The notes beneath the pieces were generated by a model. That model was not told where the DNA came from. It made no database searches and saw only the letters and a program-made list of their open reading frames with translations. Shown in pieces: positions 1 through 32,000 of a DNA stretch of 32,000 bases. How positions within the stretch are numbered: position 1 is the first letter of the stretch; every line of letters starts with the position of its first letter. A program made the translations under genes and the position numbers. Location: assembly GCA_030614005.1 (NCBI GenBank), contig JAUWKS010000034.1, forward strand, positions 2,532 to 34,531. The letters run 5' to 3'. Source of the stretch: Candidatus Heimdallarchaeota archaeon (GTDB lineage: Archaea > Asgardarchaeota > Heimdallarchaeia > JABLTI01).

Positions 1-156
1 AAGGACATTTTAAAAATCTCTCTTGGGTCAGTTTCCAACCATCTTAAGTATCTTAAAGAACACGATCTTATTAGTGTTAGTGGTCACCTAAGGAATTTAA
101 CAAACTTGGGCCGATTAGTTAAAGAAATTTTGGAAATTAAAGAATCTATAAAATAG
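1..156 (+). CDS. C-terminal part of a winged helix-turn-helix (ArsR/MarR-like) DNA-binding protein, 5'-truncated by the window edge
   Basis: Not in the ORF track. Frame 1 is open from base 1 to TAG at 154-156: KDILKISLGSVSNHLKYLKEHDLISVSGHLRNLTNLGRLVKEILEIKESIK. This fits the wHTH pattern recognition helix (S-x-x-S-V-S-x-H-L-K-x-L), wing, then L-T-x-x-G. Confidence 0.75.
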   Translation, partial: KDILKISLGSVSNHLKYLKEHDLISVSGHLRNLTNLGRLVKEILEIKESIK

Positions 157-181
157 ATACTTATTCTTTCACTAAAAATGA

Positions 182-294
182 ATTTTCAATATTTATTGAA
201 AATATTGGATATTTCAACTAATTTTGCACAAACCATCTTATTTATAAATAATGTTGAAATATATATATTATACTAAATTAATACAATAAGGTGA
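182..294 (+). promoter_or_regulatory. Promoter/operator region of the 7TM-DENN-Arf-longin operon
   Basis: Inverted repeat ATTTTCAATA-TT-TATTGAAAAT (182-203); inverted pair ATATTTCAAC (209-218) / GTTGAAATAT (253-262); TATA-like palindrome TTATTTATAAATAA (238-251); SD-like AGGTGA (289-294) before GTG at 299. Confidence 0.5.
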
Positions 295-298
295 TAAA

Positions 299-1150
299 GT
301 GGTTACAATTGCTGATTGGTTCAATGTTACAATGGATCTAGAATATTCAAGACTTGTAGGATTAATTTCTTATAGTCTTATTCTCGTTGGAACTTTTATC
401 TTTCAATTCACAATAACAAATAAGATAAGAAGCTCAAATGTTAAAAGTGATTCTTATCGGAGCTTTAGGTTGCTATATGTTGCAGTAGCTATTATTGCAG
501 GGACATATGCATCGGATCATTTAGGAGCATTTCTTGGAGGAAATGTTATGCATTCTCAATTCTCGGTTTTTCTATCTATTATTGGATATACAATTGCTAT
601 TTACGCATTAAACTTGTTCCTTCTTAGAATTATCAATTTTAGATCATCGATTAAACGATTTATTCGTGTTCTTACCGTTATCCAAGTAGGTCTTTTGATT
701 TTTGCTAGTATTGTATATTTACTCGCTAGTTTTATTGAAATGCCAGCATTTTTTGTTGACTATACAGTAATGATCTTTGGTGTAACAGTTATATTTGCTA
801 CGATATTTACAATCATCAGTATGCTAACAGAAGCAAGAAAAACAGCAAATAAAATGGTAAAATTGAGATTAAGATTAGCCGCATTAGGAACTTTAGGTAT
901 TTTACTTGAAGGTGCTGCAAATATTCTCCATATTTTACTTGGAACTTTAGGTGCTGATACTACTAATTATTATCAAATAGGTATTCCACTTCTAGCAGTT
1001 CTTTTCTATTCAATATTCATGTTTAGCTATTATTTCTCATTGTTTCCACCAATGTGGTTACAACAAGCAGGTGGAGTATTACCTCCTAGCTTTACTGACT
1101 TGATGAAGAAACAAGAACAATTAAAACAACTCGGGAGTGCAACTAAATGA
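299..1150 (+). CDS. Stand-alone seven-transmembrane protein (predicted N-out/C-in), putative sensor/receptor; HisKA_7TM-like by appearance
   Basis: Seven hydrophobic segments of about 21-25 aa. Basic loops follow TM1, TM3 and TM5 (NKIRSSNVKSDSYRSFR; NFRSSIKRFIR; EARKTANKMVKLRLR); the alternate loops are short and neutral or acidic. No Lys in TM7. Stop overlaps the next start (ATGA, 1147-1150). Confidence 0.75.
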   Translation: MVTIADWFNVTMDLEYSRLVGLISYSLILVGTFIFQFTITNKIRSSNVKSDSYRSFRLLYVAVAIIAGTYASDHLGAFLGGNVMHSQFSVFLSIIGYTIAIYALNLFLLRIINFRSSIKRFIRVLTVIQVGLLIFASIVYLLASFIEMPAFFVDYTVMIFGVTVIFATIFTIISMLTEARKTANKMVKLRLRLAALGTLGILLEGAANILHILLGTLGADTTNYYQIGIPLLAVLFYSIFMFSYYFSLFPPMWLQQAGGVLPPSFTDLMKKQEQLKQLGSATK

Positions 1151-2040
1151 ATGTTACAAATTTCGCAATAATCGAAATTGGAAGAGAAAAAGGTGCTTCC
1201 GCTTTACACGTATCTGGTTTATCAGATAAAATAATGAAGCGCTTACTTATTGAAGCATTGCCACAAGGAAATCCGGAGAATGAATTCTTCAAGATTGTCA
1301 AAATCGAGGATAATCTATTCATCAGCTCACTCATACTTGCTGACAATGAGGACTCTGGTTTAGCTATGATAATAAAATTAGATTCAGCTTTACAAGAAGT
1401 AAATCCAATAGGCTTTATTGATGGTATGAATAAATTATTGAAATCATTTCTAGCAAACAGCGAAAACATCCCTGATGAATTAGATATTTCTTATCTAAAA
1501 ATCGCTTTATCAGAAAATACTTACGAAAATTTTGATACTATTATCTTCTCAATTCTATCTCAACAAAAGACGCTTGTTGTCGGTGAAAAAGACGAGATTT
1601 CGAGTTTTTTCGCTAACCTCTTTGAATTTATTCCCAATAGTTTAAAAGAATATATTACATTAATTGCTAATTCCACGAACCTCTCAAATAATGTCGCTAT
1701 ACACGCATTAATTGTATCTGATGACGTTCTCAAGATAATTGACAACAAGAAAGGAGAATATACCATACTTTTCCTCCCAACAAAGACAGCTTACGGATCA
1801 TTCAGTTCACCATTCTGTAAAAAAGTTGCTCAATTATTTGCCGAACAAAAGAAGGAGAGCATTAAGGAAGAATTAATTCACTTCTTCAAAATATCAATTG
1901 AATCCGAAGAGATCATTCCAATTGCTGATTTCGCTGCAGAACATAAGCTTGCTCTAGCAGATGCCTCACTTCTTCAAAGGATGCGAGCTGGTTACTTTGA
2001 TATCAAAGTCGAAAAAGGATTCTTTGAACAAACAGAGTAG
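1147..2040 (+). CDS. DENN-like protein (uDENN/longin plus cDENN), putative small-GTPase regulator
   Basis: N-terminal FAIIEIGREKG...LLIEALPQG resembles the uDENN start of AVL9/DENND11-type proteins (F-x-x-x-F-D-x-x-x-G...alPxG). The central NFDTIIFSILSQQKTLVVGEKDEISSFFANLFEFIP resembles the cDENN helix-strand-helix-P motif. Lies next to an Arf-like GTPase. Confidence 0.6.
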   Translation: MNVTNFAIIEIGREKGASALHVSGLSDKIMKRLLIEALPQGNPENEFFKIVKIEDNLFISSLILADNEDSGLAMIIKLDSALQEVNPIGFIDGMNKLLKSFLANSENIPDELDISYLKIALSENTYENFDTIIFSILSQQKTLVVGEKDEISSFFANLFEFIPNSLKEYITLIANSTNLSNNVAIHALIVSDDVLKIIDNKKGEYTILFLPTKTAYGSFSSPFCKKVAQLFAEQKKESIKEELIHFFKISIESEEIIPIADFAAEHKLALADASLLQRMRAGYFDIKVEKGFFEQTE

Positions 2041-2048
2041 GTGATATC

Positions 2049-2633
2049 ATGAGTTGGCTTGGACGAATTTTTAAACGGAAAGCAATAGAACAAAAAGCGA
2101 GCCTTGTTATACTTGGATCAAGTGGAGCAGGGAAAACTACTCTGGTCAGATTTCTTGAAACAGGAGAACCTGTTTTAGAGAATCCTCGTACTACACTAGG
2201 AATTGACATTAGGCAATCACCAATTGAAATTAGTGGTTGGTCATTAACTGCAATAGATGTTGGCGGTCAGGAACTCTATCGCGAAAGCTTATGGAGCTTA
2301 GGTGTTTCACAAGCAAGTGCGGTAATCTATGTCCTTGATGGAACTATTAGAAAAACTATCAATAATGATGCTTTTGAGGTATCCAAATTTTCATTTGATT
2401 ATATGTTAACAATTGTTGAAGAAGATGTTCCAATTCTTATTCTAGTCAATAAACAAGATCTTGTAGAGGAAAATCCACTCACTACACAGGAAGCCATTGA
2501 AATGTATGGAATAAGTAATCTCGTTGGACGATCATTCAACATTTTACCAAGTTCTGCAAAATATGGTAATGGTATTGAATTTGCTATAGAGTGGTTGGTT
2601 GATAAGATCGCAGAGAAAAATATTAAGGAGTAA
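2049..2633 (+). CDS. Arf-family (Arf/Arl-related) small GTPase with N-terminal amphipathic helix
   Basis: G1 GSSGAGKTT, G2 TTLG, G3 DVGGQ followed by an Arf-like LW, G4 NKQDL, G5 SSAK, C-terminal GNGIEFAIEWL (compare Arf1 GDGLYEGLDWL). N-terminus MSWLGRIFKRK. SD AGGTGA at 2039-2044. Confidence 0.9.
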   Translation: MSWLGRIFKRKAIEQKASLVILGSSGAGKTTLVRFLETGEPVLENPRTTLGIDIRQSPIEISGWSLTAIDVGGQELYRESLWSLGVSQASAVIYVLDGTIRKTINNDAFEVSKFSFDYMLTIVEEDVPILILVNKQDLVEENPLTTQEAIEMYGISNLVGRSFNILPSSAKYGNGIEFAIEWLVDKIAEKNIKE

Positions 2634-2640
2634 AAATCAC

Positions 2641-3687
2641 ATGGATCCACTAAAGTTCAACGTATACACATCTCTTTCGTCTCTCACAGACGAAGGAATG
2701 ACTATTTTCTATAATCCCAATATTCCTAATATAGATACAGATGATTTAGTAAAAGTAGCAAATTATTACTCAATTATCTTAAACTTCTCTGAGAGCAAAG
2801 GAGCACTATATGGACCACTACCAATCGCTTATCACACAGAATATCTACTTTATATCTATACTTTTGAAACAACAAATCTACAAGTTCAAGATGAAAGAAT
2901 AAAAAGAGACGGTAGTAGAGTTCCTTCATTTCTTCTCATTTTCTTCCCAACAATTGCAGAAAGTTTTACTACAAGAGCAAGAGGACAAATCTCACGTGAG
3001 ATCTCAAATTGGTTAGAACAATTTAAATCGATTCAAGATTTCAAAGATAAGGATGTTAACAAATTAAATTCTCAAATTGAAGCAGCAATATACAAAGAGC
3101 AAAGTATATTTGCACTAGATGAAATCGAAGAAGCTAACGTTGTTCTTGGAAAGAGTGTTGAACTATTACACAACGTCTTAAAATATCAAGAAAAACCTGT
3201 TAAAATACTCCTGTCAGGAACAGATGATCTTTTATTCTCAATTACTCGAAAAGCTATTTTTGGCAATAACTCATCTTTAGTTTCATATTTCAAAAATGAA
3301 AATAACAAAATTGATTTCAAACTTGGAAAAATTGAAGGTACTATTTTACTAGCTTCTGTCAATACACCAAACCTCCACAAATATCTATCAAAAGACTTGG
3401 ATGGCGTTTTACATTTCGGAAACTTCTCAACACCGGAAAGCACTGATGCACATACAGCTGAATTATCTAAAATAATTAAACAAACATCTCAAGATTGCGT
3501 CATTTCATTTGCTATTTGTCAAACAGATAAACCATTAAAAATCAGTGAGACAAAAATACCAGAAGTACTTCAGGAAGGTGTAGGTCGCACAATTTCTTTA
3601 TTAGATATGGGACAACAGAAGAATACAATAAGTACTACGATCATTGAGTTTCTTGAAAAACTAATAGAGTTAATAGGTAAGAAGTAA
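2641..3687 (+). CDS. Longin/uDENN-like N-terminal domain fused to a degenerate (pseudo) small-GTPase domain, 348 aa
   Basis: Real start is probably ATG 2641 (AGGAG at 2626-2630), not 2599. N-half: SLSSLTDEG...LYGPLPI...YIYTF-loop(DER)-SFLLIFFP. C-half keeps the G-domain secondary-structure order with degenerate motifs: KILLSGTDDLLFS, YLSKDLDGVLHFGNFSTPES, VISFAICQTD. Confidence 0.6.
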   Translation: MDPLKFNVYTSLSSLTDEGMTIFYNPNIPNIDTDDLVKVANYYSIILNFSESKGALYGPLPIAYHTEYLLYIYTFETTNLQVQDERIKRDGSRVPSFLLIFFPTIAESFTTRARGQISREISNWLEQFKSIQDFKDKDVNKLNSQIEAAIYKEQSIFALDEIEEANVVLGKSVELLHNVLKYQEKPVKILLSGTDDLLFSITRKAIFGNNSSLVSYFKNENNKIDFKLGKIEGTILLASVNTPNLHKYLSKDLDGVLHFGNFSTPESTDAHTAELSKIIKQTSQDCVISFAICQTDKPLKISETKIPEVLQEGVGRTISLLDMGQQKNTISTTIIEFLEKLIELIGKK

Positions 3688-3750
3688 TTTCTTCTTATCT
3701 TTATTGACTGCTTTTTTTTAATCTAAATTGAAGATGATAATTACTTCATT

Positions 3751-5031
3751 TTATTCTACTAAATTATTCTCAGCAATTAGATTAGTATCTCCATTATTAA
3801 AATCGTTTACTGACTTTCCTACATATCTTACATCTGTTAATAACCAAAGTAAAGCAGTAACAATTAATCCAATAATAATACAACCAAATAAGACATATCG
3901 AATGCTTGTAACTTCTGCGATAATTCCTGAAACTATCATTGATATAGGCATTGCTGCAACGGAAAGTGAAAAAGCAACTGCTTGGAATCTTCCTTGCATC
4001 TCTTTTGGAACAATAGTATGAAACATCGTTTGAGTAATTACATTCACTATTGGCATTGCAAGACCTAAAATTAGTGCTCCTATCCATAACACCCAGAAAT
4101 AACCCCAGGGTGCTATAGCCATTATTGTATAGCCAACAAAACCGACGAGTATGAAAGTTAGTACTATAACCATTTTTTTCTTGATTTTTCTTAGAAAGAG
4201 CATTGCTAATCCTCCTAACAAGATACCTCCATAGTAGAAAGCAAAAACGTAAGCTAACTGAAATGCATCTCCACTATGATCAAATTTTATGTAATAAGGA
4301 GCTTGAGTGTTTACTGGTGTAATTAGAAAATTGAGTGCTGTTGCGAGAAGTAGTAGGCTTAACAACCCTTTTGTGCTTTTAATAAAACTGAAAACTTCCT
4401 TCAATTCAGTTCGATACGATTGACTCTTAACATCCATTTCTTTGGGTTTTGGAAGAGAGATTATTAATAGAGGAATAATTGCGAAGAGAAATGTTCCTAC
4501 ATCTATCCAGAATATTGGATGTGTTGTTGGGATTCTCTCAACAAGAAGAGCTCCTATTAATGGACCAACTAGATTTACTACTCCATTGAAAACAAAATTG
4601 ACTGAATTCATTTGGTTTAAATTCTCTTCTGGAACCATTTGAGGAATGAGCGATCTTACTGCTGGAGTGTGAAATGCTTGGAGTATACCTCGAACTGCTA
4701 AAATAATGAAAACTGACCAGAGTGGAATAGTTGTATATCTAAAAATCAAAATCAAAGCAATGGTGATAACTGCTTGAAGAAAATCAACAACAGCAATTAA
4801 CCACTTCTTATTCCAACGATCTACCCAGACTCCAGCAAAAGGAGCGATAAGCACAAAGAATCCCATACTAAGAAAAGAAGCTAAACCAAGATAGAATTCA
4901 CTTTCATATTCTATTGTTACCCACCAAATAATGGAAAACGTCACAATTGCTGAGCCGAGTAATGAAATAATTTGTCCTGTCCAGAATAACAAAAAACTAA
5001 GATAGCTTTTTTTTGATGCTTCAAAAGTCAA
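3751..5031 (-). CDS. MFS transporter, DHA3/MefA-like efflux family
   Basis: About 12 TM segments; FWTGQIISLLGS start; motif-A-like AGVWVDRWNKK; QTMFHTIVPKEMQGR in the C-half. Confidence 0.9.
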   Translation of the reverse strand: MTFEASKKSYLSFLLFWTGQIISLLGSAIVTFSIIWWVTIEYESEFYLGLASFLSMGFFVLIAPFAGVWVDRWNKKWLIAVVDFLQAVITIALILIFRYTTIPLWSVFIILAVRGILQAFHTPAVRSLIPQMVPEENLNQMNSVNFVFNGVVNLVGPLIGALLVERIPTTHPIFWIDVGTFLFAIIPLLIISLPKPKEMDVKSQSYRTELKEVFSFIKSTKGLLSLLLLATALNFLITPVNTQAPYYIKFDHSGDAFQLAYVFAFYYGGILLGGLAMLFLRKIKKKMVIVLTFILVGFVGYTIMAIAPWGYFWVLWIGALILGLAMPIVNVITQTMFHTIVPKEMQGRFQAVAFSLSVAAMPISMIVSGIIAEVTSIRYVLFGCIIIGLIVTALLWLLTDVRYVGKSVNDFNNGDTNLIAENNLVE

Positions 5032-6065
5032 AGTTTTTTCCTCAATAAAACAAATTCTCTACCTGGTTTGCCACCAAATCGTTTTGCTAATAATTGTGGT
5101 GGAAGATTTGTCTTCATAATAATGGAACCTTCAACATATTGATAATTCTTTTTTAGTAGATTTTCCATTAGCACACTGCTCATTGCAGAGGCAATATTTT
5201 TTTTATGGCTACTCGGTAATGTTCCTATAGATATTATTCTCGCCCTGTCTATTTTTCCTTCTTTTACTTTCTGATAATAATCTGGTGCACAAATTATAAA
5301 CCCAATTGGTTCTCCACTATCTGTTTCCGCAATAATTACTAATTCATCATCCATTAGAGGCAAGAATGCTTTTACGTAAGCTGTATTTTCTTCCAGCGTT
5401 CGGGGAATATAGTCATATCTTTTTCCGAAAATTTTGTTCGTTAGGTAATGATAAATAGCTATTTCTTTCTCAAGGTTTGCTCTGTCAAAAGTGCGTATTT
5501 TCACTCCAGCTACTTCATATTTCTTCTCAAGATAGGTTTCTCGAGTATAAATAATAGATGTGATATTTAGATAGACTTTGAAACCATATTTCTTAAGATA
5601 TTTAAAATAATAATCAGGATTGTGCGATGTTAAGAGTGTGTGAGGTTTATCGAACCCATTAACCAGTAATCCAAAATATCGATTATCTAGTTTTGGTAAA
5701 ATAATCTCTTTTACGTTTTCAATTCGAAAAATTTCAGCACAATAATCAAGAATTGATTTTAAAGATACGAATTCTCCTTCTAGAACTTCAATATAACATA
5801 TCCAACCAATCTTGTTGTTTTTCTTGTCTTTTGCTTTTGGGTGTAAAATAGCCACTGCTCGAGCTAAAGGTTTATCATTTTCATTTAATGCAATTATTGG
5901 CCAGGTTCGAATCTCAGTTTTATTTGTCGAAAAATTAAATTGTTTCTTTATTTCTTCTGGATTCTCAGGAAACCATATTGGATCGTTTTTATAAATTTCA
6001 GAAGGGAGATTGAAGAAGTAATTTATATTTTCATCTTCAAGATTTTTAATTTCAACTATTTTCAT
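5028..6065 (-). CDS. Tandem-GNAT acyltransferase, YghO / bacterial ceramide synthase-like family
   Basis: Family-typical segments FNLPSEIYKNDPIW, GLLVNGFD, HNPDYY..LKKYGF, IIAETDSGEPIGFIICAPDY, IISIGTLP, VEGSIIMKTN...KRFGG. Stop overlaps the MFS start (ATGA). Confidence 0.75.
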   Translation of the reverse strand: MKIVEIKNLEDENINYFFNLPSEIYKNDPIWFPENPEEIKKQFNFSTNKTEIRTWPIIALNENDKPLARAVAILHPKAKDKKNNKIGWICYIEVLEGEFVSLKSILDYCAEIFRIENVKEIILPKLDNRYFGLLVNGFDKPHTLLTSHNPDYYFKYLKKYGFKVYLNITSIIYTRETYLEKKYEVAGVKIRTFDRANLEKEIAIYHYLTNKIFGKRYDYIPRTLEENTAYVKAFLPLMDDELVIIAETDSGEPIGFIICAPDYYQKVKEGKIDRARIISIGTLPSSHKKNIASAMSSVLMENLLKKNYQYVEGSIIMKTNLPPQLLAKRFGGKPGREFVLLRKKL

Positions 6066-7386
6066 TTTGGAACCTTCTAATTACTCGTATCAATTTCTTG
6101 GATCTAGGATTTCTCTCAGGTTTCTCCGTTGAGAATTCAACATTCCCTAGTTCAGCATTTAATTTCTCAACCCAGAAATTTAGATTCTCAATGATTTTCT
6201 TTTCAATAGCCTCTCTGTTCTTTTCACTCTTCAAGACGATTCTAATTTCTATTTTATCCATTGCTTTCTGGATTGCTTGATATTCTTCTATTTCCTGAGA
6301 AGCTTGATTTATCGACCTTCTCACATAATCTGGAAAAAGATAGCTTATTTCTCCATTACTGTTTTGCAGATGGAAGATATCATCAGAGCGCCCGTGAATT
6401 TTTTCAATAACTCTAAAACAAGAACCACAGTTGCATTTTGCTTCTTGCAACTCAATGATGTCATTCATCTCATAACGGATAATTGGTTGGGTTGTTCGGT
6501 ATAGATCTGTAATGAGCAAATTTTTTGCATTCCCTATTTTATCACCTACATCTAACGTTTCAATGAGTAAAACATCTTCATTTAGATGTAAGCTACCACA
6601 TCTACAAGTTGAAGCAATAAAACCCTCAGCACCTTGATAAATTTCTACGATAGGTACTTCATAAATTTCTTCCAACTTCTCTCGAGTAGCTTTTGATAGT
6701 ACTTCTGCATAAGAAATAACTGCCTTAATAGGATGGTCAATTTGATCCTTCTTACCGCTAATGATTACTAATAAAGATGGGGGACCAGAAAGAATGTTTA
6801 ATTTCTTGGAGTTGATGAGTTTAATTATTTCTTCAACAGATAAAGTATAATCAATGTAAACTAAATGAATGCCAAAATTACTTATTTCATTAAAAGTAGG
6901 GTTATTTCTACGAAGAGCAAAAAGAATTCTTCTATTTTTAACTGATTTTGGAATACCATTTCTAGAGAACAATAAACAATTGTACAAATCGCTTTCATTT
7001 TGAGAAAGAACGGTGAGAGCTTTATTCCCAGAAGTGCCTGAAGAAAGTCCTATAGAATATTCTCCTTGAAACCTTGAGTATTGTCCTTTCTTTTCTTGAG
7101 CAATTGTGTAAGCAACTAAATCTTCTTTCCGTAAATTTCTAGTATTGATCAAATCGAAATTGTCCATCATTTCACTTTTAGTCATTATTGGTATTTGTTC
7201 AAGTGAGATTTCATCCGAACCGGAAAAAAGATTAGCATAATATTCAGAATTCTTTCGACTAAATTCGATTATTTTTTTCAATTGTTTTTTTTGATGTGCT
7301 TCTAGTTTCTCTCTATTCCATTTGTAGAATTGTTGTTGCAGTTTTCGTATATTGAATAATTTCTGAATAATGTTCATTTTAGACAT
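6052..7386 (-). CDS. Adenylate-forming ligase, phenylacetate-CoA ligase (PaaK)/F390-synthetase-like
   Basis: ANL motifs LSSGTSGNK, EIYQGAEG, PIIRYEMND, IHGRSDD. Probable start ATG 7386 (the track extends to TTG 7419, inside the upstream gene). Confidence 0.85.
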   Translation of the reverse strand: MSKMNIIQKLFNIRKLQQQFYKWNREKLEAHQKKQLKKIIEFSRKNSEYYANLFSGSDEISLEQIPIMTKSEMMDNFDLINTRNLRKEDLVAYTIAQEKKGQYSRFQGEYSIGLSSGTSGNKALTVLSQNESDLYNCLLFSRNGIPKSVKNRRILFALRRNNPTFNEISNFGIHLVYIDYTLSVEEIIKLINSKKLNILSGPPSLLVIISGKKDQIDHPIKAVISYAEVLSKATREKLEEIYEVPIVEIYQGAEGFIASTCRCGSLHLNEDVLLIETLDVGDKIGNAKNLLITDLYRTTQPIIRYEMNDIIELQEAKCNCGSCFRVIEKIHGRSDDIFHLQNSNGEISYLFPDYVRRSINQASQEIEEYQAIQKAMDKIEIRIVLKSEKNREAIEKKIIENLNFWVEKLNAELGNVEFSTEKPERNPRSKKLIRVIRRFQNENS

Positions 7387-7405
7387 CACACATTTTCTGT
7401 TATGG

Positions 7406-14944: not shown

Positions 14945-17900
14945 ATGCTAGGAGCTTGCGTTTTGGAATTAGTTCATTCAGTTTGGAATAAAGATAATTT
15001 CTACATTTGGGTTGAAACATTTGACTCACTTTTCGAAAGAAAAAATTTTCAAACTGAAAAACGAATAATTGCTAATTCAACAAAACTTCCCTCTGCTAGA
15101 AGTATTAACCAAATATTGAAGTTATTACGAATAGCCGGTTTGGAGGATATTTCTAACAGTTCTGTAAAAGCAAGTACAATCGATATTAACCTTCCCAATA
15201 CTAACTGTGAAGTGGAAGCTCTTGCTATTCCCCCTTTTGAGATAATGGATTTCTTATTACAGCCGTTAGAAAATAAAACGGAATATTTCTCTTTAAGTAG
15301 TTCCACAAAATTTTGGTTGGAGCTAGCTAAATTCGTTTTAGAGATTATTGCTAAAGAAAAATTTCTACCTTATATTCATATTGAAAAAAGAAATACTACT
15401 GAAACCATTTTTCTTGGTAAGTGGAAAGCGATATTAGATTTGAAAGTTGAGTCAAAATTAGTGCAATTTTCACAAGAATTAATTGATAATAACTTTGATG
15501 ATTCTCTAGACTTTCTAGCAGCAAGAGATTTAATTCTATCGTTCATCAATACTTTACTCGATTCTTTTATCAGAAATAAGCTTGGTGTCTTTCTTCCGAA
15601 ATACAAGAATAACATTGATATCCAAACTTCTGAAATTGCTCGAGATTGGTTTCAATCTCTTTTTGATTCTGAAAAGGAAGCGATAGTTTATTCCACAAAT
15701 GAATTTGATGTTTTCTTAGGCACGTTAAATGCTTGGTTAAATAATGCTCTTCCACGAAAAAATGCTAACCCTTTTCGATTGTGTTTGAAATTAACTCCAC
15801 CAAGCGAAGATGTGGTTGGTGCAGATGAATCCATTTGGAAACTCGAATACTATCTACAGGCACAGAATGATCCTAGCTTAATCATACCTGCTCAAGATAT
15901 TTGGAATAGTAAAACTGGAACGATAGCTTTTCTCGAGACAAGGTTTGAGAACCCCCAAGAGAGACTACTAATCGATTTAGGTAAAGTCTCGAGGGTCTAT
16001 CCGAAGATTGAGGAAAGCTTACAGAAAGCGTTTCCAGCAGAACTCTTCATTGAAAAGGACGAAGCTTTTGAATTTCTGGAAAATTACTCAAAAATATTGG
16101 AAGACCAAGGTTTTGTTGTGCTATTACCTGCGTGGTGGAAAAATCCTCCTAAAGATGTTGATCTCTTATTAAAGATAAAACCTAGTTGCGAAGGTGCTGC
16201 AAAAACAACAACAGGCATTTTTCGGTTAAACTCTTTCTTGAATTTTGAGTGGGAAATAGCCATAAATGGTACACAACTATCTATTGAAGAATTTGAGAAA
16301 TTAGCTGAACTTCGAGTGCCTTTCGTTAGAATACGTGGTCAATGGATAAAAATGGATCAAGAACGGATTAATCAAATGTTGGATTTAATCAAAAACAAGT
16401 ACAAAAGAAAGACAATCTCCTCTGTTGAAGCTTTACTGCTAGCAATAATGGAAGACTCCGAAGAAGATTCACTATTTGATTTATCAATGGATGAAATACC
16501 TGCATTTCGAAACTTTACTAAGAGAATCGGTGCTTCAAGTAAAATAGAATTACTGCCTACTCCAACGAATTTTCAAGGGGAATTGCGTCCTTATCAAATT
16601 GAAGGCTTTTCATGGATGAATTTTCTCCAAGATTATAGTTTTGGTGTTTGTCTAGCTGATGATATGGGTCTAGGAAAAACAATTCAATTAATTGCTTTAT
16701 TATTACGAACAAAAAATCAAATGACAACGCCATTGAATCCTTCTCTATTAATTTGCCCAACATCTATAATTGGAAACTGGTTACGAGAAATTAACCGATT
16801 CGCTCCTACACTAAATGCATTAATTTATCATGGCCCAGAGAGACCAAACAGCGAAGAATTTGAAGGAATACTCGAGACATATGATATTGTTATTACAACT
16901 TACAATTTAGCACAACGTGATTTTTCAACACTTAATAAAATAGAATGGTATAATATTATTCTTGATGAAGCACAGAACATAAAGAATCCTCATGCAAAAC
17001 AAACACGTGCTATTAAAAAACTAGAAAGCAAGTATAAAATTGCCCTTACTGGGACACCGATTGAAAATCGTCTATCTGAATTATGGTCAATTATTGATTT
17101 CCTTAATCCCGGATATCTCAGCTCTTTGAATGCTTTTAACGAAAATTACATTCAACCAATTGAGAAAAATTTTGACAAAAATAAAATCAAACACCTTTCA
17201 AAAATAATTCAACCGTTTATTCTGAGGCGATTGAAATCTGATAAATCAATAATTAATGATTTACCAGAGAAGATGGAATACAATGTCTTTTGTTCACTTA
17301 CAGAAGAGCAAGCAATTCTTTATGAAGCAGTCATTAAAGATCTCTTTGAACAACTAAATACTGCCCAAGGAATTCAAAGAAAAGGACTAGTATTAGCTAC
17401 GATTACTAAATTGAAGCAAATTTGTAATCATCCCGCACAGTTCATGCACGAAGGATCAAAGAAATTAGACAACAGATCATGCAAATTTGAGCGATTAGAG
17501 GAAATGCTTGAAGAAGTTCTGTCAAATAATGAAAAAGCGTTAATTTTCACCCAGTACAAAGAACTTGGTAAAATGCTGCAGATTTATCTCGAGAACAAAT
17601 TTGGTATAGAACCATTATTTCTATCAGGAGATACTTCACAGAAGAATCGTGAGAAAATGATTCAAGCATTCCAAAACGAAGACAATCTTGAAAGTCCAAA
17701 ATTGTTTATTTTATCAATCAAAGCAGGAGGAGTTGGTTTAAACTTAACAAGTGCAAATCACGTTTTTCATATAGATCGATGGTGGAATCCAGCAGTTGAA
17801 AATCAGGCAACAGATAGAGTATTTAGAATTGGTCAAAAGAAGAACGTAATGGTTCACAAATTTGTTTGTATAGGTACACTAGAAGAAAGCATTGACCATT

Positions 17901-18016
17901 TGATCAAGCAGAAAATTGGTCTAGCAAATGCGGTTATTTCTTCCGGAGGGTCATTTATGACTGAGCTATCCTTAGACGACCTAAGGAATGTTCTAAGTTT
18001 AAGAACAATACATTGA
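14945..18016 (+). CDS. SNF2/SWI2-family helicase-like ATPase (long N-terminal region, SNF2_N, Helicase_C)
   Basis: LRPYQIEG, LADDMGLGKT (Walker A), ILDEAQNIKN (Walker B), ALTGTPIENRLSELWS, LIFTQY, SIKAGGVGLNLTSAN, DRWWNPAVENQATDRVFRIGQ. Confidence 0.95.
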   Translation: MLGACVLELVHSVWNKDNFYIWVETFDSLFERKNFQTEKRIIANSTKLPSARSINQILKLLRIAGLEDISNSSVKASTIDINLPNTNCEVEALAIPPFEIMDFLLQPLENKTEYFSLSSSTKFWLELAKFVLEIIAKEKFLPYIHIEKRNTTETIFLGKWKAILDLKVESKLVQFSQELIDNNFDDSLDFLAARDLILSFINTLLDSFIRNKLGVFLPKYKNNIDIQTSEIARDWFQSLFDSEKEAIVYSTNEFDVFLGTLNAWLNNALPRKNANPFRLCLKLTPPSEDVVGADESIWKLEYYLQAQNDPSLIIPAQDIWNSKTGTIAFLETRFENPQERLLIDLGKVSRVYPKIEESLQKAFPAELFIEKDEAFEFLENYSKILEDQGFVVLLPAWWKNPPKDVDLLLKIKPSCEGAAKTTTGIFRLNSFLNFEWEIAINGTQLSIEEFEKLAELRVPFVRIRGQWIKMDQERINQMLDLIKNKYKRKTISSVEALLLAIMEDSEEDSLFDLSMDEIPAFRNFTKRIGASSKIELLPTPTNFQGELRPYQIEGFSWMNFLQDYSFGVCLADDMGLGKTIQLIALLLRTKNQMTTPLNPSLLICPTSIIGNWLREINRFAPTLNALIYHGPERPNSEEFEGILETYDIVITTYNLAQRDFSTLNKIEWYNIILDEAQNIKNPHAKQTRAIKKLESKYKIALTGTPIENRLSELWSIIDFLNPGYLSSLNAFNENYIQPIEKNFDKNKIKHLSKIIQPFILRRLKSDKSIINDLPEKMEYNVFCSLTEEQAILYEAVIKDLFEQLNTAQGIQRKGLVLATITKLKQICNHPAQFMHEGSKKLDNRSCKFERLEEMLEEVLSNNEKALIFTQYKELGKMLQIYLENKFGIEPLFLSGDTSQKNREKMIQAFQNEDNLESPKLFILSIKAGGVGLNLTSANHVFHIDRWWNPAVENQATDRVFRIGQKKNVMVHKFVCIGTLEESIDHLIKQKIGLANAVISSGGSFMTELSLDDLRNVLSLRTIH

Positions 18017-18028
18017 GGTGATTACTGA

Positions 18029-18937
18029 TTGCAAGAAGACGATAAAAGAGTTCAACGATTTCTAACCAAGACAAGGCAAGTAAAAGATGGTCTCACACTT
18101 AACACAGTAGAAGAAAATCGAAATTGGTGGACAGAGCAATGGATAGAATTGATCGAAAAATTGGAGTCAGGAAATAGATTAGCCCAAGGAAAAAATGTTG
18201 CTAAGAATGGTCAAGTGATTTACATCAAAGTTCAGAAAGGGTTCATTATAGCAAAAGTTCAAGGTGAGCGCCTAAAACCCTATCAAATTCGTATAGAAGT
18301 AAATAACCTCTCAGAAGAGATTTGGGGAGATATTCTTGCTGAAATTGCTTCAAATGCCTATCTAGTTGCAAAATTATTTGCTAATAAATTACCAGAACAG
18401 ATTAATGAGATATTTACGAAAAGGAATACTTCACTGATTCCGTTTATGGAGCAAGATTTACGAGCAGGATGCACTTGTGCGGATTGGGCAAATCCTTGTA
18501 AACATTCTGCTGCTGTTTTACTCATTTTAGCTGATATGTTAGATGAAGATCCATTTTTATTGTTTAAATTGCGTGGAAAAACCAAAGAAGAGCTATTTGA
18601 AATATTCCGTGTAAAGCGTAACAATCTAGCGAACGAAAAATCCACTATTACTCGTGTTGGTGTCCGAATCCTTTCAGATAGTTATGATAAAGAGATTGGT
18701 TTAACTGAAAACTCATTATTAGATAATCTTGTTAGTGAGCTATATTCATACGAAAGAAATAACTATGAAGCAAGCACCAAACTAGAAGATGCAACAACCT
18801 CTGCAAATATTTGGTCAGAAATAGAGGACTCCCCATTTATTATCAATGGTGAAAATCTTAAGAGGTTGCTTGAAAATAGTTATCAAGTAGCAAAAAACAT
18901 TGCTCGAAAAAATATTCCAATCCATAGTAAATTTTGA
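18029..18937 (+). CDS. SWIM zinc-finger protein (SNF2-associated)
   Basis: GCTCADWANPCKH (CxC...CxH), DEDPFLLFKLRG; starts 12 nt after the SNF2 stop. Confidence 0.9.
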   Translation: MQEDDKRVQRFLTKTRQVKDGLTLNTVEENRNWWTEQWIELIEKLESGNRLAQGKNVAKNGQVIYIKVQKGFIIAKVQGERLKPYQIRIEVNNLSEEIWGDILAEIASNAYLVAKLFANKLPEQINEIFTKRNTSLIPFMEQDLRAGCTCADWANPCKHSAAVLLILADMLDEDPFLLFKLRGKTKEELFEIFRVKRNNLANEKSTITRVGVRILSDSYDKEIGLTENSLLDNLVSELYSYERNNYEASTKLEDATTSANIWSEIEDSPFIINGENLKRLLENSYQVAKNIARKNIPIHSKF

Positions 18938-18947
18938 AGAGGTTTTT

Positions 18948-19175
18948 TTATTTTAGCAATTTGATAAAATCTTCTAGAGAGAGTTCGGCATATAAAAGAA
19001 TCATATTTAAAGTACCCTTTTTCAATTGCTTAAGTAATGGGACGGTAACTTTCAGAACTCTTTCTTCAGAATGTTTTTCTAATCTTACATGACTTCCTTT
19101 CTGTCGTACTGCTTTAAAACCTACTTTAGTTAGAGCTTTTATTACTTCTTTTCCAGAAACAACAGGTTGTTTCTT
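18948..19175 (-). pseudogene. hicA: HicA-family toxin reading frame without a start codon (75 codons)
   Basis: Absent from the ORF track. Translates as KKQPVVSGKEVIKALTKVGFKAVRQKGSHVRLEKHSEERVLKVTVPLLKQLKKGTLNMILLYAELSLEDFIKLLK*. An in-frame TAG (19176-19178) sits where the start is expected; lies immediately downstream of hicB. Confidence 0.85.
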
Positions 19176-19185
19176 CTAATTTCCC

Positions 19186-19398
19186 CTAGATAGATATCTC
19201 TACTACTTCTGCTTTCTTTCCTTGTAGTTGCTCTTCTATCTCGGCATCATTTATATCTAGGTAAACTTCAATTGCTTCTTTTATATTCTCTAAAGTTTCC
19301 TCTTTTGATTCTCCTTGAGATATACAACCTTGAAGTGAAGGTACGTATACTACGTATCCTCCTTCCTCTGCTTTCTCTAAAACAACCTTGAAAAGCAT
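19186..19398 (-). CDS. hicB: HicB-family antitoxin (short form, no DNA-binding domain)
   Basis: FKVVLEKAEEGGYVVYVPSLQGCISQGESKEETLENIKEAI is the HicB partial RNase H fold pattern; adjacent hicA frame. Confidence 0.9.
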   Translation of the reverse strand: MLFKVVLEKAEEGGYVVYVPSLQGCISQGESKEETLENIKEAIEVYLDINDAEIEEQLQGKKAEVVEISI

Positions 19399-19596
19399 AA
19401 TATATTATTTCCTTTTATTTTTCAAATACCTTTCTATTATTATTCCATTTTCAGACCACATTTCCTAGGTATTTGTTCAACCTCATGAAATTTTTAGCAT
19501 GTGCGAGTTTGGTATTGTGTTTTTCTGAATAAAGTTTAATATTAAAACCAATATATCTAGTACTATCAAATCACTAATCAGATTTAGTTATTTAAC

Positions 19597-19634
19597 GAAA
19601 AGAAAAAATTCGGATGAAACTTATCGTTTCACCC
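19597..19634 (-). terminator. Hairpin plus T-tract terminator of the 19657-21246 gene
   Basis: Minus strand GGGTGAAAC-GATAA-GTTTCATCC followed by GAATTTTTTCTTTTC. Confidence 0.5.
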
Positions 19635-19656
19635 ATTATTAGATAAGAATAGAAAA

Positions 19657-21246
19657 TTATGCTTTCTTCTTCTTAATTATAACAATTATAATAGTAGCGA
19701 TAATACTTGTTCCTATAATACCGATTCCAAGAAAAACCAAATCTTCATAGAGAGGTTCTAATCCTGGGAACAAACCTTCTGAAGGTGTTGTAATATTCGT
19801 GGGAGTAGGTGTTGGAGTAGGAGTTGGTTCAGGTTCAACATCTTTTTCAATGGGGACTATCTCGTAATAATGAGCTTCTCCTGCATAATATGATGCTAAA
19901 ATAATATAATCCCCAGTAAATGTTAAGCCTGCTTCTAATCCATTAACAGGTGCTACAAGGTCAATCGTTGAATTACCGATTTCTTCTTTTACCGGATCAA
20001 AATATTTTATCTTATCTTCAGCTCTTGAAACTGCCCAGATTATGTTTTGATTACTATCAAAGGTTATTCCATGGAAGTATTCGAGCGGGTATTCAGCAAC
20101 TATCGTCATATCGTATGGATTTAATTTATACAAGATACTATCGTGACCCATTGCCCAGACGTATACTCCATCAAAGGCAAGAGAGACAATCATAACATCT
20201 AATGCTGTATGATTAACTAAGAGTATTCCTGCTGTTGAATATGTAAATAAATTGTAGGGCGCTTCCTCTTGAGCTATCAATAATGTATTTTCATCTAAAG
20301 CTGTTATTCCTGCTGGCTGAAATGGAACAGACCAAACACCGCTGTAGATATTTGCTCTATTATATCTATAGATTTGTGAAGAATAATTTGCTGTAATGAA
20401 ATTATATTCATCAGTATATGTTATATCCAAGTTGGATATTGATGATATTTCTTGTCTAAGAAAAACTTCACCTGGGTCTGAATTTAATTCTGTTATGGCA
20501 ACTCGTAGTTCTGTAATGTAATCACTTTCAAACATATGTGTACCATTATTAGCAATTCCAGAATCGTGATGGAATGGACTAGCATACCCATCTGAATATA
20601 ATCCAGTTAAAGGATTAAAGGCTATAACTCGATCAATACCGTAAGAGACACCCCAGATTTGATTATCAAACCAAGTAATACCATGTAATACATTCGTGAT
20701 AGAGATATTTGCTGAAACATCACCTGTATTTGGATTTATTCGAAGAAGACTCATTGAGGCTGTTTCATACCCCCAAAGATTTGTACCATCCCACGCTAAT
20801 CCTCCAATATGTTCATCGAAAACATTTACATGTATTCTTGAGATCTCAGTTCCGGATGTATCCATTTTAACTATGGTGCCATTTTTATTGCCAAATGCGA
20901 AATAAGAAAGATACAAATCAGTGCCATCTGTAGCAATACCTGTTGAAATGAAAGATATTGAGATATTTGCTGTGCTAGCTCCTGTAACAACATCATAAGC
21001 ATAGAGATTGCTTGTTGTGCCATCCACACCATAGATGGATCCATCTAAGTAATCAAATGAATAGAATCCTATATGAGTGTTAAATGAAGCATCTTCTGAA
21101 CCTAACATAGTCGTAGGTGTAAAAGCCAAATCATCAAATCCTCCATTTGTATTAGCAATAACATTTCCAAGGTTATTGTTACTAAACAGCAAACATGGGA
21201 TAATGAAAGCTACCAAAAACAGAGTTATTTTTCTTTTAATCATCAT
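19657..21246 (-). CDS. Cell-surface protein with two predicted beta-propeller regions (glutamine-cyclotransferase/YncE-like blades), Pro-Thr linker and C-terminal membrane anchor
   Basis: Signal peptide; repeated G-L-[AT]-[WF]-D-G-x-x-[LI]-W blades; EPEPTPTPTPTPT; C-terminal TM followed by KKKKA. Confidence 0.8.
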   Translation of the reverse strand: MMIKRKITLFLVAFIIPCLLFSNNNLGNVIANTNGGFDDLAFTPTTMLGSEDASFNTHIGFYSFDYLDGSIYGVDGTTSNLYAYDVVTGASTANISISFISTGIATDGTDLYLSYFAFGNKNGTIVKMDTSGTEISRIHVNVFDEHIGGLAWDGTNLWGYETASMSLLRINPNTGDVSANISITNVLHGITWFDNQIWGVSYGIDRVIAFNPLTGLYSDGYASPFHHDSGIANNGTHMFESDYITELRVAITELNSDPGEVFLRQEISSISNLDITYTDEYNFITANYSSQIYRYNRANIYSGVWSVPFQPAGITALDENTLLIAQEEAPYNLFTYSTAGILLVNHTALDVMIVSLAFDGVYVWAMGHDSILYKLNPYDMTIVAEYPLEYFHGITFDSNQNIIWAVSRAEDKIKYFDPVKEEIGNSTIDLVAPVNGLEAGLTFTGDYIILASYYAGEAHYYEIVPIEKDVEPEPTPTPTPTPTNITTPSEGLFPGLEPLYEDLVFLGIGIIGTSIIATIIIVIIKKKKA

Positions 21247-21547
21247 CTTTAATCACAATATTCTGATAATGGTTGAGACTCTATTAATAGATAACGGTCT
21301 AAACAAAAATTTGAGCTCCATTATCTTTTAGAATTTTTTTTCGACAAAATAATACTAACGCTTTGTGAATTACTTTGATTTGAGTGATATTACCGTACAT
21401 TACATGGTCTGCATAATTTTGCGATATTAATATGAGCAAAAGAAAGAAAATTAATAGACAGTAAATTGAGTAATGTTAGCCATTTATGGATGGCTAGCAT
21501 AAAATATCTATTGGCAATAAAATTGAAGCAATATCGTGGTGTAGTTT

Positions 21548-22315
21548 ATGCCCCAACCTCAATGTGAACAATTTCAGTCTATAGTGAAACAAGTTGATTC
21601 TGATCCAAATGCTATTGGTCTATTTTTAAGTGGTTCGAGGGGCAAAGAATTACACAAAGAATACTCAGATTATGATTTCAGTATAATTCTAATGGATAAT
21701 ACTCCACTAGAAGTAAAAACAAAATTTGAAAAGTTCGATGAACTTGATGGTTTTGATTGTGGAGTATTTACATTATCTGAATTAAAGGAATATGCAGAAT
21801 TAGGAACAGAATGTGAATGGGACCGGTATAGCTTTGCTCATGTAAAAGCAACTATTGATAAAACAGATGGTGAACTTCAAAGGATAATAGATGAAAAGGG
21901 GAAAATACCAAAAAAGCATTTGCAGAAATATATTTCAGGTTACCTCGATGGGTACATAAATGCTGTATATCGTTCAATGAAATGCCTAAGAGATAATTAT
22001 AATTTTGGTTTTCGTTTAGAAGCAGCAAGTTCTATTAGACTTTTTTTTATTTGTGCATTTGCTGTACACGATAGACGATTAACTCCATACCCAAAGTATA
22101 TCAAATTTGAGTTGGAAAAATTACCATTAACAAAATTCCCATGGACAGCTAAAGAATTAATAGATAAAATACAAAAAATCCTTGAAACAGGTGATTATAA
22201 AATACAGCAAGAATTACTAATAGAAATGGAAAAAATAATGAGAAAAGAAGGATTTGGTGCTGTATTCGACTCCTGGGAAGGACAAGATAAATGGACTATG
22301 ACTTTTAAGTCATAA
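21548..22315 (+). CDS. Pol-beta-superfamily nucleotidyltransferase with a C-terminal helical domain
   Basis: GLFLSGSRGK...SDYDF (GS plus DxD motif). Confidence 0.8.
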   Translation: MPQPQCEQFQSIVKQVDSDPNAIGLFLSGSRGKELHKEYSDYDFSIILMDNTPLEVKTKFEKFDELDGFDCGVFTLSELKEYAELGTECEWDRYSFAHVKATIDKTDGELQRIIDEKGKIPKKHLQKYISGYLDGYINAVYRSMKCLRDNYNFGFRLEAASSIRLFFICAFAVHDRRLTPYPKYIKFELEKLPLTKFPWTAKELIDKIQKILETGDYKIQQELLIEMEKIMRKEGFGAVFDSWEGQDKWTMTFKS

Positions 22316-22520
22316 TTCCATTTCAGTAATTATTCTCAATTAGTCAGTTCTTTTATCATTCCTCAGTAATTGGTGCACCACAATAAGGACAAGAAACTAA
22401 ACTCTCTGGTGGTAGTTTAACTCTACAGAAAGGACATTTATCCTTCTTTCTTCTAATTTTTGGAAGTGATTCTCCAGTTTCAAGGGCTTTTACAGCAATA
22501 GTTTTCTGTTTTTTAATAAC
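22298..22520 (-). pseudogene. Diverged second copy of the 3' end of the zinc-ribbon membrane-protein gene plus its downstream intergenic region
   Basis: Ungapped match to 26579-26801 with 29 mismatches in 223 nt (87%). Encodes KKQKTIAVKALETGESLPKIRRKKDKCPFCRVKLPPESLVSCPYCGAPITEE. The 5' part of the gene is missing. Confidence 0.9.
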
Positions 22521-22530
22521 ATGAGCAGCA

Positions 22531-22644
22531 ATAGAAGACTCTCCATATATAATCAATGGTGAAAATCTTAAAAGGGTGCTTGAAAATAGTAATCAAGTAG
22601 CAAAAAATATTGCTCGAAAAAATATTTCAACAATACAAGATTAA
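22531..22644 (+). pseudogene. Diverged second copy of the 3' end of the SWIM gene
   Basis: 22531-22630 matches 18821-18920 with 9 mismatches in 100 nt. Reads IEDSPYIINGENLKRVLENSNQVAKNIARKNISTIQD* versus IEDSPFIINGENLKRLLENSYQVAKNIARKNIPIHSKF*. Confidence 0.9.
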
Positions 22645-22655
22645 GCTGATGAATA

Positions 22656-23555
22656 ATGGAATTTGGAGTTCATGATGAAATAGGGAAATTACGTTCTGTT
22701 TTAATGCATCGACCTGGTGAGGAAATTAAGAAAGTTACAAAGGAAACTCTACAACAATATCATTTTAGAGCTGTTCCGAACCTAACTAAAATGCAAGCTG
22801 AATTTGATGATTTTACAACCATATTAAAAAACAATAACGTCAAAGTTGTTCTTTTAGAATCACTTACGGAAAAAACTCATTCACCTAATCTCTATTTCAC
22901 TCGAGACATTGCTTCTATTACTGAAAAAGGTCTTGTTGTTATGAATATGGCTGTAGAAGCTAGAAAAGGAGAACCCAAGATAATCAAAGAGGCTCTGAAG
23001 AAAGAAATCCCAGTTCATGTTGAAATTAAGAAACCGGGATTATTGGAAGGAGGAGATTTAGTTTTTATTGATGATGATACAATTGGTATCGGTTTTGGTC
23101 CTCGGTCTAACACTCAAGGAATAAAGAAATTAATCGGTAAATTCAAGAAAACTTCCATAAAGGAATTTGTGCTTATACCACTTCCTTCATTTCGTGTTCA
23201 TCTAGATGGAGCGTTTATGTTTGTAGGTCACCATTTAACTATTATTCATGAACCTTCAATCAGTCATCAACGTGCTCAAATAATTATCGGGAATACAAGT
23301 AGAAAGGAACCTTTCTTAGATTATCTGCGTTGGAAAGGCATCAGAACAATTACAGTATCAGATGAGGAAACAAAGAATTTTTCTCCAAATGTTTTCTCAA
23401 TAGGTGCTGGCAAAGTCATTTCCTACGAGTTGAATACTAGAGTAATCAAAGAGTTAGAGAAAAGAGGTTTAGATGTTATACCAATTAAAGGTAAAGAACT
23501 AGTAAAGGGTGGTGGCGGTCCACATTGTATGACGTGCCCGATTTTACGTGATTAG
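22656..23555 (+). CDS. Amidinotransferase/arginine-deiminase (ADI/DDAH) superfamily hydrolase
   Basis: EIGKLRSVLMHRPG, YFTRD, LEGGD, HLD, GGGGPHCMTCPI (catalytic Cys). At 299 aa it is DDAH-sized or a compact ADI; substrate not determined. Confidence 0.88.
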   Translation: MEFGVHDEIGKLRSVLMHRPGEEIKKVTKETLQQYHFRAVPNLTKMQAEFDDFTTILKNNNVKVVLLESLTEKTHSPNLYFTRDIASITEKGLVVMNMAVEARKGEPKIIKEALKKEIPVHVEIKKPGLLEGGDLVFIDDDTIGIGFGPRSNTQGIKKLIGKFKKTSIKEFVLIPLPSFRVHLDGAFMFVGHHLTIIHEPSISHQRAQIIIGNTSRKEPFLDYLRWKGIRTITVSDEETKNFSPNVFSIGAGKVISYELNTRVIKELEKRGLDVIPIKGKELVKGGGGPHCMTCPILRD

Positions 23556-23670
23556 GATGTAGCGAGAGATTAATTCACTGAATGATTAAACTATGGCTGA
23601 AACTATACTTGAAATATTTTAATCCATAATAAAAAAAAGAAAGAATAAGACGGTTGCTAAACGTCTCTGT

Positions 23671-26415
23671 TTATCTTGTAGCTATTTTCTTCTTCCGAAC
23701 TAGTAAGGTAATAACTACTACGAGGATAATTCCTACTAATCCACCACCGATTATGACATAAGCCCACCAAGGTAAGCTAATACCAGATGTATCGATTTGA
23801 ATGTCAACTGTATCGCTCCAATCGCTAGCGAGATCATAATCATCTACAGCCCGTACTCGGAAGTAATACGTGCCATCCGTCAAATCTGTAACATTGTGCG
23901 ATAAACCTGTTACAATGAAGGTGTCAATAGGTGTAGCAAAATTTGTTTCATTAGCTACTTGTAACTCATAGTGATCGATACCAACATCATCTGTGCTAGT
24001 ATTCCAAGTTACTTCTACATTGCTGACTTCAATTAAAACACCAGGGTCATTAAGTAGAGGTGCAGTTGGTTGTTCATTGAAGAAATAATCAATAGATACT
24101 GCATATAAATGCACACTGCGATCTTCTGGACCTGCTATCACAGCTTTCCAGCGAAGGTCATTGCCTGGATTTGCGAAAACGTGTTCTAATCCTGGAGTGA
24201 CTACTTCCCAATTTGTGCCACCATCAGCAGACATAGAGAATTCAACTGCTGTTAATGTTGGGACATTGCCAACAAAGTCTAATGTTGCTCTGTAAATAAT
24301 ATCTTCTGTATTGTCAACCTCGAGGGATTGAGCTTCAGAGGTCCCAAGAACATAGGTGTCAGCAGCACTTTCAAAATGCCGAAGAATTACTAGGCTAGTT
24401 CTATTAGCTACATAAGTAAAATCACCACTTGTAGAAATTTGAGTAGCTAAGGTAGCATTTGGGCAATTACCTATTTTTTGGATGTCAGTAATGTCTGAAG
24501 TGTTGATCATAGTGACACCACTATTGTGATCAGCAACAAGCATGTAAGGACCAAAACCCCAAACACCAGATGGTTTGCTAGAAGTTGAAATATAATCACC
24601 AAAACCAGTGCTTGTTGGATCTGTTACATCCCAATGTTCGTAATATCCTAATTGATCTACTAAGAATAATGAATCACCATCTACATAGACATCGTAATGG
24701 TCAACATTTATTAAATCCCATTTATAGATTTCAACAGGAGTACTGATGTCGGTTATATCGTAGATTGCTAAACCAACATTAGCACCAGTCTTACCAACTA
24801 TATAGAGAAGAGGACCTTGAATCCATAATGCTGTAACGTTGGATGTGACAGTGAAAGAGCTATAAGGAGAAGGAATAACATATGGATTTGATATATTGTA
24901 AATGTAAACTCCTAGAGTCCCATCAGCTATAAATGCATAGTCACCAGAAACCATAACATCAGTTGCTTGACCAAGAACTCTGAAATTGGTTTGGAAAATA
25001 TTGGCAGGATCACTGATATCGTAAATTCGAAAAGCATTGCCGTAATCAGCAATATACGCGAAATTTCCTCGAACATCAAGCTTACGATAGAAAGGAGTCA
25101 CTCCTATAATGTCATTATCAAGTAAAATTGGATTGTTTGGATCTCTGACATTGAGAGTAATTAATCCATCACGTCCTCCAGCAATATAGGCTATATCACC
25201 AATGACTTTTACATCCCAAACTTCGTGATCATCATAAACATTGGAATAAAATGAATCATAATTTTTCAAAAATCCCACTTTATATGTGTAAATTCCATCA
25301 TTCGTAGCAATAACTAGATTTTCTCCATAGAGATCAACATCATAGGCATAAGGAATTGACGCAATTTCTGTAACAAACGCAATGTGGTTTGGATCAAATG
25401 TATCAAATACTTGTACACCACCATTACCATCAGCAACAAAGAGTGTTCTTCCTTGCTTGACCAGCCTTTGAGCATGACCGGGAGTATCATAAGTGCTGAT
25501 AATTGTTGGATTTGTTGGATCTCTTATATCGATAACATGAACTCCTGCTGAACCATCAGCTAAGTAAGCTAATCCTCCATCAACTATTACATCTGTAGCA
25601 TTACCAGGAGTATTAACATAACCTATTTCTACTGGTGAAAATTTGTTTGTAATATTTAACACATAAAATCCTTCAGTGCTGGCGGCAATATACGCAGAAT
25701 GCCCAACAATATCAAGACCTAATGAGAGATTGCACTCCCAGTTACATTTAGCTGGAAATGTTTCAAATCCTGCTGGATCTTCATCATATAATACTCTTAA
25801 CGAAGTATTATCCGCAACATTATATGATGTATAATAGATATATGCTCCTAAGGTCTCAATATCAGTTACGTAGTTATCCATTCCAAACCCAATTACCCAA
25901 TGAGGATTAGAAGGATCCTGTACATCATAAGCAATAATTCCATAATCTATTGATGCATCATCATATTGTCCTGCCCATAGTGCATCACCTTCAACAGCAA
26001 TTGCCTTAGTTTCATACCATGCAGAACTTTCCCCTAACAGACTAATGTCAGATGGATTACTTATTTCTACTATTGCGATTTGAGTAGAAGTACTACTATT
26101 ATACATTCCTAGATAAGCTTTCATACCCTGAACTTCTACATCAACAACTGGTGAAGAAGTATAGTAGTGATCCAAAAATTCCAAGGAAAAATTACGATTA
26201 TTCGTTACTATTCCTGTCCCCCAACCAAAAGCGCTAGATGCTCCATCTAGATAGGTTGTGGTCGTAAAATCTTCAACATATGAATCAGTACTTTGCGCAG
26301 TTAAATTTAAGTCATTATTATTCATTCCATTAAATGATGGAACGAAAAAAGTTGTTAATGAAAATAAACCTACTAACAACAAAGTAGCTATAAATTTCTT
26401 TTTAATTGAAACCAT
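23671..26415 (-). CDS. LVIVD-repeat cell-surface protein with a C-terminal FN3/Ig-like domain and membrane anchor
   Basis: Signal peptide; many LVIVD-type repeats (e.g. AYLADGSAGVHVIDIRDPTNP); YYFRVRAVD FN3-like end; TM followed by RKKK. Confidence 0.88.
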   Translation of the reverse strand: MVSIKKKFIATLLLVGLFSLTTFFVPSFNGMNNNDLNLTAQSTDSYVEDFTTTTYLDGASSAFGWGTGIVTNNRNFSLEFLDHYYTSSPVVDVEVQGMKAYLGMYNSSTSTQIAIVEISNPSDISLLGESSAWYETKAIAVEGDALWAGQYDDASIDYGIIAYDVQDPSNPHWVIGFGMDNYVTDIETLGAYIYYTSYNVADNTSLRVLYDEDPAGFETFPAKCNWECNLSLGLDIVGHSAYIAASTEGFYVLNITNKFSPVEIGYVNTPGNATDVIVDGGLAYLADGSAGVHVIDIRDPTNPTIISTYDTPGHAQRLVKQGRTLFVADGNGGVQVFDTFDPNHIAFVTEIASIPYAYDVDLYGENLVIATNDGIYTYKVGFLKNYDSFYSNVYDDHEVWDVKVIGDIAYIAGGRDGLITLNVRDPNNPILLDNDIIGVTPFYRKLDVRGNFAYIADYGNAFRIYDISDPANIFQTNFRVLGQATDVMVSGDYAFIADGTLGVYIYNISNPYVIPSPYSSFTVTSNVTALWIQGPLLYIVGKTGANVGLAIYDITDISTPVEIYKWDLINVDHYDVYVDGDSLFLVDQLGYYEHWDVTDPTSTGFGDYISTSSKPSGVWGFGPYMLVADHNSGVTMINTSDITDIQKIGNCPNATLATQISTSGDFTYVANRTSLVILRHFESAADTYVLGTSEAQSLEVDNTEDIIYRATLDFVGNVPTLTAVEFSMSADGGTNWEVVTPGLEHVFANPGNDLRWKAVIAGPEDRSVHLYAVSIDYFFNEQPTAPLLNDPGVLIEVSNVEVTWNTSTDDVGIDHYELQVANETNFATPIDTFIVTGLSHNVTDLTDGTYYFRVRAVDDYDLASDWSDTVDIQIDTSGISLPWWAYVIIGGGLVGIILVVVITLLVRKKKIATR

Positions 26416-26636
26416 TTTACACCCTCAAGTGAAATATAATATTAAATTATAAACAAATAATAAAAAAGTTTCTAAGAAAGAAAGCAACTAAATTTTTGGT
26501 TGATTTCTTCAAAAGATCATTATATTTTCATTTCTTGCTCTTTTCTTCCTTCTTTTTCACTCTTTTTAGATTTAATTCATGACTTTTGAGCCATAATTCA
26601 ATTTTAGCAACTATTTTCAATTAGTCAGTTCTTTTA

Positions 26637-27404
26637 TTATTCCTCAGTAATTGGTGCGCCACAATAAGGGCATGTAACTAAACTCTCTGGTGGTAATTTA
26701 ACTCTACAGAAAGGACACATATTCTTTTTTCTTCCAATTCTTGGTAGGGCTTCTCCAGTTTCACGAGCTTTTATAGCAACGGCTTTCTGTTTTCTAATAA
26801 CTACAAAAACAAAACCAATCCAAACAATTATTGCAATAATTCCTAATAGAACTGAGCCTCCCATTACAGCCCAAAGCCACCATAATGAATAAAGAATACT
26901 TATTCCTTGAAACTCAATATCTTTTTCGATGCTCGTACCTTGTTCTATTACTGTAACTGTTGCCAATCCACTTTCACCACTATTAACATAAACTCCGATA
27001 AAGAAGTCTCCATCATTTGGTGCAGTAAAGATAATGCTCTCAGGACCTACACCAGGTGTATCTTGTGCTACAAGTAAGCTCCTATTTGTAAAATCTGCTC
27101 TTTTGTAGATAGATAATGTGAAATCAAAATCATAATATGCAGGATTATAGGTTACTGAGAAAACGTACGTTACATCCACTTCAAGGTCTCTAACAACTAA
27201 TGCATCTAATTCTCCTTCTTCAGCATAAATATCATATTCTCCTCTAACTGGAGAAAGAATTGCAATAAATGAAGATGTTAGTAACACTAGAAAGAATATT
27301 ACCAATAACGATTTTTTTCTATTAATTATTTTAATGCTAATTTTAATACGCTCCAAAACTAAACTACGTTCACATCTCGACCTAAAATATATATTTTTTG
27401 TCAT
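26637..27404 (-). CDS. Single-pass membrane protein: extracellular PPC-like beta domain, TM helix, cytoplasmic zinc ribbon
   Basis: N-terminal hydrophobic segment; DFTLSIY...FTAPNDGDFFIGV; TM; CPFC-x11-CPYC. True start is probably downstream of 27404 (e.g. TTG 27356). Confidence 0.75.
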   Translation of the reverse strand: MTKNIYFRSRCERSLVLERIKISIKIINRKKSLLVIFFLVLLTSSFIAILSPVRGEYDIYAEEGELDALVVRDLEVDVTYVFSVTYNPAYYDFDFTLSIYKRADFTNRSLLVAQDTPGVGPESIIFTAPNDGDFFIGVYVNSGESGLATVTVIEQGTSIEKDIEFQGISILYSLWWLWAVMGGSVLLGIIAIIVWIGFVFVVIRKQKAVAIKARETGEALPRIGRKKNMCPFCRVKLPPESLVTCPYCGAPITEE

Positions 27405-27914
27405 TTACTTTTTGTAGTCAGGATGATTATCTAACCACGTAGATAAGTTTCTGAAAGTTTCTTCATTGCGTTTGTTAATGAATTTGTATAACTGATTTCC
27501 AAGTAAACGATAAAGTAAAGGTAATTTCTTTAGATTGAAACGTTCCTCAAAATGCACTCGAGTCTTCCCTCCTTCCAGAGGTTCTAAACGAATCAGACCA
27601 TTGGTATCTAACCCGGGTTTGAGGCTTAACATTGTGTATGTATAACCAACGTTTGGTTTAACATCTGTCACTAATTCTATAGAACACCGTGATCCCCATG
27701 GGAGCTTGTAATGTACCCTTCTAATTAGACCATTTCCGTTTTCATCTCCCGGGTAAAGAATTTCTATATCAATAACTATTGCTTCTGTGAATTCTTTCCA
27801 GATATCATAATCTTGCATAAGGGACCAAATTTTTTCTGGAGGATGAGGAATTTCTATAGAAAATACGTGTTCTTTTATCATCTTGTCCACAACTAGTTTA
27901 ATATAGTTGTACAA
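27405..27914 (-). CDS. SRPBCC (START/polyketide cyclase-like) family protein
   Basis: SIEIPHPPEKIWSLMQDY.. start; IRLEPLEGGKTRVHFEERF; C-terminal amphipathic helix. Confidence 0.85.
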   Translation of the reverse strand: MYNYIKLVVDKMIKEHVFSIEIPHPPEKIWSLMQDYDIWKEFTEAIVIDIEILYPGDENGNGLIRRVHYKLPWGSRCSIELVTDVKPNVGYTYTMLSLKPGLDTNGLIRLEPLEGGKTRVHFEERFNLKKLPLLYRLLGNQLYKFINKRNEETFRNLSTWLDNHPDYKK

Positions 27915-28048
27915 AGTAAAAAATGTTGCTAATTTTCAGAGACCTTTTCTCTCTATAATAAGTTTAGAACTATCTGTCACATGAATTTATATTTGTTGAA
28001 CATAACTAAATTTATTGCTTTGAATCAGTAGTGAGTATGAAAATAAAA

Positions 28049-28270
28049 TCAAGTCTCCCTTTTGCTTTTTAACGATTCATCTTCACTACCATCAGGTAGC
28101 ATCCAATCAGGATGCGATTTTCCTGCTTCTTCCATTTGAAATCTAGTACATTTTTCCCAATTTCCCTTACAATATTGTTCTATCCATTTTCTATCTAATC
28201 TCCCTATTTCATAATATCTTTTCATAGGGCAAACAACAAACCATTTGCAAGTATTTTCTTTTTCTTTCAC
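28049..28270 (-). CDS. Small conserved Cys-rich protein (C-x-W-x3-C-P...Y-C-x-G-x-W-x2-C-x-R...HPD-x-M-L-P-D-G); function unverified
   Basis: Four spaced Cys plus HPDWMLPDG. From memory, proteins with this pattern are often auto-annotated 'uracil-DNA glycosylase', but no UDG fold fits in 73 aa. Confidence 0.7.
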   Translation of the reverse strand: MKEKENTCKWFVVCPMKRYYEIGRLDRKWIEQYCKGNWEKCTRFQMEEAGKSHPDWMLPDGSEDESLKSKRET

Positions 28271-28289
28271 AGTCTCACAACTTCAAGGT

Positions 28290-29093
28290 TTATTCGGTTT
28301 GTTTTTGTTTCCGCATATAAGCGTCTCTTGCAGATCTAATAGTACTTAGTAGTTTTCTACGCATATATTCCGACATTTCCTTTTCGTTAATAACAGAATC
28401 ATACCAAGCAATCAATTCTTTTTCGATAACAATGTCTAGTAAATTTTCACATGCGCGTAATGGTGAAATATCTACCGATTCAAAATTATTATCTACGAGG
28501 TAGATACTCCGTAATTTCTTCAAAAAACTAAGAGGGCCTAAATCAATAGAGGTAAGCTTATTCTGACCAAGATCAATATGTTCTAGACTTTCACAAGCAA
28601 TAAGTGGTTCCAAATCAATATAAACAAGATCATTTTCTTCTATTTCAAGCCCACCTAACATCTTAAGATTGCGAAGAGGTTTAAGGCTAATCATGGTAAG
28701 ATTGTTTGTATGCAGCCTAAGCTTAACCAATTCTTTACAATTACTTAGAGGTTTAAGATGAACAGACATCAATTGATTATTACCTAAATCTAATTCCGTT
28801 AGTTGCTCACATTGGCTAAGAGGTGTTAGATCAATATCTTTTAACCGATTATATTCTAAACTTAGGATCTGTAGGTTCTTACAGCGTCTAAGGGGAATCA
28901 AATCAATTTCTTCGAGTAAATTACTAGATAAACGTAATCCCTTGAGATTCTTGCATTCACCTAATGGCGTTAAATCAATACGTGATAATTCTTCCCTACT
29001 TAGAGAAAGATATTCAATGTTTGGATCAATCTCCTGGGTGAATTTTTCCCCGCTTTCTAAAGTACCATGTAAAGTAAGAGTCACTATAACCAC
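28290..29093 (-). CDS. Leucine-rich repeat protein (24-aa LRRs)
   Basis: About eight repeats of the form L-x-x-L-x-L-x-x-N-x-L-x-x-I-D-L-x-P-L-x-x-C. Confidence 0.92.
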   Translation of the reverse strand: MVIVTLTLHGTLESGEKFTQEIDPNIEYLSLSREELSRIDLTPLGECKNLKGLRLSSNLLEEIDLIPLRRCKNLQILSLEYNRLKDIDLTPLSQCEQLTELDLGNNQLMSVHLKPLSNCKELVKLRLHTNNLTMISLKPLRNLKMLGGLEIEENDLVYIDLEPLIACESLEHIDLGQNKLTSIDLGPLSFLKKLRSIYLVDNNFESVDISPLRACENLLDIVIEKELIAWYDSVINEKEMSEYMRRKLLSTIRSARDAYMRKQKQTE

Positions 29094-29253
29094 GAGAAAA
29101 AGAGTAGTTATTACTATTTAATATATTTGATGGAAAAAATCTTTTTGGAAAAGGAAAATGGCAGGCGTGAGGGGATGTGTTCCAAAAAAAGCCACAGCTT
29201 CAATTGGTTGAACCAAAAGTGTCTTTTAAATCATTAAGTGAAAATAGTTATAC

Positions 29254-29775
29254 TTAAAAAAGCTCTATTAATTGGTTAATTATCAAGCTCATTCTATCAT
29301 TAGTATTTAACAATTGTTTATTTCCAGTTTTTATAACCATAGTAACGTGTTGAAATACAGGATGGTTACTTATACCAAGTTCACTCATTTTAACATAAAT
29401 CAAATTTGGGTGTTTTAGAATTTGCATGATTTCTTTTGTATAATCTAAAATTTCTGGTTTTAGTTTTATTAATAATTTCTTAATTTGTTTTGAATGAATA
29501 AAACTTTGATCTAATGAATTTACATTAATATTTGAAGAATTACTATTAGTATCAATTATTTGTATATTTTTTCTTTTAAAATATTCTAACTTTAATAACA
29601 GAATTGAAAAACATTTAGCTAAATTATTAGTATCACTGTAAATGAAATGTTGTGCTAATAGAAATAAAGTATCATCAATAGAATATTCCAATGTTCTATC
29701 TTCAATTGATTTTTCGATTGTATCACAAACTGATGAAATACATTGCTTCTGATTAAATGGAATACATATCTTCAT
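29254..29775 (-). CDS. Hypothetical protein, very AT-rich; start uncertain
   Basis: 173-aa ORF with no recognised motif; the frame stays open for 44 codons upstream of ATG 29775. Confidence 0.5.
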   Translation of the reverse strand: MKICIPFNQKQCISSVCDTIEKSIEDRTLEYSIDDTLFLLAQHFIYSDTNNLAKCFSILLLKLEYFKRKNIQIIDTNSNSSNINVNSLDQSFIHSKQIKKLLIKLKPEILDYTKEIMQILKHPNLIYVKMSELGISNHPVFQHVTMVIKTGNKQLLNTNDRMSLIINQLIELF

Positions 29776-30002
29776 AAATGCTATTGATTTTAGTTTAAAA
29801 AATGGAAAAATTGGATAACTGTCAATTAAACTTGAAACCTCTTTAATAATAAATTTGATAGTTTTCTCCTCTATTTTTAATACAAAAAAGGGTTGCCTAT
29901 CAGTCGGTTATATTTCTCTGAACAATTCTCGTATTGAGTAAATAGAATACGTTTAAATGCTCGAAAAGTCCAACTAATTTTAGTTTTATGGAGAGTTAAT
30001 TA

Positions 30003-32000
30003 TTGAGTAAAGTTTTCATATCTAACAAGCTAATGGTAATGATAATTTGTTTAACGATGTTATTACCAGTCCTTAATTTAGATTCAAGAAATTCGAATAA
30101 CACAATAGGTTATTTATCAGAACCAAATCTGGATGGATTAACACCAAAAGCTTTGGTACCACCCCCCTCACTACTAAGTCCAACAGATGGCAGTGCGCTT
30201 TCATCTACTAGTGTAACTCTAAACTGGCTAGCAGTGCCTACTGCGCTTGCTTATAATGTTCAAGTGGATACTTCATCAAGTTTCAGTAGTCCATTTGTGG
30301 ATAATACAGATTTTGATACAAATCATGCATTTACAGCACCTGGAGATGATGTATATTATTGGCGTGCAAGAGCAATGGATTTCAATGAAGAGTGGAGTAC
30401 TTGGAGTTCAACTTGGGATTTCACTGTTGATACCACACCTCCGGGCGCACCAAGTTTAGTTTCACCAGCAAACGGAGCGGAAACAAATGATCAAACACCA
30501 TATTTAGATTGGTCGGCTCCAACTGGTTCAGCGGTACAATATCATGTTCAGGTAGATGACAGTGTAGTTTTTTTCAGCTGTATTATAGACATTTTAACAT
30601 CAAATACTTATTATACATGCACCACAACTTTATCTGAAGGAAACTGGTATTGGCGTGTTTGTGCAAAAGATGCAGCAGGAAATTGGGGGTCATGGAGTGC
30701 AATTAGGAATTTTGAAGTTGATATCACACCTCCAGGCATACCAACTTTAGTTTCACCTACAAACGGTGATCACATAGTCGATAATACCACGTATTTTGAT
30801 TGGACTAGTGCTTCAGGGGCAAATTTCTATCAGATACAGATTGATACTACCTCTTCGTTCACTACACCGGTTAGAGATGACACAACAGCTAATACATATT
30901 ATACTTCAACAGCTTTGGCAGATAATCTATATTACTGGCATGTTCGTGCAGGAGATACAGCAGGAAATTGGGGCACCTATAGTTCTTATTGGACTGTTAC
31001 AGTAGATACAACTGCCCCAGGAGCTCCAACATTGGTTACTCCAACCAATAATGATGATATAAATGACCCAACACCCTATTTAGATTGGTCAACTGTATCT
31101 GGAGCAGTAGAATATGACTTATGTATCTCAAACATCGGATTTCTCTGTCCCACTTTATTATTGGTCTACAGCAAGTTCAAGTTACACCTGCACAACTTTA
31201 GATGAAGGAATCTATTACTGGCATGTAAGAGCTAAAGATATAGCTGGGAATATCGGTTCTTTTTCAACAACTTGGAAATTTACCGTTGATTTAACCCCAC
31301 CGGGTGAACCAGCATTATTATATCCAGCTAATGGTGCACTTGATAGTGATCCAACACCGTATCTTTCTTGGACATCAGTTGCTGATGCAGTGCAATATCA
31401 AGTACAGGTTGCATGGGAATCTAGTTTTACTATTATCGAATTTGATACCATTGTTGGAAATAACTTTCTTACTACCCCTACCTTACCAGAAGGACTTTAT
31501 TACTGGCAAGTCCGTGCACAAGATTCGGCAGGAAATTGGGGTGATTGGAGTAGTATGTTTCGTGTTTTTGAAATTGATACTACAGCACCAGAAATTACTG
31601 ATGTATTTTTTGAATCCTCTCCAACCGATTTAGAAGAAGTGTTTGTTTATTGCAATGTTACGGATAGCAATGATATCGATGTGGTTACTCTACACTATCG
31701 TGTTAATAGTGGAGAATGGACGATGATCACCATGATATGGGCTATTGACAATCAATATGATGTAAGTTTAGGAACATTTACTTATGCTGATTTCGTCGAA
31801 TTTTTCATCTCAGCTAATGATTCTTGTATCAATCCTAATATTGGCACTGAAGATAATGGAGGAGCATATTACAGCTTCACCGTTGTTTCAGGTGATGTCA
31901 CAGGACCAGCAATTTCCTCTATTGAACAAACTCCGGATCCAGCTAATGAACTAGAAACCATAACAATAAGTTGTGATGTCTCCGATACCAATGGCATTCA
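30003..32000 (+). pseudogene. Large secreted/surface protein with five tandem FN3/Ig-like repeats plus further Ig-like modules; frameshifted near 31120; 3'-truncated by the window edge
   Basis: Repeats of P-x-L-x-x-P-x-[DN]-G...W...Y-x-V-Q-V...Y-Y-W-x-V-x-A-x-D...F-x-V-D-x-T-x-P. Repeat 4 breaks at YDL and resumes in the +1 frame (YVSQTSDFSVP...DEGIYYWHVRAKDIAGN), which stays open to base 32000. Confidence 0.85.

What the first reader, a model, noticed from the sequence alone, without database searches (positions are those of the whole stretch)
299..3687. Candidate undescribed signalling operon: 7TM receptor, DENN-like protein, Arf GTPase and longin/pseudo-GTPase
Seen: four same-strand genes tightly coupled (ATGA overlap at 1147-1150, 8-nt gap at 2041-2048, 7-nt gap at 2634-2640, SD motifs before 299, 2049 and 2641), flanked by a palindrome-rich promoter and a poly-T tract. 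Established: in eukaryotes longin/DENN heterodimers (C9orf72-SMCR8, FLCN-FNIP, NPRL2-NPRL3) act on Arf and Rag GTPases, and Arf binds membranes through its N-terminal amphipathic helix. Inference: the operon encodes a self-contained membrane switch in which the 7TM protein senses a ligand and recruits a two-subunit longin/DENN regulator that cycles the Arf-like GTPase. That would be a prokaryotic receptor-to-GTPase circuit resembling a primordial C9orf72-SMCR8-ARF module. Asgard Arf-like, longin and DENN-like proteins have been reported individually; I do not know of this four-gene architecture being described.
Basis: partly seen in the sequence, partly recalled or inferred. Interest (0 to 1): 0.88.

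Follow-up and report, generated by a model that had tools for sequence, protein, structure and literature searches.

The report
Asgard Arf switch with membrane partner
A Heimdall-group archaeon keeps an Arf-type GTP switch next to two regulator-like proteins of folds that eukaryotes use to control such switches and a dedicated seven-helix membrane protein, which gives testable candidate regulators for archaeal Arf proteins.

The parts
1..156 (+). 3' end of the Csa3/CARF-type wHTH regulator gene. The full gene is G000:C119:1998-2687 (P0071, 229 aa) and starts outside the window.
   Evidence: One search gives the ORF on L007. PADLOC gives CARF3 2.7e-8 and Csa3 5.9e-7. Atlas features score 0.92 to Csa3_N+HTH clusters. 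Pfam HTH_20 scores 1.1e-4, below its cut-off.
183..202 (.). Palindrome TTTTCAATATTTATTGAAAA, a candidate operator of the Csa3-like regulator.
   Evidence: A TTT(T)CA-N-TGAAA(A) inverted repeat is kept upstream of the 7TM gene in all six loci that have the regulator, and is absent in loci without it. A second copy lies before the regulator gene itself at C119:1928-1947. The genome has 39 sites against 14 for the reversed-pattern control.
238..251 (+). TATA-box-like element TTATTTATAAATAA, about 48 nt before the GTG start.
   Evidence: Similar TTTATAAA or TTTTTAAA elements lie 35-45 nt downstream of the palindrome in the orthologous spacers. The promoter function is inferred.
299..1150 (+). Gene 1: stand-alone 7TM membrane protein (P0001, 283 aa), predicted N-out/C-in.
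   Evidence: Hydropathy plus the positive-inside pattern. Family alignment A4 has conserved cytoplasmic motifs, E178/K185/R190 'ANKMxKLRL' and a post-TM7 'LFPPxWLQ..GVLPPSF'. No Pfam or NCBIfam family matches. There are 88 representatives at 50% clustering, nearly all 270-300 aa and unfused.
1147..2040 (+). Gene 2: compact longin+DENN module protein (P0002, 297 aa).
2049..2633 (+). Gene 3: ArfR-type small GTPase 'ArfB' (P0003, 194 aa) with intact G1-G5 motifs and the catalytic Gln.
   Evidence: Pfam Arf 2.4e-23, 82.9 bits against a 22.3-bit cut-off. The best solved relatives are the Asgard ArfRs 8oun (2.1e-19) and 8oul (5.5e-19). The motifs are shown in the alignment.
2641..3687 (+). Gene 4: longin domain (about residues 3-155), long helix (136-180) and Arf-derived pseudo-GTPase domain (about 171-347) (P0004, 348 aa).
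2890..2898 (+). Codons for D84-E85-R86, the invariant D-x-R in the longin beta4-beta5 loop and candidate arginine finger.
   Evidence: D84 and R86 are 30/30 in A2 and are kept in all 8 divergent family members. The loop position comes from the model's secondary structure, strands 68-78 and 93-103.
3712..3719 (+). T8 tract 25 nt after the gene 4 stop, a candidate archaeal terminator signal shared with the convergent MFS gene.
   Evidence: T-rich runs follow gene 4 in all six orthologous loci.

Best explanation
This is a conserved Heimdallarchaeial gene module for a membrane-associated Arf switch with its own regulators. Shown: an intact ArfR GTPase is encoded together with three partners. The first is a compact longin+DENN protein. 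The second is a stand-alone 7TM protein that is always the DENN gene's immediate neighbour and is duplicated together with it. The third is a longin, coiled-coil and pseudo-GTPase protein with an invariant Arg in the loop where eukaryotic GAP longins carry their arginine finger. Inferred mechanism: the 7TM protein acts as the membrane platform and binds the DENN protein through its conserved TM5-TM6 loop and C-terminal tail. The two longin proteins, separately or as a longin-longin pair like FLCN-FNIP or C9orf72-SMCR8, set the nucleotide state of the Arf. Gene 4 would supply R86 for GTP hydrolysis, and the DENN module would act either as the non-catalytic partner or as the exchange factor. In this genus the module has gained a second Arf paralogue and a Csa3/CARF-type wHTH regulator. 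That regulator probably binds the conserved palindrome before the 7TM promoter and a second copy before its own gene. The physiological output is unknown.
For: Families and folds: Arf; DENN module; longin plus pseudo-GTPase; 7TM topology. Linkage: the same gene order in L001, L002 and L017 and its variants in L005 and L006. The same four families appear in other orders: DENN-TM-Arf-LGP (L008), Arf-DENN-TM-LGP (L019, another class), DENN-TM-LGP-Arf (L021), LGP-Arf-DENN-TM-Arf (L022), Arf-DENN-TM (L020) and DENN-TM-Arf (L010). DENN and the 7TM are adjacent in every case, with a 4-nt overlap or a gap of at most 7 nt, and the pair is tandemly duplicated in L006. Three of three informative distant 7TM relatives, picked only by 7TM similarity, again sit among DENN, LGP and Arf genes. 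Candidate catalytic residues: D84 and R86 of gene 4 are invariant, R13 and G16 of gene 2 are invariant, and all the Arfs keep DxGGQ. The 7TM's conservation is concentrated on predicted cytoplasmic segments. Regulator and operator. Context from papers: ArfR membrane binding needs the N-terminal helix, and the term GEF does not occur in the ArfR preprint. The Traffic 2025 paper asks which GTPase partners the Heimdall GAP-type longins.
Against: There is no biochemical, expression or interaction evidence. Gene 4 lacks the DENN domain that SMCR8 and FLCN have. The GP motif proposed as the GAP-longin signature is G-M in gene 4 and G-A in gene 2; it reads GP in only 1 of 26 A1 sequences and in L009 and L010. 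No sequence-level link to eukaryotic DENN or longin families was found. The hydrophobic moment of the Arf N-terminus is not above shuffles. The module is patchy: 16 of 399 genomes of the phylum have the DENN family, and one complete genome holds a decayed copy. Some DENN homologues (L009, L016) have no Arf or 7TM neighbour.
Confidence: 0.55

Rival explanations
1. One reading: the 7TM protein is a true ligand-activated receptor. On ligand binding it switches the DENN protein on as an exchange factor for the Arf, like a GPCR acting on a G protein, and gene 4 terminates the signal.
For: The predicted topology is 7TM with N-out and C-in. The conserved TM5-TM6 loop and C-tail correspond to the regions GPCRs use for G-protein coupling; that comparison is from established knowledge and is an analogy only. 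DENND1 is a GEF in the 3tw8 and 6ekk entries that match gene 2. The conservon/AGPS shows that sensor-GTPase-GAP-GEF operons exist in prokaryotes. Three more Arf-7TM operons exist in this genome.
Against: No homology to any receptor family was found. External loops are about 13-18 residues, and no conserved residues were seen in the helical core or outer face across the family; only P251, E178, K185 and R190 are near-invariant. DENN-fold proteins also act as GAP subunits, as in C9orf72-SMCR8 and FLCN-FNIP, so GEF activity cannot be read from the fold. An earlier scan note on a related operon was later re-priced to about 23/100 for direct switch-membrane protein coupling; that note is unchecked by me.
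Confidence: 0.2
2. The 7TM protein is the target rather than the input. It would be a transporter, channel or lipid-handling membrane protein whose activity or localisation is controlled by the Arf switch, with the DENN and longin proteins as the switch's regulators.
For: There is a weak NCBIfam match to a putative transporter family, MAB_1171c, at E 0.0053 and far below its cut-off. The 7TM is stand-alone with no output domain. Eukaryotic Arf and Arl proteins regulate membrane proteins and lipid enzymes (established knowledge).
Against: No transporter family is matched at significance. The invariant neighbour of the 7TM is the DENN protein, not the Arf.
Confidence: 0.12
3. It is a GTPase-centred conflict or defence system. 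The CARF/Csa3 regulator would link it to cyclic-nucleotide alarm signalling, the longin/DENN proteins would be like bacterial 'GTPase-associated protein 1', and the 7TM protein would be a membrane-damaging effector.
For: The regulator belongs to the CARF/Csa3 family. Gene 2's AFDB matches include bacterial 'GTPase-associated protein 1 N-terminal domain' proteins. The distribution is patchy, with a decayed copy and one occurrence in another class. Defence-like neighbours occur in two loci: HepT/Polbeta in L006, and UvrD+PDDEXK with AAA_15/21 in L005.
Against: None of the four core proteins matches any PADLOC family; the Arfs give only P-loop noise. The cluster has no nuclease, protease or NADase effector. 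The regulator is present only in the six-gene form, and the core module exists without it in L008, L010 and L019-L022. There is no CRISPR array in the window. Patchiness is typical of Asgard eukaryote-like genes in general (Liu et al.).
Confidence: 0.08
4. The genes are neighbours without a shared function.
For: Nothing specific. The module is absent from most genomes of the phylum.
Against: The same four families recur in at least six different orders, the TM-DENN pair is co-duplicated, and translational coupling is kept.
Confidence: 0.03

Closest known systems
C9orf72-SMCR8(-WDR41) acting on ARF1 (PDB 7mge), with FLCN-FNIP2 (6nzd, 8dhb) and GATOR1 NPRL2-NPRL3: the eukaryotic longin-domain GAP complexes
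   Same: Two different longin-containing proteins are encoded with an Arf-family GTPase. Gene 2 has the longin+DENN architecture of C9orf72, FNIP and FLCN and matches them structurally. Gene 4's longin matches Lst4, C9orf72, FLCN and FNIP2. Only gene 4 has an invariant Arg in the beta4-beta5 loop, which parallels the one-catalytic, one-non-catalytic asymmetry. An AFDB entry named 'Folliculin/SMCR8 longin domain-containing protein' is the top hit for gene 2 and also a hit for gene 4.
   Different: Gene 4 carries a pseudo-GTPase instead of a DENN domain. The GP motif is incomplete in both proteins. Both are far smaller (297 and 348 aa). There is no WDR41-like or Ragulator-like partner; a 7TM protein takes the membrane role. 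No sequence-level homology was detected. A heterodimer and GAP activity are untested.
Asgard operon of LAMTOR1-like roadblock protein, Rab-like GTPase and DENN protein, and FLCN-like longin+DENN proteins of Heimdallarchaeia (Liu et al., bioRxiv 10.1101/2020.10.19.343400)
   Same: An Asgard small GTPase is encoded next to a DENN-fold protein, interpreted as a GTPase regulator. Longin+DENN proteins in Heimdall lineages were already reported there.
   Different: Here the GTPase is Arf-type, not Rab-like. There is no roadblock/LAMTOR1 gene. A 7TM protein and a longin-pseudoGTPase protein are the conserved partners. That paper does not describe this architecture.
Heimdallarchaeial FLCN/SMCR8-type 'GAP longins' with Arg finger and GP motif (Traffic 2025, PMC12290439)
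   Same: Gene 4 has a longin domain with an invariant Arg at the corresponding loop, and it occurs in Heimdallarchaeia. That paper asks whether ArfR or Rag GTPases are the partners of such longins. Here the gene context points to ArfR.
   Different: The GP motif reads G-M in gene 4. I could not check whether this family is among the 15 Asgard longins used in that paper.
Asgard ArfR / AArf GTPases (HodArfR1 8ouk/8oul, GerdArfR1 8oum/8oun; Vargova et al. 10.1101/2024.02.28.582541; Zhu et al. PMC11914678)
   Same: Gene 3 and its upstream paralogue are ArfR-type, with intact switch motifs and a conserved N-terminal extension.
   Different: Those papers do not analyse gene neighbourhoods or name regulators. 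This locus supplies candidates.
Actinobacterial conservon / actinobacterial G protein system (CvnA-D; PMC13621833, PMC13343842)
   Same: One operon encodes a membrane sensor protein, a small Ras-superfamily GTPase, a roadblock-superfamily protein thought to be its GAP, and a putative GEF. This is the nearest prokaryotic precedent for a membrane protein plus GTPase plus regulators.
   Different: The components are different and unrelated: a histidine-kinase-like sensor rather than a 7TM protein, an MglA-type rather than an Arf-type GTPase, MglB roadblock rather than longin/DENN, and bacteria rather than Asgard archaea.
Csa3 / CARF-wHTH transcription regulators of CRISPR loci
   Same: The upstream 229-aa protein matches CARF3 and Csa3 profiles over nearly its full length and has a C-terminal wHTH. 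A palindromic site precedes the regulated operon and the regulator's own gene.
   Different: No cas genes or CRISPR array are in the window. Ligand binding and DNA binding are untested.

Membership tests
Arf family / Asgard ArfR GTPase (gene 3, and ArfA upstream) | Pfam Arf profile above the gathering score | tested here: met
   82.9 bits against a 22.3-bit cut-off for P0003, and 78.9 bits for P0070.
Arf family / Asgard ArfR GTPase (gene 3, and ArfA upstream) | Intact G1 (GxxxxGK[ST]), switch I Thr, G3 DxGGQ with the catalytic Gln, G4 NKxD and G5 SAK | tested here: met
   All are present in every cluster Arf aligned.
Arf family / Asgard ArfR GTPase (gene 3, and ArfA upstream) | N-terminal amphipathic helix that mediates membrane binding | tested here: inconclusive
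   A conserved N-terminal MSWLxRIFxxK extension exists, but its hydrophobic moment is not above shuffles: 17% and 43% of shuffles reach it. L005's ArfA lacks the extension.
Arf family / Asgard ArfR GTPase (gene 3, and ArfA upstream) | Interswitch toggle coupling nucleotide state to the N-terminal helix | not testable with these tools
   This needs structures or biochemistry in both nucleotide states.
DENN module (longin/uDENN + core DENN + dDENN) (gene 2) | Full-length structural match to solved DENN modules | tested here: met
DENN module (longin/uDENN + core DENN + dDENN) (gene 2) | Sequence-profile match to Pfam DENN, uDENN, Folliculin or C9orf72 families, or to solved DENN proteins | tested here: not met
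   No Pfam or NCBIfam hit at E<=1. The A1 profile finds nothing in PDB sequences at E<=10. Similarity is structural only.
DENN module (longin/uDENN + core DENN + dDENN) (gene 2) | GEF or GAP-subunit activity on a small GTPase | not testable with these tools
   A biochemical assay is needed.
FLCN/SMCR8/NPRL2-type GAP longin (gene 4 N-domain) | Longin fold | tested here: met
FLCN/SMCR8/NPRL2-type GAP longin (gene 4 N-domain) | Conserved arginine finger in the longin domain | tested here: inconclusive
   R86 (with D84) is invariant in 30/30 sequences and in 8/8 divergent members, and lies in the beta4-beta5 loop. Placing the known fingers in that same loop rests on my recollection of the NPRL2 and FLCN sequences. 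A residue-level superposition on R147, R164 or R78 could not be done.
FLCN/SMCR8/NPRL2-type GAP longin (gene 4 N-domain) | GP motif at the start of beta2 (PMC12290439) | tested here: not met
   The position reads G19-M20, with G in 30/30 and M in 29/30. In gene 2 it is G16-A17, with GP in 1 of 26 sequences and in L009 and L010.
FLCN/SMCR8/NPRL2-type GAP longin (gene 4 N-domain) | C-terminal DENN domain, as in FLCN and SMCR8 | tested here: not met
   The C-terminal domain matches Arf, Sar and Rab G domains instead.
Pseudo-GTPase (gene 4 C-domain) | Small-GTPase fold with loss of the nucleotide-binding motifs | tested here: met
7TM receptor (GPCR-like, or prokaryotic 7TMR sensor modules) (gene 1) | Seven TM helices, N-terminus outside and C-terminus inside | tested here: met
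   Seven hydrophobic segments. K+R counts of alternate loops are 0-1, 5, 0, many, 0, 6, 0 and 4. This is hydropathy only; no structure model was made.
7TM receptor (GPCR-like, or prokaryotic 7TMR sensor modules) (gene 1) | Homology to a known 7TM receptor or sensor family | tested here: inconclusive
   No Pfam or NCBIfam hit for 11 family members. The only Atlas lead is HisKA_7TM at 0.86, carried by 10% of one cluster.
7TM receptor (GPCR-like, or prokaryotic 7TMR sensor modules) (gene 1) | Ligand binding that changes the activity of a cytoplasmic partner | not testable with these tools
   An experiment is needed.
Csa3 / CARF-wHTH regulator (upstream gene, tail at 1-156) | CARF-type N-domain plus C-terminal wHTH | tested here: met
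   PADLOC CARF3 2.7e-8 over residues 29-221, and Csa3 5.9e-7. All ten best Atlas clusters carry Csa3_N with an HTH. Pfam HTH_20 1.1e-4.
Csa3 / CARF-wHTH regulator (upstream gene, tail at 1-156) | Association with a CRISPR-cas locus | tested here: not met
   No array and no cas-like domains among the large ORFs of the window. The rest of the genome was not searched for cas genes.
Known anti-phage defence systems (PADLOC) | Core proteins match defence-system profiles | tested here: not met
   The 7TM and DENN proteins have no hits. The Arfs give only P-loop-level noise. Gene 4 scores E 0.034 to JetC.

The most novel reading that the evidence does not exclude
The module is a working 7TM-receptor-to-Arf signalling pathway. 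Its longin/DENN pair would be truly homologous to the eukaryotic C9orf72-SMCR8 and FLCN-FNIP GAP complexes. It would then be an archaeal forerunner of membrane-anchored longin-DENN control of Arf and Rag GTPases, with a seven-helix protein in the role later taken by lysosomal scaffolds or receptors.
Probability: 0.18. Interest if true: 0.9.

Novelty: new variant of a known kind. Interest (0 to 1): 0.68.

Why it matters
Asgard ArfR GTPases have been shown to bind membranes, but the papers I could search name no regulator or effector for them. The Traffic 2025 paper explicitly leaves open which GTPase partners the Heimdall GAP-type longins. This module pairs a specific ArfR with a DENN-fold protein, an Arg-bearing longin protein and a dedicated membrane protein, all small enough to express. 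The question of what controls archaeal Arf, and where, therefore becomes directly testable with defined partners and point mutants (R86 of gene 4, R13 of gene 2, Q74 of the Arf). If the longin pair acts as a GAP, Arf regulation by longin/DENN complexes would predate eukaryotes. The recurrent coupling of Arf genes to two unrelated 7TM families in one genome also suggests a general, unstudied link between Asgard small GTPases and polytopic membrane proteins.

Tried and rejected
(1) Complex prediction of gene 2 + gene 4 + Arf, with Arf as the scored partner and my own alignments A1-A3, scored 0.00 in two runs. The controls were not run and the tool's verdict was 'no answer'. This is no evidence either way. 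(2) Sequencing runs: the DNA is held by cold-seep and marine-sediment metagenome runs, and no RNA holder was listed, so nothing can be said about expression. (3) Profile searches of A1 against PDB sequences found nothing. A2 found only a weak in-register Arf1 match at E 0.2 and chance-level hits. (4) Pfam and NCBIfam gave nothing for genes 1, 2 and 4. (5) The last word-indexed homologue search, on gene 4's longin domain alone, returned only the same family and no annotated relatives. (6) The hydrophobic-moment test of the Arf N-termini was not significant. (7) Model coordinates are not exposed to the Python box, so the spatial proximity of R86 to G19 and a superposition on 7mge or 6nzd could not be computed. 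(9) The bacterial sigma-70 and terminator scanner was not used, because it does not apply to archaeal promoters. (10) hhalign of the 7TM family against the multi-TM neighbours in family f4 gave only probability 27% (E 7e-4), and against the other three Arf-linked 7TM proteins of this genome below 10%. Common ancestry of these 7TM proteins is therefore not shown. (11) The broader gene 4-like paralogues (353-394 aa) in other Heimdall genera have no Pfam match and no Arf neighbour, so they did not help classification.

Full report
**The observation**

- Gene 1: 299-1150, GTG start, 283 aa.
- Gene 2: 1147-2040, 297 aa, overlapping gene 1 by ATGA.
- Gene 3: 2049-2633, 194 aa, after an 8-nt gap.
- Gene 4: 2641-3687, 348 aa, after a 7-nt gap. 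The ATG at 2641 fits the 348-349 aa homologues.

GGTGA or GGAG motifs precede three of the starts. The perfect palindrome TTTTCAATA-TT-TATTGAAAA sits at 183-202, a TATA-like TTATTTATAAATAA at 238-251, and a T8 run at 3712-3719. The window is 29-39% G+C, so AT-rich palindromes are cheap. One search gives 1 match against 0.18 expected, and 16 of 100 shuffles reach 1. The palindrome's value comes from its conservation, described below.

**What the proteins are**

Gene 3 is an Arf-family GTPase. Pfam Arf scores 82.9 bits against a cut-off of 22.3. Its best solved relatives are the Asgard ArfRs 8oun, 8oul, 8ouk and 8oum. It has intact G1-G5 motifs and the catalytic Gln of DVGGQ.

Genes 1, 2 and 4 have no Pfam or NCBIfam family.

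Gene 2 and gene 4 each have about 30 homologue clusters. All those that carry a name are from Heimdallarchaeota or Asgard MAGs. With alignments of these homologues, AlphaFold2 gave confident models: pLDDT 89 and pTM 0.85 for gene 2, and pLDDT 87 for gene 4.

Gene 2 matches complete DENN modules.

- Foldseek: DENND1B 3e-7, C9orf72 9.3e-7, FNIP2 7.3e-6.
- VIA-align, by domain: longin hits for residues 1-118, and SMCR8 and FLCN DENN hits for about 85-297.

Gene 4 has two domains.

- A long helix (136-180) joins the two domains.

The G domain is degenerate in the whole family. It has no GK[S/T] and no DxxG, and NKxD has become S/C-Q-T-x.

Gene 1 has seven hydrophobic segments with a clean positive-inside alternation, which gives N-out and C-in. 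Its family is small, with 88 representatives at 50% clustering among 1.84 billion proteins. Almost all are 270-300 aa with no fused domain.

**The locus is larger than the finding**

The window is G000:C119:2532-34531. On the same strand upstream lie two more genes.

- An Arf paralogue, ArfA, at C119:1311-1889. It is 72% identical to gene 3.
- A 229-aa gene whose tail is the window's ORF at 1-156.

The 229-aa protein matches CARF3 (2.7e-8, nearly full length) and Csa3 (5.9e-7) profiles in PADLOC. It resembles Csa3_N+HTH clusters by Atlas features. It also has a weak Pfam HTH_20 match.

The same six-gene order (ArfA, Csa3-like, 7TM, DENN, ArfB, gene 4) occurs in L001, L002 and L017. L005 lacks ArfB. 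L006 has a tandem duplicate of the 7TM-DENN pair. ArfA and ArfB form separate sub-clades among the close relatives, so the duplication predates their divergence.

**Regulatory elements**

In all six loci that carry the Csa3-like gene, the spacer before the 7TM gene holds a TTT(T)CA-N-TGAAA(A) inverted repeat. A TTTATAAA-like element follows 35-45 nt downstream. Loci without the regulator lack the repeat.

The genome has 39 strict sites, against 14 for the reversed control. Two of them lie in this locus, one before the regulator gene and one before the 7TM gene.

I infer two transcription units, ArfA-regulator and 7TM-DENN-ArfB-gene 4. The second would be under an operator bound by the Csa3-like protein. 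This is inference only.

**Is it a functional module?**

I built HMMs for the families and scanned fetched loci. The same four families recur in different orders:

- DENN-TM-Arf-LGP in L008.
- Arf-DENN-TM-LGP in L019, from a different class of the phylum.
- DENN-TM-Arf in L010.
- Arf-DENN-TM in L020.
- DENN-TM-LGP-Arf in L021.
- LGP-Arf-DENN-TM-Arf in L022.

L020-L022 were picked only as distant 7TM relatives. All three informative ones landed in the module.

DENN and the 7TM are adjacent in every case, with a 4-nt overlap or a gap of at most 7 nt. In family f4 (L011-L013) an Arf-DENN pair is followed by a 269-279-aa protein with 6-7 TM segments. Its relation to the window's 7TM family is only weakly supported (hhalign probability 27%).

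Across 399 genomes of the phylum, the DENN family occurs in 16, all in one class. Full-length gene 4 relatives occur in fewer. One complete genome holds a decayed Arf-gene 4 remnant. So the module is real, conserved, shuffled and patchy.

**Candidate functional residues**

Gene 4:

- D84 and R86 are invariant in 30/30 sequences and in all eight divergent members. They lie in the loop between strands 68-78 and 93-103.
- From my recollection of the NPRL2 and FLCN sequences, that beta4-beta5 loop is where their arginine fingers sit. This was not checked with a tool.
- The GP motif that the Traffic 2025 paper proposes as the GAP-longin signature sits at the start of beta2. There gene 4 reads G19-M20.

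Gene 2:

- The same position reads G16-A17. It is GP in 1 of 26 sequences and in L009 and L010.
- R13, three residues before G16, is invariant in all 12 divergent members.
- There is no Arg in its beta4-beta5 loop.

So one Arg-bearing longin is paired with a longin+DENN protein that lacks it. That resembles the SMCR8/C9orf72 and FLCN/FNIP asymmetry, but the GP test is not met.

In the 7TM family the near-invariant residues (E178, K185, R190, P251) and the two best-conserved motifs lie in the predicted cytoplasmic TM5-TM6 loop and the post-TM7 tail. That suits a docking surface for a soluble partner. It gives no sign of a conserved ligand pocket.

**Mechanism**

Most likely (confidence 0.55), this is a membrane-anchored Arf switch with its own regulators.

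- The 7TM protein holds the DENN protein at the membrane.
- The two longin proteins set the Arf's nucleotide state. Gene 4's R86 would serve GTP hydrolysis.
- The DENN protein would be either the non-catalytic partner or an exchange factor.

Only the folds, motifs and linkage are shown. Every interaction is inferred. The single complex-prediction job gave no verdict, and no RNA data were found.

Rivals:

- A true ligand-gated receptor cascade (0.2).
- The 7TM protein as the regulated target (0.12).
- A GTPase-centred defence system (0.08). This is suggested by the CARF regulator, by bacterial 'GTPase-associated protein 1' fold matches and by defence-like neighbours in two loci. It is weakened because the four core proteins have no PADLOC match and the regulator is absent from most forms of the module.

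**Comparison with what is known**

- Liu et al. reported Asgard DENN proteins, FLCN-like longin+DENN proteins in Heimdall lineages, and a LAMTOR1-like, Rab-like GTPase and DENN operon.
- The Traffic 2025 paper reported Heimdall GAP-type longins and asked whether ArfR or Rag is their partner.
- The ArfR and AArf papers do not treat gene neighbourhoods or regulators.
- The actinobacterial conservon/AGPS is a prokaryotic operon of sensor, GTPase, roadblock GAP and putative GEF.
- No paper I could search describes the 7TM, DENN, Arf and longin-pseudoGTPase architecture.

**Earlier notes of this scan**

The scan has noted related Arf-longin/DENN-7TM operons on other genomes and on other contigs of this genome. 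I treated these as leads.

My own genome-wide check found three further operons of the form '~170-aa protein, Arf, 6-8-TM protein' on C18, C26 and C74. Their 7TM proteins are related to each other but not detectably to gene 1.

I keep the receptor reading at low odds for my own reasons, given above.

**Verdict**

It is a new variant of a known kind, namely Asgard small GTPases encoded with longin/DENN regulators, or in prokaryotic terms a sensor-GTPase-regulator operon. Its value is that it gives matched, small and expressible candidates for the unknown regulators and membrane partner of an archaeal Arf.

Noticed in passing
G000:C119:1311-2687 (outside the window, upstream; L007 1311-2687): A second Arf paralogue (ArfA, 72% identical to gene 3) and a Csa3/CARF-type wHTH regulator precede the four genes. 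A second TTTTCA-N8-TGAAAA palindrome lies between them at C119:1928-1947.
   Followed up: yes
L006:4180-7256: Tandem duplication of the 7TM-DENN gene pair as a unit. The second DENN copy is truncated to 176 aa, and both pairs keep the 4-nt overlap.
   Followed up: partly
L018 (G016:C1:739840-741400, a complete genome): A decayed remnant of the module: an Arf fragment of 108 aa and a gene 4 homologue broken by stop codons in its N-terminal part, with no DENN or 7TM gene nearby.
   Followed up: partly
G000:C18:12464-14480, C26:37893-39851 and C74:24051-25933: Three further operons in the same genome of the form '~170-aa protein, Arf-like GTPase, 271-338-aa protein with 6-8 TM segments', with overlaps or 1-nt gaps. 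The three TM proteins form a second family that is not detectably related to gene 1. The small proteins share a 'QMGxKGLE' N-terminal hairpin motif.
   Followed up: partly
L024:2313-4061, L025:2656-4302 and L028:2714-4426 (other Heimdall genera): A widespread paralogue family of gene 4 (353-355 aa, matching its longin and coiled-coil part at about 1e-28 to 1e-32). It always sits directly after a small 3-4-TM protein gene and opposite a block of three multi-TM genes. It has no Arf neighbour and no Pfam match.
   Followed up: partly
L005:2837-3376: In the one locus that lacks ArfB, the remaining ArfA also lacks the conserved N-terminal MSWLxRIF extension.
   Followed up: no
window 12128-18016: A subtilase (Peptidase_S8), a caspase-domain protein (Peptidase_C14) and a 1023-aa SNF2-family helicase with DUF3670 lie in a row on the + strand.
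   Followed up: no
window 3751-8824 (- strand): A four-gene minus-strand block convergent on the module: two MFS transporters flanking two proteins (345 and 455 aa) with no Pfam family.
   Followed up: no
window 23671-26415 (- strand) and G000:C119:2-1033: Two LVIVD-repeat-type surface proteins. The upstream one has a Pro/Thr-rich linker and a C-terminal TM anchor.
   Followed up: no
L005:9475-13056 and L006:9454-10295: Defence-like genes a few kb downstream of the module in two relatives: UvrD+PDDEXK helicase with an AAA_15/AAA_21 ATPase in L005, and a Polbeta/HepT toxin-antitoxin-type pair in L006.
   Followed up: no

What the first reader, a model, noticed from the sequence alone, without database searches (positions are those of the whole stretch)
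2641..3192. Longin-like domain with a candidate arginine-finger loop (possible Arf GAP)
Seen: strand YIYTF, loop ETTNLQVQDERIKRDGSRVP, strand SFLLIFFP, with R86 (2896-2898), R89 and R93. Established: FLCN (Arg164) and SMCR8 (Arg147) present the catalytic Arg in the beta4-beta5 loop of the longin domain, and C9orf72-SMCR8 is a GAP for ARF1. Inference: R86 of the D-x-R motif may be the equivalent arginine finger for the adjacent Arf-like GTPase.
Basis: inference. Interest (0 to 1): 0.72.

Follow-up and report, generated by a model that had tools for sequence, protein, structure and literature searches.

The report
Archaeal longin protein, candidate Arf GAP
A Heimdall-group archaeon encodes, directly after an Arf-type GTPase gene, a protein whose N-terminal longin domain resembles the catalytic domains of the eukaryotic folliculin/SMCR8/NPRL2 GTPase activators and keeps one arginine nearly invariant in the same loop, so it is a testable candidate for the still unknown regulator of archaeal Arf proteins.

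Summary
Gene 2641-3687 (348 aa) has strand YIYTF, a 14-residue loop and strand SFLLIFF, with R86 encoded at 2896-2898.

- **Fold:** AlphaFold models give a confident longin fold for residues 9-125. The loop lies between beta4 and beta5.
- **Conservation:** R86 and D84 are nearly invariant (R in 38 of 39 homologues down to about 20% identity). R89 and R93 are not conserved.
- **Structural neighbours:** the closest are a Lokiarchaeal longin, then Lst4, C9orf72 and a folliculin-complex chain. The margin over other longin and roadblock domains is modest.
- **C-terminal half:** residues 187-347, outside the finding, form an Arf-like GTPase fold without P-loop lysine or DxxGQ, so a pseudo-GTPase.
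- **Neighbours:** the upstream genes are an intact Arf-family GTPase and a protein with a DENN-like core. The cluster (membrane protein, DENN-like, Arf, this protein) recurs in Heimdall genomes down to about 40% identity. More distant homologues have no adjacent Arf.

Arg-finger GAP activity towards Arf is plausible but unproven. The one co-folding job gave no verdict, and no Pfam or PDB sequence match exists. Heimdall longins with a candidate Arg finger were described in 2025 with the partner GTPase left open. This is a new variant with a direct genomic link to Arf. First-stage notes of this scan on this same window describe the same operon.

The parts
299..1150 (+). Polytopic membrane protein (283 aa, about 7 hydrophobic segments), first gene of the cluster; its stop overlaps the start of the next gene
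   Evidence: ORF. A hydropathy scan gives 7 segments, and BLASTP finds weak homologues upstream of P0001-family genes in L007 and L008 (E 5e-8 to 5e-6 in a tiny database). A gene of the same size sits in the same place in L058, L060 and L062. Only a sub-threshold Pfam hit (DUF3593, E 0.021, 15.3 bits against a cut-off of 25).
1147..2040 (+). P0003, 297 aa: a protein with a DENN-like core whose N-terminal third looks longin-like by eye. No arginine in its presumed beta4-beta5 loop (ADNEDSG).
   Evidence: No Pfam or PDB sequence hit. Profile-profile match to the DENN core of Heimdall proteins that pass the Pfam Folliculin cut-off: probability 86%, E 5e-6, columns 128-253; these in turn weakly match the SMCR8 DENN core. 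Language-model neighbours are Folliculin, C9orf72, DENND11, Avl9 and SMCR8 clusters at 0.79-0.89, which are leads only. No structure was predicted for it. Alignment A5.
2049..2633 (+). P0002, 194 aa: intact Arf-family small GTPase with an amphipathic N-terminus, GSSGAGKT, DVGGQ (Q74), NKQD and SAK
   Evidence: Pfam Arf PF00025 E 2.4e-23. All G motifs are invariant in 35 homologues.
2641..3687 (+). P0001, 348 aa: longin domain, long helix and Arf-like pseudo-GTPase domain
2665..3015 (+). Longin domain (residues 9-125), order beta-beta-alpha-beta-beta-beta-alpha-alpha
   Evidence: Models; fold searches.
2695..2697 (+). G19 in the beta1-beta2 loop, invariant. It aligns with the G of the GP motif in paralogues of the same genome; the following P is replaced by M/I/L/V/F in this family.
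2812..2823 (+). G58-P-L-P61 at the start of beta3, nearly invariant
2890..2898 (+). D84-E85-R86 in the beta4-beta5 loop. R86 is the candidate arginine finger.
   Evidence: DNA. D in 37/39 and R in 38/39.
3046..3180 (+). Long helix (residues 136-180) linking the two domains
3199..3681 (+). C-terminal small-GTPase fold (residues 187-347). It lacks the P-loop GK[ST] (reads LLSGTDD) and DxxGQ, so it is a pseudo-GTPase, probably derived from an Arf-like gene.
   Evidence: Foldseek against PDB puts Arf, Sar1 and Asgard ArfR chains on top (E 2e-6 to 1e-4, TM by target 0.5-0.63). A collinear but weak profile alignment to the neighbouring Arf family covers the whole domain (E 0.0035, probability 9%), with a shared G-R-[ST] motif.

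Best explanation
P0001 is the arginine-bearing longin subunit of an archaeal longin-type GTPase-activating module for the Arf-family GTPase encoded directly upstream, and probably also for the 72%-identical Arf paralogue about 3 kb upstream.

Proposed mechanism, by analogy with FLCN-FNIP, NPRL2-NPRL3, C9orf72-SMCR8 and Avl9:
1. One end of the longin sheet docks on GTP-bound Arf. That end carries the beta1-beta2 loop with G19, the G58-P-L-P start of beta3 and the beta4-beta5 loop.
2. R86 inserts next to the gamma-phosphate beside the catalytic Q74 of the Arf.
3. The neighbouring DENN-like protein P0003 has no arginine in the equivalent loop. It would be the non-catalytic partner, or the exchange factor.
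4. The Arf-derived pseudo-GTPase domain of P0001 would serve as a binding or regulatory module.
5. The membrane protein at the head of the cluster would place the module at the membrane.

Shown here: the fold, the loop position, conservation of R86, the pseudo-GTPase domain, the DENN-like neighbour and the gene linkage. Inferred: binding, heterodimer formation, catalysis and every role assigned to the partners.
For: - **Fold.** Longin fold with the GAP-type longins among its nearest solved neighbours: Lst4 Z 9.8, C9orf72 Z 9.0, a folliculin-complex chain Z 8.5. Foldseek lists GATOR1 chains, Lst4 and FLCN. AFDB clusters named 'Folliculin/SMCR8 longin domain-containing' match. In the Atlas, C9orf72 scores TM 0.69, SMCR8 0.68 and a Heimdall cluster with 23% Folliculin hits 0.74.
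- **Conservation.** R86 is R in 38/39 homologues. Only six columns are conserved in a 31%-identity alignment, and from the strand order all lie at the same end of the sheet.
- **Homology to GP-motif longins.** The N-domain profile finds two shorter paralogues in the same genome (E 2.8e-13 and 7.6e-5). Both carry a GP motif in the beta1-beta2 loop, and one has D-D-R at the aligned position. This is the class described in PMC12290439.
- **The substrate candidate looks GAP-dependent.** It is an intact Arf with an invariant catalytic Gln. A Heimdall Arf was measured to have very low intrinsic GTPase activity (PMC11914678).
- **Linkage.** DENN-like, Arf and P0001 lie in this order in L004, L006, L060 and L061. 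Arf and P0001 are adjacent in L007, L013 and L062. In L058/L059 the Arf lies four genes upstream of P0001, in the same cluster.
- **Partner.** P0003 has a DENN-like core (86%) and lacks the loop arginine, like FNIP and C9orf72.
Against: - No sequence-level match of P0001 or its profile to Folliculin, NPR2, C9orf72 or any PDB chain. The profile comparison with Heimdall FLCN-like proteins is weak (probability 3.8%).
- The Z-score margin over non-GAP longin and roadblock domains is only 1-2 units (TRAPP, Mon1-Ccz1 and roadblocks score 7.3-7.7).
- The loop is 8 residues longer than in the Heimdall FLCN-like proteins and SMCR8, and its motif is K-D-x-R-[VI], not A-R-G.
- The P of the GP motif is absent.
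- The domain after the longin is not DENN.
- Distant homologues in family f2 keep R86 but have no adjacent Arf, so Arf is not shown to be the family-wide partner.
- One own-genome paralogue has E at the aligned position.
Confidence: 0.5

Rival explanations
1. P0001 is a non-catalytic GTPase platform, effector or exchange-factor subunit, like the longin/roadblock domains of Mon1-Ccz1, TRAPP, Ragulator, SRX-SRbeta or DENN GEFs. D84 and R86 would then hold the loop together or bind the partner without touching the nucleotide.
For: Longin and roadblock GEF subunits and platforms score almost as well as the GAP longins: Mon1-Ccz1 7.7, TRAPP 7.7, Gse1 8.0, MglB 7.3. The neighbour P0003 has a DENN-like core, and DENN proteins are mostly GEFs (Liu et al. 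preprint). The A-R-G motif of the known fingers is absent.
Against: Per the literature read here, a near-invariant arginine in the beta4-beta5 loop, next to a conserved glycine in the beta1-beta2 loop, marks the GAP longins and not other longins (PMC12290439; bioRxiv 10.64898/2026.01.05.697756). I did not check this independently.
Confidence: 0.27
2. R86 is a finger for a different GTPase, for example one of the Rag-like or Rab-like GTPases of the genome, and the Arf adjacency in this lineage is secondary. A further possibility is that R86 contacts the protein's own GTPase-like domain.
For: Family f2 homologues keep D-x-R without a neighbouring Arf. The own-genome paralogue with D-D-R lies between an Arf-family GTPase with a C-terminal extension and a Ras/Rab-like GTPase. 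The N-domain occurs in many other architectures of up to 934 aa.
Against: Arf genes are in the cluster in every close relative examined, at 38-100% identity. The own C-terminal domain has lost P-loop lysine and DxxGQ, so it offers no obvious nucleotide to act on. Homologues that consist of the N-domain only keep the arginine.
Confidence: 0.15
3. The domain has nothing to do with GTPase regulation, and the conserved patch binds another ligand or protein.
For: PAS, GAF and LOV-type sensor domains also appear in the fold lists at lower rank.
Against: These hits have lower scores and shorter alignments. The protein is fused to a GTPase-like fold and is repeatedly linked to Arf genes and a DENN-like gene.
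Confidence: 0.05

Closest known systems
Eukaryotic longin-domain GAP subunits: FLCN (with FNIP), SMCR8 (with C9orf72), NPRL2 (with NPRL3)
   Same: Longin fold and a conserved arginine in the beta4-beta5 loop. A conserved glycine in the beta1-beta2 loop. A neighbouring gene for a DENN-like protein that lacks the arginine. An Arf-family GTPase as the probable client, as for C9orf72-SMCR8.
   Different: No sequence-level match. The loop is 8 residues longer and carries K-D-x-R-[VI] rather than A-R-G. GP is replaced by G-[MILVF]. The longin is followed by an Arf-like pseudo-GTPase, not a DENN domain. The protein is 348 aa, much smaller. Activity is untested.
Heimdallarchaeial 'FLCN/SMCR8-type' longins with GP motif and arginine finger (Traffic 2025, PMC12290439)
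   Same: Same archaeal class and same proposed function. The N-domain profile detects GP-motif paralogues in the same genome (E 2.8e-13).
   Different: The published set could not be inspected because the supplement is not held. This family lacks the P of GP, carries a pseudo-GTPase domain and lies next to an Arf gene. The paper leaves the client GTPase (ArfR or Rag) open.
Monomeric DENN GAPs (Avl9, DENND6A; bioRxiv 10.64898/2026.01.05.697756)
   Same: Arginine finger between beta4 and beta5 of a longin subdomain, a second alpha/beta domain in the same chain, and Arf-family substrates.
   Different: The second domain there is cDENN; here it is a degenerate small-GTPase fold. No sequence relation was found.
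Longin domain of a Lokiarchaeota Roadblock-Longin protein (PDB 8yqg)
   Same: Best structural match: Z 11.5, rmsd 2.7 A over 118 residues, 14% identity.
   Different: Different architecture (roadblock plus longin). No paper on its function was found in the library.
Asgard operon of a LAMTOR1-like roadblock protein, a Rab-like GTPase and a DENN protein (Liu et al., bioRxiv 10.1101/2020.10.19.343400)
   Same: A DENN-type protein, a small GTPase and a longin/roadblock protein encoded together in Asgard archaea.
   Different: There the GTPase is Rab-like, the third protein is a LAMTOR1-like roadblock, and the proposed role is a GEF. Here the GTPase is Arf-family, the third protein is an arginine-bearing longin fused to a pseudo-GTPase, and a membrane protein heads the cluster.

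Membership tests
Longin domain (fold) | Five-stranded antiparallel sheet in the order beta-beta-alpha-beta-beta-beta-alpha-alpha | tested here: met
   DSSP of both models: E9-16, E19-24, H33-47, E56-61, E68-78, E93-103, H104-112, H114-125. Longin chains top the fold lists.
Longin-domain GAPs (FLCN / SMCR8 / NPRL2 class) | Conserved arginine in the beta4-beta5 loop | tested here: met
   R86 is R in 25/25 (A1), 26/27 (A2) and 38/39 (A3). The loop lies between strands 68-78 and 93-103.
Longin-domain GAPs (FLCN / SMCR8 / NPRL2 class) | GP motif in the beta1-beta2 loop (PMC12290439) | tested here: inconclusive
   G19 is invariant and aligns with the G of GP in own-genome paralogues. The next residue is M/I/L/V/F, never P, in this family.
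Longin-domain GAPs (FLCN / SMCR8 / NPRL2 class) | Nearest structural neighbours are the GAP-type longins rather than other longins | tested here: inconclusive
   Lst4 9.8, C9orf72 9.0, folliculin-complex chain 8.5 and SMCR8 6.8, against TRAPP 7.7, Mon1-Ccz1 7.7 and roadblocks 7.0-7.5. The trend is right but the margin is small.
Longin-domain GAPs (FLCN / SMCR8 / NPRL2 class) | Sequence membership in Pfam Folliculin (PF11704), NPR2 (PF06218) or C9orf72-like | tested here: not met
   No Pfam family at E up to 1 for P0001 or for any of the 39 N-domains. Other proteins of the same genome do pass the PF11704 cut-off. The profile comparison to them gives probability 3.8%.
Longin-domain GAPs (FLCN / SMCR8 / NPRL2 class) | Longin followed by a DENN domain in the same chain | tested here: not met
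   The C-terminal domain is a small-GTPase fold. The DENN-like core is in the separate neighbour P0003.
Longin-domain GAPs (FLCN / SMCR8 / NPRL2 class) | Heterodimer of two longin proteins that binds the GTPase; arginine-dependent GAP activity | not testable with these tools
   This needs pairwise co-folds with coordinates, or biochemistry.
Arf-family small GTPase (C-terminal domain of P0001) | G1 GxxxxGK[ST], G3 DxxGQ, G4 NKxD | tested here: not met
   The fold is Arf-like. G1 reads SGTDDLL with no lysine, G3 is absent, and G4 is reduced to [CS]-Q-T-D in close homologues only. It is a pseudo-GTPase.
Asgard GP-motif longins (homology) | Detectable sequence homology to GP-motif longins of the same genome | tested here: met
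   Profile A3 against the own genome: C87 protein (258 aa) at E 2.8e-13 and C49 protein (267 aa) at E 7.6e-5. Both carry D-[ST]-G-P and F-G-P-L-P-V.

The most novel reading that the evidence does not exclude
The cluster is a self-contained, membrane-anchored Arf switch module of Heimdallarchaeia. It consists of a 7TM-like protein, a minimal DENN-like protein, an Arf GTPase and an arginine-bearing longin fused to an Arf-derived pseudo-GTPase. The two non-GTPase proteins form a heterodimeric GAP (or a GEF plus a GAP) for Arf. The module would then be a prokaryotic counterpart, possibly a forerunner, of C9orf72-SMCR8 / FLCN-FNIP, and would supply the first native regulator of an Asgard Arf.
Probability: 0.3. 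Interest if true: 0.82.

Novelty: new variant of a known kind. Interest (0 to 1): 0.62.

Why it matters
Asgard Arf proteins have been shown to behave as nucleotide-dependent membrane switches with very low intrinsic GTPase activity. A structure-based search found no native GAP or GEF, and the authors state that the regulators remain to be established (PMC11914678).

The 2025 survey of longin GAPs asks whether ArfR or Rag GTPases are the partners of the Heimdall arginine-bearing longins (PMC12290439). Another study notes that in the cultured Lokiarchaeon MK-D1 GTPase genes are generally not in operons with longins, so pairs are hard to predict (PMC10933270).

Here a longin with the conserved arginine lies 7 nt after an Arf gene, in a cluster that recurs across Heimdall genomes. 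That names a concrete GTPase-regulator pair that can be expressed and assayed. If the pair is active, it dates the longin-type Arf GAP mechanism to before eukaryotes.

Tried and rejected
- **Complex prediction.** P0001, P0003, Arf and GTP, with Arf as the partner. Result: no verdict. The score was 0.51, but 0.45 when P0001 was replaced by an unrelated protein. This job is not used for or against binding. Only one job was allowed, so the pairwise runs it recommends could not be made. The position of R86 relative to GTP therefore stays untested.
- **Sequence searches.** P0001 and the N-domain profile against Pfam, NCBIfam and PDB sequences found nothing. The only weak PDB rows (coagulation factor VIII, E 0.23) rest on a short Y-Y-S...G-P-L stretch and are taken as chance.
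- **Profile A3 against the Heimdall FLCN-like family A7.** Collinear but weak: E 0.011, probability 3.8%. Against a single FLCN-like protein there was no signal.
- **P0003 against P0001 profiles.** No relation, so they are not recent paralogues.
- **Pfam NPR2 (PF06218) in the own genome.** No match.
- **R89 and R93 as fingers.** Rejected on conservation.
- **An intrinsic finger in the Arf.** R47 of switch I is R in about 77%, K in several and N in one homologue, so it is not invariant and an intrinsic finger is unlikely.
- **Promoter and terminator scan.** No more sites than in shuffles, and it uses bacterial consensus patterns that do not suit an archaeon.
- **Published Asgard longin set.** The supplement of PMC12290439 is not held, so I could not check whether this family is among its 15 Asgard longins.
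- **PDB 8yqg.** The literature search for 'Roadblock-Longin' found no paper on it.

Full report
**Observation.** The window (32% G+C) carries four closely spaced genes on the plus strand:
- 299-1150: a membrane protein.
- 1147-2040: P0003, 297 aa.
- 2049-2633: P0002, 194 aa.
- 2641-3687: P0001, 348 aa.

The finding covers residues 1-184 of P0001. The translation and the DNA confirm strand YIYTF, the loop from E76 to P95, strand SFLLIFFP, and R86 at 2896-2898, together with R89 and R93.

**Fold.** P0001 has no hit in Pfam, NCBIfam or PDB sequences. AlphaFold2 with 25 homologues gives mean pLDDT 87. It predicts:
- A beta-beta-alpha-beta-beta-beta-alpha-alpha domain at residues 9-125.
- A long helix at 136-180.
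- An alpha/beta domain at 187-347.

The N-domain modelled alone with 39 homologues reaches pLDDT 93 and pTM 0.86. An exhaustive structural comparison with 48,161 PDB representatives ranks these first:

| Chain | Z |
|---|---|
| Longin domain of a Lokiarchaeal Roadblock-Longin protein, 8yqg (rmsd 2.7 A over 118 residues) | 11.5 |
| Lst4 longin, 4zy8 | 9.8 |
| C9orf72, 7o2w_A | 9.0 |
| A chain of the FLCN-FNIP2-Rag-Ragulator complex, 6nzd_H | 8.5 |
| A SEA-complex chain | 7.9 |
| 6ulg_N (FLCN-FNIP2-Rag-Ragulator complex) | 7.5 |
| SMCR8, 6lt0_B | 6.8 |

Other longin and roadblock domains (TRAPP, Mon1-Ccz1, MglB, VAMP7, AP sigma) score 6-7.7. The domain is therefore clearly a longin, and the preference for the GAP-type longins is a trend of 1-2 Z units. 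The other searches point the same way:
- Foldseek lists 8yqg, GATOR1 chains, Lst4 and FLCN at E 1e-3 to 1e-1.
- AFDB clusters include Asgard entries named 'Folliculin/SMCR8 longin domain-containing protein'.
- The ESM Atlas gives C9orf72 (TM 0.69), SMCR8 (0.68) and a Heimdall cluster in which 23% of members hit Pfam Folliculin (0.74).

**Conservation.** The family is small and archaeal: 34 clusters at 90% identity, named only 'hypothetical protein' from Heimdallarchaeota MAGs, and 63 representatives at 50% identity.
- In the close set, D84 and R86 are invariant, and R89 and R93 vary.
- In the wide N-domain alignment (39 sequences, 31% mean column identity) only G19, G58, P59, P61, D84 and R86 reach 85%. 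R86 is R in 38/39, R89 in 7/39 and R93 in 3/39.
- By the strand order of the model, the beta1-beta2 loop (G19), the start of beta3 (GPLP) and the beta4-beta5 loop (D-x-R) all lie at the same end of the sheet. This is inferred from topology; no coordinates were available.
- The N-domain is better conserved than the rest of the protein: mean top-residue frequency 0.44 against 0.32-0.33 in A2.

**Relation to known arginine-finger longins.** The N-domain profile finds two shorter paralogues in the same genome (E 2.8e-13 and 7.6e-5).
- Both have a true GP motif in the beta1-beta2 loop (D-S-G-P and D-T-G-P) and F-G-P-L-P-V.
- One has D-D-R and the other D-S-E at the position of D-E-R.
- G19 therefore corresponds to the G of the GP motif that the 2025 Traffic paper reports as specific to the GAP longins and to a class of Heimdall longins (PMC12290439).

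The genome also has proteins that pass the Pfam Folliculin cut-off. They carry GP and an A-R-G-G loop. Their profile aligns, weakly, with SMCR8 so that their A-R-G falls on the A-R147-G of SMCR8.

Relative to these, P0001 has the same strand-loop-strand layout. Its loop is 8 residues longer, its motif is K-D-x-R-[VI], and the profile-profile score is weak (probability 3.8%). The residue-level equivalence of R86 and the known fingers therefore rests on the shared loop, not on an alignment.

**C-terminal domain.** Foldseek puts Arf, Sar1 and Asgard ArfR structures on top. A weak but collinear profile alignment to the neighbouring Arf family spans the whole domain. The P-loop lysine and DxxGQ are missing, so the domain is a pseudo-GTPase, probably a degenerate copy of an Arf-like gene.

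**Neighbours.**
- **P0002** is an intact Arf-family GTPase (PF00025, E 2.4e-23) with all G motifs and the catalytic Gln invariant.
- **P0003** has no Pfam hit. Its C-terminal half matches the DENN core of the Heimdall FLCN-like family at 86% probability. Its language-model neighbours are Folliculin, C9orf72, DENND11, Avl9 and SMCR8 clusters, which are leads only. Its presumed beta4-beta5 loop has no arginine.
- **Upstream of the window**, on the same contig, lie a second Arf paralogue (72% identical) and a 241-aa protein with a C-terminal helix-turn-helix-like stretch.

**Synteny.**
- The order DENN-like, Arf, P0001 recurs in two genomes of the same genus (L004, L006) and in a 46%-identical relative (L060, L061).
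- Arf and P0001 are adjacent in L007, L013 and L062.
- In a 41%-identical relative the cluster reads Arf, 227-aa protein, 290-aa protein, 299-aa protein (P0003-sized), P0001-like, with no Arf directly before P0001.
- A polytopic membrane protein, weakly homologous to the one at 299-1150, precedes the cluster in several lineages.
- More distant homologues (about 22% identical, family f2) keep D-x-R but have no adjacent Arf. Small membrane proteins lie upstream instead.

**Distribution.** In a sample of 300 genomes of the phylum, 78 had a match. Almost all were in the window's own class: f1 10/10, f2 28/28 and f4 20/21, against 0/76 and 1/68 in the two largest other families.

**Interpretation.** The most likely reading (about 0.5) is a longin-type, arginine-finger GAP subunit for the neighbouring Arf, working with the DENN-like protein. 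The chief rival is a non-catalytic platform or GEF subunit, followed by a GAP for another GTPase. The single complex job gave no verdict, and it is not used as evidence either way.

**What is known.**
- Asgard DENN, NPRL2-like and longin proteins, and a roadblock / Rab-like / DENN operon, were described by Liu et al..
- Heimdall longins with GP and an arginine finger were described in 2025, with the partner left open.
- Arginine fingers between beta4 and beta5 define the Avl9-type DENN GAPs.
- A search for native Asgard Arf GAPs found none.

This family has the architecture longin plus Arf-like pseudo-GTPase, the motif G-[MILVF] in place of GP, and a direct link to Arf. In the literature I could search it appears to be an undescribed variant.

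First-stage notes of this scan on the same window describe the same operon. I had reached the same reading before consulting them, except that my hydropathy check of the membrane protein came afterwards.

Noticed in passing
L024:1311-1889 and L024:1962-2687 (same contig, just upstream of the window; the second gene runs into window 1-156): A second Arf paralogue (192 aa, 72% identical to P0002) is followed by a 241-aa protein with a C-terminal helix-turn-helix-like stretch. The cluster may therefore begin upstream of the window. A 41%-identical relative has the same order of gene sizes with only this upstream Arf (L058).
   Followed up: partly
L003:446-3008 (own genome, contig C49): A 267-aa longin paralogue with a GP motif and D-D-R lies between a 326-aa Arf-family GTPase with a C-terminal extension and a 173-aa Ras/Rab-like GTPase. 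This is a second longin-GTPase cluster in the same genome.
   Followed up: partly
L026:634-1887 (-) and L026:2567-3178 (+); L025:386-1543 (own genome, contigs C74 and C57): Two proteins of about 385-417 aa pass the Pfam Folliculin cut-off. They carry GP, an A-R-G-G loop and a DENN-like core. One is divergently adjacent to another Arf-like GTPase gene. Homologues were found only in families f1 and f4 of the class.
   Followed up: partly
L062:2055-3412 and L062:5051-6569: In a 54%-identical relative, two extra genes (271 and 181 aa, no Pfam hit) lie between the DENN-like gene and the Arf gene. Two further Arf paralogues of 184 aa follow the P0001 homologue.
   Followed up: no
window 3751-8824, minus strand: Four tightly packed genes: a 426-aa and a 472-aa polytopic transporter-like protein, a 345-aa protein and a 455-aa protein. 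They seem unrelated to the GTPase cluster and were not analysed.
   Followed up: no
window 3586-3600 (P0001 residues 316-320) and 2529-2543 (P0002 residues 161-165): The pseudo-GTPase domain and the neighbouring Arf share a G-R-[ST]-[FI] motif at aligned positions (R316 and R161, each invariant in its family). This hints that the pseudo-GTPase derives from this Arf lineage.
   Followed up: partly
ESM Atlas row 2: A Promethearchaeota cluster of 341-aa proteins carries an Arf domain (100% of members) and also matches the longin model (TM 0.70). Longin-Arf fusions with an apparently intact GTPase therefore exist.
   Followed up: no
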